Shown here piece after piece: positions 1-64,000 of a stretch of DNA of 64,000 nucleotides; within the stretch, counting starts at the first letter, position 1; each line of letters begins with the position of its first letter. The notes below the pieces were generated by a model. That model was not told where the DNA came from. It searched no databases and saw only the letters and a program-made list of their open reading frames with translations. Location of the stretch: positions 8,518 to 72,517 of the IMG/VR virus record IMGVR_UViG_3300030382_001297; one strand, written 5' to 3'. The stretch is from a virus. The position numbers and the translations under genes were made by a program.

Positions 1-1
1 T

Positions 2-421
2 GTTCAAAAAATTAAAGGTAGCGAGTCGAAGAGGAAAGCAGCCAAAGATAAATCTTACTGGAAGGGAGAAGAAGGTTTGGTTCCTGATTGGACTGGTTGG
101 GCTGGCGGAGGCTACATGAAGGCTCTTGCTGGAGGAGGTTCGTCTGGTAAACTGAATATAGTAGGTGAAAAAGGACCTGAACTCTTTATGCCTAATGTAT
201 CTGGTAGAGTTATATCAAACAAAGACTTAAATAGTGGTAGGGCTCTAGATATGTTACAGAGCGCACGTATGAGAGGCGCAGTCGGTGTACAGCAAGGACA
301 ACATATGAAAGTGGAGAGTTTAAGTGTAGGGAAATTATCGGCTAGAAATTCATCAGTGGGTATAAATGCTTTCAAGGGTGACATAGGAATACAACCGGTT
401 ATAAACAGAGGTGGACGATGA
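2..421 (+). CDS. C-terminal part of tail tape measure protein (5' truncated by window edge)
   Basis: Frame is open from base 2. Motif AGGG..G.LNIVGEKGPELFMP..SG.V.SN is typical of tape-measure C-termini, and tail genes follow. Confidence 0.7.
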   Translation, partial: VQKIKGSESKRKAAKDKSYWKGEEGLVPDWTGWAGGGYMKALAGGGSSGKLNIVGEKGPELFMPNVSGRVISNKDLNSGRALDMLQSARMRGAVGVQQGQHMKVESLSVGKLSARNSSVGINAFKGDIGIQPVINRGGR

Positions 422-3400
422 GTGGTATAATCCCAGAAAATAATACTTTTTATAGAAAAAACACCATATCAACAAGTGGTGCAATTAAATTAAATGCTCA
501 TTTTAAAGATTTACCTGAATCTGGAACTACTACATGGGATTTAAAAGGTGGTCCTAACGCCAATCGTTATGTAGTTGAAGGAGAAGTACCTCTTCCCCCT
601 AATTATGGAGGAGGTTCTTTACAAAACGTTTATTTAGAATCCATCGTAAGTGGAACAGATGTTTCAGAATCCTCTATGCTTCCGACAATATCTACTTATA
701 AGGTTAAAAGTGGGGTTACTATGCTTGAAGGTACAGGGACTCAATTAAGTACTCAGGGTAGTGGAGGAGCAAATTTATTGGTTTTAGCTCGTACTATAGA
801 TAAAAGTCTTCCGTGGGCGGAAGAGACTTTTGATGGTAGTGAAAAGAGTTTAGGAGAAGTTCAGGTATATGGAGTTCCGGGAGGTAATACACTTTTAGGC
901 GAAAATCCTTATGTAGAAGCTGAAGAGGCATGCAGTCGAATTTATCTGGGTGGAGATTTTTCATTTTTTCACATAGGAGAAGATGTAGATGGGGGTTCTG
1001 CGGATTTCTTAAGAACTTATTTTGGAAAACAAGAACTTGTTACATCTTCAACTGTAGTTCATGTTCAAACAGGACAGGAATTAGAAAGTCCTAAGGTAAC
1101 ATCGGCTATACGGGGTAATATGAAAGACAGGAAAATATATATTAAACCTGTTAATAGGAAAAAACCGAGAGGTTTGTGGACCGCAAGATATGATAATAGA
1201 ACTGGTCTTAATAAATTTACAGTATTTAAGCCTATATGGAAATTTAGTCAATTAAAATCTATTATAAGATTTGAAAGGAATTCTGCCCTTCCTAATCAAC
1301 AAGATACCCCTCAACCAGTTTCAAAAAATAATACAATATTCAATATGGGTGCTCAAAAAACCCCTTCAATATCCAATTCGTGGGAAGGTAATCCTGATGG
1401 AACGGGTTGGTGTGAGAGTTGGTTAGAACTTTCTACTGAAGAATATGAAGATGGGGGTCAGTCATTAAAAATGGCCCATTTCTGGGATGATGCTTCTGAA
1501 AACCCAGCTACTAATAATATTTATGGCTCTCGTTATAAAATAAATCCGCAATTTACACGGATTTGTACAGATTTAGGCCCAATGCCGGCCTATTTAGACC
1601 AAGCCTTGGCTTCAGCTCAAACAGGGATGGCTGTAGTTAGTGGTAATCAGACTTTAACAGCCCCTGAAATTGATATTAAATTTAAGATTACAAAAATGGG
1701 TACAGCTTTATTTGTGAGCGGAGGAACAAATGCTACTAAATATTCAGTACCTAATTTCACACCCGGCACTTCAGTTGATGCATTAAAATCAGTCGACGTT
1801 GAGGACACAACCGCTCCTACTACACTTTTACGTAGTTTTACCGTTACATTCAGTAATGGTCCTCCTAAAGATGGAGAAAGCTTAGATGCATTTCTCGTCA
1901 GAACTATATCAGGTTCTTATATTGCTTCGCTTCGGACCCCTGCCACAGGTAATGTGGCGAGGGAACGCTCAGGAATAGTAGGAGGTGTTACATTTGTTAG
2001 ATATACAAATAAGGCGGGGCATAAGAAAAATTGCGTGACGGCAACGCCTTTACTCACCGAATGTAGTTTTTATGAATATCCTACTTATACTGGAGCCAAT
2101 ACTGAATATGTACAGAAAAATTGTCTTTGGTTTTACAAATCGGGAACTAACGCTGGTGACAGCAATTATGAAGATGTACAATTAGTTACAATGCCTTACA
2201 ATTTAGCGGTGGGTAGTGGAGGTTGGAGTTCTAATAGAAGCCCCGCCGATGGAGGAACTACTGCTTCTACTGATGAACCTTCAGTTCAACTTTCTATGGA
2301 TGAATGGGTTAATATGAAGATAGTGTGGCATCCAAATTTGAAAGCTACAGCTAATCAGACTACAGGCACTGCGTCTGCTATTGATATTAAAAGTAATGGA
2401 AATCCTGCTGCTCGTGTATATTTTACACAAGGAGCTTATCAAGATACTGGCATTCTAACCGCTAATGACGAAAATACAAACACTATAAATACAGGTGATG
2501 AAAAACCACCTTCTTTTAATCTAACTTTCCCTTGTCAAATTTTTCCCGGAGGAGCGGCCTTGTTAGCAAGAACTAGAATGTCTTTGGGAGATTTAAATAA
2601 CACATCTGCTAGTCCTTTTGATTTAGATTTCACTAACATAGAAAGACAGTGGCCCCGATATATGACATTATGGTTACAGAATTATAGATATGTTAAACCC
2701 GGCGATGCTGCAAATAAAGTTTGGGGACAAAATAATGGTGGTGATTCTATTTTAACAGGCGAGCCTCTTAAAGTTGATAGTATAAGTCCTCTTAGTATAT
2801 CTGTAGTTAGTGGTTCTCGCGAAAGTGAGGTTTTTGTAGATTCTATAGCATATAGAGGCTTTAATGGTGAAATTTCTAACGTTTCAGCTGGTGCGTCATC
2901 ATTTACTAAACCATTGTCTATAAAGGATGTAGCCCAAAAACGATATTTCTCAAAGGGAAATAATGAAAATTCAACAGATTCTTTGTGGGCTCAAGAATTC
3001 CCTGCATCAGAAGGTGCTAGAATAGAAACAGCATATGCTCCGACTTATATTAGTATAGGATATGAAGATGGTACTGGGTCTACCTTTACAGGAGGTACGG
3101 CTACCAACAAGGAGAATGTGATGTTATGGAATGGCTTTTCTTATGCCGGAGCATTCTCAGAATTAGCTATTAATGATTATAGAACTACCAATGCTTGGTT
3201 CAGTACAGTAACGGGAGCTCAAGATATCAGCAATGCTGCATATTCTGATACTGCCAATTTACCAGCTCAACTATTTAGGTCTTTAGTAAATGATACTACT
3301 GCGGTAAGTGATGATGGCAAAAGAGGAGCGACATATGCTTCAGAACTTAATATTAATTCTCAAGAGTCTTCTATTACTAGGCCCGGCGGATTCGCGTATG

Positions 3401-5652
3401 GGTCGGGAAATCATGGAACTGGTACTTTCTCAACAGATGGATGGACTCAAAAGGGAACTATTATGTTCCGAGCCATGTCAGGCACTGCTGATGGTACTCA
3501 AGCTAGCACAGGAGGAATGTTCAGAGATAGTGGAAGTGGTGTAGTATCTAATTGGGCAAAAACTGTGAATTTTGCGTGTGCGGCACGCCTTGTGGGTATT
3601 CCTTCTTTTGACGAAGATTCACCTTATTTTGATTATAATGGTTATGCGGCGATTGTAGATAACCCTGAAATTTTTGATGAAGACCCAGTAGGGACAAATA
3701 CTTATAAATTTTTCACTCAGTTGGGTTATAGGGTTATTGATAATTTAACAGTTGGCTTTAATTCCTTTGATGACGATTACGGTGTTATGACCGACGCAAT
3801 GATGACTGGAACGGCTGCTTATGCTTCAACAGAAACAACTCAAACTAATATTCCAGCAATAAGCCAAGATTTAAAACAGCGTAAAAAACGTGATAATGAT
3901 ATTATTTTCTTTGATACAAAGATAGACGCCTTTGTAAACAATACAATGATGCCTTATATGTGGATAAGTCCTAAAAAATACTGGCTCACCTTAGAAATGT
4001 GGCCCGGTCAAAGAACTGATGCAGATTCCAGCTTAGACCCATATCAAACTAGTGGTAAAGGAGATATATGGGCTTATGGAGGCAGCAACGATACTAAAAC
4101 TTATGATAATATATGTTTATTAAACAGCAATATAGCGGATTTTACATGGACAACTGGTTCTACTTTTAATGAATTCAGATATTCCTATAATAGTGCAGAT
4201 GCCACTACTGTCGGAAAATCAGCCCTATATCAGAATACATGGATGTTAGATGTAGGTGCACCAACAGAAAGTGATTTAGAGTTAGCAACTGATTTTGGCT
4301 TTGGGGCATTTAGTGAGGAAAATCAAACTGGAGGAGAAGCTGATATTAAAACTGCTTATCAAGACAGACCTTTAGTAATGGATTATACTGCTGTGGCTAA
4401 AGAAGTCTCTCCAAAAGAACCCTTCTTAGCTACTCTTCAATTAAATAAACCTACTTCTAATCAGGCAATTATTACTTATGGTAACGATTATACTCGTACG
4501 GTAACGGATGGTGACGATGCTACAGCAGATGATAGGAAACCTAGATACATTTTTGGTTATAGAGATACTGTTCCTGTTGTTAAAAATTTAACTGTAAATC
4601 CTACTATTAATGTTGTGGGTGGAGATACAAATTTATATGAACTTACTACCGAAAACCTTAATTCTATATCTTTCGAGTGGGAAGAAGAGGGTGAGGATAT
4701 CTGGTATAGACTTTTAATGGTGGATAATACTCCTATAGTTAATAAATATACTAACGCTTTATGTTGGATTCCATTTAATGATTTGCCCGGTAGCAGTGCA
4801 GGATATGACCCTCAATATGGTCTAGTGGATGGTAAGGGTGCTTCAACTATTGATTTGTACGCACCATCAGTAAGTGGGACAGTTGACCCATCTAGCCAGT
4901 TAGCTGACCCATATGGACTTGCTTCCGACAGTTATGCACGCCAACGTATAGAAGGACTTGCCGGATATGCGTATTATATGCCTAACACTACGGGTAGTGA
5001 TGGAACTAAATTAAATTTCTTCCCTATTGCTCATGCAACTAATGGATTAATGAACGATTCTTCAACTGAATATACAATGATGATACATTGTAAACCAGAA
5101 AACAACGGGGCTCTCTTTTATAAAGGAAATACTAGTACAGGATTGAATGTTAAATTAGTATCAGGGAAGGTAGTAGTTTCAGGACAGGCTGTAACTATGA
5201 CAGGAACTTCAGTTAATCCTTTGGACGGACAAACTCCTTTAGCAGTTATGGTTACTTATAAGAACGGAAGTCAAATGCCTATGACTCTCCATGTTAATGG
5301 TCAATTAGAAGACTATGTATCTTCAGGTAGTAGTATAGCCGATTTTAGTTCTACTGCTGTTGCTTATATTGGAAGCGCAGATGGTTCTGCTACTGACCAA
5401 TTCAAAGGTTATATCGAAGAATTTATAGTATGGAAAAAACGTATTTATTCTCCAGAAATGCCCGGTTATTTTGAACTTAATACAAAGGAATTAACGGAAT
5501 ATAACTCTGGTAATGCAGGTACAGCAGGAGCTTCTTTAACATATCCTCACCATGCAAAAGTATTCGCAATGGATTATTGTAATATTCGTGGAACTTCTAC
5601 AGGTGAAGTAGGTAGTTCTAGTGATGTAGGATGGAGGACTACGATAGCATGA
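418..5652 (+). CDS. Large tail/virion protein, 1744 aa, with C-terminal LamG/ConA-like domain
   Basis: G/S/T/N-rich beta-type sequence. C-terminal 'MVTYKNG..MTLHVNGQLE...YIGS...FKGYIEEFIVWK' resembles LamG. Follows the tape measure gene. Confidence 0.6.
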   Translation: MSGIIPENNTFYRKNTISTSGAIKLNAHFKDLPESGTTTWDLKGGPNANRYVVEGEVPLPPNYGGGSLQNVYLESIVSGTDVSESSMLPTISTYKVKSGVTMLEGTGTQLSTQGSGGANLLVLARTIDKSLPWAEETFDGSEKSLGEVQVYGVPGGNTLLGENPYVEAEEACSRIYLGGDFSFFHIGEDVDGGSADFLRTYFGKQELVTSSTVVHVQTGQELESPKVTSAIRGNMKDRKIYIKPVNRKKPRGLWTARYDNRTGLNKFTVFKPIWKFSQLKSIIRFERNSALPNQQDTPQPVSKNNTIFNMGAQKTPSISNSWEGNPDGTGWCESWLELSTEEYEDGGQSLKMAHFWDDASENPATNNIYGSRYKINPQFTRICTDLGPMPAYLDQALASAQTGMAVVSGNQTLTAPEIDIKFKITKMGTALFVSGGTNATKYSVPNFTPGTSVDALKSVDVEDTTAPTTLLRSFTVTFSNGPPKDGESLDAFLVRTISGSYIASLRTPATGNVARERSGIVGGVTFVRYTNKAGHKKNCVTATPLLTECSFYEYPTYTGANTEYVQKNCLWFYKSGTNAGDSNYEDVQLVTMPYNLAVGSGGWSSNRSPADGGTTASTDEPSVQLSMDEWVNMKIVWHPNLKATANQTTGTASAIDIKSNGNPAARVYFTQGAYQDTGILTANDENTNTINTGDEKPPSFNLTFPCQIFPGGAALLARTRMSLGDLNNTSASPFDLDFTNIERQWPRYMTLWLQNYRYVKPGDAANKVWGQNNGGDSILTGEPLKVDSISPLSISVVSGSRESEVFVDSIAYRGFNGEISNVSAGASSFTKPLSIKDVAQKRYFSKGNNENSTDSLWAQEFPASEGARIETAYAPTYISIGYEDGTGSTFTGGTATNKENVMLWNGFSYAGAFSELAINDYRTTNAWFSTVTGAQDISNAAYSDTANLPAQLFRSLVNDTTAVSDDGKRGATYASELNINSQESSITRPGGFAYGSGNHGTGTFSTDGWTQKGTIMFRAMSGTADGTQASTGGMFRDSGSGVVSNWAKTVNFACAARLVGIPSFDEDSPYFDYNGYAAIVDNPEIFDEDPVGTNTYKFFTQLGYRVIDNLTVGFNSFDDDYGVMTDAMMTGTAAYASTETTQTNIPAISQDLKQRKKRDNDIIFFDTKIDAFVNNTMMPYMWISPKKYWLTLEMWPGQRTDADSSLDPYQTSGKGDIWAYGGSNDTKTYDNICLLNSNIADFTWTTGSTFNEFRYSYNSADATTVGKSALYQNTWMLDVGAPTESDLELATDFGFGAFSEENQTGGEADIKTAYQDRPLVMDYTAVAKEVSPKEPFLATLQLNKPTSNQAIITYGNDYTRTVTDGDDATADDRKPRYIFGYRDTVPVVKNLTVNPTINVVGGDTNLYELTTENLNSISFEWEEEGEDIWYRLLMVDNTPIVNKYTNALCWIPFNDLPGSSAGYDPQYGLVDGKGASTIDLYAPSVSGTVDPSSQLADPYGLASDSYARQRIEGLAGYAYYMPNTTGSDGTKLNFFPIAHATNGLMNDSSTEYTMMIHCKPENNGALFYKGNTSTGLNVKLVSGKVVVSGQAVTMTGTSVNPLDGQTPLAVMVTYKNGSQMPMTLHVNGQLEDYVSSGSSIADFSSTAVAYIGSADGSATDQFKGYIEEFIVWKKRIYSPEMPGYFELNTKELTEYNSGNAGTAGASLTYPHHAKVFAMDYCNIRGTSTGEVGSSSDVGWRTTIA

Positions 5653-8600
5653 GTTTAACATGGAAATCAGGGTCTTCAACAACAACTTCAGCTACAGTTT
5701 ATACAGATTTAACCGCAAATTTCACCTTTACTAATGATGATGTAAGAGCTTTATATATAGATTGGGGTGATGGACAAGACCCTGATGGAAATTTTACAAC
5801 AAATAAAAAATATGCTAATTATCAATGGGTAGAATTTACCGAACCTACAGGAGCAGCTATAGTAAGACATACTTATACAGCTTCGGGTACATTTAATCCC
5901 GTTGTTCAAACCATTAATTCAGAGGGATTTGCGTCAGATTATTACAGCGCTGCCGCTTCAGGTCCTTCTCCTTTCAATCAGAGGGCTCAAATATCAGGAA
6001 TGTCCTCTACAGATGGAGAAGCAACAGGAGTAATGAAAATAGAAAATAAAACAATGAATTCTGGTATAGATAATTCTCTTTTAGAAAGGGAAGGAGCTAA
6101 AGATTTATATGTTATTGTAGCTCCTTTAATAGCTTCAGGCAACTTAGACGTAATTAAACATATTAACTTAGACTTAACGGTAGAAGTAGCCACCACGATG
6201 GTAAGCGCTACTGATGCCACTACAGTAGCCGGAGCTGGTAGAAGAGTAGACGTGTTTAGTGTTACTATAAGTGGTAGTAGTTTATATGACGGAAGTGGGG
6301 CTACTGCTATTGATTTATCAGAAGGACAGTGTGCTCGACTCTTAAAGGTAGAATATAAAAATCCCAAACTCACCATTGAAAACACTAGTGGCGGTATTAA
6401 TTCAGGTTCAACTTATGACGATTACACAAAAAATAATCTCTTTAATTTTCTTAAAATATTTATTGTAGCGAAGAGTGATGAAACTCACGATGAAGGTGGT
6501 GCTGATGTAAACAATTATTATCCTCTTACTTATGTTACAGCGGGTTCTCCTATAAAAAGTACAGATGAGCCCGAAAGATATTCTGTTTTAGATTTTTCTC
6601 AAAGTAGGGCTAAAGCCTCAAATGTAGATTTGGCCTTTAGTCGCTATGATATAGGTAAAGTGTGGTTTAATCCCGCTTTTCAATGGAATGCTATAACAGG
6701 AGCAACTAGTGGAGTATATGAATTTTTTGGGAGCAACACTAGTGGGGCAATTTCAGGTAATATAGGCACTACTAAGCAAGTCTCTTATACCTATGGAAGT
6801 ACACGCCCTGATGGGCTTAATGGAGAATACTATGTAGGAGCTACTACTACTCCTAGTATAGCATTTGGTAATGATGCAGATGCTCATTGGGGCATGGCTG
6901 ACCAGAAATATAGAATGGACCAGTTCTTAATAGATGAATTTGGTAGATTCACAGACCAATACCATTTAACTAGAGTATCAGTACAACCTTCTCAGAGTTC
7001 TGTTTCTGAGACAGGAAGCGAAGTAAGCTCAATTAGTAATAACAAACCTCATGCGTTCTGGATGCAGCCGGCCTATCAATGGACAGGAGCTTCAGCTGCA
7101 AATAGAGAGAAGTCTATATGTAAGATTAATAATGGAGTTGGTGGTGGTGTTCCCGGTGGAGCTACTATGAATTATACTGAAGAGGCTTTCCAAAACGGTT
7201 CTGCCAACCTTGTTTCAATTAGTGGTATGAACAGTGCAGACTATGAATTTGCTGATGGCAGTGATAGAACGACTGATTCTGACCCTATCCAATATTTCCT
7301 ATTACTTTTCACCGGAACCACAAATAAGGTATTTTTCAATATATCTAATTACGGTAATCAAATTATTAATTCTTATCTTTCAGGAACTTCTTTTACTGAC
7401 AGCGTCGGTATAGCTGACGTTTCTTATTTACATATAGAAAAATCTGGCACTATCCATCAGAATGTACAGTGGAAATCAGTGCCTTTCGAGGATACTACTA
7501 AAGTAACTCTCCCTTTTAGAGACACCACTAATCAGAAATATATAGACCAAAGTAATTCTTTATCACAATCTGGGTTTGTTCACTTTGATATGCCTTTGGA
7601 TTGGGATAAGGCTAGTTTAACTGATTTGTATGGGGGGGTCGAACCCAACTCTGCATATACTGTTACAGGTACTAGATTACTATTAACAGGAGCTTGTGGT
7701 ACTTCTGCTACTGGTGGAGCAGGTACTGGTGACCAGAACCCAGTTACTCTAAACGCAGATAGTCAAACTTTAGTTGAGACTACAAACAGCCTTTCCGATA
7801 ATAATATAGGGGCTTTTAAATATATATGGGTTACAGAAGGCGGCCCCGGAGCTCAGAAAGGAAGAGCTTATTGGGTTGCTATGGGGCTTTCTAATGGTTA
7901 CACTGGGTCTAGTGGTATAATGAATTTACATTATGGAGATACAACCAATGCTATAGAACCTAATGGTACTATCACTGGGTCTCTACGTAGGATTAATGTT
8001 TATGATATACTTACAGGATACAGTAAGGTTTTCCGAGGAGACTCGGCTACTGAGTTATGTCCTGTTGATTGTACCGCAGAATTTGAGAATGATTTAGTTT
8101 TCCATGATGTTACTTCAGGTGCGGAACAAGATTTATATGATGCTTGGAAGGCGGACCAGTTATATGCTTTGAAGATAGGTGTAAGTGGTACTGTAGGAGC
8201 TCATACGTTCCCTAATATATGGAACATCTTTGATGGAAATCAAGGATATGAGGATATTATTACTGAGATAGATGATTCTGCGTGGAACCTTAATTCTTTA
8301 CCCATTGTTAGTGATATAGGAGTTACACGACAAGGAGCTTATTATCAAGCTATGACTAGGAAAGGTAAGGTTTTTATTGCTAGAACTGGAGATGTTATGA
8401 CTACTCTAGGATTTAGTAGTGTAGCTTTGGGAGACGGAACTCGATTAAATACAGATGGTACGAAACGTGCGTTTACTGATGAAGGAGGAAGCAGCACCGG
8501 ACCTTATGGTACTACTAACAGTCTTTATCAACAGCTACATAAGATTAGAAAAATACAAGCTAATAATGTCCCAGTCTATTGGGACTTACAACAAAAAGAT

Positions 8601-8792
8601 GGCACCTTTGTTAGATTCTGGGGGATAGTAACAACTGTTAATGAAACATATGGAACAGGCGGCTCACAGAATGTAGTAGGATATAATTTTGATATGAGTA
8701 TTACTAAAGTAGCTCTTATAGACGCAAATAGTACATTAATGACTGATGTATTCCCACTAGGAGGCGTAGAAGATGCCAAAAATTTCACCTAG
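5631..8792 (+). CDS. Tail/baseplate-associated protein with N-terminal PKD-like domain (start may be ATG 5649)
   Basis: 'IDWGDG...HTYTASGTF' is a PKD-like motif. Position in tail operon. Confidence 0.55.
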   Translation: MEDYDSMSLTWKSGSSTTTSATVYTDLTANFTFTNDDVRALYIDWGDGQDPDGNFTTNKKYANYQWVEFTEPTGAAIVRHTYTASGTFNPVVQTINSEGFASDYYSAAASGPSPFNQRAQISGMSSTDGEATGVMKIENKTMNSGIDNSLLEREGAKDLYVIVAPLIASGNLDVIKHINLDLTVEVATTMVSATDATTVAGAGRRVDVFSVTISGSSLYDGSGATAIDLSEGQCARLLKVEYKNPKLTIENTSGGINSGSTYDDYTKNNLFNFLKIFIVAKSDETHDEGGADVNNYYPLTYVTAGSPIKSTDEPERYSVLDFSQSRAKASNVDLAFSRYDIGKVWFNPAFQWNAITGATSGVYEFFGSNTSGAISGNIGTTKQVSYTYGSTRPDGLNGEYYVGATTTPSIAFGNDADAHWGMADQKYRMDQFLIDEFGRFTDQYHLTRVSVQPSQSSVSETGSEVSSISNNKPHAFWMQPAYQWTGASAANREKSICKINNGVGGGVPGGATMNYTEEAFQNGSANLVSISGMNSADYEFADGSDRTTDSDPIQYFLLLFTGTTNKVFFNISNYGNQIINSYLSGTSFTDSVGIADVSYLHIEKSGTIHQNVQWKSVPFEDTTKVTLPFRDTTNQKYIDQSNSLSQSGFVHFDMPLDWDKASLTDLYGGVEPNSAYTVTGTRLLLTGACGTSATGGAGTGDQNPVTLNADSQTLVETTNSLSDNNIGAFKYIWVTEGGPGAQKGRAYWVAMGLSNGYTGSSGIMNLHYGDTTNAIEPNGTITGSLRRINVYDILTGYSKVFRGDSATELCPVDCTAEFENDLVFHDVTSGAEQDLYDAWKADQLYALKIGVSGTVGAHTFPNIWNIFDGNQGYEDIITEIDDSAWNLNSLPIVSDIGVTRQGAYYQAMTRKGKVFIARTGDVMTTLGFSSVALGDGTRLNTDGTKRAFTDEGGSSTGPYGTTNSLYQQLHKIRKIQANNVPVYWDLQQKDGTFVRFWGIVTTVNETYGTGGSQNVVGYNFDMSITKVALIDANSTLMTDVFPLGGVEDAKNFT

Positions 8793-9822
8793 GGTTGCTA
8801 TAGAAGGAGCTGAGGTAGAATATATAGAAGGTTCTTATTCACAGAATGGAGGAGGTTCAGCAGCTGAATTATCATTTACTCTTCCTTTAACTTATGGTGG
8901 TGGAAAAAAATTATGGAATAGGGAAGTCACTATGTATTTGAATGACCAAGATAGTACTCCTCTTTTCAGGGGTTGGATTAGAAGAGCAAATCCTACTTTT
9001 AATGAAATAGAAATATTAGCAATGGATGCTTTAGGATATTTAGTTAAAGGTGGAGGAGAATCCAAAGCTACGATTAATCTTACTCCTACTGATAATCTAG
9101 ATGGTTATACTGCTGGGGGAGCTATTACTACTGCGATTAAGAAAGCTAAGCTTAATACAAAAATAGGAACTGACATGATAGGAGACACCAAACCTTCTAT
9201 CAGTGCTAGTAGACCTCCACTAAGAGGACAAATACATCTAGAAGAACTTGTTAAAAGTCTTGTATCAGCAGCTGTAGATAATTCTGGTAGTATCCCACGC
9301 CCTAATATATATAAATTAATTGATGATGGTAGTCAATCTCAGTTAGTGATAGAACTACAAGCAGATGTAGACACCGACCAAGTAGTACATGTTTTTACAG
9401 AAGAAAATAATATAACAAGTTTATCCATTAATGAGAAAAAAATACCCACTATTATTAATGTAACAGGTAAAGGAGTTAATGGAACCTTTTCTCATGACGG
9501 AGCTATCACAGCTTTGGATAGAACTTATTTAGAAGTCCAAAATAATGAATTAAAATCTCCAGCGGAATGTGTAGATTTTGGAAGAAAAATATTTCAAGCC
9601 AACCTAAAAGACAGATATGAATATGGTATAGAAGTTACAGAAGGTGCATATCTCATGGAAAATGATGTTATCAGAGTAGAAACAAGTGATAGGAATTTTA
9701 CGGGTAATTATAGAGTTATAGGAAAGAGTATATCTTTTTCTCCTTCTGATTTCAGTATAGGTATTGTTATTAATAAGAAACCACCAACACTGGCGGAATA
9801 TATATCTGCTAGAGATAACTAG
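8773..9822 (+). CDS. Putative baseplate hub / tail tip protein
   Basis: 'LFRGWI...EILAMDALGYL' and C-terminal 'GNYRVIGKSISF' resemble hub-type proteins. Last gene of the tail operon. Confidence 0.5.
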   Translation: MPKISPRVAIEGAEVEYIEGSYSQNGGGSAAELSFTLPLTYGGGKKLWNREVTMYLNDQDSTPLFRGWIRRANPTFNEIEILAMDALGYLVKGGGESKATINLTPTDNLDGYTAGGAITTAIKKAKLNTKIGTDMIGDTKPSISASRPPLRGQIHLEELVKSLVSAAVDNSGSIPRPNIYKLIDDGSQSQLVIELQADVDTDQVVHVFTEENNITSLSINEKKIPTIINVTGKGVNGTFSHDGAITALDRTYLEVQNNELKSPAECVDFGRKIFQANLKDRYEYGIEVTEGAYLMENDVIRVETSDRNFTGNYRVIGKSISFSPSDFSIGIVINKKPPTLAEYISARDN

Positions 9823-10106
9823 TTACGTGGATATTGGGCGCTAGGTAATTGTGGTTGTCCTGAACCAGATACATTATTCAATCTGTTAGTTCCCCATGCA
9901 TTTCCAGCTTGACCATTACCGCCGCTTGATTCTCCATTACCTGCATACATAGTACGATAAGTAATTGTACCTGCTGGCATTGAAGTTCCATCACCTTGTA
10001 CACCAAGATAGTGTACACTGTCTAATCTACCTTCTCCGTTTCCACATGCGTTAAGGCCCATCTTACGGCCATATCCTGTTATGTCTGTTGCGTCGCTCCA
10101 TCCCAT
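9819..10106 (-). CDS. Gly-rich hypothetical protein
   Basis: 95-aa ORF directly downstream of the RNR gene on the same strand. Confidence 0.5.
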   Translation of the reverse strand: MGWSDATDITGYGRKMGLNACGNGEGRLDSVHYLGVQGDGTSMPAGTITYRTMYAGNGESSGGNGQAGNAWGTNRLNNVSGSGQPQLPSAQYPRN

Positions 10107-10108
10107 GT

Positions 10109-11974
10109 TTAAATCTCACATTTGTCGCCCATACAAGCATACTCAGCTTTTCCTTGAGTATTGTCATTCATTTCGTATTTCGACAACTGTCTATAATCTA
10201 TTCGGGGTAGCTTCTTTATAAGCCTTTCGTAGGTTCTATGGTCGATTTCCTCATAAGGGGCCAATTTATAATGTCCTCCATCGTAAGGTAGGAAGGAAAC
10301 TCCGTTAATGATATCCCAGTTTTGATATACCCAATTACCTACTTCAAACCATTCATCATCTCTGACGTATACAGTCATACTAGCATTATGTTCACACCAG
10401 TTATGTTGTAAGTTTTTATAATGTTTTAATTGGTCTAACGCAGTTACATCCTTTCGAGTTATACAATTTTCAGGAGATTTAACAGGAAATTCTAATACCC
10501 AAGTAGAAACATTCCTTTTAGTCTGTCCATTTTCAGGATTACATTTTATCCCTGAGTCCTTCATTAATTTAAATAAGGGGTCTCTGTCTGCAATTCTATA
10601 GCGTCGGATGTAGTAATCTGACCAACGTGGATGTACTCCACTAGAAGAATCTACTAATTGTGAAACTGTGCCTGAAGGCTTGACACAAGTAGTGGCAGAT
10701 GGCATCTTTGTACCGAGGATACTCGAAGCTTTGCGAGAAATGCGTAAAACGCGGCTTTTAAGGGCCTTTAAAGCCTCCGAAGTCATCAAGGTGGGGTTAT
10801 CCATCTGTCCGGTCAAACTAACGCCTAGAAGCGCTTCTATGTCACAATTCTTTTTCCAGCCTTCTCTAAGGTATGGAAAGTAGGTAAATGAGCTCTGTAT
10901 AACACCGAGCCATGTAGCAGTCTCTACCTTATCTAAAAGGGTATCTAAATTATCCTCTGCTCTAACAACCACTTCGCTTAGGTTACAGAACTCCATATCT
11001 CTAAGCATTATCTCACCACAAGGGTTAGTACCCTGTATTAATGGAGCATATCTGCGTGATGGAGCTTTGCTCTGTGCAGCTTGGAGATTAAATATACCTC
11101 TCTCTCCTGTGCCTGATAGAGCTAATTCTGCCCATTCTTTTAGAAATTGTCCTGCTGAGGGCTTTTCTCTATATATAGCGCTATTGTTTGCCATAGCACG
11201 TTTAATAGGGAAAGGCCACTCTTTTGCATGACGCATGTCTTCATCATCAAGGCCACTCAAAGAGATTTGTGAGCTGCGTCTAACTCCACCCACTACCACG
11301 ATTTCAGCAATTTGATTACAAATATCATGAGCTTCCAACGTTGTGAGCTTTCGACCTTGGGCATTATGCATGGTTTCACGAATGAAATCATGTAACTTAA
11401 TAAGAGGAGCTGGACCTGAGGCACGACCTCCCATAGTGCGTAAGCGAGCTCCCTCTGGTCTAATTTGAGAATAATCAAAATGTATGTTTTGACCATCATA
11501 TAAATTTTGCATGAGCATCTTCACAGAGTCTGACCATCCAGCTTTGGAATCAAAGATAGGGATTTTGTCTAACGCTCTCCCCGATTTAATTTCCGGAATA
11601 TCCGGAAGTTTATCCACTTCTTCCTTCTCTACTGAAAAACCAAAGCCAGTCCCACACATTAGGATGTAAAGACACTCGGCAAAAGCTTCAACACAATTTA
11701 TTTTAGTAAAGGAGCAGTTATAAATGCATGTGTTATCAAACTTAGCAGCTGGTCCTGCTGCCCATAAAAATCTCATTGACGGCATTACGCCGAATTCTTT
11801 CATGTACTTTCTAATTTTATTAACCGTTTTCTCAGGTATCTCTGGCCTCTCTGAATAGATGAAATCTAAAAATCTCTCTATGGTTTCGGGCCACTCTTCT
11901 CTTCTTTTATCCTCATCAATCCAACGAGAATATGTTCTCTTATATATAAATTCTGCTACTTCGTTTTTAAACAT
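10109..11974 (-). CDS. nrdJ: Class II (adenosylcobalamin-dependent) ribonucleotide reductase
   Basis: NPCGEI active site, CNLSEV, TCVKPSGTVS, C-terminal CxxxxC; no beta-subunit gene nearby. Confidence 0.93.
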   Translation of the reverse strand: MFKNEVAEFIYKRTYSRWIDEDKRREEWPETIERFLDFIYSERPEIPEKTVNKIRKYMKEFGVMPSMRFLWAAGPAAKFDNTCIYNCSFTKINCVEAFAECLYILMCGTGFGFSVEKEEVDKLPDIPEIKSGRALDKIPIFDSKAGWSDSVKMLMQNLYDGQNIHFDYSQIRPEGARLRTMGGRASGPAPLIKLHDFIRETMHNAQGRKLTTLEAHDICNQIAEIVVVGGVRRSSQISLSGLDDEDMRHAKEWPFPIKRAMANNSAIYREKPSAGQFLKEWAELALSGTGERGIFNLQAAQSKAPSRRYAPLIQGTNPCGEIMLRDMEFCNLSEVVVRAEDNLDTLLDKVETATWLGVIQSSFTYFPYLREGWKKNCDIEALLGVSLTGQMDNPTLMTSEALKALKSRVLRISRKASSILGTKMPSATTCVKPSGTVSQLVDSSSGVHPRWSDYYIRRYRIADRDPLFKLMKDSGIKCNPENGQTKRNVSTWVLEFPVKSPENCITRKDVTALDQLKHYKNLQHNWCEHNASMTVYVRDDEWFEVGNWVYQNWDIINGVSFLPYDGGHYKLAPYEEIDHRTYERLIKKLPRIDYRQLSKYEMNDNTQGKAEYACMGDKCEI

Positions 11975-12149
11975 TTTTTACCACTCCTTTTGCGGTTCAT
12001 TACTATAGGTTTAGCCCCTATAAAAGGCTTACTACAAACTTATTTATAGTCTATTAAAACACGGTGACCACAAGTGCAATCCTCGTCGGTGTTGCACTTG
12101 CATTCACTTACTGATGATAGTGTCCCAGTAAAGCTTCCTAGCTTTACCA

Positions 12150-12335
12150 TTAAAGTGGGGCACCATCTTCATCGCAGACAACGTCTGCGTAATAACCTGT
12201 AGGGATAATATCACTTTTCTTAATTGTCATAAGCTCTCGCTTCTGTAATTCCTTATTAAATCTCCTAACTGTTACCATTGGTACTGAAGGCTCAGCCTTC
12301 TTTTTTGTTGCTTTTTTTGCTGCCATCGTTTTCAC
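12150..12335 (-). CDS. Small Lys-rich hypothetical protein
   Basis: ORF in a tightly packed minus-strand run. Confidence 0.5.
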   Translation of the reverse strand: MKTMAAKKATKKKAEPSVPMVTVRRFNKELQKRELMTIKKSDIIPTGYYADVVCDEDGAPL

Positions 12336-12488
12336 CTATTGAACTGGAACAACTCTTCCGTCTTTGTATCTTCGTACTAAAACCCCTGTTGGAGTCATAT
12401 CTTCTACAAAGTCGCTTGAAGGGTCTACTTCTTTTTCCACCACTACGGGTGCTTCTTTCTTAGCTGCTTCCTTTTTATCTTTTGCCAT
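12336..12488 (-). CDS. 50-aa hypothetical protein (not in ORF track)
   Basis: Manual translation MAKDKKEAAKKEAPVVVEKEVDPSSDFVEDMTPTGVLVRRYKDGRVVPVQ fills the gap between neighbours. Confidence 0.55.
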   Translation of the reverse strand: MAKDKKEAAKKEAPVVVEKEVDPSSDFVEDMTPTGVLVRRYKDGRVVPVQ

Positions 12489-12490
12489 GA

Positions 12491-12655
12491 TTAATCACTT
12501 TTCCTGCTACGTCTAGCGTTTTTCTTTTTCTTCATTTTGTTCGTTGAACGTTCTGGAAGTTTACTCCCCTTCGGAGTCTCCTTCTCCCATCTCTTCGCCA
12601 TCTCCGGCTTCTTCTTGTACATCCAACGTCTCTGTGCTTTGCTCTTGAACGGCAT
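12491..12655 (-). CDS. 54-aa very basic protein (not in ORF track), overlapping the upstream ORF
   Basis: MPFKSKAQRRWMYKKKPEMAKRWEKETPKGSKLPERSTNKMKKKKNARRSRKSD, with GGAGG just upstream of the ATG. Resembles a recurrent small basic phage protein type. Confidence 0.65.
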   Translation of the reverse strand: MPFKSKAQRRWMYKKKPEMAKRWEKETPKGSKLPERSTNKMKKKKNARRSRKSD

Positions 12656-12935
12656 CTTCCTCCGGTGTTATCTCCTTGATGTATAGTTGCCAGTCTTTGA
12701 CTAAGTCATTAGATTCCAAGAACTGTTGAAGGATTGTATTGTTTTGTTCTAACGCTCCTCTAAGTTCGTTTATATGACTGTCAGCACCTTGCATTCTTTC
12801 ACCAAGTTGTCTGGTTTGCGTAACTAGGAAATTCATGTTATCCATAGTTTGCGCTGGTCCTGAGTTATTCTCAAACTCTTTTATCCATTTCTCTACGTCG
12901 TTCAAACGCTTATCTACTCTTTTTAATGTTGCCAT
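12561..12935 (-). CDS. Coiled-coil protein with acidic tail
   Basis: Heptad-like helical sequence; GGAG RBS upstream. Confidence 0.6.
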   Translation of the reverse strand: MATLKRVDKRLNDVEKWIKEFENNSGPAQTMDNMNFLVTQTRQLGERMQGADSHINELRGALEQNNTILQQFLESNDLVKDWQLYIKEITPEEDAVQEQSTETLDVQEEAGDGEEMGEGDSEGE

Positions 12936-12948
12936 TGTTCATTTCTCC

Positions 12949-14016
12949 TTAGGCACACCCACATTTTTCAGTGCATATACCAAGTTGTATTAACTTATCC
13001 CTTGAATACCTATTTAAAGCTTTCGACCTAATTAGCTCTATTTGCCGTCCTGCGACGTTTGGGTCGTCAGTATACCAACCATAATCTCCTGCTGGTTCAT
13101 TGTAGATACTGTTGAAGATAAAGTAAATGTCTCGATTGCTATAAGCTGCTGTTATTAGCTCAGTAGCAATTATGTTATTATGTTCGTGACTGCTATGTCC
13201 ACGCTCTATATTAAGCTCTATTAGCTTCATTATACATCCCCTTAAAGGCTTTATATAATCATTGCTTATATCAGAGCCTATCTTAATAGAGCCTGATGCC
13301 TTCTCTATTTCATTCAATAAATAATCTATACTATTAGATACTGTATGTTTTATTTCTAATGTATCACAAATAAATTCTACAAAATTACGTTGTGCTTTTT
13401 TACTTTTCTCTGGAGGTATGGTTGTACCATTATCTTCTTGAGCTAAAGCATACAGTTCTTCTATACTCATTTTCATTATATTATCTACAGAAAACTGAGT
13501 ACACCAAACACCAGTAGGCTCTCCTGTAATCTTAGATATATAAGGTGTGTTAACTATACGTCTCATACAGGACACACTGTTGTTTATACATATCTCATCT
13601 AGTGTTGAAAGGTGGTATTTCTTTTTAAGATGTAAAAGATATTCCTTGATTGACTTACGTTTAAGATGGTCAGGTAAATCTACATAGGTCCAGAAATCTA
13701 TATTCATCTGAAATCCTTTTCCTCCCGTTAAATATATACGTGGAGTTATCCCTAATGGTTTACAAAATCTTCTTATGAATTTTCTAACATCCATAAGACA
13801 TTTCTTAACGTCTTTATTATGGTCAAAGTCAAACCATATGGTATTAAGGACCGCAGATTCATATTTTGATTTTCCATCTTCTTTCTCTTCTGCGAAAACA
13901 TATACACTAGAATAACAGTTTTTCTTTCCGCTATACTTCTTTACTTGCTTTTCGATGTCTTCGACTGTTTTGCACTTTGCGATTCTTGCTGGGATTCCAA
14001 ATTCTCTATAATACAT
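12949..14016 (-). CDS. priS: Archaeo-eukaryotic primase (PriS catalytic domain) fused to a PriL/PriX-like C-terminal domain
   Basis: AEP motifs WFDFD and TGGKGFQ. The C-terminal 'CIMKLI..G.SSHEHN..IATEL...C..C.C' resembles the PriL C-terminal domain. Confidence 0.8.
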   Translation of the reverse strand: MYYREFGIPARIAKCKTVEDIEKQVKKYSGKKNCYSSVYVFAEEKEDGKSKYESAVLNTIWFDFDHNKDVKKCLMDVRKFIRRFCKPLGITPRIYLTGGKGFQMNIDFWTYVDLPDHLKRKSIKEYLLHLKKKYHLSTLDEICINNSVSCMRRIVNTPYISKITGEPTGVWCTQFSVDNIMKMSIEELYALAQEDNGTTIPPEKSKKAQRNFVEFICDTLEIKHTVSNSIDYLLNEIEKASGSIKIGSDISNDYIKPLRGCIMKLIELNIERGHSSHEHNNIIATELITAAYSNRDIYFIFNSIYNEPAGDYGWYTDDPNVAGRQIELIRSKALNRYSRDKLIQLGICTEKCGCA

Positions 14017-14324
14017 AATTCATTTCTCGTTGGTTCTATAATACCGTCTCCTACTTTTTCCATTACTTCAATGCTTTGACACCAATCTCTAGGGATTGCT
14101 AGTATGTCAATTCCATCTGTATCAGACCAATGCTGTACCAGTATTAAAGCCTTTCGGTCTTTAACTATCAGTTCACCTATAGTCTCGCATACTGCTAGGT
14201 GTTCTTCTGGTTTAGCTGCATTGATTGTGTGTACTTTTATCTGCTGTGCTGCGTCATTCCATGTGACTTTTACTATAGGGCCTACCGCCCCAATTCCTCT
14301 TGCTTCGTTGTCCATTCTTTCCAT
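13941..14324 (-). CDS. Hypothetical protein (small beta-barrel-like)
   Basis: 'VKVTWNDA...CETIGEL...AIPRDWCQSIE' pattern is seen in phage hypothetical proteins. Confidence 0.5.
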   Translation of the reverse strand: MERMDNEARGIGAVGPIVKVTWNDAAQQIKVHTINAAKPEEHLAVCETIGELIVKDRKALILVQHWSDTDGIDILAIPRDWCQSIEVMEKVGDGIIEPTRNELCIIENLESQQESQSAKQSKTSKSK

Positions 14325-14662
14325 TCCTCAAATAACATTGCTATGATACCACAATCTCCAAAGTTTGTGTGGTATTTTGCGTTAGGTGGTGTTTCATCTA
14401 CAAATATAGGATTCTTCGGCCTATCAAACAATAACCTATCATAAGGCACTTGCTGTAATTGTAACCACTGTTCTGTTATTAACTTCACTTCCAATGTGTT
14501 AGGTCGAACACACCATATAGTTATATGATGGTCTCGATTTTTTAACCATTGCATAAATTCAACTACATTCATTAAAGGCTGGGCGTGTTTCCAAAGTAAT
14601 TTATCTTCGGGCTTACAGATAACACCGTCTAGTTGAAAAACTAAGTGCATCTTTCCTCCCAT
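14282..14662 (-). CDS. HAD-superfamily-like protein, degenerate motif I
   Basis: 'VFQLDGVIC' where DxDG is expected, plus 'ITIWCVR' and 'TEQWL...VPYDRLLFDRP...FVDE'. Confidence 0.6.
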   Translation of the reverse strand: MGGKMHLVFQLDGVICKPEDKLLWKHAQPLMNVVEFMQWLKNRDHHITIWCVRPNTLEVKLITEQWLQLQQVPYDRLLFDRPKNPIFVDETPPNAKYHTNFGDCGIIAMLFEEWKEWTTKQEELGR

Positions 14663-16134
14663 ACCTTAGCCATTGCTATCCACCGCTTATCAACCTGCTT
14701 CCAGTCATATTCTTTTAAAACTTTTTTACGGGCTTCTTTACCCATAGTTAAAGCCTTTTTAGGGTTGTGATATATATAATCACATGCATCCGCTATAGCT
14801 ACTGCGGAACATATTGCTCTCTGAGGAGCAGCTCGATTAGGTGTATCCCACCACATATCTTTATAAGGTAGTAATATACCTGCTTTACATATATCTTCTT
14901 CTATTAATTTATTCCTACCATTTTCCATTTCAGACGTACCGGGTTCTCCTCCTAAAGGATATAAAGGTATATCTGCGGTTTCTGGGTCTTCTTCTCTAAT
15001 AATCTCCCATGCTGTTGTATAATTAGTTACAGCTACAGGTACTCCACATGACATTGCTTCTACAGTAGGAATTCCAAAACCTTCACCAGCAGTAGGTAAA
15101 ACAAAAAGGTCCATACAATTATATAGATTGGCTAGTCCTTCTTCATCTAATGCTTGTCCTAAATCTAATACACCCATCATAGGTGGTAGTAAGTATTCTT
15201 CTATACCATAGTGTTTTGCATAGTCTGGTAGAGGCCATCCCATTGCATCCTTCCAATCCATATGTAAAATCAATCTAACGTCTTTAGGTTTTAAATTATT
15301 TCTATCTACGAATTCTTTAAATCCTTTCAATAAAATAGGTATATTTTTTCTATGTTGATTTCTTGCGACACACCCCACAACGAAAGCGTTTCCTGCTAAT
15401 TCTTTAAGGGGTTTATCACCATACATCGGATTGAGTATAGGTTTAAATACATCTTGAGCATCAACACCATGAGGTATATACCAAGACTCTTCACAACCTG
15501 TAAACTGTTGCTCCATACATAGTTGTCCATATCTAGACATACATATCTTATAATCTATATGGTTTAGTGAGTTTTGCCATGAAGGTATACATGGTGTTCC
15601 ATCAAATGGTATAGTAGCTGCCCACTTCCATTTGGTTTTTAATTTAATATCTTTATATATTTTCTTGAACATTTCATTTTGTTCTTTGTTTGTTGTTCTC
15701 TTACCTGTTTCTGGGTTCCATAAAGGAACATTTGCATTAGCGGGTTGTTTATGTGCAGCAACATGACCGAACATTTGAAAATCTAAATGTGTCCATATTA
15801 TATCGGGTCTAAAATTCTGACACCATATAGGGAAAGACTTTTCACCAAACTTCTCCTGTCCCGGCGCAGTGATAGGAAGATTTTCTATAGTATAGGTTTC
15901 TCCTTCATAAGGTATCTCATAAGGAGTGTGCTGTGGATTTTGACATCCTCCATATCCTACATGATGACCTTCTCTAGTAAAGATAGCTGATACATTTTTA
16001 GTATTAGTTCCGAAACCAGTAGGGGCCCATGGGCTGTCCGATATAGGCATTATCCTTAATTTACCCTTCTTTGGTGTGTCCCATTTAAACTCGTGTGAGC
16101 TGGGGTCATTAGGGTTTTGTAGTTTCTTAGTCAT
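14641..16134 (-). CDS. GT-B (GT4-like) glycosyltransferase
   Basis: 'PTGFG', 'IPHGVD', 'VARNQHRKN' and 'DLFVLPTAGEGFGIPTVEAMSCGVPV' (EX7E motif). Confidence 0.88.
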   Translation of the reverse strand: MTKKLQNPNDPSSHEFKWDTPKKGKLRIMPISDSPWAPTGFGTNTKNVSAIFTREGHHVGYGGCQNPQHTPYEIPYEGETYTIENLPITAPGQEKFGEKSFPIWCQNFRPDIIWTHLDFQMFGHVAAHKQPANANVPLWNPETGKRTTNKEQNEMFKKIYKDIKLKTKWKWAATIPFDGTPCIPSWQNSLNHIDYKICMSRYGQLCMEQQFTGCEESWYIPHGVDAQDVFKPILNPMYGDKPLKELAGNAFVVGCVARNQHRKNIPILLKGFKEFVDRNNLKPKDVRLILHMDWKDAMGWPLPDYAKHYGIEEYLLPPMMGVLDLGQALDEEGLANLYNCMDLFVLPTAGEGFGIPTVEAMSCGVPVAVTNYTTAWEIIREEDPETADIPLYPLGGEPGTSEMENGRNKLIEEDICKAGILLPYKDMWWDTPNRAAPQRAICSAVAIADACDYIYHNPKKALTMGKEARKKVLKEYDWKQVDKRWIAMAKVWEERCT

Positions 16135-16141
16135 AAAAATC

Positions 16142-16336
16142 TCACTGTTTTATAGCAATGACATCTCTCTTATTCACTACGACTGTACCTTTCTCTCCAG
16201 TAAGGTACACAAAATTATCATCGTCGTGTTTTATCATTCCTCTGCCGACCTTAGTCTTTTCCTCTTCTCGCCATACTACTTTAACCTCTTTATCTTGTAA
16301 AAAAGAAGCAAGTCCTTTACCATCATTTTCGTCCAT
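16142..16336 (-). CDS. Sm/Lsm-like RNA-binding protein
   Basis: 64 aa: short helix then 'L.DKEVKV.....GRGMI..DD..VYL......VVN..DVIAI', matching the Sm1/Sm2 pattern. Own TATA box at ~16415. Confidence 0.55.
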   Translation of the reverse strand: MDENDGKGLASFLQDKEVKVVWREEEKTKVGRGMIKHDDDNFVYLTGEKGTVVVNKRDVIAIKQ

Positions 16337-16433
16337 TATATTTCTCCTTGTCGTCTAAATGGAAGCCAATCTTATGCCTCAACTTATAGACTAGAGATAT
16401 ATATGTCGGTGGCCTATATAAAGATTGTGGCAT

Positions 16434-18653
16434 CTATATCCACTCCAATAAGCTCTTTTGTTTCTTATCTAAGACCGTTAATGGTGGTCTTTTCTTTATC
16501 CATTTCTGTAATTGAAACTTATGTAGTAATGTACTAATAGTGTCCCAATAGTATCTCATATCTATCTCATCTATATCTTTGACGGTAGATTCTAACTTAT
16601 AACCTTCTTTAGTTTTAACATAATAATATGTAGTGCCTTCAGTAGGTTCTATACCTATCTTCTCACCCATATCAATCAACTTCAAAATCAAATCTGTTTC
16701 TGATTTGTAGTCTCCTTTTTTACGACCTTGACTCTTTCGCATAACAAAGTCATCTAATTCATATTCTTGTAACTCATATAGTTTATCAATGAAACTACTG
16801 TTAACGGTATTGTTTATACGACTATTTATGATTTTATCCAATACCTTAAGATAGAATTTAGAGCGACTCGTTGCTTTGAATGTACTTCCATGTTTGGTCA
16901 GACTACCATCTTCATTTCTCAGTACATAATTACCTATTTGAAGCCAAACACCTTCTTTATAGTAGTCTTTATCCATTGAAATATGTTCAGACTCAGAATC
17001 AGGGACAACATGTTTTAGTAAACTCCTTAATCTTTTTACCAACCATTCGACATCCACATCCACATTAGTATTAATCCCATCTGTATGTACATATACCACA
17101 GCATCTTCTCCATACCTGCCACGGATGATATTGACCCCCGATAAAAGGAGCCATCTGGCAACCGCTGTGATAGTAATACCCACAGCCATATCACCATAAG
17201 AGATGTAAGGATTAGCGTTTGCACCATAGAATGTATTCACCATTATTTTTAGAGCATTGGACTTGCTCTTATCTTCTTTCGTCGACCCAAGTTTATAAGG
17301 CTTTCGCATTTCGGTAAATTCGGTACACATATTATATAGACAGCTCTTCCGAGACTGGTCTATTTTAACCTTTATTCTTTTACCCACCTTGTTATCAGGT
17401 ACATAAAGTACTCCATCTTTGAATTCTAGTTTCTCATTATAGTCCTCATAACCTATTATTTGAGTAGTATCTGGCCCCAAATTAAGCGCCATTGAGATAG
17501 AGGGATAGAACGCACTAAAGTCTACCTTTATATTCTTCTGATGAAAACCGGGGCGATAAAGCTCTATGTGGGCAGCTTGATAGTTGCCCCTGTCAGCTTT
17601 ATATATCTCAGGGTGTCTGTCCTTATTCCTATCAAGCGTTACTATGCTTTGCTCAAATAAGCTCCTCCCTTGTAATATTTTAGTTATATAACTAGATGGA
17701 GCATTGGTATAAGTTGCCAGTGGAACGCATAGTGTCTCAGCGACATACTGAATCTGAGGGAAATAATGGTTGTAAAGATACATCGTAGCGTCAACATCAC
17801 TTAAGACGTATTCGTGTATCTCTTCTATTGAATAATCCAAAAGGTCATTGTTAGCAAAGTCGAGCTCAATAGGCTCTAGTCCAAAATTCTTTGCTACACT
17901 TTTTAAACCTCGTGGTATACCTGATAGGGAGTAATCAAGTCTTGTCCATCTCAGTAAGTCTAGAACTATGCGTCCTCCAGCGTTCATCTTCAATTCTTTC
18001 TGGTCTTTAGGTGGTTCCCATCCCCACTCACTATTATCTCTATTTAATATCTTTTTATATCCTTTAAGGCCATGAAACTTAGCTCTGTGCAGTATTTGTG
18101 GTATATCATAACCTACTAAGTTATATCCACAAATTATATCTGGGTCATAGTCGTGTACATACTCAGCGAACTTCAGTATAACATCTCTGTCATCCTCTCC
18201 ATCCCAAAGTAATACTTCACGCTCTCCAGTAGACGTTACTATTCCTATAGCTACGACAGGATATTTTTCACCAAAAGGAAAACCTCCGTCGGGTGAGTGC
18301 GTTTCTATATCGAATACGAGACATTTTAAATCATCCGTATTAGGGTATGATTTAAAGAAGTCAGGGTGTTCAATTAAGAGTCGCTCAAGTAAGGCTTCAC
18401 GTCCACCATCATAGAGCGCATTCGGTGGCACAGCATCTCTCTTCGGCACGTAATTATGTTTTGAGAGCTTAACGGTTTTGTCACTAGCGATGGTCTTATA
18501 CTCCTCACCAGTTTCATCAGCCGTATAGTAATATGGAATAAGAGGACTCTTAACTGCCTCTGTCTTTCCATTTCGGTATATCTTAATTTTCAAAGAGCCA
18601 TCTCTTAAATCAATAGTTCTATGACTAACAGTGGCTATTAGGGGTACATTCAT
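16434..18653 (-). CDS. polB: Family B DNA polymerase
   Basis: ExoI FDIET, ExoII YNxxxYD, ExoIII YVLSD, motif A DFSAFYPS, motif B KIMVNTFYG, motif C variant YVHTDG. Confidence 0.93.
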   Translation of the reverse strand: MNVPLIATVSHRTIDLRDGSLKIKIYRNGKTEAVKSPLIPYYYTADETGEEYKTIASDKTVKLSKHNYVPKRDAVPPNALYDGGREALLERLLIEHPDFFKSYPNTDDLKCLVFDIETHSPDGGFPFGEKYPVVAIGIVTSTGEREVLLWDGEDDRDVILKFAEYVHDYDPDIICGYNLVGYDIPQILHRAKFHGLKGYKKILNRDNSEWGWEPPKDQKELKMNAGGRIVLDLLRWTRLDYSLSGIPRGLKSVAKNFGLEPIELDFANNDLLDYSIEEIHEYVLSDVDATMYLYNHYFPQIQYVAETLCVPLATYTNAPSSYITKILQGRSLFEQSIVTLDRNKDRHPEIYKADRGNYQAAHIELYRPGFHQKNIKVDFSAFYPSISMALNLGPDTTQIIGYEDYNEKLEFKDGVLYVPDNKVGKRIKVKIDQSRKSCLYNMCTEFTEMRKPYKLGSTKEDKSKSNALKIMVNTFYGANANPYISYGDMAVGITITAVARWLLLSGVNIIRGRYGEDAVVYVHTDGINTNVDVDVEWLVKRLRSLLKHVVPDSESEHISMDKDYYKEGVWLQIGNYVLRNEDGSLTKHGSTFKATSRSKFYLKVLDKIINSRINNTVNSSFIDKLYELQEYELDDFVMRKSQGRKKGDYKSETDLILKLIDMGEKIGIEPTEGTTYYYVKTKEGYKLESTVKDIDEIDMRYYWDTISTLLHKFQLQKWIKKRPPLTVLDKKQKSLLEWI

Positions 18654-18904
18654 GACGCAGGTAACTCCTTAATATCATCATCTTCAGTTACTTCCCACAT
18701 CTGTATCAAACCAATGGCATCACGCACAGCGTTAGCCATAGAGGAATGATACATAAACATTGCTTTACTTTCTTCATCTCCTAGTATATCTGATTTAACT
18801 TCTTCAGCTATCGACTCATGGAAGTTAACGCAGTGGTATAAAAGGTCTATCCATTGTTCACGTTCTTTATCGGTATTAACTTTTAATGTTTTTATCTCAC
18901 TCAT
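18650..18904 (-). CDS. Hypothetical protein
   Basis: Stop/start-coupled ORF in the replication operon. Confidence 0.55.
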   Translation of the reverse strand: MSEIKTLKVNTDKEREQWIDLLYHCVNFHESIAEEVKSDILGDEESKAMFMYHSSMANAVRDAIGLIQMWEVTEDDDIKELPAS

Positions 18905-19275
18905 CTATCGTCGCCATCACCCTTTATGGTGTCTTTCACCATGCGTTGATTGAGTTTGTCTATATTGTTTATCATAACGTCATAGAAAGTTATTCCTAGT
19001 ACGTCTAATATGCGTGTGTAGTACCATAAAACATCTCCTAACTCAGACTCCATCGCCTTATTAAAATCTTGTACTACCATCATATCTCCTCTAAGATGTT
19101 TCTTAAATTTTCCTAGTACTTCACCCACTTCATTTGCTAGCCCTATCATTAGGTATTCCATTTCTACTTCTTTAGGATACTGGGCTGTAGTTCTTGTGAA
19201 CTCTTTATATGTTTCTTCCCATCCTAGATTGATAGTCATGCCCTGTGGCTCTTTCTTCTTTTCTTCTTTCACCAT
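18901..19275 (-). CDS. mazG: MazG-like nucleotide pyrophosphohydrolase
   Basis: 'GLANEVGEV..K.KK..R...ELGDVLWY...NIDKL..R...IKG.GD.R'. Confidence 0.88.
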   Translation of the reverse strand: MVKEEKKKEPQGMTINLGWEETYKEFTRTTAQYPKEVEMEYLMIGLANEVGEVLGKFKKHLRGDMMVVQDFNKAMESELGDVLWYYTRILDVLGITFYDVMINNIDKLNQRMVKDTIKGDGDDR

Positions 19276-19607
19276 ATGTTCATCTCCTCTGGTATTATAT
19301 CTCTATTTAAAATCCATTTTCTCTCTGTTGGTAAATATCTATGTACTAAATCAGCCTTGTGTTCTGCTTGTACCACCCACGGCTTAACAAGTATAAGGTC
19401 TCTTTCTCTTACCCACATTCTCCTTTTAAATTTACCACCTATTCTAACCATGCGTATCTTTCCATCTTCACACATAGCTAAAAGTCTCGAACCCCCAGAC
19501 ATCTCACGGACAACAGCGAACTGTTCATTTTTCACTGGTAATTTAACCTTTCTTGTAATGTGTCCTGATGGCTTTGGTTTCTTTTTCATTGTAATCTCCT
19601 TCTGCAT
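19269..19607 (-). CDS. eif1a: Archaeal translation initiation factor aIF-1A homologue
   Basis: 'LP..NEQFAVV.EM.GG.RL...C.DGK.RM.RI.GK.KRRMWVRE.D.ILVKPW.VQ...KADLV.RY' is the canonical eIF1A/aIF-1A OB fold. Confidence 0.9.
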   Translation of the reverse strand: MQKEITMKKKPKPSGHITRKVKLPVKNEQFAVVREMSGGSRLLAMCEDGKIRMVRIGGKFKRRMWVRERDLILVKPWVVQAEHKADLVHRYLPTERKWILNRDIIPEEMNIW

Positions 19608-21015
19608 TTAATAGAAAGGACTCGTAGTCCTTAATCTCTGAATCCCGTTTGGTTTTAAAAACCTTTGGGTAATCCATTTTCTCTACTTCTGTGGCTTTCT
19701 TTGCTCTCGAACCCAACTCAACGTTGTCGCCAGTAAACGGGTCAACAATTTTAATATCGCTACAAAAGCGCCCATTGTACTCGCTAGCCACGGTAGTCCA
19801 GTTCTCTGCCATAAACTTTTTTGTTTCTTCAACTAACTCACTCCATTTTATTTTTGCCACTGGTTCGTCTATCAGTGGACTTTTGTAATACATACGCTTA
19901 CCCTTTTCATCATCCATCTCTAAGAACCCTGTCATAACTAAACCCATTAAGATAGGGTCCAGTTTAGTGAAAGGTAGTCCTACAGCCTTAGCCGCTTTCT
20001 TTATCTCATTGGTAGACATTCTTATTGTCTCTCCATCTGCAAAACCAAATCTATCTAATCTTGTGTCAGGAAACAACTTAAGTATGTCTGTTCCATGAGC
20101 TGGCATATGTAAACATTCTTCTACAAAGGAATTAAGATATATACGCAACCCTAACCAATTATGTTTAGGTGTTACCATTCCATATTCAATTCCATCTCTT
20201 TCTACCTTCAGTATCTCATCAGGATAGAACCTCGCAACTGCATTAATTAATTTTAATAAGTATTGAACCTTTGACCTTGATACAGGGAAGGCACTAGGGA
20301 TTGCATCAAACAAAAAGGGTGCGCAGGGATTCTTAAGCTTAATAGCCTTCTCTTCATCTCTGTTCACAATCACATCTAATATATGTCTGCGTAAGCCCTC
20401 TATCTCTTCATCATCCATAGTAGTCATGTCTGACATAGGAGAAGCGGCTTCTTTCAGTTTATGTTTGATTACTCTCTCTGTCTGTATCACAGTAGGGTTA
20501 GTATGCATTATCATACATCTACGCTCCAACTCTGCGTCGAAATAAGCTGAACCCTTTGTGTTCTCTACTGCCACACACATAAAGACATACTTAGGATTCA
20601 GTGTTTGTTTTACTGTTTCTCCTATTGTTATATCTGTTTTCTTTCTGAAAGCGGCTCTATTATCACCCCAAGTCTTTATCACTTCCATAATTCCTTCGGG
20701 TAACTTTTGAGCTTCTGGTATAGCTACAAATCTTGAACGATTAATTTTGTCAGACTCATACCATACTGCTGTCTCAGACATATGTTCTATTGTGTGATAG
20801 AACTCATCAGGCAACAGACCAAAGATAGCATCCATGATGACTGTCTTACCTGTGCCCGAATAAGCTTTAATAACAAAGTTAGTATCTTCTAAAAGATATG
20901 ATAAACATGCTGTTAAAGCTGTTGCATCCTCTCCTAAGATAGGATTAAGGTCTCCTTTCCTATTCTTTACATTGTGGAAATATCTTGTTAAATCATGAAC
21001 TTCATATTTTTTCAT
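19543..21015 (-). CDS. AAA+ P-loop ATPase, probable MCM-like replicative helicase
   Basis: Walker A 'AYSGTGKT', degenerate Walker B 'VAIPE', arginine-finger-like 'ELERR', possible C-terminal winged helix. Lies in the replication block. Confidence 0.55.
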   Translation of the reverse strand: MKKYEVHDLTRYFHNVKNRKGDLNPILGEDATALTACLSYLLEDTNFVIKAYSGTGKTVIMDAIFGLLPDEFYHTIEHMSETAVWYESDKINRSRFVAIPEAQKLPEGIMEVIKTWGDNRAAFRKKTDITIGETVKQTLNPKYVFMCVAVENTKGSAYFDAELERRCMIMHTNPTVIQTERVIKHKLKEAASPMSDMTTMDDEEIEGLRRHILDVIVNRDEEKAIKLKNPCAPFLFDAIPSAFPVSRSKVQYLLKLINAVARFYPDEILKVERDGIEYGMVTPKHNWLGLRIYLNSFVEECLHMPAHGTDILKLFPDTRLDRFGFADGETIRMSTNEIKKAAKAVGLPFTKLDPILMGLVMTGFLEMDDEKGKRMYYKSPLIDEPVAKIKWSELVEETKKFMAENWTTVASEYNGRFCSDIKIVDPFTGDNVELGSRAKKATEVEKMDYPKVFKTKRDSEIKDYESFLLNAEGDYNEKETKAIRTHYKKG

Positions 21016-21105
21016 TTATTTACTCTCCATAAATAATATTCAAGCATTAAGAAAGACCACACTATACTAAAGAATATTAAATCCAAGTGATTGGGGCTTT
21101 CATAA

Positions 21106-21390
21106 TCAGTCCAGTTCAACGTGATTCCTCCAATTAGCCAACCATGAAGGGGGTAGACGAGACTTATCTTCATATGCTTCATCTACTTCTCCATCACAGC
21201 CAACCTTTCTGAATGATAACCTATACCATTCAACTATCCATTTCTCTATATTATTTGCTGAGAGAGGTTCACACTCTTCATCTTCAAACATCTTCCTACT
21301 CTCTGCATATATCTTTTCATATAAATACTCATTGAGTTTCATTATAATATTTTCTCCACAATAAGTATAAGAAGGCCATCGCTGGCCCAT
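21106..21390 (-). CDS. Hypothetical protein
   Basis: ORF track; the true start may be the internal Met. Confidence 0.45.
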   Translation of the reverse strand: MGQRWPSYTYCGENIIMKLNEYLYEKIYAESRKMFEDEECEPLSANNIEKWIVEWYRLSFRKVGCDGEVDEAYEDKSRLPPSWLANWRNHVELD

Positions 21391-21426
21391 CTAATATCGC
21401 AAATAATGTTATCCATTCCATTAATG

Positions 21427-22119
21427 TTATATCCATTTTTTCCTCGCTTTTCTTAAATTTAGAACATTGTTCTCACATAGCCTAATGGCATATGTTTTCA
21501 GTTCTTTCTCTTTCATACCACCAAAATTATCTTTCAATAGTAGGAATAAATCAATTAGAGACATAGGGTCTCCATCTTTATCTTCTAAAAACTTAACTAT
21601 CTCTTCAGGAACAATCCAATGATATTCCTGTTCTTCAGAATTAAATAAGGAGGGCCGGAACTTCTCTTTAACAAAAGGTTCCATATCACTTGAGCTTAAG
21701 GCATAGCCGTTAACTGTCCTACCATGTGCTGTAGTAATTTTAGTTCGTTTAAAACCGAACACCACATCAGTGGGGTTAACGTTTTCATCTATTAGCTTAG
21801 TGAAAGTCTTTTGAAAGTGAGTATGCGTAGCTAACGTAGCAGAGAGATAAGATATATTATGCTTACCTCCTCCTACATATTCTGTTTCATTATGGTATAG
21901 ACCATATGTAAATTCATTTATACGAGGTATATCTTGTTTACAGAAAACACATTCTCCATCCTCAGCCCAACATTTAACTCTACGTCTAGTTGATTGATTC
22001 CAATGTTTAACTCTGTGTATTGGTGATATAAATGCAAATTGACCCAACGCACTCATAGAGTCCTCTAACCAAACTCTTTGACTTTTGGGTGACTGAATCC
22101 AATCTGAGTAAACACTCAT
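21427..22119 (-). CDS. Possible Zn-binding ssDNA-binding protein (gp32-like)
   Basis: 'HW......C.....CVFC' motif; replication-gene context. Confidence 0.4.
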   Translation of the reverse strand: MSVYSDWIQSPKSQRVWLEDSMSALGQFAFISPIHRVKHWNQSTRRRVKCWAEDGECVFCKQDIPRINEFTYGLYHNETEYVGGGKHNISYLSATLATHTHFQKTFTKLIDENVNPTDVVFGFKRTKITTAHGRTVNGYALSSSDMEPFVKEKFRPSLFNSEEQEYHWIVPEEIVKFLEDKDGDPMSLIDLFLLLKDNFGGMKEKELKTYAIRLCENNVLNLRKARKKWI

Positions 22120-22490
22120 TTAATGGTTATCTTTTTTCCTTTACTTTCTTCTTGTTTTTGGATTTTAATATCTAATACACCGTTGTTGAACTTAGCTTCG
22201 ACCTTATCAGGGTTTAGCTCAGGAGTGAAACGTTTTCCAAAACTATAATCTCTCTCCTCTGTGGTAGCTTTTACTTCTACCATATGGTTGTCAACATGCA
22301 TCTCTATATCCTTCTTAGCTACTCCGGGCATATCAACGGTGATAGTTATCTCACCGTTCTTATCTTCCCAGTCTCCTATGTCACTTTCTTTATTCCATGT
22401 TGGAAACTGTGTAGCTCTGAAGCGAGGGGGTCTACTAGTTATCATATCCATCCAAGCGTCCATAAGGTCGTCCAATGGGTTACTTCTCAT
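22116..22490 (-). CDS. hsp20: Small heat-shock protein (Hsp20/alpha-crystallin)
   Basis: 'ITVDMPGVAKKDI...VEAKFNNGVLDIKI.K....KKI.IK'. Confidence 0.92.
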   Translation of the reverse strand: MRSNPLDDLMDAWMDMITSRPPRFRATQFPTWNKESDIGDWEDKNGEITITVDMPGVAKKDIEMHVDNHMVEVKATTEERDYSFGKRFTPELNPDKVEAKFNNGVLDIKIQKQEESKGKKITIK

Positions 22491-22492
22491 AT

Positions 22493-22705
22493 CTAATCCT
22501 CTACTGTTGTTGCTTTTGCTTCTGTTCTCTTCATTAATCTGAAGTATGGCTTACTTGCGCCTTCCTTCCAATATGAATTCCTGAACATAACGAATTCGTC
22601 ACCAGCTTCGTTCTTGCCGGTGTAGTATACGTTACCGTTCTTATCTGTGTTTCGGAACAATCCGACTACTAGTTCTAATCCAGTTTTCTTTCTTTCGTCT
22701 GTCAT
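22493..22705 (-). CDS. Hypothetical protein
   Basis: Packed ORF, 'GLFRNTDKNGNVYYTG'. Confidence 0.55.
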   Translation of the reverse strand: MTDERKKTGLELVVGLFRNTDKNGNVYYTGKNEAGDEFVMFRNSYWKEGASKPYFRLMKRTEAKATTVED

Positions 22706-22707
22706 AG

Positions 22708-23025
22708 TTATACTTCCTTGCTATCCACCAATGTGGACTCTCTATTTAAGGCTTTCCTTTTCTTTAGTTTGCCTGTTTTTGGGTCTATTGATATACCGTA
22801 ATTATTAGCTATCTTTTCTTCTTTAGTCTTATTCTCATTAACATGAGCTTTATATCTCTTTAAAGCTTCTGTTGCTGGTCTCCAAAGATTTGCTAAACAT
22901 TCTCCGCATATCCATACCGCATTTATCACTACGGATGTCTGACCTACCCAATAATCATTGTCATGAATACCTGTTTTACACAAGCTACAATGACTCATGA
23001 GTGTATCTTTTTTGATAGTGTTCAT
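22708..23025 (-). CDS. Zn-finger hypothetical protein
   Basis: CxxC...CxxC. Confidence 0.5.
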   Translation of the reverse strand: MNTIKKDTLMSHCSLCKTGIHDNDYWVGQTSVVINAVWICGECLANLWRPATEALKRYKAHVNENKTKEEKIANNYGISIDPKTGKLKKRKALNRESTLVDSKEV

Positions 23026-23291
23026 GAGTAGTGTTTACCATCCTGTTGTCCTTCCCCTGCGTTCCAGAACTTAGGGTTGTTCTCATACCTATCACATATA
23101 TATTTATATGTATCGGTAAAGAACCTTTCTATGTCAATCTTCTCATCTGGTATAATTTCCATATGGAAAGGACCAATGCGTAACATATGAGTTTGTTGCG
23201 TTTCTCTCCTCGCAGCGTCTATCTTTGTGCTTATCAATTCAGCCGCCATTTGGGCGACTTCTTCTCTATGCTCAGAAGATGAATCTGTCAT
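23022..23291 (-). CDS. Hypothetical protein
   Basis: GGAGG RBS; coupled ORF. Confidence 0.5.
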   Translation of the reverse strand: MTDSSSEHREEVAQMAAELISTKIDAARRETQQTHMLRIGPFHMEIIPDEKIDIERFFTDTYKYICDRYENNPKFWNAGEGQQDGKHYS

Positions 23292-23538
23292 CTATAACCT
23301 CCAGTTTGATTAATATCTTTCTCAGGTTATTTATCTTCCCATCTACTTCACTTATTCGGTTCTCTAAGTCATCAAAACGTTGAGACATATAGTCTATTCT
23401 TTTTAGTATCTCTTCTACGTTAGTGACAAAAGGAAACCAATTACTATCTTCGCTGTATTGGGCGTTTCTTTTGTTTATTTCTTCGGCCCACCTTATGTGG
23501 TGGTCTCTTTTTGCCTTCTTTTCTGATTCTATTGTCAT
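23272..23538 (-). CDS. Coiled-coil hypothetical protein
   Basis: Heptad pattern in the C-terminal half. Confidence 0.5.
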   Translation of the reverse strand: MTIESEKKAKRDHHIRWAEEINKRNAQYSEDSNWFPFVTNVEEILKRIDYMSQRFDDLENRISEVDGKINNLRKILIKLEVIDDRFIF

Positions 23539-23770
23539 GTCTGTTTCTCTTTAACATTTTCATTGTCGATTTATTCTTTCGTGGATTTAGATGATACTCC
23601 ATGCCTGTATGCGCATCTTTATAATAACGGATATAACCCATCCAATAATCTCTACAATTATCTTCTGTAGGTTCTAACCCTCTTTGAACACACTTAGCCA
23701 TAAGACGTTGAACCATTTTATTCTGCTTACCTTTAGCCCATATCTTATCAAATGCATCCCATCTACTCAT
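23444..23770 (-). CDS. Basic hypothetical protein
   Basis: ORF track; overlaps the downstream ORF. Confidence 0.45.
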   Translation of the reverse strand: MSRWDAFDKIWAKGKQNKMVQRLMAKCVQRGLEPTEDNCRDYWMGYIRYYKDAHTGMEYHLNPRKNKSTMKMLKRNRHDNRIRKEGKKRPPHKVGRRNKQKKRPIQRR

Positions 23771-24095
23771 CTTTCTCTACCTTTAACTCACCACAGTGGG
23801 GACAGTTAAACTTATTAGCTTTCTTCATCCCCACGTAGTCTCTATCACACTGTAAACATCTCATAGGGAGTCCTCCCATTGAATCTTATCTACTTCCACT
23901 TCAGGTATCTGATAGAAACCCTTTCTACCACATATGTTACATTTATATTCTGCCATAGTGACCTCCGAATATGCATGTTCATTAACTATTTTAACCTTTT
24001 CGTGTTTGCATCTCATGGTATAATGTAATATCCTAATATCATTCCAAATCCTAGTCCGAATAGGAACCCTGATAGCATATCCATCGCTTGATTAC

Positions 24096-24437
24096 TCATG
24101 AGAACATACCATCATATGACTTGGTGTCTATACCATCTAGTGTATCCATTGATTTCTTTAGTTGTAAAAATTTCTCCTCCTCGTCGGTAGCAGTCTTTAT
24201 CATTAACTCAAAATGTTTTACTAAGGCTAGTATAGCCATCTCTTGCCATCTTTCTAAATTGTAGAAAGAGGATACTTTCTTTAGGTCTTTACCTATGTTA
24301 GTGACGTTTATATCTCTAAAAGCTTTGACGAGTAGTTCCCATTGCTGAATCTCTTCAGTAGTCATTAATTCAGCAATAGACATAACATCCTCATCAGCTT
24401 CTATAAGCTTACAGAAGCCGTCGAGCAATTCACCCAT
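24096..24437 (-). CDS. Hypothetical protein
   Basis: Packed minus-strand ORF. Confidence 0.5.
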   Translation of the reverse strand: MGELLDGFCKLIEADEDVMSIAELMTTEEIQQWELLVKAFRDINVTNIGKDLKKVSSFYNLERWQEMAILALVKHFELMIKTATDEEEKFLQLKKSMDTLDGIDTKSYDGMFS

Positions 24438-24439
24438 AT

Positions 24440-24610
24440 TTAATCAACTATCTCTACGTTGACTTTCTTAAGAGCAAAGTGGCCGTCGTCTTCACATTGC
24501 ATCCAAACAACGTTACTTCCTATGGCACATTCCATCTCTTCCAATATGTTATCAGGTATGTAAACCCTCTTATATTGGTCGATTGTTTTTATGGTTCCCA
24601 TTTGTTTCAT
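24440..24610 (-). CDS. AbrB/MazE-like swapped-hairpin DNA-binding protein, 56 aa (not in ORF track)
   Basis: Manual translation MKQMGTIKTIDQYKRVYIPDNILEEMECAIGSNVVWMQCEDDGHFALKKVNVEIVD shows the 'ID...RV.IP..I...L....G..V' pattern. Confidence 0.6.
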   Translation of the reverse strand: MKQMGTIKTIDQYKRVYIPDNILEEMECAIGSNVVWMQCEDDGHFALKKVNVEIVD

Positions 24611-24924
24611 TATATCACCATTCTATCAATACGATAAGCTCGGACATGCTGAGGGTGTTTATTAGTAAACTGTTTAAGGTTATACCTGTTGTCTACACCA
24701 ATAGCATATACCATGCCTTCACTTGATACTCTTACATCCTCTACTAGGATATTTCTAACTGAGTCACTATCTCTCTCATGTTTCCATGTAGAGAAGTCGA
24801 ACTCTGTTCTTACTTCAGGATTATACCTGAAGCTTACTTGCTTGTGGTTTCCGGTGGTCTGATAGTGTTCAGCCGCCCGATAAACCTTATCGAATACGTT
24901 TGTTCTTGATTCCATATTAATCAC
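24610..24924 (-). CDS. WYL-domain-like protein
   Basis: 'VSFRY...R.I.V.......Y..G.D......RAYRIDRM' resembles WYL. Own TATA box at ~24950. Confidence 0.5.
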   Translation of the reverse strand: MINMESRTNVFDKVYRAAEHYQTTGNHKQVSFRYNPEVRTEFDFSTWKHERDSDSVRNILVEDVRVSSEGMVYAIGVDNRYNLKQFTNKHPQHVRAYRIDRMVI

Positions 24925-25049
24925 TCCGTGAACCTAATAACTAGTGTATATATAAAGCTTTCGCTATTGTATATATCACTGCTTGTAAAGTATAGACTTT
25001 CATCTGGTCTATACGTGAAATTTCTAATGGTAAATGAGTCCAAAATATA

Positions 25050-25235
25050 TCACTCATATCTCATTGTCTTCTTGTTCCATTTAAACTCTTTGGGGTCGCA
25101 TATAACACAACGCCAACTACCATCAATTCCATAAACGATGGCTCTACCATCACACCTTTCGCATCTACTTATCGACATAATACTCCCTATGTATTTCACC
25201 TGAGCCATAGATAATACGCTATGACCACTAAACAT
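25050..25235 (-). CDS. Small Zn-ribbon protein
   Basis: CERC...CVIC. Confidence 0.45.
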   Translation of the reverse strand: MFSGHSVLSMAQVKYIGSIMSISRCERCDGRAIVYGIDGSWRCVICDPKEFKWNKKTMRYE

Positions 25236-25480
25236 ATTAGGTTGCCAACCGTATATAAGAGTATCTCTGTCATAGATATATCTCTTAGAATGTGGGGTAA
25301 TTTATAGGTCGGCCCTTTCTTTACTTTTTGCGATTTAATATGGTCTACCTTATAATGGGGCATACTGTTCCAACACTCATCACAAAGGTATGCTCTAATG
25401 TGAGGTTGTTCAGACATATAATGTATCCTACATTTATGACAGTTATGCCATAAAGCCTCATAGTATGGAGGTCTAGACAT
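25196..25480 (-). CDS. Zn-finger protein with C-terminal TM helix
   Basis: CHKC...CDEC; hydrophobic C-terminus. Confidence 0.5.
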   Translation of the reverse strand: MSRPPYYEALWHNCHKCRIHYMSEQPHIRAYLCDECWNSMPHYKVDHIKSQKVKKGPTYKLPHILRDISMTEILLYTVGNLICLVVIAYYLWLR

Positions 25481-25931
25481 CTATCCCCCAAATACTCAGC
25501 AGTATGAACAACTGCATCCAACCATAGCTAAATTCTTCTAAGCTCATAAAAAATAATTAGTAAATATTAGTCCTGCGTAGAGTAGAGCTATTAACAATGT
25601 AAAATAATTCCATTTAGTTAATTTGGCTAACTCATTTCGTTGTGCTTCATTCAGTCTCATATAGCTCCGGATGTAATATCTTTTTTTCTGCTTGCATCTT
25701 TACATAGCAGTCATCACATACATATGTTTGAATATGTTTACTCACTACGCTTACTCTTCTACAGTATACGCAGTCATTTATCTTAGGCATCTTATCTCCT
25801 CTTGGTCTTTACTACTCTCTTTATAGGGACTTTACTCTTATAAGGTTCGTTAAAGTCTATAAACTGTCCACCCTTCTCCGAACTTGGCGGGAGGGTATAT
25901 CCTTCATATGGTTGCTTGCTTGCTTTCTTTC

Positions 25932-26435
25932 TCATAGTATCTCTTCATATAACTTATGTAAGTTCCATCTCAATGGTGCTTTCAATCGTTCCACTTTATA
26001 TGCATGTTCCTCGAACCATGCCCACTTCACTGATTTACTTTTATACTTCTTGCTGTATAGATATAACGCCTGACTTGGTGTTATAGCATAACATTTTTTA
26101 TTTCTATACTCTTCTCTTCTAATTAGGATAAGCGATATTCCGCCCTTCCTTACTAACTTGTTGCCCTCATCTATTTGGTGTTTAGCGATAGCACGCCCAC
26201 TACCATAATATAGAGGAAAAGAAGTAAGATTCCTACTTGTTTTAGCCTCAAGCATAATAGGTCTACTTCTGTATACCGTAAAGAAGTCTGCTGGTTGTTT
26301 CTCAGCAACAGCTTGTTTAACGAATCTATTAATGTCATTGGTATCTTGTATCCTGAACCACCATATATGTCTTGACGACTTTAGGCTACGTCTGATTTCA
26401 TTTTCAAAGTTCTTTCCTGTGTCTTTCTTTCCCAT
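25932..26435 (-). CDS. Holliday junction resolvase (Hjc/RecU-like PD-(D/E)XK)
   Basis: 'GKNFENEI...PADF.......LEAKTS......HQ'. Confidence 0.78.
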   Translation of the reverse strand: MGKKDTGKNFENEIRRSLKSSRHIWWFRIQDTNDINRFVKQAVAEKQPADFFTVYRSRPIMLEAKTSRNLTSFPLYYGSGRAIAKHQIDEGNKLVRKGGISLILIRREEYRNKKCYAITPSQALYLYSKKYKSKSVKWAWFEEHAYKVERLKAPLRWNLHKLYEEIL

Positions 26436-26689
26436 ACAGCATCACTACGCTATTATAGTAGAACACAGTCATTATAGAACAGTGCTCTATATAGTAATAC
26501 TATAAGGAGTTATATAAAGCTTTGCTAAATAGGGCTTATTCCTTATGTCTAAAGTAAGTTTGATGGTCGCCATAGAAGTCATATGGGTCTTTATTGTTAA
26601 TCCATTTCAATGTGCAGTCAGAACAATATCCTCCGAATAAGTCTGATTCTGCTGATGACATACGCTTCCTGCATCTTTTACACCATTTA

Positions 26690-27586
26690 TCACTGTATTG
26701 CACGTTCCCTCACACTCTTAGGTATTTGGTCATATGTGCAATCTTCTACGTCCTTATCGTCTCTCCAATGTAAAAACTTAGGGTGTCTTATACTCCCTGA
26801 TGGATACCATGTATTACCTTTAGCCTTAAAGACCTGACCAATATAAACTTCTGGGTTCTTAGTAAAATCCTGTCGCATGGCCTCAGTGAGACCCCCACAG
26901 GTGACATATACTTCTTTATCATAAAATGTTCCAATTACTCCCCCTACTTGTCCCTCATACTTTGTTCCTTCGTCTGCCATCCTAAAGGAATGACATACAT
27001 ATTCTACTTCAACTACTGCTTTCATTCTCGCCCATGCGTTTCGGTGTTGATACTCACTCGTGCTATCTTTAAACACAAGCCCTTCATATGCTTCACCTAT
27101 AACATAGTGGTCCCATAACTCAGGCCACTGATAAGTCTCATATGTCTCTAAAATGTCGAGCCATTCTAATTCTTGTTTACATTGTTCCCAAGCCCATTCC
27201 GAACATAAAGTTCTTTCAGCTAACTCTTTTGATTCAATGTTTTTACCTTCAAATCTCAAGCAATCGAATATATAAAACTCACCATCTATATCTCTTGTGT
27301 GCGCCCAATGGGAACCATACATATATTCTCCCAACAGAACAGAGTCTATTGTTGAATCTGATATAACTCCCTCACTCTTTTTCTTACCTGTTCTTGAGTA
27401 TATAGCCCACTGTCCATTATTTATTATAAGACAACCCCAGATACCATCCATCTTCATTTGAACCATATCGTATTGTATTGGAATCTCCCTATCCTTACGA
27501 TAGATTAACTCTCTAAACTTCGGTCTATCTACTCTTGCTGAATCTATAAACTTCTCATGTGCGGGAAACCCTGTTATATCTTTCAT
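26690..27586 (-). CDS. lig: Minimal ATP-dependent DNA ligase
   Basis: KxDG (KMDG), 'YSRTGK', 'LLGE', 'FYIFD', 'EGLVFK', 'RMK', and OB-fold end 'RHPKF..WR.DK'. Confidence 0.9.
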   Translation of the reverse strand: MKDITGFPAHEKFIDSARVDRPKFRELIYRKDREIPIQYDMVQMKMDGIWGCLIINNGQWAIYSRTGKKKSEGVISDSTIDSVLLGEYMYGSHWAHTRDIDGEFYIFDCLRFEGKNIESKELAERTLCSEWAWEQCKQELEWLDILETYETYQWPELWDHYVIGEAYEGLVFKDSTSEYQHRNAWARMKAVVEVEYVCHSFRMADEGTKYEGQVGGVIGTFYDKEVYVTCGGLTEAMRQDFTKNPEVYIGQVFKAKGNTWYPSGSIRHPKFLHWRDDKDVEDCTYDQIPKSVRERAIQ

Positions 27587-27745
27587 TATTCCTCTAAATA
27601 TCTTCTTACCATTTTTATGCTATCTTTAAGGGATTCATTTTCTGTTGTCTCAGCTACTTCAAAATCCATATCACATAACATATGTAATGCCTTCTTCCTA
27701 TCCATGTATCGAAGAACTACTCCCACTAAATGTAGGGCTTCTCCT

Positions 27746-27973
27746 CTATTGGTGACCATTCGTTTCTCCTATGTCTAATTTCTCTCCGTAAGGTCTCCAC
27801 TCACTATCAGTCTGTTCGTGTCCTTCTATCTGACATTCTGGACAGTAGTGTTCAATATACCTACTATCATATCCATGTCTCCTTTGGGAAGTCATAAGCG
27901 TATTGCATGGTCTCTCATCGAGTGTCTTTCTTTGACATCTCTTATAGTATAGAGGACTTCTCATTGTTCGCAC
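27746..27973 (-). CDS. Small Cys-containing hypothetical protein
   Basis: ORF track. Confidence 0.45.
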   Translation of the reverse strand: MRTMRSPLYYKRCQRKTLDERPCNTLMTSQRRHGYDSRYIEHYCPECQIEGHEQTDSEWRPYGEKLDIGETNGHQ

Positions 27974-28257
27974 CTCTCACATCCGTTCCGGCAACATTCT
28001 TTACTCATGCCTTCTTCTATCTCTGGGTCAGGTTTCCAAATACCTTTAGCCATTATATCTTTCAGCCATTCATCTTGATACCTTAGTGGCATCTCCATAT
28101 ATATAATCTCAGCTATAGTGCTGATACATTCCTCATATTCTTTATATGTTTTGACTAAGCGTGTCTCTTCATTCTCACCACTACCTTCTGCGATAGGGGT
28201 AACCATCTGGTTTTTCTCATACGTTCTACCGTCAGTGTATTCTGTTTTATATGTCAT
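27961..28257 (-). CDS. Hypothetical protein
   Basis: GGAG RBS; Cys-rich C-terminus. Confidence 0.5.
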   Translation of the reverse strand: MTYKTEYTDGRTYEKNQMVTPIAEGSGENEETRLVKTYKEYEECISTIAEIIYMEMPLRYQDEWLKDIMAKGIWKPDPEIEEGMSKECCRNGCERCEQ

Positions 28258-28406
28258 TATTACTCCTGTTTATATTTTCTTGGTCTTAATGTTAATTTCT
28301 TTTTACTAAATCCAAATTTAGTGTCTATCCATACTACTATTTCTCTTATCATTTTTCATTTCTCCATAATGATATTTCAATATATATCAAATATCTATTT
28401 AAAGGT

Positions 28407-29010
28407 TGTGGTAGAGAGAGATATGAACCCAAAACAAAACTGAAAGATATAAAACCGTCATCCTTGTTTATCACTCGCAATGAGCTTACTCCTTGTGTAG
28501 TTATATATCACACTATACTTATCTTAACTACCGCATCGGCTGTTGTGCAGAGGTATAATGTTCTCAGTATATAGTTCAACAGTGACATATGCTTCTCACG
28601 AACTAAAATCGGTCTATGTCTTTCATCCTTATATACCTGCGTTCACAGTTGGTAAGCATATATGTTCATGCTCATTATGTCCTTCTAACGGACAGTGAAC
28701 TACCACATGACTCAGTGACTCTACTTCTTCTGTCGTGAACGCTTTGATAGGTCTCGCTTGACGTATAGGCATGCCATCTCTCAAGATGGACGCACTCCTA
28801 TACTTGGTTCTCTTATGTGTAGCACCATAACTGCTACCACACCTATCTCATAGTGTTTCTGTCCTAACTCCCCGCTTAGGGTAATGACGCTATTATGATT
28901 AAGCGTATGGGCTTTGTTATCACTATGTATCTCATAGAGCTTGCTTGATTAGCTCAATCACTCTATGTTTCTCAGCGACTTTTGGGCGTATGATTCAGGT
29001 CTCTACCACA
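28407..29010 (-). ncRNA. Candidate large ornate non-coding RNA (~604 nt)
   Basis: No ORF of 60 aa or more. Perfect 11-bp terminal stem (28407-28417/29000-29010) plus at least 10 nested internal helices. Strand inferred from flanking genes. Confidence 0.7.
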
Positions 29011-29017
29011 TTTAGTG

Positions 29018-29085
29018 GGATAGGAGCTTCGAGAGGTAAAATGAGCCAAACAACTGTTAAGAAATAAGGTTTGAAACTCCTATCC
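29018..29085 (-). ncRNA. Candidate 68-nt stem-loop small RNA
   Basis: 13-bp terminal stem with one G-U pair that forms only on the minus strand; pyrimidine-rich loop. Confidence 0.5.
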
Positions 29086-29199
29086 TATCACCTTAGGTTT
29101 AAAACTTTAGGAACATCCACATCCATATCATAGTAAAGAATGCTATAAGTATATACCATTCAGCTTCTTGTATGTCTCGTGGATTACTCCATAATTCTT

Positions 29200-29727
29200 T
29201 TAGTCTTTTATATATTCTCCTGTATGTATCTTTATGCATTGTTGCTTTCCTCTATCATATGCTTCGAGATGTCCTCTGTAAAAATCCCATGCATCTCTAT
29301 TAGCATATAATTTCTTCTTATCATAAGTAGTGGCATAGTAACTCTTTGACTTACTTGCCTCCCAATCATCTTTCTTTAGGTTTTTCCCAGCGATAAAAAA
29401 CTCAGGAGTATTATCAGTTCTCAGTATCCAATGGAGGAATATAAAATATCCTTCCCTCTTACTGTAAGTTCCACTGAACCACGTTTCTCCTGATGTTGTC
29501 TTTATCTCTACTGGATGACCACCCAAACGTATGTCTGGTTCAGCATCTATCTTTGGTGCTACGGCATCCTCTATCAATTCAGCCATAGCATTTTCAAGTA
29601 GTCCACTTATATCTTCTGACTTTTGTTTCTTAGTTTTAAAGAGACTCTTCTTATCATAGAAGTCAAACAACTCTTTAGTATCGCTTGTCAATCTCTCTAT
29701 CACTGCTTTGTTTATGATTTCCTTCAT
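29200..29727 (-). CDS. PD-(D/E)XK restriction-endonuclease-like protein
   Basis: 'EPDIRL....VEIKTT'. Confidence 0.6.
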   Translation of the reverse strand: MKEIINKAVIERLTSDTKELFDFYDKKSLFKTKKQKSEDISGLLENAMAELIEDAVAPKIDAEPDIRLGGHPVEIKTTSGETWFSGTYSKREGYFIFLHWILRTDNTPEFFIAGKNLKKDDWEASKSKSYYATTYDKKKLYANRDAWDFYRGHLEAYDRGKQQCIKIHTGEYIKD

Positions 29728-29991
29728 CTATACTGTGCCTCCTATTCTCACGTAGCAAATCTGACAATAGGGGTTTCCGCTTGTATCTCTATACCTGATA
29801 TACTCTAATGCTAATCTACATTTACACGTATTACAATTACTCATCCGTCATCTCCATCTCTTCGCATTCCCAGTCATATATTGCTTGGTCTATCTCACTC
29901 CAAACTTCTTTAGGCATAGGGACATCAACTTCATTATCATCTTCATCATAGAAGACTATCTTATAAGATATAATCTTTTGCTTATAATCCT

Positions 29992-32136
29992 TCATACTTT
30001 TATAACCCTCCTGATTATCTTTGATACTGCTGGCGCAAGGTTATCTATATTACTAACCATTATATGGTTGTTAAACATCTTTTGTTGTGCATACTTATCT
30101 GCTCCGCTTATTCCTACTTGAATAATTGACCATCCTTTACCTTCTAAATGATTTACTACCTTTCGCACGTGACTCATACCATCATAACCACCATATCCAG
30201 ACGCAGCCGGCTGACCGTCGGAGTATATAATCATAAGCTTGTTAGACATAGGCTGTGAAGATTCTTTACTAACTCTTTCAGCCGCCGCCCATATAGCCAT
30301 ACCATCTCTATTTTCATATCGAGCTATCATAGCTCCCATAGCCATAGGTCTATCTTTCATATTCGGCCCCCAATATTCAGTCATATTGGTCGAACCACAA
30401 TCTGTATGCCATCCAGCTTCACCATCAGCAGTATGACCAAATACCCATAAGTCTAATTTGGGATTATCCTGTAAAGCTTCTTTCGTAGCGATAGCTGACT
30501 GTCGAGCCATCTCCATCTTCCACGAACCCATACTACCTGATTCATCTACCAATATACAAATGTCTAATGGTTTATCATCTTCAATTATATCATTCTTAAA
30601 CAAATCCTTACGACCTAATGGTATTCTGTGAAGCATACGCTTATCTATCTTACCACGCTTCTGATTACGGATAGTATGTTTTTGTGTATTACCATATAAA
30701 TCTATCTTACGCTTGAGTGAATTACTTATCTTCTTCATATTTTTAGATTCTGCCTTATATTTAACTCTTTGACCTTCAGTAGGTCGAGCTTTACGCCAAG
30801 TGATTTTCTTTTGGTTCTTGTATATAAGACCAACCTCAGTCATCTCAGTTTCCATATAGTCACTATCTTCAAGTTCTTCTATCTCTTTTGATATTTCATC
30901 GGCTAATGCACTACTCTTAGCATCTAACGTATAGTCTACTGCTTCTTCAAGTTCCCTCATCCCATCTGAGTCTTTCATTAGCTTACGAACATCAGACATA
31001 CGACTTCTTTTACGTTCTATGTCTTTCTTAATTGAATCCTTTATGGATTCCCACTGTTCATCAGTTAATAAATCACCATCAGTCATAGACTTTTTGAGTT
31101 TGTCCATCTCTTTCTCGATATCTTTCTTCATATCCTCGCCGGAGCCTTTATCTTTAACCATCTTTTCGGCTACTGCTTTAAGATAATGGAATAGTGCTTC
31201 TATACATTCAAAGGTATTTTCTCTACTATCCAATCCATTCTTTAACGCACGTGCAAAAAATCTTATATGCTTTCCGTGACGCTTTCTGCGAGTGTCGCCC
31301 ATATGTTCCGGCCATCTAATGAAAGCTAATAGAGTATTCAGTATATCCATAAATGGATTATCTTCTATCATTTCTAATTTAGTTTCCATCTTCTCCTTGA
31401 AAAAGTGTTTCTTAACTTCAGAAATATATGTCACAAACCCAGCGTTATCTTTAGCTAACTGCTTTTCTATGTATTCATCTTCTACTGAATTAGCGATAGT
31501 ATGTAGTAATGTTCCTTCATATGTATCTTTTACTAATTCTGTTGCTTTCCTCTTTTCCCATCTATATAATGGTTTACTATGAATGAGGTGTAACTTTTCG
31601 TGTATAGCTAATCCTGCTGTTATATCTAAATTGTCATCACTCTTCTTTAGTAGAGACCCATCTATGCGTATGAGTCCTCTTTCTAAATCAGAATAGTTCT
31701 GACCTTCATAATTGTAATCTAACTTATGCGATACTGTTGGGTCTACAACTTTACATAGAGAATCTAAATGTCTCTTATGTTTCAGTAATCTGGTCGCATC
31801 ATCTTTATCAGCGTGGGAACTACCCCAACTACCCCACATACTTGACGTAGAGCCTGTGGATTGTCCTTGCCACCAGCCACCACCACCCCAAGTATAGGAA
31901 CTACTACGGTTCCACATATCTCCGGTGGAAGATATAACGGGTGAATCTTTTATCGCAACTTTTGCTGTTGAAGCAGTAGTGAATCTATCATCATAATCTA
32001 ATGGAGTTTCACATATAGGACATTTATCCTCATGCGTAGCTTCTATCCATTTACTACAATCATAGCAGTAATCATCATCTGATACGCCTGTCCACTTATC
32101 TATATCGGTGTGGTGTGGTTCGTGTTTAATAACCAT
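29992..32136 (-). CDS. VWA-domain protein (CobT-like partner of MoxR AAA+) with HExxH motif and N-terminal Zn finger
   Basis: MIDAS 'LVDESGSMG', 'SDGQP', 'HEKLH', CxxC...CxxC. Confidence 0.8.
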   Translation of the reverse strand: MVIKHEPHHTDIDKWTGVSDDDYCYDCSKWIEATHEDKCPICETPLDYDDRFTTASTAKVAIKDSPVISSTGDMWNRSSSYTWGGGGWWQGQSTGSTSSMWGSWGSSHADKDDATRLLKHKRHLDSLCKVVDPTVSHKLDYNYEGQNYSDLERGLIRIDGSLLKKSDDNLDITAGLAIHEKLHLIHSKPLYRWEKRKATELVKDTYEGTLLHTIANSVEDEYIEKQLAKDNAGFVTYISEVKKHFFKEKMETKLEMIEDNPFMDILNTLLAFIRWPEHMGDTRRKRHGKHIRFFARALKNGLDSRENTFECIEALFHYLKAVAEKMVKDKGSGEDMKKDIEKEMDKLKKSMTDGDLLTDEQWESIKDSIKKDIERKRSRMSDVRKLMKDSDGMRELEEAVDYTLDAKSSALADEISKEIEELEDSDYMETEMTEVGLIYKNQKKITWRKARPTEGQRVKYKAESKNMKKISNSLKRKIDLYGNTQKHTIRNQKRGKIDKRMLHRIPLGRKDLFKNDIIEDDKPLDICILVDESGSMGSWKMEMARQSAIATKEALQDNPKLDLWVFGHTADGEAGWHTDCGSTNMTEYWGPNMKDRPMAMGAMIARYENRDGMAIWAAAERVSKESSQPMSNKLMIIYSDGQPAASGYGGYDGMSHVRKVVNHLEGKGWSIIQVGISGADKYAQQKMFNNHIMVSNIDNLAPAVSKIIRRVIKV

Positions 32137-32495
32137 TTTTCTATATCCTCTTCCGGTTGCATAGCTTCTGCTATCATCTTATATTCAAAACATTTTAAGG
32201 TTCGTTTAGCTGACCCTACTGCACATTTATATACAAATCTATCATCGTCAGTAATCATACCTTCTATCATAGCATATGCATCTTGTATGTCTATCGTTTG
32301 TGGTAGGTTAGTCTCTAACATATTATCATTCTTAAGTCTACGACTATATCCTCCAACGTGCCTACCTGTGATTTCACCCTGTGGGTATGCTATCTTCAGG
32401 GCTTTGGCTACCATTGCTGGCTTCATTCCATGCTCTAATAAAATTTTTGCTGGAGTATGCCAATACATATGTTTCTTACTTCTTACTTTTGCCAT
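32100..32495 (-). CDS. Hypothetical protein
   Basis: ORF between the AAA+ and VWA genes. Confidence 0.55.
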   Translation of the reverse strand: MAKVRSKKHMYWHTPAKILLEHGMKPAMVAKALKIAYPQGEITGRHVGGYSRRLKNDNMLETNLPQTIDIQDAYAMIEGMITDDDRFVYKCAVGSAKRTLKCFEYKMIAEAMQPEEDIEKWLLNTNHTTPI

Positions 32496-32497
32496 AC

Positions 32498-33802
32498 TTA
32501 ATCACCCATTGATTGTATTGCTTGAATAACTTTAACTCTATCAGTGTCGTCACCAGCAGTTATAGGATAGAATGGTAAGCAAGTATGCTTAAGTGCATCA
32601 AGCAAAGTCATACCATCTACTACTAATTCACCTACTGACAAACACATACGAGTAGAAACAGCTACGTTTAACTCTTCTGCTTTATATAAATCTCTAATCT
32701 TCTTAGCAAATTCAGTTATACGCCTTGCGTCATCATCTTCGAGATGTGGAACACGATTCTGTAATAGTTCCTGTTCTTTATTCTGTGGTAGGTAATCTAA
32801 TTCGTATATACCTCCAGTGAATCTATCCTTCCAAGCTCTATCTAAGTCGTTGGCCGCCCCAAGATATTCTCTACCTATGTTAGCAGTAGCGAAGAAGAAT
32901 ACGTTAGTATCTAACTTAACTATGTCTGCGTCATCACTTTCGTCTAACGCTAAGTATCTTTGACCATCTAACACAGGCATAAGTATATTACCTAAGTCGC
33001 CTGTCCTATCTCTTGTCACTTCGTCAAGCATAATGAATGCTCCACTGTTATCTTCTAAGGCTGATACGAAACGAGATGGCTTAAACCACGTTCCATCCTC
33101 TTGATTATACTTTGTGTCTCCTAATAGCTTTGCCGCCGGATTCATAGTATCCCCAAAATTGAACTGATGGAATGGTTTGTTAGTTATCTCTGCCAATATC
33201 TTACCTAAAGATGACTTACCGCAACCGGATGGCCCTGTCACAAGTATATACTTATTCCTAAAGATGTTGCGTAGCATAGTATAAAATGTCATACTATCTG
33301 CGAACTTAAACTCTTCAGGTATAGCTACGCTTGACTTAAGCTTTCCTATCACACTGTCATCAATAACAGGTATAATAGGTTCTTCTTTTATTGCTTCAGC
33401 CATAAAATCATCTACGGCTGTCTCCCTATCATCTCGCATAGCGTCACCGCTTTCTATATCCTCATCCAATACTGAATGGTCTGGACTATCTCCTATATCT
33501 TCTATCGGAGTCTCATGCCCTATGGCATCTTCTGCTGGCTCGGATGACTCAGGATATCCTCCTACGTCATCTCTATATGTCTCTTCTGACTTCATTTTTT
33601 TTACCTCTTTATGTATATCTTCGAGTTCTACCTCTAATCTTGATATCATTTTGTTGTATTCTTCGAGAGCTTCGTGGTCTATCACAGGCTCTCCCATAAC
33701 TTTATCTTTGCATTCATTCATGAAACGTAGCTTATCTTCTACTTTTACTTGCTTAGTTGTTAGTTCACCTAATTTAGCGAACTTCTCACTTCTACTACTC
33801 AT
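32498..33802 (-). CDS. MoxR/CbbQ/CobS-like AAA+ ATPase
   Basis: GPSGCGKS, 'MLDEVTR', 'ATAN', 'LDRAWKDRF', 'STR'. Confidence 0.87.
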   Translation of the reverse strand: MSSRSEKFAKLGELTTKQVKVEDKLRFMNECKDKVMGEPVIDHEALEEYNKMISRLEVELEDIHKEVKKMKSEETYRDDVGGYPESSEPAEDAIGHETPIEDIGDSPDHSVLDEDIESGDAMRDDRETAVDDFMAEAIKEEPIIPVIDDSVIGKLKSSVAIPEEFKFADSMTFYTMLRNIFRNKYILVTGPSGCGKSSLGKILAEITNKPFHQFNFGDTMNPAAKLLGDTKYNQEDGTWFKPSRFVSALEDNSGAFIMLDEVTRDRTGDLGNILMPVLDGQRYLALDESDDADIVKLDTNVFFFATANIGREYLGAANDLDRAWKDRFTGGIYELDYLPQNKEQELLQNRVPHLEDDDARRITEFAKKIRDLYKAEELNVAVSTRMCLSVGELVVDGMTLLDALKHTCLPFYPITAGDDTDRVKVIQAIQSMGD

Positions 33803-33912
33803 CTACCAACCTCTCATATCACATAGGCATTTATTATGTTCTACTGCACAGTCGCATACTATACATACTTCTATACCCATCTCATCTATCCTTAAAGGTT
33901 CTATATCTTTAT

Positions 33913-34446
33913 TCATTCTCTATCCTCCGGCTCACACCATTCCCATCCGAGTGCTTCGTATATCCCTGTCTCAGTTGGTCCTGCTATCTTTTCGCCTTCT
34001 TTATTATATAATCCGTATTGATTTAGTTTATATCCCATTCTTTTAACAAGATATCTCTTACGGATGTTATATCTTTGAGGTCCAGTCGTATACATCATTG
34101 CTGTCCCCCAGCTATCGTGTTCTGTGAAGAATATATTATATAACATTCCTTCACTATCTTTAAATATAATTCTCTTTGAACCTGCACTAAGGATGTCATA
34201 TCTGTCATCACCTGTTGTAGCAAGATAGTCAAAGACTTTCTTCCATCCGTTGGTGGTTAGTATATCTATATCTCCTATCATCTCTTCACACCTACGCATC
34301 GAACCTGTTATCATTGTTCCTTGATGTTCATCTCCTATATCGCATATTCTATGCCACATCAGGTTAGCTTTATCATAGGCTTCTGCGTATCTTATCTTTT
34401 CTCCGCTACTCATACATCTCCTCCGCTTTCTTAATCTCAGCTTCAT
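33913..34446 (-). CDS. Minimal family X DNA polymerase-like protein (palm+thumb only; start probably ATG 34413)
   Basis: 'GSMRR....GDIDIL', 'YTTG...N...R......GYKLNQYGL', 'TE..IY..LG..W..P..RE'. Confidence 0.8.
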   Translation of the reverse strand: MKLRLRKRRRCMSSGEKIRYAEAYDKANLMWHRICDIGDEHQGTMITGSMRRCEEMIGDIDILTTNGWKKVFDYLATTGDDRYDILSAGSKRIIFKDSEGMLYNIFFTEHDSWGTAMMYTTGPQRYNIRKRYLVKRMGYKLNQYGLYNKEGEKIAGPTETGIYEALGWEWCEPEDRE

Positions 34447-34568
34447 CGACCTCTACGTTTGATTGGTCATTACTAATACTCATCTCTATATCTTTAAGCA
34501 ACGTGGCTAATAATATAAGCCATTCAATGTCCATCTTCCTAAATGGATTGTCGTCTATACTACTCATT

Positions 34569-34916
34569 TTAATTACTTCGCTTACGTTTATACATTGACC
34601 TATCTAATCTACTCTTATCGTAGCCGTAGGTTTTCCTACCACTAACTGGTCGGACACTACCTTTCACTTCGTATTTACGTATAGTATTCACTATCTTTAA
34701 GAAATCATTTGGTTCCATTATACTCAGCGTATCTCTAATACGCTTCAGTCCTATACTTGTTTCGTATAGGTTTTCACCTGATTCAGGATAGACTTTCTTT
34801 ACAAGCGTAGCCCAAGTCTTATAGTCACTATCTTTATCATTCGCTACACTTAAGAGAGGATAGTTATATCTTCCCTTCATCATCGTGCGGATGTCATCTA
34901 ATGTTATATCACTCAT
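34569..34916 (-). CDS. Hypothetical protein
   Basis: ORF track. Confidence 0.5.
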   Translation of the reverse strand: MSDITLDDIRTMMKGRYNYPLLSVANDKDSDYKTWATLVKKVYPESGENLYETSIGLKRIRDTLSIMEPNDFLKIVNTIRKYEVKGSVRPVSGRKTYGYDKSRLDRSMYKRKRSN

Positions 34917-35069
34917 CTGGAACTTCTCCCATTAACTTCATTGCTTCTATTGTTGTGTTAGATTCTCTACCATTACATTTCCATCCTATCCCTATAACTC
35001 TTAGTCTATCTTCTACCATTGTAGTTAGCTCGTCTGCCGTATAGGTTCCGTGTGGACTATCGTATAACA

Positions 35070-35303
35070 TTATAAATCTACTCCTGATATTACTTGCTGT
35101 CTTATACCTTCAGCGTGCAACTTATATTCTTCGTAAGTTGTTTTGTGAGGTAGTGGGGCAACAGAAAAGTATAGGTCATTCATCTTATTCCTACGCATCC
35201 TGTGGCCTGTGTCTATTCTTCTAACACCTGTTTTAATATCCTTCATTATTGATAGGACTTGTTCGGGTGTTATATCTTTAAGCATTTCTTCGATTGAACT
35301 CAT
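35070..35303 (-). CDS. Hypothetical protein, first gene of the long minus-strand block
   Basis: Preceded by a TATA-like CCTTTAAATAC at ~35333-35343. Confidence 0.55.
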   Translation of the reverse strand: MSSIEEMLKDITPEQVLSIMKDIKTGVRRIDTGHRMRRNKMNDLYFSVAPLPHKTTYEEYKLHAEGIRQQVISGVDL

Positions 35304-35459
35304 TTTTAACCTAAATATTAGAACGTTTCAAAGTATTTAAAGGTGTCGGCGGTTTTGGGGGTCTAAGCGTATAGACTCGTGCTCAACTCTAAAAGTATAG
35401 AATCCCGCTCATCATCCGCAGAAAATCGGGGTTACTATATTATACTATATTAAGATAAG

Positions 35460-35568
35460 GCTCTATTAAGTGCTATATAGACGCAAGCTTTATATAGTTC
35501 TATAATTATATATCTTAATAGAGCAAAGATATATTGCTTAATAGAGCCTATTAATATCTTAATAGAGC
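35460..35568. repeat. Iteron-like 11-bp repeats CTTAATAGAGC (3 direct, 1 inverted); candidate replication origin
   Basis: Copies at 35514, 35537 and 35558, inverted at 35460, in an AT-rich ORF-free region between divergent genes. Confidence 0.6.
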
Positions 35569-35905
35569 TTAATTATAATATTAGAGCAACGTATTGTTTA
35601 TAGTATTTTTTTCTTCTTACACGTATAGAATAAAAAAGCTCTATACCGCATTTTCTCATTGAGCCTCTCAGTTTCTCACCTGCGCAGTGCGTAGTAGGGC
35701 CTACTAATGAGCGATATAAAGCTCTCAAAGTCTATTATAGAGTTTATAAGCTCCATTGTGCACACAGTTGGATACAAATGAATCTCACCTCGACGTCACG
35801 ACGATAGCGTAGTGCTTTTATAGAGCCTTGTTGAAATATAAGAGATATAAACTTCCTATCCCAGCATGTGTAAATGGACATGTCTGAACGGATAGAACGA
35901 AAAGT

Positions 35906-35981
35906 AGTGAGCGGGCCTTAAACAAGGGTATATAAGGGTCGAGGGGTTTTATATACGATTTATAGGGAAAGCTTTATATAC
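35906..35981 (+). promoter_or_regulatory. Composite promoter copy 1 (GTGAGCGG box plus three TATA-like boxes)
   Basis: Same 23/19/25-bp geometry as the four minus-strand copies; directly upstream of ORF 36020. Confidence 0.7.
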
Positions 35982-36019
35982 TTTCAAACCATCTGTATTA
36001 TAGAGAAAAAGGAGGAAAA

Positions 36020-36376
36020 ATGCCTAAAACAACTGAAACGCAAAAATCTACTGCAATGGATTATTTGGCGGCCCCACGTGGTGAAGGAATTGTAAAGAAC
36101 CTAATGGCTCTTTTAGGATTCCAAGCCCCAAAGGGTGGTCGATTGCCTGTTGGAGTAAAATACGATACACTTGTAGCAATGAACGACGTATTAAGCGCTG
36201 AAATAAGTGCTGAAACGACTTCGATGATTACAAGTAGGATTGTTGAGCTACAAGCGTCACGACGTTTAAGCACTGGAAAAGTTTCCGCAACACCGGAAAG
36301 TATAATCAGTGCAATTAAGTCGGGTCGTATTTCATTGACCGAACTTCAAGCGAAGCTCGAAGCAATGGAGTCTTAA
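36020..36376 (+). CDS. Hypothetical (putative early) protein
   Basis: GGAGG RBS, own composite promoter, and a hairpin downstream. Confidence 0.7.
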   Translation: MPKTTETQKSTAMDYLAAPRGEGIVKNLMALLGFQAPKGGRLPVGVKYDTLVAMNDVLSAEISAETTSMITSRIVELQASRRLSTGKVSATPESIISAIKSGRISLTELQAKLEAMES

Positions 36377-36405
36377 ATAAAATATCTCACCTGAGATAAA
36401 ACGTA

Positions 36406-36424
36406 GGGGGGGCGATTCCCCCCC
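36406..36424 (+). terminator. G7/C7 hairpin after ORF 36020
   Basis: GGGGGGG-CGATT-CCCCCCC. Confidence 0.45.
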
Positions 36425-36463
36425 AAACCATTCGCACTTATATTTATCTGACGTCGATAATAA

Positions 36464-36730
36464 GGACGGGAGCATTTAAGACGCTTCTCGACTTTTAGCA
36501 GATTGAAGCCAATTTAAATTGTAGACAAATCACTCCGGAAAATATACCTATCACTTGTTTAAGTTACTTATTAAAGCAGACTTGCGCTTACTCTCAAATA
36601 GATTAATAACGAGAAATTCTTTATCACATTCCCTAATACCGAGCACAACTTCTAAAACTGAATTGTCAAGCTTTTCTCACTTGCGCAGAAACTCACCTGA
36701 CGGGTTAACCGTTTGTAGTTTCTCCCGTCC
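36464..36730. ncRNA. Candidate 267-nt stem-closed RNA
   Basis: GGACGGGAG/CTCCCGTCC terminal inverted repeat. TATA-like CTTATATT 27 nt upstream on +. No credible ORF. Confidence 0.4.
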
Positions 36731-36886
36731 AACCTTATAATGACACCTGTTCTAAACAGGGAGGGCTTAAAAGCGGGACGCCCAAAACTATAACCTTATA
36801 TAGTGCCCTCCCGAAATGAACAATTTGCGCATGTCCGAATGGGGACCCCCAGAAACTTGTAGGGGGTCCTTTCGAGGTTGACTTCT

Positions 36887-37126
36887 TTATAATACTCTGT
36901 GAGCGTTTTCTTTAATCTCAGATACGTAAACGTCTCCGAGCTCGAATTCTCCGTAAGTCATCGGTGATTTCACACCACAAAACCATCTGGCGTATTTGTT
37001 CTTAGCTTCCAGTTCTGGCTTTTGGTATTTCTTCAGGACTCGCCATTCAAATCCTGCACCGTGTTTATCCACCCAAATTTCGTAGGGCTTCGCTATTTCT
37101 CTTGTCTTCTTTTGTGATTCTGTCAT
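36887..37126 (-). CDS. Hypothetical protein
   Basis: GAGGT RBS, TATA box at ~37160, and a downstream hairpin at 36843-36869. Confidence 0.65.
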   Translation of the reverse strand: MTESQKKTREIAKPYEIWVDKHGAGFEWRVLKKYQKPELEAKNKYARWFCGVKSPMTYGEFELGDVYVSEIKENAHRVL

Positions 37127-37672
37127 TGTTTGACCTCTAATATACCAAGGGTTAGGTCCTATTTAAGCTTTTGCACATGTCTAAAATTAGGGAGCCCTAA
37201 ACTGTAAGGCTCCACATTAAAATTAAGAAGCTCCCAAACTTTTCAAATGGGAAACAAGAGGGATTTAACATTCCCCTGTTTCCTCATCGAAGACACCACA
37301 ACAAAGGCAAGTGTATTTATCTCCACTACATTTAAGATTGTGGTCTTCTATCTTTTTGCGTTCTATCTCAAACTCTACGTTTTCGTCGTATAGGTCGTCT
37401 ACATTAGGCATTGTTCACTCTCCAATATAAATTGTTGTGCGTTGTCTATCACTGAATGATATTCTGAAAGGTTTTCATCTCCAACCTCTACCAATACCTG
37501 ACGGATAGAGTCAAGACCGTAAATGATTTCGTCCTGTCTCATTTTGATTCACCTAATATCTGTTCTACTATATCGTGCCACAAGTCAAGCATTTGGTCTG
37601 TGGTAAACGGCTTATCATTATAATAATGATTTTTTAAAACTTTCATTTCGTCTGCTGTTAATATTATTTCAC

Positions 37673-37924
37673 TCATTCTAAACCTCTTATTTGTTCGTCT
37701 TCTTTAAAGATTGCGTCTAATTCCTGAATCCTTGCGTAGACTTCTTTTTTCCATCTTACTAAATCCTGACCTTTTAGCTTGTCACCTCTTAAGGTGTATT
37801 CGTCAGCCCAAAAGCTAACCATTCCTCTTACAGTTCCAAGAATCCAAGATTCAATAGAATATTGTTCTTTGCTTAAAGCGTCGGCTTCCCTTGCTCTTTT
37901 TAAATTTCTTCTTATCGTTTCCAT
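37673..37924 (-). CDS. Hypothetical protein
   Basis: GGAG RBS; packed ORF. Confidence 0.55.
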   Translation of the reverse strand: METIRRNLKRAREADALSKEQYSIESWILGTVRGMVSFWADEYTLRGDKLKGQDLVRWKKEVYARIQELDAIFKEDEQIRGLE

Positions 37925-37926
37925 TT

Positions 37927-38109
37927 TTAGTATTCTCCATTATCTTCCCAATCGTAATTTAACTCGAATTTTTCATTCTGTCCACAGGTGCAATTATCGT
38001 AAATCCAATCGCAACCGTCTGCGTGTTGGTTTTCTTCGTGCGTTGCTCCGCTGTTTTCGTATTGAAAGGCCATTTCATCTGTTAGATTTTGTAATAAGGT
38101 TTTTCTCAT
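37927..38109 (-). CDS. Small acidic hypothetical protein
   Basis: GAGGT RBS; H..C....C.C motif. Confidence 0.55.
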   Translation of the reverse strand: MRKTLLQNLTDEMAFQYENSGATHEENQHADGCDWIYDNCTCGQNEKFELNYDWEDNGEY

Positions 38110-38252
38110 TTTGCGACCTCTTTATCAAGTCCCAACTTTTGGGCCTCTATTGCCTCGTAAATTTCGAGGGTGTGACTCATCGGTAATTTAAACCGACGGC
38201 TGGCTTTCCTGAAACGGAATTCGTTTCTTAAAATGTTTTCTTTGAAGCTCAT
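38106..38252 (-). CDS. 48-aa micro-protein (not in ORF track)
   Basis: MSFKENILRNEFRFRKASRRFKLPMSHTLEIYEAIEAQKLGLDKEVAK; directly after a composite promoter, ATGA-coupled to the next ORF. Confidence 0.6.
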   Translation of the reverse strand: MSFKENILRNEFRFRKASRRFKLPMSHTLEIYEAIEAQKLGLDKEVAK

Positions 38253-38283
38253 TTTTTCTCTCTAATTCTACTCTAACGAGAGA

Positions 38284-38359
38284 GTATTTAAGGGTTTGGG
38301 TCATTTTAGTATATAAGTATCGAGGGGGTATATATAGTCCGTTTTAGGTTCCGCTCGCA
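38284..38359 (-). promoter_or_regulatory. Composite promoter copy 2
   Basis: Boxes at 38284, 38309 and 38328, CCGCTC at 38351. Confidence 0.75.
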
Positions 38360-38376
38360 CTTTTTCGCGCATGTCC

Positions 38377-38511
38377 TTAAAAGGAATATACAATCTCACA
38401 GTCAAAACAAAACTGTGCGTCTGGTAGTTTTGTAAATGGGTTATCCTTTTGGTAACCGTCTACTAATTCTCTTTTACATTCTTGGCAATTCTTATATCGT
38501 CCGTGTTTCAT
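38377..38511 (-). CDS. 44-aa Zn-ribbon micro-protein (not in ORF track)
   Basis: MKHGRYKNCQECKRELVDGYQKDNPFTKLPDAQFCFDCEIVYSF; AAGGTA RBS; TATA box at ~38545. Confidence 0.6.
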   Translation of the reverse strand: MKHGRYKNCQECKRELVDGYQKDNPFTKLPDAQFCFDCEIVYSF

Positions 38512-38572
38512 ATTTTACCTTATATTACCTATAACGAGGGAGGTTATAAAGGTTTGCACATGTCCAAAGTTT

Positions 38573-39070
38573 TTAATACCGCTGGCCTAAGAGCGCCACA
38601 TTAATGACTGAGCTTAGGCCTTGAGTATAAGGTTTAGGGGTGTAGGTCGTGAGAACCCACTCGCACTAACCACGGGATTACAACCGCGTGCCTCCGGAAG
38701 GCCTATAAATTTTGTGCTTCGCCATTCTTGTCAAGCGCCCCTATTTTTATACTGGGGTATTAATCCAGTCTTAAAACAAATATCAGAACGACAACGCTAA
38801 AGTATACGTCTTAGCGTCTGTGAACTTCCTACTCATTAATAAGTATAAGGTGTGAGGGAGGATTCAAGGTTAACCTCCAAAGACTACCGGCCCAAATACC
38901 TAAGTATTGTCCGCACTTACCACTCACCACCCTCTCACGCATTTGCGCATTGAGGCAGGTTTGTGTGCCTTACCCCCTTTGGGAAGGGGTTATTCAGCCA
39001 CTCACGATAACGGGATATCTCCCATTAATATAAGGTGTTGGGTCGGGATTCGGCCCCTGAAACCCAACAC
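38573..39070 (-). ncRNA. Hairpin-dense ORF-poor region; candidate structured RNA(s)
   Basis: About 10 stems in 500 nt, GC richer than flanks. Most wobble pairs favour the minus strand. Confidence 0.5.
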
Positions 39071-39109
39071 GGGATATTGTATTTTTAATTACAGTTTAAT
39101 TCTGTTTGC

Positions 39110-39193
39110 TTACTTTGACCATCGGCTTGACTTTGTCGAAGTTGGAATACGTCCAATCTTAAGCCAAAGCTTCTGAATTCGTGTTAGTTTCAT
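39110..39193 (-). CDS. 27-aa basic micro-peptide (not in ORF track)
   Basis: MKLTRIQKLWLKIGRIPTSTKSSRWSK with AGAGGTAAAA leader, downstream of a composite promoter. Confidence 0.5.
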   Translation of the reverse strand: MKLTRIQKLWLKIGRIPTSTKSSRWSK

Positions 39194-39228
39194 TGTTCTT
39201 TTACCTCTAACTTACTTGTAGCGAGAGA

Positions 39229-39304
39229 GTATTTAAAGCTTTGCCTCAAAATAGTATATAAGACACGAGGAGACTTATATAGTGCGTTTTGGGTTCCGCT
39301 CACT
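39229..39304 (-). promoter_or_regulatory. Composite promoter copy 3
   Basis: Boxes at 39229, 39254 and 39273, CCGCTCACT at 39296. Confidence 0.75.
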
Positions 39305-39656
39305 GTTTTTGAAAAAATTTGGACATGTCGATTTTAAAAATTAAATATAAAATCTTTGGCGTCCCAGCTTTCTGGTGCCTCTTGGTCTGATAGACCAATG
39401 GCATCCGCTACCTGTTGCTCTCTAATTGGACAGTTACCAAAATAAACCTCCATCGCTAAGGATAGGATGAAATCAGTCCAATTTAAATTATTGTGGTTGC
39501 TCATTCTTTACCTCGTATTATACTAAACAGTTCTGCTAATACGTCGTCGTAATATTCCACATCGTTAGGACTGCGGACGTTCCACGTATTAAGTTTACTA
39601 ATATCGTATCTTAAGGAGTCTATCGCTACCAATAGCTCTGTTGTAGTGAAAGCCAT

Positions 39657-39929
39657 TTAAGCACCTCTCTTATAAATTTCTTTGTTAGGATAGGCCACGA
39701 ATCTGGCCCCTACGCTATTAATAACGTCCCAAACTTCAGCGTCGTTAAGACTACCGTGTTTAGTTCCAAAAGAGTGGAGATTAACCCAGCCTATTGTGTG
39801 GCAATAGGTAGAGTTTGGCCCCTCCATTCGGGAACCCATTAGTTCCACCCAAAAATTGTGGATACTCATCAATCGACCATCCCAGTCGACGAAGCCAGTT
39901 TTATTTGTTGTATAAGTTGTTTTATTCAT
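39657..39929 (-). CDS. Hypothetical protein
   Basis: AGAGGTAAAAGAATG leader; own composite promoter. Confidence 0.65.
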   Translation of the reverse strand: MNKTTYTTNKTGFVDWDGRLMSIHNFWVELMGSRMEGPNSTYCHTIGWVNLHSFGTKHGSLNDAEVWDVINSVGARFVAYPNKEIYKRGA

Positions 39930-39961
39930 TCTTTTACCTCTATTATTACTGTAGCGAGAGA

Positions 39962-40037
39962 GTATTTAAGGGTTTGGGTCATTTTAGTATATAAGGCACG
40001 AGGGAGTATATATAGTGCGATATACGTCCCGCTAACG
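39962..40037 (-). promoter_or_regulatory. Composite promoter copy 4
   Basis: Boxes at 39962, 39987 and 40006, CCGCTAAC at 40029. Confidence 0.75.
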
Positions 40038-40060
40038 TTTTTTTAAAAATTTGCATGTCT

Positions 40061-40431
40061 GGGTATACCCCCCCTACCCCATGGGGGTATCTCTTCTAGA
40101 GAGGATAGCTATATATAGTGGGTATATAAGGGTGGGGGGTCATTTATATATAGGGGGTATATAAGACAAGTGCCACCCCCCCATGCATGTGTTGACATGT
40201 ACATGATTAGACATGTCCCGGTTTTGGGATTGGCTGATGATTAACATTATAATATTAAATAGAAAGTCTACTTAGTATTACCATTACTTCTGTTAAATAT
40301 TTTTGGTATTCGTCCATTACTTAGTGTCACCCCTTAGTTGTTTTTTTGATTTTTTTATTTGTTTATCGAGCATCTTTTCCAATTTTTCTAAAATTTCCAT
40401 TGGGTCTGCGGTGGGGTATACCCCCCCTACC
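40061..40431. repeat. 18-bp direct repeat GGGTATACCCCCCCTACC (40061-40078, 40414-40431) with GGGTAT and CATG clusters between
   Basis: Exact repeat read from the sequence. Confidence 0.65.
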
Positions 40432-40448
40432 TCTATTAAACGCATTGA

Positions 40449-40586
40449 TTACCTCTTATTCCAAGTGGAGTATCGGGTAGGTGTGTCCCTACGGCTGGTC
40501 TGCTTCCAGATTTGGGTTGCCACGATGCGAGCTATAAGGGCCCTGTTGTGGTTATCTACTTGCTGTTGTGTTGGTGTAGTTGTCAT
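40449..40586 (-). CDS. 45-aa micro-protein (true start at internal ATG 40586 of track ORF 40449..40790)
   Basis: AGAGGTAAAAGAAATG leader, with a composite promoter immediately upstream. Confidence 0.6.
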   Translation of the reverse strand: MTTTPTQQQVDNHNRALIARIVATQIWKQTSRRDTPTRYSTWNKR

Positions 40587-40619
40587 TTCTTTTACCTCTA
40601 TATTACTTATAGCAACCAA

Positions 40620-40695
40620 GTATATAAGGCTATCGCTGGTTTTAGTATATAAGGAAGGAGGAAGTATATATAGTGCAATATAGCGTCCGCTCACT
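40620..40695 (-). promoter_or_regulatory. Composite promoter copy 5
   Basis: Boxes at 40620, 40645 and 40664, CCGCTCACT at 40687. Confidence 0.75.
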
Positions 40696-40947
40696 ATTTT
40701 TATTATATTTTTATCTTGCTGCGCGGATGGCCCCCGGTCTAAAAAATCGCATGCCCACCTGTGCTTAACGTCGTGTAGGGGTACAAACAAATCGTCTGAA
40801 TTTTGAAAGTAGTAGTTCTACATAGTAAGAGCTATATAGATATATTATATAGAGTAAGCATTTCAGGACAGGCATTAGTGTCTATATGTCATGTTAACAG
40901 AAAGTTTTATATACTAATGTGGTCTTAGTAGTTTCAGTGAAAAAATT

Positions 40948-41370
40948 ATGACGAAAAAAACACGCAATAATATCAAGTGGACATGTAATGAAATACGTGA
41001 TTTACTATTAAGCAAGAATGAAGCTTATGGTGATTCAGCGTTAAGTCCAGAAAATATTTTTAGTAAGCTCGATTCAGCACAGGCCATCTGTGCACGTATC
41101 GATGATAAACTCAGTCGTATTGCGAACATTGGGCTCGATGATGCAACTGAAGATACTTTGGACGATTTGATAGGATATCTTATCCTGCTCAAAATCGCGA
41201 GGAGCGAAGCGGCAGCTAATGTGACTGTATTTACCACGTGTAATTGTGTACATGGGTGTACAGTATGTGGACCGACATGTGAATGCGTATGCAATGAAGA
41301 GGATGGATATGCTCCACCATGGAGCCACGAAGTTCCGAAGGAAGTGAGAGTATTTACGAGCAATGCTTAA
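40948..41370 (+). CDS. DUF1599/nucleotide-modification-associated-domain-like protein with Cys-rich tail
   Basis: 'KN.AYGDSA......F.......I..RIDDKL.RI.......EDTL.DLIGY.IL'; tail CNCVHGCTVCGPTCECVC. Confidence 0.65.
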   Translation: MTKKTRNNIKWTCNEIRDLLLSKNEAYGDSALSPENIFSKLDSAQAICARIDDKLSRIANIGLDDATEDTLDDLIGYLILLKIARSEAAANVTVFTTCNCVHGCTVCGPTCECVCNEEDGYAPPWSHEVPKEVRVFTSNA

Positions 41371-41402
41371 TGGAGCTTATAATCAAAAGTAGAGTTGATT
41401 AA

Positions 41403-42467
41403 ATGATAGAGATGAAAGACCTAATGGAGACTTCTCTGGTAGCACAGTTACTAGAGAAGGGAGGCAGAATTGAGCCTCTTATAGTAGAGAACAGTAAGTC
41501 AGATGGGTTGGGATTATGCAACCCGTCAATTTGGCATAAAGAAGGTACAACCAAGTACTTAGTTAATGTAAGGAAAGTTTCTTATTACTTACACCACTGT
41601 GAAGGAGAACAGAAGTATCAGACCCCTTGGGGCCCCCTGAATTATGTTCGCCCCGACGATGACCCTTATTTAAGAACAGATAATTTTATCTGTGACTTTA
41701 ATTTAAGGAATATGAAATTAACTAACCCCCGAAAGATAAACACTAACAAGTTTACCAAAGAACCTGAATGGGACTTTGTGGGACTAGAGGACGCTAGGAT
41801 TGTCGAGTGGGAAGGAAAGATGTACGTAACTGGCGTTCGGCGCTACGCGCCGGATGGAAAGGGAAGGATGGTATTGTCCGAAATTGATATTACACCAAAA
41901 GGTGTGAAGGAGATAGGACGTTATGTCATGTTACCCCCAGAAGGTGAAGAGAATTACTGTGAGAAGAATTGGATGCCTATATTAGATAAGCCGTTTCACT
42001 TCGTGAAATGGTCTAATCCTATAGAGGTTATTAAAGTGGATATAAATAAAAAGTGGAAGAACAACCCTAAGAAATATCGATGTCCAAGTAGTTACGTATT
42101 CAAAGGAGACCCTAAGAAGAAACTACCCTTCCAGTTAGACCCACGTGGTAGCTCTCAGGTAATACCTTATCATGGTTATTACATGGCTATCGTACACGAG
42201 TGTGATTACTGGCACAATGATAAGAACGATAGAGATTCACATTATTACCATAGATTTATGGTATGGGATAAAAAGTGGAACGTAGTGACTTATTCAGACC
42301 CATTCAAGTTTATGGATGGACGTATAGAGTTCTGTTGTGGAATGGCTGTGCACCCAGATGGAAATGACGTTTACGTTACCTTTGGGTTCCAAGATAATTC
42401 TGCATACAAACTACATATACCTGCTGAACACTTAAACACTATGTTGGAGTTCCCTAAGAAAGAATGA
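41403..42467 (+). CDS. Five-bladed beta-propeller glycosidase/phosphorylase-like protein (GH130/GH43-like)
   Basis: 'NPSI', 'GLEDARI', 'EKNWMP', 'RGSSQ', 'IEFCCG', 'TFGFQD'. Confidence 0.7.
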   Translation: MIEMKDLMETSLVAQLLEKGGRIEPLIVENSKSDGLGLCNPSIWHKEGTTKYLVNVRKVSYYLHHCEGEQKYQTPWGPLNYVRPDDDPYLRTDNFICDFNLRNMKLTNPRKINTNKFTKEPEWDFVGLEDARIVEWEGKMYVTGVRRYAPDGKGRMVLSEIDITPKGVKEIGRYVMLPPEGEENYCEKNWMPILDKPFHFVKWSNPIEVIKVDINKKWKNNPKKYRCPSSYVFKGDPKKKLPFQLDPRGSSQVIPYHGYYMAIVHECDYWHNDKNDRDSHYYHRFMVWDKKWNVVTYSDPFKFMDGRIEFCCGMAVHPDGNDVYVTFGFQDNSAYKLHIPAEHLNTMLEFPKKE

Positions 42468-44041
42468 AGAACGACTATTGGAGAACCACAGACTGGCCTA
42501 CGCTAGAAATAACAACATCTATACCTAAAGCAGGGTGTGTAGTTGATTGTGTCTTTTGCCCACAACGAGTTTTACAAAAGGTGTGGGATAGCGAACACTT
42601 CACTACAGAAAAAGCTAGAATCATGAGGTTAGAAGACTTCAAGATGGTAGTTGATAAATTACCTAAAGAAGTTAGAATAACCTTCTCTGGTTTTACTGAA
42701 CCTTGGTTAAACAAAGATTGTTCAACGATGGTGCAATATGCACATCTCAAGGGACACCCTGTATCTGTATTCACTACAGCCGTAGGTATGAGTCTTAAAG
42801 ATGTTAAAATGATTTCGCATATACCTTTCTGTGGAGGACCCAATGGTGGATTTACATTACATCTACCTGATAAAGAAAGACTGGCTAAACACCCAGTAAC
42901 TAAAACATATATTAAAGTAGTACAAGCGTTAAAGGACGCTGACATTACAAACTTCCAAACCATGTCAATGGGGGAAGTCCACGAAGAAGTGGAACATATA
43001 TATCCCGATAAGACAGTTAATAAATATGAAATGTGGCATCGAGCAGGTAACCTATTAGGTGAAGCTCAACTGAAGCCAGAAGTAAAAGAAGTATGGGATA
43101 GATTCAAATCTGTTTACCATGAAGGAGATAAAACATGTGGTTGTATAGAAGGTTTATATCATAACATACTATTACCTAATGGTGAAGTATCGCTATGTTG
43201 TATGGATTATAACCTAGAAGAAATAATAGGTAATTTGTATACACAAGAATATGATGATATAATGCCTAAACCACAAACATGCTATGACATGTGTAAAAGA
43301 TGTGAGAATGGAGTAGACCCCATAACTAGCAATTCTAGTATGGTTAAAGAGTATGGTGTCGCAGACGCATTGTCTTGCGACCACTTTATAGCACCTGATG
43401 AGATGGTACAGTATTTAGGCTTCGATATGAACCCTGATAAACGTGTACCTGAAGCAGACATCATACAAAGCATGAGGGAATATATAAACCCTAGTGGAAC
43501 ATTTGTAGATGTGGGTGCACATATAGGAACTTATACATGGTTATTAGGACCTTATGCTAAGGAGGTTTATGCCTTTGAGCCTACTCGTAGAATTTATAAT
43601 CATCTATGCGCTAATGTTTTATTAAAGAACCTTTCTGACAAAGTAGAAACTTATAATATAGGATTATCTGATACTAATGGTAAATTACCATTTTATGAGA
43701 GACAACCTGATGGAGGAACTAATGGTTTCACAGAAATTGGTTGGAAAGAAGATGATTCTTATATGCTGCCTGTTCTTAAAATGGATGAGTTTGATATAAA
43801 AGATATAAGTTTAATTAAGATAGATGTAGAGGGACACGAGCTTCAAGTTATCAAAGGAGCTTCTGAAACCCTTAAGAATAATAATTACCCTCCTATTCTC
43901 TTTGAAAGTTGGGAACCTACGAGGTCCCAAAGAGCAGGAGAACTTAGAACGGAGCTGTTTAATTATTTATATGAAATAGGATATACTGTCTGCCAGACAG
44001 AATCTCCTGAGATATTTTTAGCAAAGAAGGAAAAATTATGA
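42464..44041 (+). CDS. Radical SAM (SPASM/twitch-like) fused to FkbM-family methyltransferase
   Basis: CxxxCxxC (CVVDCVFC), 'GEVSLCCMD...IGNL...C..C..C'; C-terminal 'VDVGAHIG', 'AFEP', 'IKIDVEGHE'. Confidence 0.85.
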   Translation: MKNDYWRTTDWPTLEITTSIPKAGCVVDCVFCPQRVLQKVWDSEHFTTEKARIMRLEDFKMVVDKLPKEVRITFSGFTEPWLNKDCSTMVQYAHLKGHPVSVFTTAVGMSLKDVKMISHIPFCGGPNGGFTLHLPDKERLAKHPVTKTYIKVVQALKDADITNFQTMSMGEVHEEVEHIYPDKTVNKYEMWHRAGNLLGEAQLKPEVKEVWDRFKSVYHEGDKTCGCIEGLYHNILLPNGEVSLCCMDYNLEEIIGNLYTQEYDDIMPKPQTCYDMCKRCENGVDPITSNSSMVKEYGVADALSCDHFIAPDEMVQYLGFDMNPDKRVPEADIIQSMREYINPSGTFVDVGAHIGTYTWLLGPYAKEVYAFEPTRRIYNHLCANVLLKNLSDKVETYNIGLSDTNGKLPFYERQPDGGTNGFTEIGWKEDDSYMLPVLKMDEFDIKDISLIKIDVEGHELQVIKGASETLKNNNYPPILFESWEPTRSQRAGELRTELFNYLYEIGYTVCQTESPEIFLAKKEKL

Positions 44042-44706
44042 ACGAACTACAAGCAAAATTAGAACAATACATCGAAGCCCCTGATGTCCCCGAACATTCA
44101 TTTGAATGCGGGTGGGAGTATGAACTCATCGGGCAATACGCATCTGCCATGGGTTATTACCTTAAATGTGCAGAGTTAACAGATAACGACCTTTTAGCAT
44201 ATGAGTGCTTAATGCGCAAAGCTATATGCTTTAGAAGGTTGGGAGGAAGAGAACACCACGTACAGAACTGTTGTCAGATGGCAATATCACTGCTACCCGG
44301 AAGACCTGAAGCTTATCATTACTTAAGCCAGTCTTTGGAGTATTCGGCCCGTTGGGTAGAATCCCATATGGTGGCTAGAGCAGGTCAACGCTTAAACGCA
44401 GAACGTGACTCATTAATGTTTGATATAGATGGGATGGATTTAGATTATCCGGGCCCTTTCGCGTTACCTTTCCAAGAAGCAGTAGCTTTGTGGTGGATTG
44501 GGCGATTTAAAGAATGTATAGAAAAATTCAAAGAAGTACAGGAAATGGAGTTAGACGTAGCATATACAGGCCACGTTAAGTGGAATATTGATAATCTAGA
44601 AGGTAGAGACGCTGATGCTTTAGCAGGAATAAAAAAGCATAAAAAGAAGAGCATTACTAATAAAGATGACATAATAAAGAAAATGCTTACGGAGTCAAAG
44701 AAATGA
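44038..44706 (+). CDS. TPR-like helical repeat protein
   Basis: 'A.GYY.KCAE', 'AISLLPGRPEAY'. Confidence 0.65.
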   Translation: MNELQAKLEQYIEAPDVPEHSFECGWEYELIGQYASAMGYYLKCAELTDNDLLAYECLMRKAICFRRLGGREHHVQNCCQMAISLLPGRPEAYHYLSQSLEYSARWVESHMVARAGQRLNAERDSLMFDIDGMDLDYPGPFALPFQEAVALWWIGRFKECIEKFKEVQEMELDVAYTGHVKWNIDNLEGRDADALAGIKKHKKKSITNKDDIIKKMLTESKK

Positions 44707-45527
44707 AGGACAGTTCAAAATCCCCTGTAGTGATGCCCGGCCCTAAACCAGATGGGTGGATATCCACGGACGATTTTGAGCATATGAGGTCATTAGGTAT
44801 GAACGACCCAAAAGAATACGAAAGACTAAAAGGACTATCTACAGAAGAACTTATGGAAGAGTATGTTGAGGATATAAGACCCACAGATAACTACCTGTCG
44901 TATATAGTAGTGGATGACTTTTATAACGACCCAGATATTGTAAGGGAATATGCTTTGACACGTGATTATGTACCTCGTGGAGAACATGGGGCTGTAGGTC
45001 ATCGAACTCACGCAAAAAAGATATTCAAAGGAACTAAAGAAAAGTTTGAAACTCTAATTGGTGATAAGACCGTTAAAGGAACGGAGCTTGGTGGATGGGA
45101 CTATACTACTAATGGCGTCTTCCAACACTGTATGGCAGAGGACCCCTTCGTCATACACGCAGATACTCAACGTTGGGCAGCTCTGGTGTATCTTACTCCA
45201 GACCCTCCTCCTCAATGTGGAACCAATTTATATAGACATAAAGCTACAGGCAAGTTCTCAGTAGAGAATGATGGTGATTGGAATATGTTCGCAGGGAACT
45301 TTTATGATGAAACCCCTTTTGAATTAGTGGATAGAATAGGAAATAGATATAATAGAATGGTATTGTTCGATGCAAGGAATATACATGCAGCAGCACAATA
45401 TTTTGGAAATGATATAGATAATGATAGACTCTTCCAGATATTCTTTTTTAACACAAAGAATGCAGAAGGTATAAGAGTACATGGAATGGATATGAAGGAA
45501 ATGGAGAAGAACGCATATGGAAACTAA
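44703..45527 (+). CDS. 2OG-Fe(II) oxygenase (DUF6445-like)
   Basis: HxD 'IHAD', 'WAALVYLTP', 'NRMVLFD...H', 'RLFQIFFF'. Confidence 0.75.
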   Translation: MKDSSKSPVVMPGPKPDGWISTDDFEHMRSLGMNDPKEYERLKGLSTEELMEEYVEDIRPTDNYLSYIVVDDFYNDPDIVREYALTRDYVPRGEHGAVGHRTHAKKIFKGTKEKFETLIGDKTVKGTELGGWDYTTNGVFQHCMAEDPFVIHADTQRWAALVYLTPDPPPQCGTNLYRHKATGKFSVENDGDWNMFAGNFYDETPFELVDRIGNRYNRMVLFDARNIHAAAQYFGNDIDNDRLFQIFFFNTKNAEGIRVHGMDMKEMEKNAYGN

Positions 45528-46488
45528 ATGGACCGCAAGTCATATGAGGTTGAGCCCTAGTAAAATAAATACGTATATGAAATGCCCTAGGGAATTTTAT
45601 TATAAATATATAGCGAAGATACCTGAGAAGAAAACAATTCACTTGTTTCGTGGTACATTAGTACACAAAGTATTAGAGAACTTATTTAAAAATAAATTTA
45701 AAACCTTACCCCAATGGGAGAAGGGTGGACCCTCTGAATGGGTTCAAGAACAGTTTGAAACAGGCTGGGAAGAAAAGATAGGTAAACATAAATGGCTGTG
45801 GGAAATACACACCAAAGAAGAGATGGATGCTATGTATGTTGAGACTGAGGACTTATTACAGAATTTTGTTAAGTCCGTTGATAAAAAATTAACAGAAATG
45901 GTAAAATGGAAAATATTCAAAAATAAGTATCAAGCTTGGAATGCAGTAGCTCCTAAGTATGCTGAAAAATGGGTTAAGTCTTCAGAGTATGCTATAGTAG
46001 GAGTTGTTGACGTAGTATGTAATGATTTCGATGGTGGTACAACTTTGCTGGACTACAAGACCAGTAAGCGTTATGGTGCATACCTTCCAGAGGAATATTA
46101 TCGCCAATTAATTATCTATGCATTTTTGTATACATTAGAGATGGGTGAGATGCCTAATTTTGTAGGCGTTAATTATCTACGCTTTGATGATACATTCTTT
46201 GTTAAGGTTAATCAACAAGTGCTTGATGAAGCTAAAGATATAATCAAGATGGTACATGATTGCATAAAGGAACGTGAAGAATATGAGGACCGATATGAAC
46301 AAGTGCCTCAGAATCTCTGTAAGTGGTGTTCATTCAATAAAGAACACAACGGTGGGCCATGTGACGTGGTAATACCAAAGTGGGAACCTAAATACAAGAA
46401 AAAGAAGGAAAACTATGAAGATATCTCTAAGCAGTCCAAACTCCTCATTGAATTGGAAAACCAAGAACAGTTTCCTGAGTTTGATTAG
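45517..46488 (+). CDS. PD-(D/E)XK RecB/Cas4-like exonuclease
   Basis: 'SPS.IN.Y..CP', 'GT.VH..LE', 'GVVD', 'DYKTS', 'QL..YA', 'C.WC.....C'. Confidence 0.85.
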   Translation: METKWTASHMRLSPSKINTYMKCPREFYYKYIAKIPEKKTIHLFRGTLVHKVLENLFKNKFKTLPQWEKGGPSEWVQEQFETGWEEKIGKHKWLWEIHTKEEMDAMYVETEDLLQNFVKSVDKKLTEMVKWKIFKNKYQAWNAVAPKYAEKWVKSSEYAIVGVVDVVCNDFDGGTTLLDYKTSKRYGAYLPEEYYRQLIIYAFLYTLEMGEMPNFVGVNYLRFDDTFFVKVNQQVLDEAKDIIKMVHDCIKEREEYEDRYEQVPQNLCKWCSFNKEHNGGPCDVVIPKWEPKYKKKKENYEDISKQSKLLIELENQEQFPEFD

Positions 46489-46526
46489 GGCAATCTTTAT
46501 ATACTTGCGCGGTGTAGAAAATATCT

Positions 46527-47486
46527 ATGGCGCGCGACGATTATGGAGCCATAAACGTGATTTCTGATGAGGAACGCGAAATCCTAGGCATAGGAGGCTC
46601 CAAGAAACCTGATGATGACGATGAGAAATTGTTCGAGACTATTGGTAAAGCTGCTGATAAGATAGGGGAAACCCAAGTAGGCAAGAAGATAGGAACAATA
46701 ATAACTATAGTATTGCTAGCTCTCTTGAGTGGAGGGGCCAATATGTCTATCATTCACGATTATTTAAACGGTGATGAAGAAATTGGTCCTGTCGGGGGCT
46801 GTTTACAGACAGATGCTACCAATTATAACCCACAAGCTACTTTCGACGATGGAAGTTGTAACTTCTTGATTATTATATATGGTTGTACGAATTCTCAAGC
46901 TGAGAACTATCAACCTAATGCTACGCATGACGATGGTCGTTGTGTAGTTATAAATGATAATCCCAATGGCACCAATGGTAATGGTAATGAAACCGCTGCC
47001 ATCTATGGTTGTACAGATATAGAAGCCAATAATTATGATGATAAAGCTACTGAAGATGATGGTTCATGTGATTACGAGGATGAATATGAAGAAGAACACG
47101 GGAACCACACATCGGTACACTTTTATCCCGGTTGGTATAACGAAGAGACCGATAATATGTCTGTCTTCTGGGTAGACCCAGATGCTGACGGTATTTCCGT
47201 ATTAACAGATATAGATACAGATTGTTATGATTATAGTACGTCTGTATTAGTTTATGTGGATGTATGGCATGAGGAATCTGGTGATTATAACTGGACCGAT
47301 TTATATTTTACAGTTAATGGTAATGATTGGGACGACCATTGGTTTAATTTCACTTTTGAAGAACTTAATAATACAGAAGGTACATGGTCCATGTGGGTAG
47401 CATTACTCGTATGGGACGATGTAGATGAAGAATATATCTTTCAACAACAGTTTGATATACCAATGATAAGAGTGGAGGAGCCATGA
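46527..47486 (+). CDS. Membrane-anchored acidic surface protein with three GCxD/NxxAxNY..ATxDDGxC repeats
   Basis: TM helix near residues 55-72; three tandem Cys repeats; own TATA box at 46496. Confidence 0.7.
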   Translation: MARDDYGAINVISDEEREILGIGGSKKPDDDDEKLFETIGKAADKIGETQVGKKIGTIITIVLLALLSGGANMSIIHDYLNGDEEIGPVGGCLQTDATNYNPQATFDDGSCNFLIIIYGCTNSQAENYQPNATHDDGRCVVINDNPNGTNGNGNETAAIYGCTDIEANNYDDKATEDDGSCDYEDEYEEEHGNHTSVHFYPGWYNEETDNMSVFWVDPDADGISVLTDIDTDCYDYSTSVLVYVDVWHEESGDYNWTDLYFTVNGNDWDDHWFNFTFEELNNTEGTWSMWVALLVWDDVDEEYIFQQQFDIPMIRVEEP

Positions 47487-47607
47487 AGGCCAAAGATATG
47501 ATGCAGTTAACAGATAAATTAGATATGATATTGTCAGAACTGGACGACTTGAGAACATTAGTTATAAAGTCTACAGCAGACGAATATAAAAGAAGTATGG
47601 AGGAAGA

Positions 47608-47931
47608 ATGAGTAATCATAAAAAAGATGCAGCATCCCCTGATGGGAACTTTGCTAACTTTATGATGATGTTAGTAGCAGCACCAGTAGTTATGGCATGG
47701 GTAGGACTATCTATATTTTTAGTTACTATGGCGTTCAGAGAACCCACAATAGTACAAGATATAGAGTCATATAAATCAGTATTACTGATTATAGGTTCAC
47801 CTGCGCTAGTAATTATATATAAGGTATTAGAGTTATGGACTGCTCAACAGAACAGTCAGATAGAACAAACAAGAAAAGGTACGTTTCGTAATGGAGACGA
47901 ACACGAACACGAAGAGGAGATAAAGAAATGA
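47608..47931 (+). CDS. Small membrane protein (2 TM)
   Basis: Two hydrophobic segments. Confidence 0.6.
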   Translation: MSNHKKDAASPDGNFANFMMMLVAAPVVMAWVGLSIFLVTMAFREPTIVQDIESYKSVLLIIGSPALVIIYKVLELWTAQQNSQIEQTRKGTFRNGDEHEHEEEIKK

Positions 47932-48067
47932 ACGATTTTGAAATAAGAGCGATGTATGAACAAGTACAACAGATGGAAGTGAAAATGAAAGCATTAGAGG
48001 TAGTATTGAACGATTGCCTCGACAGACTTGGCCTAGAGAGATTAGCTAGGCTAAAAGGAGAAGAATA

Positions 48068-48475
48068 ATGCCAACGAAAGAACTATATGAAAAATATCAA
48101 GGTAACCAATCAGATAAGAAACCTGTGGAGTCATCCGCAGGAGGATTGTTTAAAGGAGAACACTGGTCAGAAGAGTACGCAAAGACTCTAGACTGGGAAC
48201 ACCCATCACAAGCAGAAATAAATGAGATGGCTCACGCTTCTCATAAAGCTATTACCTGTATGGATAAAATGCCCGAAGATATTAAAGATAAGCCCGCAAT
48301 TAGAGAAGTATATGATGGTACAACTTATAGCTTAGCCTACATTCCTACTCAAGAATATCTAGAAGATATGAAAGAGAGTCACGAACGAGGAGACCGTGAA
48401 TACGGTGCCCAGAACGAAGAGAGTGACCCAATGGATGTTTATACTGCAAAGTATGATAGGAAAGGAGATGAGTAA
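48068..48475 (+). CDS. Hypothetical protein
   Basis: GGAG RBS. Confidence 0.55.
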   Translation: MPTKELYEKYQGNQSDKKPVESSAGGLFKGEHWSEEYAKTLDWEHPSQAEINEMAHASHKAITCMDKMPEDIKDKPAIREVYDGTTYSLAYIPTQEYLEDMKESHERGDREYGAQNEESDPMDVYTAKYDRKGDE

Positions 48476-48477
48476 TC

Positions 48478-48681
48478 ATGGCTGACGATATTGTGGACGA
48501 CGGGGCTGAGCCCTCAGAAGAAAAAACATGTTGCGACTGTTGTTGCACCAAAACAATCTTAGCTAAAATAGATAAGGAGAACTTTATTAATATGAACTAT
48601 CAAGGTGAAAATGATAATAGTTTTACTACTCTAATAGGTAAGGTAGACGAAATACTTAAATTATTAAATAAAGAGGATTAA
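48478..48681 (+). CDS. Hypothetical protein with CCDCCC motif
   Basis: ORF track. Confidence 0.5.
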   Translation: MADDIVDDGAEPSEEKTCCDCCCTKTILAKIDKENFINMNYQGENDNSFTTLIGKVDEILKLLNKED

Positions 48682-48682
48682 T

Positions 48683-48934
48683 ATGGCAGAAAATCAAAAT
48701 AAAAAATACAACATAGATAAAACTCTTACAATGAGGAAGAGCGGACAAGGTGAAAAGGTTTACAGCCACGTTGGTGGTAAAACTCATGCCCTTGAACATC
48801 ATGCTATATCTAAAGAGACAGCTCTTAAACAAATTAGAGATGTAACTGAATCAGAGATAGCACGCCGTGAACATCATGGTCATCATATTGGTAAGAGACA
48901 ACATTCCAAAACCAAATACACCCATCATGGTTAG
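48683..48934 (+). CDS. His-rich basic hypothetical protein
   Basis: ORF track; GAGG RBS. Confidence 0.55.
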   Translation: MAENQNKKYNIDKTLTMRKSGQGEKVYSHVGGKTHALEHHAISKETALKQIRDVTESEIARREHHGHHIGKRQHSKTKYTHHG

Positions 48935-48936
48935 AT

Positions 48937-49206
48937 ATGGCTTACAACAGTAAATCTAAAAAACGTCGTGAAGCGGCAGCAAGAAAGAAGCCGGGAGGCT
49001 CAAACGTAGGAGATTATCCTAACGTTAGTAAATTTGCTGGCCCATCAGGAGGAGCACCTAAAGGTAGCTATCCTATTAATACTAAGAAGAGAGCTAAATC
49101 AGCTCTTAAGCTGGCACATAATGCGCCAAACCCAGCTGGTATCAAAAAGGCAGTATACAAAGAGTATCCTTCTTTAAAGAAGAAAAAGAATGGTAAGAAA
49201 AAATAA
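48937..49206 (+). CDS. Small basic protein
   Basis: 'FAGP..GSYPI.....A..AL..A......IK.AV...YP' pattern seen in phage small basic proteins. Confidence 0.6.
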   Translation: MAYNSKSKKRREAAARKKPGGSNVGDYPNVSKFAGPSGGAPKGSYPINTKKRAKSALKLAHNAPNPAGIKKAVYKEYPSLKKKKNGKKK

Positions 49207-49306
49207 GAACGGAGTTCCACGTAAGAAGCCCAAGAAACGTAGAGTTAAAAAGGGCGAGAAAGCTTATCGTGGTAAAGATGGTAAACTCAGGAAGAAAAAG
49301 AGATGA
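49190..49306 (+). CDS. 38-aa protamine-like K/R-rich peptide (not in ORF track)
   Basis: MVRKNKNGVPRKKPKKRRVKKGEKAYRGKDGKLRKKKR; ATGA-coupled to ORF 49303. Confidence 0.55.
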   Translation: MVRKNKNGVPRKKPKKRRVKKGEKAYRGKDGKLRKKKR

Positions 49307-49485
49307 GTATCACAAAAGAAGAAATTATCGCCACAATAGAGGCAGACTTAGCTGACGCTGAAACCAAGTTAAGTTCTCTTATGTCTACAGGAAGTATGAG
49401 TGAGGATGAAAGTAAGGTAGCTAATTATATAGGCAGATGTACCCTCCTCAATGATACAAAAACGTGGGTAACGGATAACCTCTAA
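49303..49485 (+). CDS. Hypothetical protein
   Basis: ORF track. Confidence 0.5.
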   Translation: MSITKEEIIATIEADLADAETKLSSLMSTGSMSEDESKVANYIGRCTLLNDTKTWVTDNL

Positions 49486-49601
49486 GTAAGCTTTATATAG
49501 TAGGGGGTCCTACTATGTATAGGCTCTCACAGAAGGGCCAAGGCACCACAGGACACTTAAACGCAAGCGTCACGGTGGGAGCCCCAAAAAAGGAAAAAAA
49601 T

Positions 49602-50045
49602 ATGTCAAATAATACGACAAACGAACCAGCAACTAACGAGACTCTAGATAACGTTACTGCTGACGAAGTAAGCGAATCTGGAATGATAGATGGTATATTG
49701 GATGCATTAACTGACTCACCTGAGCTCATGCTCGCCGTAGCAGTTATAGGAGCACTTGTTGCTTATATTGCATACACACAGCCAGCTGTAAAAGCGTTAA
49801 TATATAAATTCGGAGGCTCTTATTTGAAGAACCACGAAGCCGAGATAGATAAATTAATCGAGGTACATTTAACGTCTGCCCAGTTGAAAGCTTATGAGAA
49901 GCTAGATGTTCTAGCACAAAAGCATGTTAAAGATGCAATGCTCAAAAACGTAATACTATCTGTATGGGACCAGAACGACGACAAATTTGTTGCCGCGGTC
50001 AAAGCAGAAACCAAAGCAGCTTTTGCTAGCGCAAAGACTCTTTGA
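49602..50045 (+). CDS. Membrane protein (likely start ATG 49602 rather than 49515)
   Basis: One TM helix. The upstream part of the track ORF overlaps the likely TSS and a structured leader. Confidence 0.55.
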   Translation: MSNNTTNEPATNETLDNVTADEVSESGMIDGILDALTDSPELMLAVAVIGALVAYIAYTQPAVKALIYKFGGSYLKNHEAEIDKLIEVHLTSAQLKAYEKLDVLAQKHVKDAMLKNVILSVWDQNDDKFVAAVKAETKAAFASAKTL

Positions 50046-50389
50046 ACGAACACGAGTATGAGCAGCGGTTACGCCAGCGAGTAGGTGAAGGAGAATATGA
50101 ACGTCATAAAGAACTTGTACGCTTGCTGGCTCGCAATCTTGCTCTTGAAGACATATTGTGGGAAGAAATTTCTTTACATATTCGGGATGTTAACTTACGA
50201 ACAGAGCTCTTGCGCCAAAGAAATTCAATCGTTCGTGACATACATACGGAATTCAGAGCATTAAACATAGAGATACCTACTGTAGTGGAACAGCGGACGG
50301 AAGGGTTTGCTAGTTTCTTGGAGGATTTAACAGATGACGAAAGCGATAAGAAACGAGACAAAGAAACTGAAAGCGACACTGACAGGTAA
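50042..50389 (+). CDS. Putative terminase small subunit
   Basis: Helical 115-aa ORF immediately upstream of and overlapping TerL; positional call only. Confidence 0.4.
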   Translation: MNEHEYEQRLRQRVGEGEYERHKELVRLLARNLALEDILWEEISLHIRDVNLRTELLRQRNSIVRDIHTEFRALNIEIPTVVEQRTEGFASFLEDLTDDESDKKRDKETESDTDR

Positions 50390-52046
50390 GAGCGCACATG
50401 ATTCAAGAGAATTAGAAGAGATATTTGAAAGCTGTAGATATGATGAAGACAAAATGCTTAAATTGGTTAGAGCTTTTTGTGAAACCTATTTAATTGATAA
50501 TAAACAGCGCGCTTTAAAATTAAGACCACTCCAAGAAGAGATAATAGTTAAATCATTAACTCACCGTGAAGATGGTGGTCAACGTAAATTAGCTATCTTA
50601 GCTCCACGAGGCAGTGGTAAATCTTATGCCTTAGCTGTAGCTGTGACTATCTATATGTTCTTTAAAAGATTTCGAGATTTAATATTTGTATTGGCTCCAT
50701 CAGAGGACCAAGCAGCATTAATCTTTGGTTATGTTTATAGAAACTTTAAGGATAATAGATTTTTAGATAGCTTAGTAGATAATTATAAATTTCACAATAA
50801 GCCCCATATACGCATGAAGGGGGGCACAATGATGCGTAGAGCTCCATTAGCGCCTAGTAATCAAGGGCAAGCTATACGAGGACAACATCCTACTTTATGT
50901 ATTGTGGACGAAAGTCCTCTAATTGATGACCATTTATTTGTAGATAACGTAGAACCAGCGATAGTTTCAAATAAGGCCCCGTTCATAAATTTAGGTACAC
51001 CAAAGTCAAAAGAGAATCACATGTACCGATATCTCTACTCAGAAGCTTATGAAAGTAGTTTCACGAGATTGGTGTTTTCATGGAAAGACGCAATTAAACA
51101 AGGAGATGCTTATTCACCTCCTTATACTGAATTAGAAATGTTAGATAAGATGACGGAATGGGGGGAAGATTCTATCTACTGGAGGACAGAATACGAATGT
51201 GAGTTTGTAGAGAGTGTATCGCAAATATTCAATCCAGAAAAATTAAGGGACTGTTTTGATGAATACGAACCGTGGACCAGAGAGACTCTCGATGACGAGC
51301 GAGGAAATCTTCCTAATGAAATTTCTGTCGGTGTTGATGTTGGGAAATCTATTAACTCTACTGTTATTACCGGATGGGCAAGGGAAAAACTTACTACTGA
51401 GGACGGTGGACATGATATTGCCCGTCTTATATACGTGGAAGAAATCAATCCTAGAAGTGGTGGACACGATATTCCATACCAGCGTCAGCGTATCATTGAC
51501 GTCTGTAATCGTTTGCACGCTAAGCGTCTTATCGTTGATTGTACTGGTATTGGTGGTGCGATTGAACAAGACTTAAGGGTAGAGTGTATAAATAGTAGTC
51601 CCCAGATACATTTCCTACCTTTCATTTTTACGGGTGGTCCGAGAGGGACGAAGACCCAGATATATAGAGATTACGTTTCTTATATCCAACAAAAACTAGT
51701 AAAGGTACCTAATCCAGAAAGCCAAGAACCTCATATAAAGAGATTAATTTTAAAATGGTATGCAGAACATAGAGACCTTGAATATACTATGGATGCAGCC
51801 AATAAGACCGAAAAGATAGCAGCTCCTTCCGGAAAACACGATGATTATTGTGATAGTTCGGTAATGGCGCTACATGCTACCTTATCTATGCTTCCTGCTG
51901 GTGCAGGAGTGGCCTCATCTAATAGAGGCGGAAGTAATAGCGATAGAATACGAAGAGCACCCACTAGACAACAAAATTGGAGTGGAAAGTCTGTTTTAAC
52001 CACAGCTGCTCGCTCTCATCGCCTTAATAAAGGTATACGCTTTTAG
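50334..52046 (+). CDS. terL: Terminase large subunit
   Basis: 'LRPLQ', Walker A 'APRGSGKS', Walker B 'CIVDE', coupling motif 'GTP', nuclease 'GVDVG', 'VDCTGIG', 'HDDYCDS'. Confidence 0.93.
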   Translation: MTKAIRNETKKLKATLTGKSAHDSRELEEIFESCRYDEDKMLKLVRAFCETYLIDNKQRALKLRPLQEEIIVKSLTHREDGGQRKLAILAPRGSGKSYALAVAVTIYMFFKRFRDLIFVLAPSEDQAALIFGYVYRNFKDNRFLDSLVDNYKFHNKPHIRMKGGTMMRRAPLAPSNQGQAIRGQHPTLCIVDESPLIDDHLFVDNVEPAIVSNKAPFINLGTPKSKENHMYRYLYSEAYESSFTRLVFSWKDAIKQGDAYSPPYTELEMLDKMTEWGEDSIYWRTEYECEFVESVSQIFNPEKLRDCFDEYEPWTRETLDDERGNLPNEISVGVDVGKSINSTVITGWAREKLTTEDGGHDIARLIYVEEINPRSGGHDIPYQRQRIIDVCNRLHAKRLIVDCTGIGGAIEQDLRVECINSSPQIHFLPFIFTGGPRGTKTQIYRDYVSYIQQKLVKVPNPESQEPHIKRLILKWYAEHRDLEYTMDAANKTEKIAAPSGKHDDYCDSSVMALHATLSMLPAGAGVASSNRGGSNSDRIRRAPTRQQNWSGKSVLTTAARSHRLNKGIRF

Positions 52047-52092
52047 CACAATCTTTATATACTCCTTTCGGTTTATATATATGTGACTAGCC

Positions 52093-53412
52093 ATGTCAAT
52101 AATTGATAGAGTGCGAAGAAGGTTCGCAAATGTGGGGGCTAATCCCCCTTTCAAAGAGAACGACCCACGAGATTTCGGAGCAGGTGTCATTAAAAGACTC
52201 AAACTTCAAAATAACGGTTACAATGTAAGAGGAAAAGGAGATTTTGAACCACATATAGGTGCTCCACGTACTTATATGAATGTTTATTTACAAGACCCTG
52301 TTGTAAGAACATTAATAGACCTTCCATGCTTTTATGCTGTAAAAGATAACTTTGATATAGTAACAGAAGATGATGGTGTCCGAGATACTATCGAAGAGAT
52401 GTTCAGAGATATAAATATTGAACAAACTATATATGGTTGGGTAAGAAACGCCCGTGTTTTTGGTACGGGTTATCTGGAGTGGACTGGAGACAACTTAGTT
52501 CTTCGTTCTAGCCAAAACATGTACGTTAAGAGAAACGAGCATGGACAAATAATGTATTATTATCAAGATGTCGGAGATGATAAAGAAAATATCAGATTTG
52601 AAGAAGATGAGATAATAGAACTTAAAAATAATCCCTTTGACGATTATGCATATGGTTTATCTGATATACACCCTATAATGTATCTGATAGACTTAAAAGA
52701 TTATGCAGAAAGGGATATAGGAGCCGCACTTAATAAATATGCGATATCAAGATTTGATATATCTTGCGGTCTACCTGATATGCCCTATGGCCCTGATAAG
52801 ATTAATGAGGTTGTAGACGCTTTTAATAATTTAGCACCCGGTGAAGATATAATTCACGGCAATGATATAGCTATTAAAGAATTAGGTGGAACACAGAGAG
52901 CATTTGAGTATGGAAAATATACTGACGATTTACTGGCTAAAATACACATGGCTTTAAAGGTTCCTTTAACTATGTGGAGCGACCCTGAAAAGGCTCGTCC
53001 CATATTTGAGCCATATGTTAATTATTTACAGTCTGCGATAGAAGGTGCATTAAATGCACAGTTGATGCCTCAATTAGAATCCGGCGAAGCTAAATTTAGA
53101 TTCCGAGCCGTTAATATAGATGATGCATTTACTAAAGCTAAGACAGACATGATATATTTATCTGAAGGCGTACTCTCACCCGGCGAAGTTAGAGAAGAAC
53201 GTGGTCTTGACCCTGAAGGAGTTGTAGAATTAGATATGGAAACTTCTGAAGATGTTAAAGCATCACCACTCGAAGGTGGACCCGGTAAAAAGGAGAGCAG
53301 TAAGAACGCTAACATATCTGGAGGAAAAGATACAGATAAAAAAGAAGAGAGTGCGAGAGCACCAAATAGGGGAAACAAACCCTCCGCTAACGCGACAGGA
53401 GATAGAAAATGA
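52093..53412 (+). CDS. Portal protein
   Basis: Follows TerL; 'VFGTGY.E', 'YGLS.I', 'G.LSP.EVR...GL.P'. Confidence 0.85.
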   Translation: MSIIDRVRRRFANVGANPPFKENDPRDFGAGVIKRLKLQNNGYNVRGKGDFEPHIGAPRTYMNVYLQDPVVRTLIDLPCFYAVKDNFDIVTEDDGVRDTIEEMFRDINIEQTIYGWVRNARVFGTGYLEWTGDNLVLRSSQNMYVKRNEHGQIMYYYQDVGDDKENIRFEEDEIIELKNNPFDDYAYGLSDIHPIMYLIDLKDYAERDIGAALNKYAISRFDISCGLPDMPYGPDKINEVVDAFNNLAPGEDIIHGNDIAIKELGGTQRAFEYGKYTDDLLAKIHMALKVPLTMWSDPEKARPIFEPYVNYLQSAIEGALNAQLMPQLESGEAKFRFRAVNIDDAFTKAKTDMIYLSEGVLSPGEVREERGLDPEGVVELDMETSEDVKASPLEGGPGKKESSKNANISGGKDTDKKEESARAPNRGNKPSANATGDRK

Positions 53413-54674
53413 CGTACGAAAAATGTAAGACAACCGTAAGTGCAACACTAAAAAAGCGTGGTTTTGATAACCACAGCAATATGGCAGCTAGCATGTGTTC
53501 CATGTGGGCTGAGGAGAATGGTGTCGAGCGGGAATTTGCAGGAGAAACCGACAGAGTTGCTACTCAACGTACATTCGCTATTTCCCTTGAGGGAAATTCC
53601 GACATGACATTTAATAGCGATGAGGGGGTTGATTCTGTAACTTTCCCTGTGATAGCTATTACTTCTGGTCTCCATAAGTATATGGAAGACGAGATAAACA
53701 AAAAGGTTTATATAGAACCGACCATCTTAAAAGATAGTATAGAGAAGTTCTCAGAGCTTCCTATATATATTAATCATCAACGAACGCCTGAGGATTTAAT
53801 CGGCATGGCTACTGACCCTGAGGTAATAGAATTGAAAGATGGAAAATATGGAATGCAAATGAAAGCTACTGTTAGTAACAAGACAGGACACGGACAAGAA
53901 GTGATGAATAAGGTCAAGGACGGGGATATGACTCACGTTAGTATTGATTGGTTCTCCAATGATATTGACGTTATGGGTGACACATACGCCACCAAGTTAC
54001 GTCCCACAGAGGTAAGTTTCATTGACAATGAAAAAATGGACCCCGTCTGTAAGGAATGTACGATAGGAAAGGAATGTAGTTTACATGAGGCTAGTGACGA
54101 CCACGACTGTGGTTGTGGTGGCACTGAAGGTTCATGTGAATGTGAAGACGGGAAGACAGAGGTCAAAACTATGACAGAAGAAAAAGTAGAAACCAATGTG
54201 AAATCCGATGCAGAGAACATTGTTGAACGCGAATTCGCTTCACTACGTGCTCAGCTGGAAGAGTTGAATGCTTCTAAAACGGAAGTCGAATCCCAGTATG
54301 CTGATGCTTTAAAACAAATTGAAGCATTTAAGCTCGCTGAGGAAGAGAGAGCCGCAAAGGAAGCTGAAGCAAGAAAGCTAGAGACTATTGAAACGATTAT
54401 ATCCAAGGAAGTTCTTTTCGGCACAGTCGAAGAGGAAAAGAAGGATGCACGCGTTGAGGAACTATCTGCTTGGGATGAACCAAGGCTGACTGGATTCAGC
54501 GACGCATTAAATGCAATGCCTGTCCCAGAAGTAGACACAGAGAGACAATTCGGAAAAGGAAAATCCAATGACGGAGAAGCTCCAGCTGCTGAAGAGACAG
54601 AAAGGCAATTTAGTGTAGAATTAATAAAAGATGGGCAAGTAAGGCTCAACAAAGAATTACTAAGAGGTAATTAA
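53409..54674 (+). CDS. Prohead protease fused to coiled-coil scaffold
   Basis: 'PIYINH', 'VSI', 'EVSF' protease motifs; acidic coiled-coil C-terminal half; lies between portal and MCP. Confidence 0.75.
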   Translation: MTYEKCKTTVSATLKKRGFDNHSNMAASMCSMWAEENGVEREFAGETDRVATQRTFAISLEGNSDMTFNSDEGVDSVTFPVIAITSGLHKYMEDEINKKVYIEPTILKDSIEKFSELPIYINHQRTPEDLIGMATDPEVIELKDGKYGMQMKATVSNKTGHGQEVMNKVKDGDMTHVSIDWFSNDIDVMGDTYATKLRPTEVSFIDNEKMDPVCKECTIGKECSLHEASDDHDCGCGGTEGSCECEDGKTEVKTMTEEKVETNVKSDAENIVEREFASLRAQLEELNASKTEVESQYADALKQIEAFKLAEEERAAKEAEARKLETIETIISKEVLFGTVEEEKKDARVEELSAWDEPRLTGFSDALNAMPVPEVDTERQFGKGKSNDGEAPAAEETERQFSVELIKDGQVRLNKELLRGN

Positions 54675-54676
54675 AT

Positions 54677-55066
54677 ATGGCAACAGAAATATTAGTAAAT
54701 GACGGTGGTGCACCAGCAAGAATTTTACCATTCACAGCTGGCAGCACAATTACCGCAGGATACCCTGTGCAGATGGGAGCAGATGCAGAAATCGACCAGA
54801 ACACAGTGGCAAACGGCAAACCACTAGGTTTTGCTTTGACCACGGTAACCAGCGGAAACGTAGCAAGTATTATAACAGGTCACGGTATTGTAATCAATGC
54901 GTACTGCTCTGGAACTATTGGACGAGGAGACGGTGTAGCTACATTAGCTGACGGTAACCTAGGACAATCTTCCGCAGTAGCTAACTCAATCGGTTATTAC
55001 ATCGACCCAAGTGGTGCGCACTCAGGTGCAGCTACATTACAACGTATACTGTATCAGGGGCTATAA
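54677..55066 (+). CDS. Capsid decoration/cement protein
   Basis: Small G/A-rich beta protein 'AG..I.AG.PV......G.PLGFA' directly before MCP. Confidence 0.6.
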   Translation: MATEILVNDGGAPARILPFTAGSTITAGYPVQMGADAEIDQNTVANGKPLGFALTTVTSGNVASIITGHGIVINAYCSGTIGRGDGVATLADGNLGQSSAVANSIGYYIDPSGAHSGAATLQRILYQGL

Positions 55067-55080
55067 GGAGAACATAAAAC

Positions 55081-56148
55081 ATGGCAGCATTAAACTCAAA
55101 TTTAGCACCCGGTGTACTGACGACCCTAAATACAGGAGCGGCAGATGGCGGCGTGGGCGAACGTGTACTTATTGACTATAAAGATGCAATTCAGGACTAC
55201 AAAGTTGTAGACCTACCTGCATTGTCAATGTTCTGCGACCCTATGACTACAGACACCGGCGGTGATATTGATATCACCTTCGCAAAACCCTCAATGGGTA
55301 TGGAAGAAATCAACGAAGGAAACACTCCTAAGTACCAACACACCAACTTACGCTCCGAGAGAGTGTCCGTTGATGAGTGGGGACTTGCAGTAGGTGTAAC
55401 CCGAAGAATGATAGAAGACTCAAGATTCAACGAAGTAGAAATGGCTTTGAACGAAGCACGAAGAGCAGTTGATAGACACGTTACAAAGAACGTTGTTTAT
55501 GGATTACTCGGTGTCGGAGATTCAACATTAAAAACCGGTGTATCTGGTGGAACCTCAATCACAGCATCAACTACGGAAACAGTTATTACAACTTTCGCAG
55601 ATGCTCAATATGGTGGTTTCCTCGGAAGCGGCGGAACTGTTAACTCCGGACGTATCTACTCCTATGGTAACACATCTGACGCAGTATTGACTGGAAGTCA
55701 CTACGTTGAAGATACCGGTGCCGCAGGAAGCGTTACATTGAGTAAAATAACGGATTCGATGGAATTTATTGGAGGTCACGGGTACAACCCAACAGCTCTT
55801 TTAATTTCCCCCGGCCACTACAAGACCATCCTTAACATGGCAGACTTCACAACCGCGGTAGCAAACAGCGGCAGATACGTTCTTGATACACCCGTAGAGA
55901 GAACCTCAATCACAGGTCTAATTGGAAGCATATATGGATTGCGTGTATACGTCAATGCATGGTGTCCTCCAGATAGATACTTTGTATGGGATGAATCTGT
56001 GAAGCCTATGGCTTATGTTGAGAGAAGGCCATTGACTGTAGAAGAGGCAAACCCCGGTTTCGGAATTGTCGGTTCTTACATGTCGATGAGATACGGATTG
56101 AAGGTTGTAAACCCAGCGTCCGGTGTAGTTATCTATAACTCAGGTTAG
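55081..56148 (+). CDS. Major capsid protein (HK97 fold)
   Basis: 'EI.EG...', 'VTRRMIEDS', 'G.I.GL.V.V', 'RYG..V.NP'; position in head operon. Confidence 0.88.
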   Translation: MAALNSNLAPGVLTTLNTGAADGGVGERVLIDYKDAIQDYKVVDLPALSMFCDPMTTDTGGDIDITFAKPSMGMEEINEGNTPKYQHTNLRSERVSVDEWGLAVGVTRRMIEDSRFNEVEMALNEARRAVDRHVTKNVVYGLLGVGDSTLKTGVSGGTSITASTTETVITTFADAQYGGFLGSGGTVNSGRIYSYGNTSDAVLTGSHYVEDTGAAGSVTLSKITDSMEFIGGHGYNPTALLISPGHYKTILNMADFTTAVANSGRYVLDTPVERTSITGLIGSIYGLRVYVNAWCPPDRYFVWDESVKPMAYVERRPLTVEEANPGFGIVGSYMSMRYGLKVVNPASGVVIYNSG

Positions 56149-56171
56149 ATAGGTAATTATTAAGGGCGAAC

Positions 56172-56198
56172 AGGAGGGGGCGCCCTAAGCTCCCCTCC
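56172..56198 (+). terminator. Hairpin after MCP
   Basis: GGAGGGG...CCCCTCC followed by a T-rich tract. Confidence 0.5.
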
Positions 56199-56230
56199 AC
56201 TTAAGTTTATTTTAAAACGGGTCCCCACCT

Positions 56231-59200
56231 ATGCCAGCAAATATATTATCAAGTAAGACCAATTATGGTGCTAACAAAAATTACGTAGAGTCACGTGTCG
56301 GTACCGCTTCACAAGGTACTCAAGGAAGTGGGGGAAGCACGGGTGCACAGGGGTCTGTTGGTACTCAAGGGTCTACAGGAGCTACGTCTTCTCAAGGTTC
56401 TCAGGGAACTCAAGGTAGTCAAGGAAGCACAGGAACTCAAGGTACTCAGGGAACACAAGGAACTACTGGTACTCAAGGGAATACAGGAACTCAGGGAACT
56501 ACTGGCACTCAAGGTACAACTGGAACTCAAGGCACAACAGGTACGCAAGGAACTACGGGTACTCAAGGAACGCAAGGAACACAAGGTCCTCAAGGAGCAA
56601 CTGGAACTCAAGGAACTACAGGTACGCAAGGAACACAAGGAACCCAAGGAACTCAGGGAAAACAGGGACTTTTTGGTGGTAACAGTATAGAATTTAATTA
56701 CAGTAGTTTCGATATTACTGCTGGTTCTCCGGGCCAAACTAATTATGGATTTAATATAACACTACCCGGTGGTGGTGGTGTACCCAATTATGGCTTAATC
56801 TCTAAGGTAGGAATTTCAGACTATGATATTAATACTGATGATGTAAGTGCTTGGAACGATTCATTAGATGATGGTGATAGCACAACTAGAGGACATTTAA
56901 GAATATTTAAAACAGATGATTCTACTACATGGGTTACATTTAATATTACAGGAGCTAATGTAGCTGGAGGTACTGGCGTTACAGCATATGAAGAAGTACA
57001 AGTACAATATGTTGATAGTAATAGTTATTTTACTAATGGTGATGATTGTGTAATTACGTTTGTTCAGTCTGGAGATAAAGGAACTCAAGGGAATACAGGA
57101 GCTCAGGGAACTACAGGTACACAAGGAACTACAGGTACTCAAGGTACTGATGGAACTCAAGGAACTACAGGTACTCAAGGAACTACAGGTACTCAAGGAA
57201 CTACAGGTACACAGGGAGCTACAGGTACACAAGGAACTACAGGTACGCAAGGTACACAAGGTGCTACTGGCCCACAAGGGGCTACAGGTACTCAAGGAGC
57301 TACTGGAGCGCAAGGAACTCAAGGTACACAAGGTGCTACTGGACCTCAAGGCGCAACTGGAACTCAAGGAACTCAAGGAGCTGATGGACCACAAGGAACT
57401 ACAGGTACACAGGGAACTACAGGTACACAAGGAACTACAGGTACGCAAGGAACTACTGGTACGCAAGGCGCAACTGGAACTCAAGGAACTCAAGGCACAC
57501 AAGGTGCTACTGGACCTCAAGGCGCAACTGGAACTCAAGGAACTCAAGGAGCTGATGGACCACAAGGTGCTCAAGGTATTCAAGGAATAACAGGACCTCA
57601 AGGAACTGACGGAACTCAAGGAACACAAGGAACTCAGGGAACTTTAGGTACTCAAGGAACTACAGGAGCTCAAGGAACTACAGGAACTCAGGGAACTCAA
57701 GGAACTATAGGAACACAAGGAACTCAAGGAGTTCAAGGAACTGATGGAATAAGAGGAGGTACAAGATATGATTTCTCTACTACTACTACCGAGGCAGACC
57801 CCGGAGCAGGAATCTTTAGATTTAATCATGGTACTTTTGCTTCAGTTACAGAATTATATATAGACGACAATGATGCTGACGGTACTACACAAACCGATTG
57901 GTATGCAACATGGGACGATTCTTCTAGTACCATTAAAGGTACTATTATTATACAATCAGCGGATGGAAGTGATGCTTCCTATGCTTCAATGCAAGTAACC
58001 GCTATATCAGATGAAACAGGTTATTATAAAATAACAGTTACTCCTGTAGAAGGTTCAGGAAACCCACCCTTTAGTAATGCTGAAGAGTGTGTTTTAGAAT
58101 TTAATAGGACAGGAGATAAAGGTACTCAAGGTACAACAGGAACTCAAGGAACTCAAGGAATTCAGGGAATTCAAGGAACTACAGGAACTCAAGGCACTAC
58201 AGGAACTCAAGGTACTCAAGGCACTCAAGGTATTCAGGGAGTAACGGGAGCTCAGGGCGCTACTGGAACACAGGGAACAACGGGGACCCAAGGAACTACA
58301 GGAACGCAAGGAGCTACCGGTGCTCAAGGAACTACTGGTACTCAAGGAACACAAGGAACTCAAGGAATTCAAGGAGCTACAGGAACACAAGGAGCTACCG
58401 GTGCTCAAGGAACTACAGGAACTCAAGGTACTACTGGTACTCAGGGCGCTATTGGAACACAAGGCACAACGGGGACTCAAGGTGCAACAGGAGCGCAAGG
58501 TGCTACTGGAACTCAAGGAACTACTGGTGCTCAAGGTATACAAGGAACTCAGGGAATTCAAGGAACTACAGGAACTCAAGGAACTACTGGTACTCAGGGA
58601 ACTACAGGTACTCAAGGTACTGATGGAACTCAAGGAACTACAGGTACTCAAGGTACTGATGGAACTCAAGGAACTACTGGTACTCAAGGAGCTACTGGAG
58701 CGCAAGGAACACAAGGAACGCAAGGAACTACAGGAACGCAGGGAACTACGGGAACGCAGGGAACTACGGGAACTCAAGGAACCACTGGTACACAAGGAGC
58801 TACTGGAGCACAAGGAACTACTGGTGCTCAAGGAACTACAGGTACGCAAGGAACACAAGGAACACAAGGTGGAATAGGTTCGCAAGGTACTGCTGGTACT
58901 GTAACTGGTGGTTCTCAAGGTTCGCAAGGTATTACAGGAACAGGATTTAGAGGGGGAACTGAATATGAATTTAGTACTACTACAACAGATTCAGACCCCG
59001 GTGCTGGTAAGTTTAGACTTGACCATGCTACCTTTACTTCTGTAACTCAAGTATTTATTGATGATACTGATGCTAACGCTACTGATATGCAAGCCTTTAT
59101 GCGAACTTGGGATGATAGCTCTAGTAGTATAGAAGGACATCTAATTTTCCAATCCAAAGATATATCAGCTGGTAATTATTGTGTTATGCAGATTACTGGT

Positions 59201-62029
59201 ATCACTGAAGCTTCAGGATACTTTAAGATTGATGTAACACCTCTCAGCACTTCTGGAAATCCACCATTTGCTAATGAAGAAGATTGTGTTTATCAGTATA
59301 CAAGAAGTGGGGACAAAGGAACTCAAGGAACTCAAGGTGCAACGGGGACTCAAGGAACACAAGGCACTCAAGGAACTCAAGGTACACAAGGAACTACAGG
59401 AACACAAGGAACAACTGGAACACAAGGAACGACTGGAACTCAGGGAACAACTGGAACTCAAGGAACAGACGGAACTCAAGGAACTACAGGAACACAAGGA
59501 ACTACAGGAACACAAGGAACTACAGGAACACAAGGAACAACTGGAACTCAAGGTACACAAGGAATTCAGGGAATTCAAGGAACTATTGGAACACAAGGAA
59601 ATACAGGAACACAAGGAACAACTGGAACACAAGGAACTACAGGTACTCAAGGTGCAACAGGAACTCAAGGAACGCAAGGAATTCAAGGAACTACTGGAAC
59701 TCAGGGAACAACTGGAACTCAAGGAACAGACGGAACTCAAGGAACAACAGGGACGCAGGGAGCAACAGGGACGCAGGGAGCAACTGGAACACAAGGAGCT
59801 GTGGGAACACAAGGTACTGCTGGTACTACTTCTTCACAGGGTACAACAGGAACTCAAGGAACACAAGGAACGCAAGGAATTCAAGGAACGACTGGAACTC
59901 AAGGAAATACAGGAACGCAGGGAACTACGGGAACGCAGGGAACTACGGGAAGTCAGGGAACTACAGGAACTCAAGGTGCAACAGGAGCTACAGGTTATCG
60001 TGGAGGAACACCATATACTTTTGACACAAGTACAAGTGACTCCGACCCCGGTTCAGGAGATATTAGGTTTAATCATGGCACTTTCAGTAGTGTTGATGAA
60101 ATGTATATAGATGATACTGATGAAGATGGAAACGACCAACAGGCATGGTTTAGAACATGGGATGACAGTACATCAACCGTATTAGGAACAGTTATAATTC
60201 AATCAGCTGATGGTTCAGATACTTCATATGCTTCTTTACAAATAACAGATACAGAAGAGAAGAGTGGTTATTTCAAATTTGATGTATCACCAGTTGTGGG
60301 GTCAGGTAATCCACCATTCAGTAATGGTGAAAGAATTACTTTATCTTTTAGTAGAACTGGTGATAAAGGTTCACAAGGAGCACAGGGTACAACAGGTAAT
60401 ACAGGTAGTCAGGGAACTACGGGAACACAAGGAACCACAGGAACACAAGGTACAACTGGAACACAAGGAACTACAGGAACACAGGGAGCTACAGGAACTC
60501 AAGGAAGTCAAGGAACTGATGGTTCAACTGGAAGTCAAGGTACTGATGGTGATACTGGTACTCAAGGAACTACAGGAACTCAAGGAACTACAGGAACTCA
60601 GGGTACTATAGGAACACAAGGAAATTCTGGTCCTCAAGGAACGACTGGAACACAAGGAGCGACTGGAACACAAGGAGCGACTGGAACACAAGGAACTACA
60701 GGAACACAAGGAACTACAGGAACACAAGGAACTACAGGAACACAAGGAACAACAGGAACTCAAGGAACTGATGGTGCAACTGGAAGTCAAGGAACTCAGG
60801 GTGTAAGAGGAGAACTTGGTGGTGTTGGTGCTCAAGGTACACAAGGTATTGCTGGTACAACTTCTGCTCAAGGTACTCAGGGTATTAAAGGTATAGACGG
60901 AAGTAATGGAAGTCAAGGTACTACGGGTGCTACAGGTACTCAAGGTACTACAGGAACTCAAGGAACTAATGGTTCAACTGGAAGTCAAGGTACTACAGGA
61001 ACGACAGGAACACAAGGAACAACTGGTACAGGTTCTCAAGGTACTACAGGAACTACAGGTACTCAAGGTACTACAGGAACTCAAGGAACTAATGGTTCAA
61101 CTGGAAGCCAAGGTTCTCAAGGAACAACAGGTACAGGTGTAAGAGGAGGAACTAATTACGAGTTCGATACTGGTACATCAGATGCTGACCCCGGTGCTGG
61201 TAAATTAAGATTCGATAGTAATTCAATGTTAGCAGTAACTGAAATGTATATTGATGACGAAGACCAAAATGGTGTAGATTTACAACAATGGTTTGAAACA
61301 TGGGACGACAGTACATCAACTGTTGAAGGACATTTAGTATTCCAAGAAAAGGAACATGACAATGGAGAATATTTAGTAGCTGAAGTAGATAGTGTTACAG
61401 CAGCTACAGGTTATTATAAGATAGGTATAGACCCTATATCTTTCTCAGGAAATCCACCATGGGCTGATGGTACAGATATTGTTTTCCAATTTACAAGAAG
61501 TGGTGATGTTGGAGCAGGTACACAGGGTTCACAAGGAACTACGGGTGCAGGAACACAAGGAACAACTGGTAGTCAGGGAATTAATGGAGACCCCGGAACA
61601 CCCGGTGCTCAAGGAACTCAAGGTATAAGAGGTACTTCTGGTAATACAGGTTCTCAAGGTGCTACTGGTTCTTCAGGAGGAACTGGTTCTCAAGGTTCAA
61701 CTGGAACTCAGGGAACAACGGGAGCAGGAACACAAGGAACAACAGGTGCTCAAGGAGCAACTGGAACTCAAGGTGCTGGAGGTTCTGCTGGGTCACAGGG
61801 TTCACAAGGAACTACTGGAGCAACTGGTGGTGGAGGAGGAGGAACTTCTATTTCACACGCTGGTACTGGTGGTTCAGCAATTACGGCACCAGCCCCAGCT
61901 ACATGGTTCCCAAGTGGAGCACCCTTTGAAGTATTCGATATGGCTAGTGCGGGAATGGTACCAGATGGGTATCTATATGCAACAGTGAGCGGCACAGTAT
62001 ATTACTGGCCTTCGTGGATAGCACTCTAA
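56231..62029 (+). CDS. Collagen-like (G-T-Q/G-T-T/G-A-T) fibre protein with five repeated globular domains
   Basis: Long Gly-X-Y runs interrupted by five ~120-135-aa homologous domains (GG..Y.F...DPG.G..R...WDDS.S..G...GNPPF...F.R.GD.G). Confidence 0.88.
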
Positions 62030-62103
62030 CGATAACTTTATATACTCATACAGACTAAAGATTTAATATACGCCGTCCGGCAACGGCGAGGTTGATAAAA
62101 CAT

Positions 62104-62274
62104 ATGGCAAATTACGCAGTAAATGATTTCACAGAGAGTGCAGACACTATATCCGCAGCATTAGCTTTGTTAGAAACACAGCTAGAAACGATAGACGATG
62201 CAAAAACTATACGTATGATGAGTATTCATAAAGTAGGCAATAAATACGCATATGCCTTAGTGGTAGACGCATAA
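62104..62274 (+). CDS. Small hypothetical protein (start ATG 62104)
   Basis: TATA box at 62036, hairpin CGCCGT/ACGGCG, and GAGGT RBS upstream. Confidence 0.55.
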   Translation: MANYAVNDFTESADTISAALALLETQLETIDDAKTIRMMSIHKVGNKYAYALVVDA

Positions 62275-62283
62275 AGATATTAG

Positions 62284-62493
62284 ATGCCTTCTGATAGAGA
62301 TGAATTGTTAATTCGTATGGACGAAAGGATAAAGACTATCTATAACAAGATGGATGACTTTGAACTTATGTTTACTAACCACCTTTCTCATCATGAGAAG
62401 TGGGAAGACCAAATGAATAACCAACTTCGTTGGGGACTAGGTATTATTACTACCCTGATGGGAGGCGTAATAGCAGCACTGAGGTATGTATAA
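62284..62493 (+). CDS. Small coiled-coil protein with C-terminal TM helix
   Basis: 'LIRMDER...' plus hydrophobic tail. Confidence 0.55.
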   Translation: MPSDRDELLIRMDERIKTIYNKMDDFELMFTNHLSHHEKWEDQMNNQLRWGLGIITTLMGGVIAALRYV

Positions 62494-62958
62494 ATGGAAA
62501 CCTTTACTTGGACCGCACAATTTCGTAATCGAGTAAGATTACTAGCCGGTATAGAAGAACAAGAACTCGATAACGATACATTAGACATTTTAGCCAATTT
62601 ATCAGCTGAGTGGTTCCAAGAGAATACAGGTACTACGTTTACTTTAAATGATAACAATACTTATGATAGTTCTGTCATTTATTATACATGTTATCTCTCC
62701 TGTTTAGCCGCAAATGGAGTTGGAATAGATAGAATAGCTATTGGAGACTTACAGGTTTACTATGATACTAGTGAATATGAAGTATGGGCTACGTTGGCAC
62801 AACAGATGTTAGTAATGAAACTTGGATTGAGTATCAGCCGAACATCTTATAATGCGGCTCCATATCTCGGTAGAGTTAACTGGAACGAGAATATTACTGG
62901 AGTTAATGCCACCAAGACCATGTATCCTCCTGTGAGGGGGGTACATTTTGAGTCTTAG
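62494..62958 (+). CDS. Putative head-tail adaptor
   Basis: Helical N-terminus 'VRLL.G.....LD...L', 'I.IGDL.V.Y'; neck position. Confidence 0.5.
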   Translation: METFTWTAQFRNRVRLLAGIEEQELDNDTLDILANLSAEWFQENTGTTFTLNDNNTYDSSVIYYTCYLSCLAANGVGIDRIAIGDLQVYYDTSEYEVWATLAQQMLVMKLGLSISRTSYNAAPYLGRVNWNENITGVNATKTMYPPVRGVHFES

Positions 62959-63940
62959 TAATCAAGGTATAAGACCCGGCTCTATTAATATGGGGCGTAT
63001 TCTTAGGAATATGCGCTATCATACCAATCAGAGTAGGAAAGTTGTATTCTATAGACCTCCTCAATTTACTACAGATGGCTACGGTGTTGAAACTACAACT
63101 ATAGCAACCAGTGGAGCAGAGATGGTTATACCAGAATTACCAGCTCTAATACGCCCTAGCATAACTGCGGATTATACATTACAAAGGTCAGGGCATAATA
63201 TAGTTGGTGCAGCTAGAGTCTATACACCCAATTTAGCTACTATCAAAGGATTCGATAATTTTAACCAGAGTAATGACCCTCAATTTAACGAGATAGAGGG
63301 ATGGGATAGACTTATAGATGTAAATCGCTATATCTATACAGTTCCTACTAATGCTACTACTGCATGGACCTCTGGAACAACAGCTGATGTTACATTTACT
63401 TCTGATGGGCAAACACTTACAGCTACATTAGGCACGGATTATGAAGGTGATTTTTATTATACTACGGGAGCTACTAATACGCTAGAAGCAGATAGAATAC
63501 GCTTTCAGATAAAGGCTAGTGGAGCAAGCAATATAGCGCTTATTAATTGTAAGAGTATGAATGGAGGAACGCAAAATGGAAACTATGCTATTACTTATAC
63601 TCCTGCTTCATTGAGCATACCTACTGGTAGTTGGCTCACTGTAGATTTACCATTCGTTACAGGTAGTGTAACGAGCGGTTCTTCAATATATTTAGATGGA
63701 ACACGTCATGCAGTAACTATTACTACAGGTTCTAGTTTTGATTATGAAGCTGATTTTAGAGACTTCGTTTTCAATGTTTCAGGAGCTGCAAGCGGAAACA
63801 AAGTTATGGTAAGAGATATTAAATATTATAAATCTATAAGATGGATGGTTCAGGCTGTCCGAGACTATAACGACGACTATGTTATTTATGAGTGTGTACG
63901 TATCAAAGGTAAATCTGATAAGAATAGGAGGGCACGATAA
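62948..63940 (+). CDS. Putative head-closure protein with inserted carbohydrate-binding-like domain
   Basis: Stopper-like N- and C-terminal segments flank a T/S/G-rich beta insert. Confidence 0.4.
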   Translation: MSLSNQGIRPGSINMGRILRNMRYHTNQSRKVVFYRPPQFTTDGYGVETTTIATSGAEMVIPELPALIRPSITADYTLQRSGHNIVGAARVYTPNLATIKGFDNFNQSNDPQFNEIEGWDRLIDVNRYIYTVPTNATTAWTSGTTADVTFTSDGQTLTATLGTDYEGDFYYTTGATNTLEADRIRFQIKASGASNIALINCKSMNGGTQNGNYAITYTPASLSIPTGSWLTVDLPFVTGSVTSGSSIYLDGTRHAVTITTGSSFDYEADFRDFVFNVSGAASGNKVMVRDIKYYKSIRWMVQAVRDYNDDYVIYECVRIKGKSDKNRRAR

Positions 63941-64000
63941 TGGCAGAGCCCGACCACTTGAATGTTGTTGAACGAAAAATCATAGATAATCTCCGAACGG
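63940..64000 (+). CDS. Start of next neck/tail gene (truncated)
   Basis: GGAGG RBS; MAEPDHLNVVERKIIDNLRT open to the window edge. Confidence 0.5.
   Translation, partial: MAEPDHLNVVERKIIDNLRT

What the first reader, a model, noticed from the sequence alone, without database searches (positions are those of the whole stretch)
28407..29010. A ~604-nt ornate, fully nested structured RNA candidate in an archaeal virus
Seen in sequence: an ORF-free 600-nt gap in an otherwise densely coding operon, closed by a perfect 11-bp stem (TGTGGTAGAGA 28407-17 / TCTCTACCACA 29000-10) and extended by CCCAAAA 28428-34 / TTTTGGG 28980-86. Inside are mutually compatible, side-by-side domains: AGGTATA 28551 / TATACCT 28632; GCGTTCAC 28639 / GTGAACGC 28735 (enclosing TGTCC/GGACA and AGCAT/ATGCT); GATAGGT 28746 / ACCTATC 28841 (enclosing GTATAGG/CCTATAC, CCATCT/AGATGG, GTAGCA/TGCTAC); CATAGTG 28849 / CACTATG 28921 (enclosing CCTAA/TTAGG, ACGCT/AGCGT); and CATAGAG 28933 / CTCTATG 28961 (enclosing TGATT/AATCA). 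Established knowledge: size and multi-junction architecture recall large ornate bacterial/phage ncRNAs such as ROOL, GOLLD and OLE. Inference: this is either a divergent member of such a class in an archaeal virus or a new class. I could not recognise RNase P, SRP, tmRNA or intron signatures.
Basis: partly seen in the sequence, partly recalled or inferred. Interest (0 to 1): 0.9.

Follow-up and report, generated by a model that had tools for sequence, protein, structure and literature searches.

The report
New modular structured RNA, archaeal-type virus
The gene-free gap in this ocean virus holds a real, evolutionarily conserved folded RNA of a family not found in the RNA catalogue, built from a fixed base and a swappable set of arms; what it does is still unknown.

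Summary
Observation confirmed. The gap has no long ORF. Both strands fold better than shuffles (z -4.0 minus, -5.3 plus).

Relatives show a conserved structured RNA read on the window's minus strand, the sense of the neighbouring genes. P1 has at least 9 different sequences. H0 cells are 93.8% paired, 0 of 500 shuffles as good. One arm, domain C, has changes on both sides at 21 of 22 pairs. G.U pairs far outnumber A.C, which points to RNA on this strand.

The body ranges from 194 to 609 nt. H0 and the base helices P1-P2-P3 are constant, and the arms are shuffled modules. Rfam has no match. Contigs from four RNA libraries lie on the element.

The RNA sits in a fixed gene block, cobS-cobT-(nuclease)-p46-RNA-promoter-p30/p98-ligase-RecU.

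Function is unknown. An anti-ribosome-binding-site role for the H0 loop is only partly supported: 4 of 7 records.

This scan noted the same family earlier on other genomes.

The parts
29014..29092 (-). H0: 5' hairpin. Outer 3-4 bp (GGUG/CACU), a 3-nt bulge, a 10-bp main stem (29085-29076 with 29027-29018), and a large loop.
   Evidence: (I8). On 30 distinct sequences 93.8% of cells are paired, 6 of 13 pairs change on both sides, and 0 of 500 shuffles reach this.
29032..29047 (-). Near-invariant single-stranded loop motif GGCUCAUUUUACCUCU. Family consensus: CUCAU, a U-rich spacer, then ACCUC(U/C). It is the exact complement of a Shine-Dalgarno sequence plus AUGAG.
   Evidence: It is kept in distant relatives whose remaining loop sequence differs.
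29011..29016 (-). Linker ACUAAA between H0 and P1.
29000..29010 (-). P1 5' arm, UGUGGUAGAGA.
28407..28417 (-). P1 3' arm, UCUCUACCACA.
   Evidence: 140 of 143 cells are paired, and there are at least 9 different stem sequences.
28980..28999 (-). Conserved junction GAC(C/U)UGAA..CAUACG, then the P2 5' arm GCCCAAAA (28987-28980).
28427..28445 (-). P3 3' arm (28445-28439), a U-rich internal loop, and the P2 3' arm UUUUGGGU (28434-28427).
   Evidence: P2 covaries: CCCAAGA/UCUUGGG and CCUAAA/UUUAGG.
28970..28976 (-). P3 5' arm, GCUGAGA.
   Evidence: 83 of 98 cells paired.
28933..28967 (-). Lineage-specific arm (CAUAGAG...CUCUAUG).
   Evidence: Found only in the window and L004.
28849..28927 (-). 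Module A, closed by CAUAGUG/CACUAUG. It also occurs in type-2 relatives, at a different place in the RNA.
   Evidence: The closing stem covaries to AUAAGUG/CACUUAU-type.
28746..28847 (-). Domain C. Helix C1 (GAUAGGU/ACCUAUC), hairpin C2 with loop ..UUGG, conserved GAACCAAGU (28810-28802), helix C3 (GUAUAGG/CCUAUAC), and conserved ACGUCAAGC (28764-28756).
   Evidence: Model R1 gives 27 hits. 93.1% of cells are paired, 21 of 22 pairs change on both sides, and 0 of 500 shuffles reach this.
28639..28742 (-). Arm closed by GCGUUCACG/UGUGAACGC.
   Evidence: L063 keeps it as GCGUUUGCG/UGUGAACGU through G.U pairs. Other relatives carry different arms here.
28446..28638 (-). 3' arms, including the module GGUAUAUA...GGAUGAAAG...GACCGAUUUUAGUUCGUGAGAAGCA...CACUGUUGAAC...UAUAUACU, and a distal arm.
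   Evidence: The closing stem covaries: GGUAUAGA/UCUAUACU.
28396..28403 (-). TTTAAATA box of the next transcription unit, starting 4 nt after P1. It is followed by a conserved leader and the 30-aa ORF 28352-28260.
   Evidence: A box of this kind follows P1 in nearly all complete elements.

Best explanation
This is a gene for a large, modular structured non-coding RNA of an uncatalogued family. It is carried by uncultured marine tailed viruses with archaeal-type features.

It is read on the window's minus strand, about 29092 to 28407, roughly 690 nt. The constant part is a platform with three pieces:
- a 5' hairpin (H0) that displays the single-stranded motif CUCAU, U-rich spacer, ACCUC(U/C)
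- a 6-nt linker
- a long irregular base helix (P1, conserved junction, P2, P3) that brings the two ends of the body together

On this platform sits a variable crown of 2-7 stem-closed arms. The arms come from a shared repertoire of modules, so the body ranges from 194 to 609 nt.

The structure and the strand are shown. The rest is inferred. The RNA is probably made together with, or just after, the cobS-cobT block and accumulates as a stable RNA that works in trans as a scaffold or decoy. The H0 loop is the most likely functional contact. It is complementary to a strong ribosome-binding site plus start codon, so it could mask translation-start regions of viral (or host) mRNAs, while the arms bind proteins or other copies of the RNA.

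My odds: real structured RNA family about 0.9; minus strand about 0.85; trans-acting stable RNA about 0.5; anti-start-site pairing by H0 about 0.25.
For: Covariation.
- P1 pairs in every complete element although its sequence differs: UGUGGUAGAGA/UCUCUACCACA..AGAAA/UUUCU.., UGUGGUAAGG/CCUUACCACA, UGUGGUGAAG/CUUCACCACA, UUGGUAGAGA/UCUCUACCAA, GAUAACUGAGA/UCUCAGUUAUC, GUCAGUAUAGA/UCUAUACUGAC, GUAGCAAGA/UCUUGCUAC, GAUAGCAGAA/UUCUGCUAUC. 140 of 143 cells are paired.
- H0: 93.8% of cells paired against 87.0% in shuffles, 6 of 13 pairs changed on both sides, 0 of 500 shuffles as good, slid controls 42-61%.
- Domain C: 93.1% against 68.1%, 21 of 22 pairs changed on both sides, covariation score 0.483 against 0.151, 0 of 500 shuffles, slid controls 25-50%.

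Strand.
- In H0, scored with G.U and A.C weighted alike, there are 31 G.U/U.G cells and 2 A.C, both from a misdetected row.
- In domain C there are 23 against 9.
- P1 has U.G in L018 and L065/L066, and U.G plus G.U in L040/44/45, with no A.C.
- All 27 hits of model R1 lie on the gene-sense strand.

Composition. Purine skew drops inside the element: GC skew about -0.10 against -0.25 to -0.38 in the flanking genes.

Not a catalogued family.

RNA libraries. Contigs of 4 RNA runs from 3 studies match exactly at 28464-28616, 28658-28929, 28710-28998, 28751-28998 and 28630-28858. Loose ends of related contigs run from the body into an H0 3' arm.

Fixed genomic place.
- Loci found through the RNA itself (L125, L288, L290) and through cobS (L301, L303, L304) all place it in the cobS-cobT ... 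ligase-RecU block.
- It is present in 3 of the 3 cobS-anchored loci that reach far enough downstream.

Own promoter in some relatives. A canonical TTTAAATA box lies 15 nt upstream of H0 in L031, L033 and L057.

H0 loop as an anti-start site. The cobS start region is the best predicted partner in four records:
- the window: rank 1 of 105, -19.4 kcal/mol against mean -8.7, sd 3.6
- L125: rank 1 of 38, with a continuous 13-bp duplex
- G001 and G003: the top site of the sense strand, z about -4, at the GTG start
Against: - No transcript ends, strand or abundance have been measured. The RNA-run data are contigs, which cannot show strand or ends, and DNA carry-over in those libraries cannot be excluded.
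- The plus strand folds at least as well.
- In the window there is no room for a promoter before H0, because the p46 coding sequence ends 6 nt upstream. The RNA may therefore be only the 3' part of the operon mRNA.
- The cobS pairing fails in 3 of 7 records: it is not among the best sites in L301, L303 and L304. A sliding scan of the whole window finds 4-5 sites as good. The search for close matches to the loop's target in the window gave 2 sites, and 17 of 100 shuffles gave as many. The loop may therefore just complement any strong start site, or may bind a protein.
- Domain C is missing from type-2 relatives and from the 194-nt minimal form, so no arm is universal.
- RNAalifold on a plain MAFFT alignment of domain C recovered only 4 pairs. 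The strong counts come from an alignment fitted to my model, which leans towards that structure.
- The sequences are related, so the shuffle tests overstate significance.
Confidence: 0.55

Rival explanations
1. It is a cis-acting part of the operon mRNA: a long structured 3' untranslated or intercistronic region. It would protect the cobS-cobT-nuclease-p46 message from 3' exonucleases, or stop or insulate transcription before the next promoter. It would have no function of its own in trans.
For: In the window and in L288, L290, L301 and L304 the element follows p46 directly, with no space for a promoter. Its 3' end abuts the TATA box of the next unit in nearly all complete elements. It is co-oriented with the flanking genes in every locus.
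Against: A mere protective structure would not need near-invariant single-stranded motifs, such as the H0 loop, CAUACGCC, GAACCAAGU and ACGUCAAGC. L031, L033 and L057 have a canonical TATA box just upstream of H0. In L016, L025 and L028 the element sits in a different place relative to the nuclease gene, and in L125 it follows the ligase gene rather than p46. So it moves as a unit of its own.
Confidence: 0.2
2. The functional strand is the plus strand: an RNA antisense to the operon, perhaps starting at the TATA-like box 28396-28403 read in reverse and ending at the SD plus ATG mini-ORF at 29035-29061.
For: The plus strand folds slightly better against shuffles (z -5.33). On the plus strand, 29032-29047 reads as a textbook SD plus ATG.
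Against: G.U pairs in the minus-sense reading would be A.C mismatches on the plus strand: 31 against 2 in H0 and 23 against 9 in domain C, plus U.G pairs in P1. The plus-strand mini-ORF is not conserved. The spacing between the ATG and the stem arm is 6, 18, 20, 21, 29 or 30 nt in relatives, and the peptides end after 4-8 residues or run on.
Confidence: 0.05
3. It is a DNA-level element, such as a replication origin, packaging site or recombination site made of hairpins or cruciforms.
For: It lies inside the replication-gene block (PolB, ligase, RecU, RNR). Hairpins are symmetric in DNA, and both strands fold well.
Against: There is no GC-skew turn at the element. The strong excess of G.U over A.C is strand-specific. 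Covariation keeps long-range pairs 190-600 nt apart. Contigs of RNA libraries lie on it. It is a single copy with no repeated short boxes.
Confidence: 0.04
4. It is a very divergent member of a known large RNA family: ROOL, GOLLD, OLE, HEARO, RNase P RNA, or a group I/II intron.
For: The size and multi-arm architecture, and carriage by a virus, resemble ROOL and GOLLD as described in 10.1101/2024.12.08.627333 (passages read).
Against: No Rfam model reaches its threshold in the gap, and none of these families appears even at E<=10. There are no tRNA genes in the 64-kb window, whereas ROOL and GOLLD often lie near tRNA islands.
Confidence: 0.02

Closest known systems
GOLLD and ROOL RNAs (large 'ornate' RNAs of phages and prophages; Rfam RF01998 and RF03087, accession numbers as quoted in earlier scan notes)
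   Same: Several hundred nucleotides long, with many stem-closed arms. Carried by tailed viruses. Function unknown. GOLLD likewise has one universally conserved region and a less conserved one (10.1101/2024.12.08.627333, passages). Here the platform is constant and the arms vary.
   Different: No sequence or structure match to either model. No nearby tRNA genes. The virus has archaeal-type features. The arms are shuffled modules, and the body can shrink to 194 nt. Multimeric cages are not tested.
OLE RNA (large ornate RNA of Firmicutes; described in 10.1101/2024.12.08.627333, passages)
   Same: About 600 nt, highly structured, and thought to work with protein partners.
   Different: No Rfam match. 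OLE is a cellular bacterial RNA, not viral. No OLE-associated protein genes were seen here. That such genes (oapA-type) exist is recalled, not tested.
Y RNAs with Ro60 (a lead from earlier scan note e1-370402)
   Same: An RNA whose 5' and 3' ends form a long, irregular closing helix, encoded next to a gene for a vWA-domain protein.
   Different: The 714-aa neighbour has VWA and CobT_C domains and no TROVE domain, even at E<=5. It pairs with a CobS-type AAA+ gene. This RNA is 3-6 times longer than Y RNAs; Y RNA size is recalled.
Small RNAs that mask ribosome-binding sites (for example Methanosarcina sRNAs; recalled, and named in earlier scan note e1-6095237)
   Same: An exposed loop complementary to SD plus start codon. 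The best predicted partners are translation-start regions.
   Different: Here the loop sits on a 300-700-nt ornate RNA. No single conserved target was established: cobS in 4 of 7 records.

Membership tests
ROOL (Rfam) | Scores at or above the family's covariance-model threshold. | tested here: not met
   cmscan of the window at gathering thresholds gives only manA, elsewhere. cmscan of 27900-29500 at E<=10 gives no ROOL hit.
GOLLD (Rfam) | Scores at or above the family's covariance-model threshold (conserved 3' domain). | tested here: not met
   no GOLLD hit, even at E<=10.
ROOL / GOLLD | Often encoded near tRNA islands of phages or prophages. | tested here: not met
   ARAGORN finds 0 tRNA genes in the 64-kb window. 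The feature is taken from passages of 10.1101/2024.12.08.627333.
ROOL / GOLLD | RNA-only multimeric nanocage held together by kissing loops. | not testable with these tools
   No RNA 3D or oligomer tool is available. The recurring loop UAAUCAUWAU is only a lead.
OLE, HEARO, RNase P RNA, group I/II introns, tmRNA, SRP RNA (Rfam) | Scores at or above the family's covariance-model threshold. | tested here: not met
   ARAGORN finds no tmRNA.
Y RNA / Ro60 system | An adjacent protein with a TROVE domain. | tested here: not met
   Pfam scan of the 714-aa neighbour at E<=5 gives VWA, CobT_C and weak zinc-ribbon hits, and no TROVE.
Structured non-coding RNA (general) | Base pairs kept through compensatory changes in relatives. 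| tested here: met
Structured non-coding RNA (general) | A discrete transcript of defined strand and ends. | tested here: inconclusive
   Contigs of 4 RNA runs lie on 28462-29005, but contigs show neither strand nor ends.
Protein-coding gene or pseudogene | An open frame, or a frame conserved among relatives. | tested here: not met
   ORFs are at most 51 aa, with 12-25 stops per frame. Element length varies from 194 to 609 nt, with unalignable arms.

The most novel reading that the evidence does not exclude
This would be the first class of large 'ornate' RNA in viruses of archaea. It would be a self-contained RNA device with a conserved platform carrying an anti-Shine-Dalgarno/anti-start-codon loop. 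That loop would capture translation-start regions, so that the RNA competes with the 16S rRNA 3' end for them. The interchangeable arms would recruit proteins or assemble copies of the RNA into a higher-order particle. The virus could then re-programme translation during infection using RNA alone.
Probability: 0.15. Interest if true: 0.92.

Novelty: categorically new. Interest (0 to 1): 0.8.

Why it matters
Large structured RNAs with several conserved domains are rare. Each known class (ribosome, RNase P, introns, OLE, GOLLD, ROOL) has proved biologically or structurally instructive. I found none described for viruses of archaea in my four literature searches, for which I saw only listings and a few passages.

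This family has a clear architecture: a fixed platform and shuffled arms. It holds a fixed place in the replication and cobS-cobT block of abundant deep-ocean viruses, and it appears in metatranscriptome assemblies. That makes it a concrete target for cryo-EM, for strand-specific read mapping, and for testing whether a virus can regulate translation through an RNA that mimics the anti-Shine-Dalgarno end of 16S rRNA. It may also bear on why so many marine viruses carry cobS and cobT.

Tried and rejected
- **Rfam.** Nothing in the gap at gathering thresholds or at E<=10.
- **blastn of the gap against 50,697 phage records.** No match.
- **PolB against the same records.** Best identities are 21-23%, so there is no close cultured relative.
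- **A 749-nt 'closed element' in L022, L024, L028 and L051.** It rests on a chance 8-nt match and is coding sequence with small zinc-finger ORFs. Rejected.
- **Exact-motif scans.**
  - The 19-nt H0/P1 motif found only L002's contig.
  - The 17-nt loop motif gave 29 viral stretches, of which 1 (L125) holds the element.
L125 matched the pattern again. The cellular matches are weak and explained by the pattern itself. This does not show that the element is absent from cellular genomes.
- **RNAalifold on a plain MAFFT alignment of domain C.** It gave only 4 pairs, because the arms are offset by indels. I then used a covariance model.
- **Promoter before H0 in the window.** The AAAGTTTTAAAC there is the end of the p46 coding sequence. 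Rejected as a promoter.
- **Bulge-helix-bulge processing motif at the base.** The 4-bp UGAA/UUCA helix of the window is not kept in relatives. Rejected.
- **Plus-strand mini-ORF.** Not conserved.
- **Pairing of the H0 loop with the start region of the downstream 30-aa ORF.** -8.8 kcal/mol, which is average.
It rests on a part of the loop that varies among relatives.
- **TROVE/Ro60 lead.** No TROVE domain.
- **'Sm-like' 64-aa ORF.** No LSM hit at E<=5.
- **RNA-run contigs.** None lie on 28200-28461, on 29006-29300, or on most flanking genes. Because these are contigs from runs chosen for holding this stretch, I draw nothing from those gaps.
- **Literature search.** It was mis-set (any term) and useless.
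- **Supplementary files of papers.** Not opened. They could hold RNA annotations of magrovirus-type genomes that I did not see.
Full report
**What is at the site.** The window is bases 8518-72517 of a 72.5-kb IMG/VR virus record, and the element occurs once in that record. From about 9.8 to 34.9 kb the genes run on the minus strand.

The flagged stretch lies between a 175-aa gene (29200-29727) with an overlapping 46-aa ORF ('p46', 29099-29239) and a 30-aa ORF ('p30', 28260-28352) followed by a 98-aa gene. The closing arms are 11 nt long and perfectly complementary.

Start-codon ORFs in the gap are at most 51 aa, and each frame has 12-25 stops. Both strands fold better than dinucleotide shuffles: z -4.03 for the minus strand and z -5.33 for the plus strand, with 20 shuffles each. 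Energy alone therefore shows unusual structure but not the strand.

**Known families.** cmscan of the whole window at Rfam gathering thresholds gives one hit, manA RNA at 38847-39027, which is not in the gap. A permissive scan of 27900-29500 at E<=10 gives four chance-level hits, the best being U6 at 18.7 bits against a threshold of 44. There are no tRNA or tmRNA genes in the window. blastn of the gap finds nothing in 50,697 phage records.

**Relatives.** Using the 175-aa protein as a handle, I fetched 80 metagenome loci (the best of 171 relatives) and 33 viral loci. A profile of the 5' boundary found the element in 41 of the 115 sequences searched. This count includes the window and a few duplicate contigs. 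A profile of the 3' boundary found 26.

Further copies came from three sources:
- an RNA-motif scan (L125)
- a domain-C pattern scan (L288 and L290)
- cobS-anchored loci (L301, L303 and L304)

The first relative, L002, already showed the key pattern. Both flanks and the closing stem are conserved, the stem changes in a compensatory way (UGUGGUGAAG/CUUCACCACA), and the interior is 279 nt instead of 604 nt and cannot be aligned. L002's element also folds well, with z -4.9 and -5.1 over 200 shuffles.

**Architecture**, read in the sense of the genes.
1. *Hairpin H0* (window 29092-29014). It has an outer 3-4 bp, a 3-nt bulge and a 10-bp stem. Its large loop varies in length from about 30 to about 70 nt, but it always contains CUCAU, a U-rich spacer and ACCUC(U/C). 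The more distant relatives add a small inner hairpin with the loop CCACGAGA.
2. *A linker*, ACUAAA.
3. *P1*, of 9-14 bp.
4. *A junction* with conserved GAC(C/U)UGAA and CAUACG.
5. *P2* (GCCCAAAA/UUUUGGGU in the window), *a U-rich internal loop*, and *P3* (CUGAGA/UCUCAG). Co-folding the two ends of 17 elements gave this same base in all type-1 members.
6. *A multi-branch crown of arms.*

Body length from P1 to P1:

| Length (nt) | Locus |
|---|---|
| 194 | L301 |
| 279 | L002 |
| 346 | L125 |
| 362-369 | L040/44/45 |
| 391-395 | L072/65/66 |
| 450 | L031 |
| 466 | L082 |
| 473 | L290 |
| 493 | L053 |
| 496 | L083 |
| 510 | L033 |
| 518 | L008 |
| 519 | L063 |
| 532 | L018 |
| 565 | L009 |
| 567 | L011 |
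| 569 | L006 |
| 604 | window |
| 607 | L004 |
| 609 | L304 |

The P1 assigned to L303 (329 nt) is uncertain.

The arms are modules that recur in different combinations and orders. Module A (window 28927-28849) precedes domain C in type-1 elements but lies late in type-2 elements. Domain C is absent from type 2 and from the 194-nt form. A 10-nt hairpin loop, UAAUCAUWAU, recurs on unrelated stems.

**Covariation.**

*P1.* At least nine different stem sequences all pair. On the alignment of 15 type-1 elements, 140 of 143 cells pair. For this count I left out L004, which is near-identical to the window, and any row with more than a third gaps in a helix.

*H0.* I aligned 30 distinct sequences out of 42, dropping identical copies and two rows (L034, L035) where my arm detection failed. 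93.8% of cells pair against 87.0% in column shuffles. 6 of 13 pairs change on both sides, 0 of 500 shuffles reach any of the five measures, and slid controls give 42-61%. The only unpaired cells come from three rows (L037, L044, L045), where MAFFT offsets the arms by one column.

*Domain C.* RNAalifold on a plain alignment found only 4 pairs. I therefore built a covariance model from three close sequences with a hand-set structure and searched 100 sources. It gave 27 hits, all on the gene-sense strand. On their alignment, 93.1% of cells pair against 68.1% in shuffles, 21 of 22 pairs change on both sides, the covariation score is 0.483 against 0.151, 0 of 500 shuffles reach this, and slid controls give 25-50%.

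Two caveats apply to these numbers. The domain-C alignment is fitted to the model. The sequences are also related, so the shuffle counts are not probabilities.

*P2, P3 and several arm-closing stems* also covary:
- CCCAAGA/UCUUGGG and CCUAAA/UUUAGG in P2
- GGUAUAGA/UCUAUACU
- AUAAGUG/CACUUAU

**Strand, and RNA rather than DNA.** I detected the H0 arms with a score that treats G.U and A.C alike. The stem then has 31 G.U/U.G cells and 2 A.C cells, both in a misdetected row. Domain C has 23 against 9, on a model-fitted alignment. P1 has U.G or G.U in three lineages and no A.C. The closing pair of P2 is G.U in most members and G-C in L011 and L018.

On the plus strand these G.U pairs would be mismatches. 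Purine skew, which is strong in the flanking coding sequence, nearly vanishes inside the element, and there is no skew turn. The plus-strand reading of the H0 loop as an SD plus ATG mini-ORF fails because neither the spacing nor the peptide is conserved.

**Expression.** Of 24 runs listed for 28200-29300, 6 are RNA libraries that hold part of it. I laid four of them, from three studies, on 26500-31000. Contigs match exactly at 28464-28616, 28658-28929, 28710-28998, 28751-28998 and 28630-28858. Some pieces match 29412-29682. Other contigs match part of the element and then diverge, as mosaic relatives would, and two loose ends continue into an H0 3' arm of the L031/L033 type. This shows presence in RNA libraries. 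It does not show strand, ends or level.

**Genomic setting.** The virus encodes TerL, a portal protein and an HK97-type capsid protein. It also encodes PolB, an ATP-dependent ligase, RecU, RNR, MazG, an eIF-1A-domain protein and a CobS/CobT-like AAA+ and vWA pair. Its PolB is at most about 23% identical to any phage record.

An archaeal host is inferred from the eIF-1A domain and from TTTAAATA boxes placed about 45-50 nt before start codons. cobS-cobT clusters are known in archaeal and bacterial tailed viruses (PMC8651126, passages).

In loci found without the nuclease handle, the order is cobS-cobT-p46-RNA-p30/p98-p57-ligase-RecU in L288, L290, L301 and L304; L303 keeps the same order for the genes detected there. 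L125 has cobT-ligase-RNA-p46-RecU. The nuclease gene is absent from L125, L288 and L290. In some metagenome loci the RNA lies upstream of the nuclease gene, or about 1.3 kb downstream of it. The RNA is thus a stable member of this block and moves as its own unit.

**How it might work.** The constant parts are H0 and the base, so the function probably resides there, and the arms add variable partners.

The H0 loop is the exact complement of a strong SD followed by AUGAG. Results for the cobS start region as its partner are mixed.

In four records it is the best predicted partner:
- In the window it ranks 1 of 105 (-19.4 kcal/mol against a mean of -8.7, sd 3.6).
- In L125 it ranks 1 of 38, with a continuous 13-bp duplex.
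- In G001 and G003 the best site of the sense strand of a 4-kb locus is the GTG start of cobS (z about -4).

In the three cobS-anchored records it is not:
- In L304 it is not among the six best sites.
- In L303 the candidate starts score z -1.0 to -1.7.
- In L301 they score z +0.7.

A sliding scan of the whole window also finds several equally good sites. In every record the best sites look like start regions. The loop may therefore recognise strong start sites in general, or the motif may be a protein-binding site. I keep this as an inferred sub-hypothesis at about 0.25.

How the ends of the RNA are made is open. There is no promoter room upstream in the window. A canonical box lies 15 nt before H0 in L031, L033 and L057. 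The next unit's TATA box begins 1-4 nt after P1.

**Comparison and novelty.** The closest analogues are GOLLD and ROOL: virus-borne, large, multi-armed and of unknown function. GOLLD also has one constant and one variable region. Membership in those families is excluded by the model scans.

My literature searches listed no paper describing such an RNA in viruses of archaea. I saw listings only, plus passages of two papers:
- 'magrovirus': 22 papers, 12 listed
- GOLLD + ROOL + archaea: 3 papers, 2 listed
- 'archaeal virus' + 'structured RNA' + covariation: 3 papers, 2 listed

Earlier notes of this scan, e1-5908497 and e1-5908499, describe what is evidently the same family on other genomes: an 'unchanging base stem and a swappable top', on the same strand as the genes, inside the replication block. 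They agree with what I found independently here, but they are not independent evidence.

**Verdict.** The function is unresolved.

Noticed in passing
window 38847-39027 (-): A manA RNA (RF01745) hit at 55.4 bits, just above the gathering score of 55.2.
   Followed up: no
window 29099-29239 (-): A 46-aa hydrophobic ORF (p46) whose stop lies 6 nt before H0. Homologues of 48-67% identity sit next to the RNA in L125, L288, L290, L301, L303 and L304.
   Followed up: partly
window 28260-28403 (-): A strongly conserved TATA box, leader and micro-ORF (p30, MIREIVVW...) directly after the RNA. The leader ATATGATATRTTATGATAWTACGGAGAAAGAAAATG is nearly invariant among relatives. A weak second match of this flank lies at 35345-35299.
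   Followed up: partly
window 29200-29727 (-): A 175-aa protein with invariant E-P-D-I ... E-x-K residues, which looks like a PD-(D/E)XK nuclease motif. It has no Pfam or PHROG hit. It has 93 metagenomic homologues. It is present or absent, and changes place, relative to the RNA.
   Followed up: partly
window 33780-33810 (-) and cobS starts in L125, L297, L298: The cobS start region is the best predicted partner of the H0 loop in 4 of 7 records. cobS starts with GTG in two of them, and its N-terminal ~130 aa are poorly conserved.
   Followed up: partly
window 29003-29010, 28834-28841, 28700-28707 (-): UGUGGUAG occurs three times in the window's element. Each copy could pair with the 3' end CUACCACA, giving alternative closures of 604, 435 and 301 nt. 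This is not conserved in relatives.
   Followed up: partly
window 16142-16336 (-) and 19269-19607 (-): The 64-aa ORF that another first-stage note calls Sm-like has no LSM hit in Pfam at E<=5. The 112-aa ORF has an eIF-1A/IF-1 domain at E 1.3e-15.
   Followed up: partly
window 42464-44041 (+): A 525-aa protein that fuses radical SAM and SPASM domains with an FkbM-type methyltransferase domain.
   Followed up: no
L301 10623-10816: A minimal 194-nt version of the RNA body: P1, P2, P3 and two small arms, with no domain C. It folds at -58.6 kcal/mol, z -6.1 against mononucleotide shuffles.
   Followed up: partly
arms of many relatives, e.g. window 28892-28901 (-): A recurring 10-nt hairpin loop, UAAUCAUWAU, closed by unrelated stems (ACGCU/AGCGU, AUCCC/GGGAU, UACC/GGUA, UGUC/GACA) at different places in the arms. 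It may be a protein or loop-loop contact site.
   Followed up: no

What the first reader, a model, noticed from the sequence alone, without database searches (positions are those of the whole stretch)
29018..29085. 68-nt hairpin RNA whose loop is antisense to the virus's own early-gene ribosome-binding leaders
Seen in sequence: a 13-bp stem (minus strand GGAUAGGAGUUUC/GAAGCUCCUAUCC, whose U-G pair forms only on minus) lies 7 nt upstream of the large RNA. Its loop contains CUCAUUUUACCUCUC. The 10-mer UUUUACCUCU is perfectly complementary to the AGAGGUAAAA leader in front of the genes starting at 39193, 39929 and 40586, and partly to the leaders at 38511 and ~39504. For 39929 the loop CAU can also pair with the AUG across a 2-nt bulge. 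Inference: a trans-acting anti-SD sRNA that shuts off early micro-genes (or a host mRNA beginning GAGAGGUAAAAUGAGCC), possibly helped by the viral Lsm.
Basis: partly seen in the sequence, partly recalled or inferred. Interest (0 to 1): 0.72.

Follow-up and report, generated by a model that had tools for sequence, protein, structure and literature searches.

The report
Conserved viral RNA hairpin displaying anti-start-site loop
A structured RNA hairpin of an uncultured marine tailed virus, joined to a roughly 600-base non-coding RNA, always exposes a short sequence complementary to a typical ribosome-binding site plus start codon, so it probably binds the start regions of messenger RNAs.

Summary
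On the minus strand a 13-bp stem (29085-29073 / 29030-29018) continues through a 3-nt bulge into a 4-bp basal helix, spanning 29092-29014.

- **Structure and strand.** Across 30 homologues, 479 of 480 stem cells pair and 9 of 16 pairs show compensatory changes. 64 cells are G·U, so the fold exists only in minus-strand RNA.
- **Conserved loop.** A motif-blind detector found the hairpin in 35 of 108 related loci. All 35 carry CUCAU-N(2-6)-ACCUC unpaired in the loop. In one clade the motif sits on the other side of an apical sub-hairpin.
- **Context.** The hairpin is not a free 68-nt sRNA. Four bases later comes the covarying terminal helix of a 602-nt ORF-free RNA (29009-28408), which contigs from RNA libraries cover.
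- **Targets.** The AGAGGUAAAA leaders are real and recur in two related genomes. However, they belong to one repeated promoter-leader cassette and show no covariation with the loop. The loop pairs with viral start regions in general.

No Lsm was found, and the MGII host is untested. The best reading is an exposed pairing module against translation start regions (confidence 0.45). Binding, targets and effect are inferred, not shown.

The parts
29089..29092 (-). Basal helix, 5' strand (GGUG)
   Evidence: Pairs with CACU at 29017-29014 in the MFE fold. It covaries across homologues: GGUG/CACU, AGUG/CACU, GGUG/CACC and GGGG/CCCU. 119 of 120 cells pair in 30 sequences.
29086..29088 (-). 3-nt bulge (AUA) on the 5' side
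   Evidence: Present as AWA or ACA in all aligned homologues.
29073..29085 (-). Main stem, 5' arm (GGAUAGGAGUUUC)
   Evidence: All cells of the 12 outer pairs form pairs in 30 sequences, and 8 of the 12 pairs show double-sided changes.
29046..29072 (-). Variable part of the loop, with a possible small apical sub-hairpin
   Evidence: Length and sequence vary among homologues. A sub-hairpin of at least 4 bp ending 0-2 nt before CUCAU can be drawn in 23 of 23 sequences, but the search was permissive.
29033..29045 (-). Invariant unpaired motif CUCAUUUUACCUC. It is the complement of GAGGU-AAA-AUGAG, that is, of an SD, an A-rich spacer, AUG and AG.
   Evidence: CTCA and TTTACCTC are invariant columns in 30 sequences. 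CUCAU-N(2-6)-ACCUC is present in 35 of 35 hairpins found without using the motif.
29018..29030 (-). Main stem, 3' arm (GAAGCUCCUAUCC)
29014..29017 (-). Basal helix, 3' strand (CACU)
29010..29013 (-). 4-nt linker (AAAU) between the hairpin and the large RNA
29000..29009 (-). Terminal helix of the large RNA, 5' strand (GUGGUAGAGA)
   Evidence: An exact reverse-complement copy lies at 28408-28417. The pair covaries in 12 homologues.
28408..28417 (-). Terminal helix of the large RNA, 3' strand (UCUCUACCAC). The CCTTTAAATA box of the next gene follows 2 nt later in the window, 2-3 nt in relatives.
28408..29009 (-). 602-nt ORF-free structured RNA to which the hairpin is attached
   Evidence: No long ORF. 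Conserved blocks alternate with variable inserts. RNA-library contigs lie on 28462-29005. No Rfam family matches.
39932..39941 (-). Candidate target leader AGAGGUAAAA before the ATG at 39929. Sister copies lie at 39199-39208 and 40590-40599, and a fourth 10-mer at 33599-33608.
   Evidence: These are candidates only; no binding has been shown.

Best explanation
The feature is a conserved bulged stem-loop read from the minus strand. From the base upward it has a 4-bp helix, a 3-nt bulge and a 13-15-bp stem. It forms the 5' domain of a structured viral non-coding RNA of about 600 nt.

Its apical region holds an invariant sequence single-stranded: CUCAU, then 2-6 mostly U residues, then ACCUC. This is the exact complement of an idealised translation start of this virus (GAGGU, an A-rich spacer, then AUG-AG).

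The most likely function is a base-pairing module. It would anneal to the Shine-Dalgarno/start-codon region of mRNAs, viral or host, and so block or modulate 30S binding.

**Shown:** the structure, the strand, the conservation of the motif, its placement in unpaired sequence, its general complementarity to viral start regions, and its physical link to the large RNA.

**Inferred:** that it pairs in trans at all, which mRNAs it meets, and whether the outcome is repression.
For: **Structure and strand.** 479 of 480 cells pair in 30 homologues. 9 of 16 pairs have double-sided changes. The covariation score is 0.427 against 0.214 in shuffles (0 of 500 reach it), and slid controls pair in only 38-58% of cells. 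64 cells are G·U, which the + strand could not form.

**Motif conservation, ascertained without the motif.** 35 of 108 related loci have the hairpin, and 35 of 35 carry CUCAU-N(2-6)-ACCUC in the loop. Loci were found through the neighbouring nuclease family or through the body of the large RNA. The rest of the loop varies freely.

**Two architectures.** In one clade the motif lies 3' of the apical sub-hairpin. In another (L090, L092, L096, L099, L104, L112, L142) it lies 5' of a different sub-hairpin. The sequence is kept while its surroundings change.

**Complementarity to start regions.** In all three genomes examined the loop pairs better with the -18..+8 region of ORF starts than with random windows:

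| Genome | Mean energy, starts vs random | Starts at or below -10 kcal/mol, vs random |
|---|---|---|
| G000 | -7.95 vs -5.42 (p 2e-11) | 26% vs 7% |
| G001 | -8.76 vs -5.90 | 35% vs 9% |
| G002 | -9.08 vs -5.50 | 37% vs 7.5% |

All 30 shuffled loops paired more weakly in each genome.

**Match to the virus's own start sites.** 29 of 75 crude gene calls have GAGG upstream of the ATG, and AG is the commonest beginning of the second codon (13 of 75).

**No internal partner.** No consistent partner for the loop was found inside the large RNA, so the loop is probably free.

**Presence in RNA libraries.** Contigs from four metatranscriptome runs (three studies) lie on 28462-29005. Contigs of relatives run on for 71-101 nt into the hairpin's 3' arm.

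**Precedent.** The phage P1/P7 c4 RNA blocks translation by pairing around a ribosome-binding site from its loops (PMC12197685, passages seen).
Against: - No experiment or read-level data shows the RNA's ends, its strand or any RNA-RNA contact. The RNA-library evidence consists of unstranded contigs, and DNA carry-over is possible.
- Contigs identical to the window stop at 28998, short of the hairpin. They come from one sample.
- No specific target stands out. The best trans duplexes are -19 to -22 kcal/mol against -39 for the self-antisense, and they use large internal loops.
- No loop-target covariation was found.
- The spacer between CAU and ACCUC varies from 2 to 6 nt, whereas real starts here have 3-11 nt after GAGG. 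A continuous duplex covering both the SD and the AUG would therefore usually need a bulge.
- An RNA that pairs with generic start regions would also hit the virus's own genes.
- The host and its 16S 3' end are unknown.
Confidence: 0.45

Rival explanations
1. A stand-alone small RNA would specifically shut off the early micro-genes whose leaders read AGAGGUAAAA (ATGs at 39193, 39929, 40586), possibly with a viral Lsm.
For: - 10-nt perfect matches to three leaders, plus a fourth 10-mer at 33599.
- Leaders matching by 9-11 nt recur in G001 (18804, 21761, 22184) and G002 (75296, 75704, 76131), on the strand that also encodes the hairpin RNA.
- The leaders sit at the head of the leftward gene block, and the hairpin lies about 10 kb downstream on the same strand. 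That layout would fit delayed shut-off.
Against: - The three leaders are copies of one repeated cassette.
- There is no covariation between loop and leaders.
- The A/U-rich 10-bp duplex is not among the 14 best genome-wide hits. The 39929 leader ranks 7th of 82 starts.
- The invariant CUCAU is left unexplained, because the AUG lies 5-8 nt after the 10-mer.
- The hairpin is joined to the large RNA.
- No Lsm was found.
Confidence: 0.15
2. The motif is a decoy or docking site rather than an antisense seed. It would imitate the 3' tail of 16S rRNA (ACCUCC) and the initiator tRNA anticodon loop (CUCAU). In that way it could bind a protein that recognises those RNAs, or a U-tract binder such as Hfq or Sm. 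Alternatively it could make a tertiary or intermolecular contact of the large RNA.
For: - Two short half-sites are invariant while their spacing varies from 2 to 6 nt. That pattern suits recognition of separate elements better than one continuous duplex.
- L143-type loops read GUUGGCUCA...ACCUCCUUA. From recall, this resembles the GUUGGAUCACCUCCUUA end of bacterial 16S rRNA.
- The hairpin is one domain of a large modular RNA.
Against: - No candidate protein was identified. The Lsm search was negative.
- No consistent RNA partner exists within the large RNA.
- GUUGG is accounted for as the 3' arm of the apical sub-hairpin.
- The resemblance to rRNA and tRNA rests on recalled sequences, not on a test.
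Confidence: 0.2
3. It is mainly a boundary, processing or stability element. The hairpin would end translation and transcripts coming from the upstream gene, or protect and define the 5' end of the large RNA. Under this view the resemblance to an anti-start site is secondary.
For: - The hairpin always sits between an upstream ORF's stop codon (12-20 nt before it) and the large RNA's terminal helix.
- The flank and 5' arm carry stop codons in all three frames (TAA GGTGATAGGATAG).
- The hairpin and RNA move together as one module relative to neighbouring genes.
Against: - A stem alone would serve as a boundary, so this does not explain an invariant 13-16-nt unpaired sequence kept in two loop architectures.
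- No terminator-like site was found: 0 in 28200-29400, and no U tract follows the stem.
- No bulge-helix-bulge or K-turn signature is seen in the sequence.
Confidence: 0.1
4. The conserved sequence acts on the + strand, as a real ribosome-binding site and start codon for a micro-ORF (MSQTTVKK in the window).
For: GAGGT followed by ATGAG is kept in every homologue, and AGC/AGT (Ser) alternate at codon 2.
Against: - ORF length ranges from 4 to more than 34 codons in 19 homologues, and nothing is conserved after MS(Q/H/K). It is 3 codons in the L104 clade (sequence).
- The SD-ATG spacing is as short as 2-3 nt.
- The stem would carry 64 C·A mismatches on the + strand.
- The surrounding large-ORF block from 10 to 35 kb is on the minus strand.
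Confidence: 0.03

Closest known systems
Phage P1/P7 c4 antisense RNA (immunity region)
   Same: It is a virus-encoded structured RNA whose loops are complementary to the ribosome-binding region of an mRNA encoded elsewhere in the same phage genome. It blocks translation by pairing (PMC12197685, passages seen).
   Different: - c4 is about 77 nt and, from recall, is cut out of the same transcript as its target. It has defined targets (icd/ant).
- Here the module is a domain of a ~600-nt RNA.
- Here the complementarity is to a generic start region, and no target or processing has been shown.
Staphylococcus aureus RNAIII and related sRNAs with C/U-rich anti-SD hairpin loops (recalled, not looked up)
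   Same: RNAIII is a large multi-hairpin regulatory RNA of about 500 nt that presents anti-Shine-Dalgarno sequences in hairpin loops to several mRNAs.
   Different: - RNAIII is cellular and quorum-controlled, and it uses UCCC loops on several hairpins.
- Here only one hairpin carries the motif.
- Here the motif also covers the start codon.
- No sequence or Rfam relationship exists.
Prophage sRNA DicF; P22 sar; lambda OOP
   Same: These are phage-encoded RNAs that repress translation by pairing with an mRNA (PMC12197685, passages seen).
   Different: - Each is a short RNA dedicated to one or a few specific targets. sar and OOP overlap their target genes.
- None is attached to a large structured RNA or carries a generic SD+AUG complement.
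T4 RegA translational repressor (recalled; the review PMC3014915 was seen only in a search listing)
   Different: RegA is a protein. The element here would do the same job with RNA.
Large phage-associated structured RNAs such as GOLLD and ROOL (recalled)
   Same: They are ornate non-coding RNAs of several hundred nt carried by viruses of uncultured or marine microbes, with unknown function.
   Different: No match to any of the 4227 Rfam models, either at gathering scores for the whole window or at E <= 10 for 27500-30000.

Membership tests
Trans-acting antisense RNA that occludes a ribosome-binding site (c4 / DicF / RNAIII type) | A stable RNA is made from the strand that carries the antisense sequence | tested here: inconclusive
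   Covariation and 64 G·U cells place the fold on the minus strand. RNA-library contigs cover the adjoining RNA, and in relatives they run on into the hairpin's 3' arm. However, they are unstranded contigs.
Trans-acting antisense RNA that occludes a ribosome-binding site (c4 / DicF / RNAIII type) | The pairing sequence is unpaired and conserved | tested here: met
   The motif is invariant in 35 of 35 hairpins and in 30 aligned sequences. It lies outside all conserved helices.
Trans-acting antisense RNA that occludes a ribosome-binding site (c4 / DicF / RNAIII type) | Complementarity to the SD/AUG region of identifiable target mRNAs beyond background | tested here: inconclusive
   Enrichment on start regions in general is strong, and 9-11-nt matches to leaders occur in three genomes. 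However, no target stands out and there is no covariation.
Trans-acting antisense RNA that occludes a ribosome-binding site (c4 / DicF / RNAIII type) | Pairing lowers translation of the target | not testable with these tools
   Requires toeprinting, reporter assays or ribosome profiling.
Any described RNA family (Rfam 15) | Covariance-model match | tested here: not met
   No hit on 28400-29100 at gathering scores. At E <= 10 there were only sub-threshold U6 and snoZ43 matches elsewhere in the ORF-free region.
Intrinsic (hairpin plus U-tract) terminator | G+C-rich short-loop hairpin followed by a run of U | tested here: not met
   0 terminator-like sites in 28200-29400. The loop is 42 nt, and CACUAAAUG follows the stem.
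Protein-coding micro-gene on the + strand | Conserved reading frame and length | tested here: not met
   The ORF is 4 to more than 34 codons in 19 homologues, and only the first 2-3 codons are shared.
tRNA / tmRNA | Cloverleaf or tRNA-like domain detected | tested here: not met
   ARAGORN finds none in the window.
   Pfam PF01423 searched over the whole 72.5-kb record gave no match at E <= 1, while the control genomes did respond. A very divergent Sm fold is not excluded.

The most novel reading that the evidence does not exclude
The hairpin is the mRNA-capturing head of an abundant viral RNA of about 690 nt. It would be an RNA imitation of the 30S initiation site, placing the 16S anti-SD tail and the initiator anticodon side by side. 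It would seize Shine-Dalgarno-led start regions wholesale, giving an uncultured marine virus an RNA-only device for shutting off or re-programming translation.
Probability: 0.15. Interest if true: 0.85.

Novelty: new variant of a known kind. Interest (0 to 1): 0.62.

Why it matters
Regulatory RNAs of uncultured marine viruses are almost unknown. I did not read their full text or supplements.

Here a hairpin with strong covariation support carries an invariant complement of a ribosome-binding site plus start codon. It is attached to a roughly 600-nt structured RNA that appears in RNA libraries from three studies.

If it pairs with start regions, it is an RNA counterpart of protein repressors such as T4 RegA. 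It would also be an unusually general anti-start-site module. The claim can be tested directly with synthetic RNAs, 30S subunits and reporters.

Even if that function is wrong, the hairpin and its RNA define a new, well-delimited viral RNA family: 35 loci with a clear secondary-structure core.

Tried and rejected
**Ideas tested and dropped**
- *Pseudoknot or SD role for the 5' flank AAGGUGAUA.* The flank is the 5' strand of the basal helix. It pairs with CACU and shows compensatory changes.
- *Mini-hairpin CCAC/GUGG after the stem.* 2 of 19 sequences break it. The same changes are compensatory in the basal helix, and GUGG belongs to the terminal helix.
- *Intramolecular partner for the loop in the large RNA.* No consistent site was found in 11 homologues.
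- *Multivalent anti-AUG loops.* Only 7 of 117 predicted hairpin loops across 12 RNAs contain UCAU.
- *Translational bypass at GGA-UAG.* The frames do not fit (worked out).
- *K-turn or bulge-helix-bulge at the 3-nt bulge.* The sequence shows no tandem G·A pairs and no second bulge.
- *Preference for AGAGG versus GGAGG in each genome's start sites, compared with loop type.* No clear relation.

**Searches that gave little**
- Stem pattern scan of viral contigs: 7 loci, of which only the already known contig was homologous.
- Exact 21-mer scan: only that same contig.
- Loop pattern scan: 51 loci, of which 2 were homologous (L003, L048). The rest were ordinary gene starts read in antisense.
- Ligase as a query: nothing found.
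- DNA search of the phage collection: no match.
- Sigma-70-type promoter scan: 5 sites against 4.8 expected, so uninformative.

**Host**
PolB is only about 22% identical to phage PolBs. The single relative in genome contigs is a Porticoccaceae MAG with a 50%-identical nuclease and no examined hairpin. The host was left open.

**Read laying**
No RNA-library contig lay on 27000-28400 or 29106-29400. The window-identical contigs that stop at 28998 come from one sample only.

**Literature**
Searches gave listings only. No paper describing this RNA was seen.

**Rows dropped from alignments**
- L063, L065, L071, L131, L139, L141: identical or near-identical to rows that were kept.
- L094: truncated.
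- L091, L103, L115, L116: hairpin or motif seen but not aligned.
Full report
**What is in the sequence.**
On the minus strand, 29085-29073 (GGAUAGGAGUUUC) pairs with 29030-29018 (GAAGCUCCUAUCC). This makes 13 bp around a 42-nt loop. One pair is U·G, which would be C·A on the + strand.

The loop contains CUCAUUUUACCUCUC. Its complement, AGAGGTAAAA, occurs five times in the window against 0.22 expected. One copy is in the loop on the + strand. Four are on the minus strand, upstream of ATGs: 39199-39208, 39932-39941, 40590-40599 and 33599-33608.

Reading 38100-41000 on the minus strand shows that the three main leaders belong to a ~110-nt promoter-leader cassette. The cassette is present in four copies; the fourth, before the ATG at 38252, reads GAGAGAAAAAAUGAGC. 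The three matches are thus one match repeated.

**What the record is.**
The window is bases 8518-72517 of a 72.5-kb IMG/VR virus record. It encodes:
- TerL, portal and an HK97-type capsid protein
- PolB
- class II ribonucleotide reductase
- an ATP-dependent ligase
- RecU
- a CbbQ-type AAA ATPase with a VWA/CobT partner

PolB is only about 22% identical to PolBs in named phages, and no DNA match exists in the phage collection. The one relative of the neighbouring nuclease found in species genomes is a Porticoccaceae MAG at 50% identity. I leave the host open. No Lsm domain was found (PF01423, E <= 1).

**Relatives and the structure.**
The gene just upstream (29727-29200, 175 aa) has the P-D...E-x-K pattern of a PD-(D/E)xK nuclease in its invariant columns. 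The motif name is from recall; Pfam gave no hit. It has 93 homologues.

I used an alignment of 34 of them to fetch 80 metagenome loci and 27 viral loci. A generic hairpin finder that knows nothing of the loop recovered the same hairpin downstream of the gene in many of them. Other sources added more:
- One came from a loop-pattern scan (L048).
- Four lay upstream of the nuclease.
- Seven came from a BLAST with the body of the large RNA followed by the generic finder.

On 30 distinct sequences (A6), the 16 pairs of my structure gave these results:

| Measure | Result |
|---|---|
| Cells forming a standard pair | 479 of 480 |
| Pairs with changes on both sides | 9 of 16 |
| Covariation score | 0.427, against 0.214 in shuffles (0 of 500 reach it) |
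| Cells paired when one arm is slid by 1-3 columns | 38-58% |
| Cells that are G·U or U·G | 64 |

None of the G·U cells could pair on the opposite strand. The fold therefore belongs to minus-strand RNA.

A 3-nt bulge (AUA, 29088-29086) is followed by a basal helix, GGUG (29092-29089) with CACU (29017-29014). This helix shows the variants AGUG/CACU, GGUG/CACC and GGGG/CCCU. That explains the SD-like flank AAGGUGAUA. It also removes both a pseudoknot I had considered and the small CCAC/GUGG hairpin.

**The loop.**
A detector based only on the flank and stem finds the hairpin in 35 of 108 loci. All 35 have CUCAU-N(2-6)-ACCUC in the loop. Four more loci show the motif in hairpins that the detector's flank pattern missed or that are truncated.

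In the 30-row alignment, CTCA and TTTACCTC are invariant columns, while the rest of the loop varies in length and sequence. The spacer between CAU and ACCUC takes five forms: UU, UUU, AUUU, AUUUU or UGUUUU.

- In most sequences the motif lies directly 5' of the 3' arm and 3' of a small apical sub-hairpin. This can be drawn in 23 of 23 sequences, though the search was permissive.
- In the clade of L090, L092, L096, L099, L104, L112 and L142, the motif lies on the 5' side of a different sub-hairpin. That sub-hairpin has a conserved CCACGAGA loop and covarying arms.

The same sequence kept unpaired in two architectures is the strongest sign that the sequence itself is what is selected.

On the + strand the corresponding ATG opens ORFs of 4 to more than 34 codons, which share only MS(Q/H/K). 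So it is not a gene.

**Link to the large RNA.**
Four bases after the basal helix comes GUGGUAGAGA (29009-29000). Its exact complement, UCUCUACCAC, lies at 28417-28408. This is 2 nt before the CCTTTAAATA box of the next gene in the window, and 2-3 nt before it in relatives.

The pairing covaries in 12 homologues:
- GUGGUAGAAA/UUUCUACCAC in L067
- GUGGUAAGG/CCUUACCAC in L139
- GUGGUGAAG/CUUCACCAC in L143
- a U·G pair in L124, L125 and L077

The enclosed 602 nt have no long ORF. In relatives (288-613 nt) they consist of conserved blocks separated by variable inserts. They match no Rfam family.

The hairpin and the RNA also move together. The module lies downstream of the nuclease in some clades, about 1.2-1.5 kb upstream in another, and beyond the ligase in a third. 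The hairpin is thus a domain at the 5' edge of this RNA, not a free 68-nt sRNA.

Contigs from four RNA-library runs (three studies) lie on 28462-29005. Contigs of relatives continue 71-101 nt into the 3' arm of the hairpin. These contigs are unstranded and DNA carry-over is possible, so this shows presence in RNA libraries, not proof of a transcript.

**What the loop could pair with.**
The virus uses SD-led starts widely:
- 29 of 75 crude gene calls have GAGG upstream of the ATG: AGAGG in 15 and GGAGG in 10.
- The distance from GAGG to the ATG is 3-11 nt.
- AG is the commonest beginning of the second codon (13 of 75).

The loop is therefore the complement of an idealised start region of this virus.

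I computed duplex energies between each genome's own loop and the -18..+8 region of the first ATG of ORFs of at least 80 aa. The ORF set is crude and includes false starts.

| Genome | Start regions | Mean energy, starts vs random (kcal/mol) | p (Mann-Whitney) | At or below -10 kcal/mol, starts vs random |
|---|---|---|---|---|
| G000 | 82 | -7.95 vs -5.42 | 2e-11 | 26% vs 6.8% |
| G001 | 66 | -8.76 vs -5.90 | 2e-11 | 35% vs 9% |
| G002 | 79 | -9.08 vs -5.50 | 2e-16 | 37% vs 7.5% |

All 30 shuffled loops paired more weakly in each genome.

The 39929 leader ranks 7th of 82. In a genome-wide scan none of the AGAGGUAAAA leaders is among the top 14.

GAGGTAAAA leaders do recur on the hairpin-RNA strand in G001 (18804, 21761, 22184) and G002 (75296 with an 11-mer, 75704, 76131). 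But in G001 the leaders keep AGAGG while the loop's complement reads GGAGG. That is no covariation, only a 9-bp match retained.

The invariant CUCAU cannot reach the AUG of those leaders without a bulge of 2-3 nt or more. No consistent partner exists inside the large RNA.

**Interpretation.**
The best-supported reading is an exposed base-pairing module against translation start regions, carried by a large structured viral RNA.
- Shown: the structure, the strand, the conservation, and the general complementarity to start regions.
- Inferred: pairing in trans, the targets, and repression.

I put this at 0.45. A decoy or docking role for the two half-sites gets 0.20. This rival is suggested by the variable spacing and by a recalled likeness to the 16S 3' tail and the initiator anticodon loop. 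A mainly boundary or stability role gets 0.10, and a + strand micro-ORF 0.03.

**Comparison with known systems.**
The element would work like the P1/P7 c4 RNA, whose loops pair around a ribosome-binding site and block translation (PMC12197685, passages seen). From recall, it also resembles the anti-SD hairpin loops of S. aureus RNAIII, and T4 RegA in purpose.

It is not a member of any described RNA family. It also differs from these analogues in three ways:
- It is a domain of a ~600-nt RNA.
- It covers both the SD and the start codon.
- It matches start regions in general.

Term searches of two magrovirus papers found no mention of non-coding RNA, small RNA or Lsm. Their supplements were not available. 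I rate it a new variant of a known kind. The RNA family itself appears undescribed in the sources searched.

Noticed in passing
window 28408-29009 (-): A 602-nt ORF-free structured RNA closed by a covarying terminal helix. It has conserved blocks separated by variable inserts and no Rfam match. Contigs from RNA libraries of three studies lie on it. One or two hairpins per RNA carry a recurrent UAAUCAUUAU loop in several relatives.
   Followed up: partly
window 38847-39027 (-); L173 12159-12341 (+) = G002 72159-72341: Rfam manA RNA (RF01745). It is borderline in the window (55.4 bits against a 55.2 cut-off) but clear in the related virus G002 (72.6 bits). In the window it sits among the early micro-genes. 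From recall, this family is known from marine bacteria and their phages, which bears on the host question.
   Followed up: partly
window 38250-40700 (-): Four copies of a ~110-nt promoter-leader cassette. Each has two or three TATA-like boxes (CTATATATAC, CTTATATACT, CTTAAATACT), then CTCTCGCTAC, then an SD. Each stands in front of a micro-gene of 27-90 codons. The same cassette occurs in G001.
   Followed up: partly
window 40000-40450 (-): Several G/C-rich near-palindromes of the type GGGGGGTATACCCC lie between the micro-genes. Similar GGGGGTATATAA elements occur in G001 and G002.
   Followed up: no
window 29200-29727 (-): A 175-aa protein with no Pfam hit. Its invariant P-D...E-x-K columns look like a PD-(D/E)xK nuclease. 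It has 93 homologues in metagenomes and is the usual neighbour of the RNA module.
   Followed up: partly
window 29099-29239 (-): A small ORF overlaps the end of the nuclease gene. Its hydrophobic tail (MIWMWMFLKF) is conserved in close relatives, and it stops 14 nt before the extended hairpin region.
   Followed up: no
window 33590-33608 (-): A fourth AGAGGTAAAA followed by an ATG lies inside, and out of frame with, the 434-aa AAA ATPase ORF (32498-33802). It could mark an overlapping gene or a mis-called start.
   Followed up: no
L090 4906-4995, L104 4809-4895, L112 4729-4818, L092 2239-2329, L142 2924-3010: In one clade the hairpin's apex carries a sub-hairpin with an invariant CCACGAGA loop and covarying arms whose 3' arm always begins AUG. 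In L104 its arm (GGCUCA) duplicates the start of the motif, which allows an alternative pairing.
   Followed up: no
L173 14849-14924 (-) = G002 74849-74924: The related 81-kb virus carries a tRNA-Glu (UUC). The window's virus has no tRNA.
   Followed up: no
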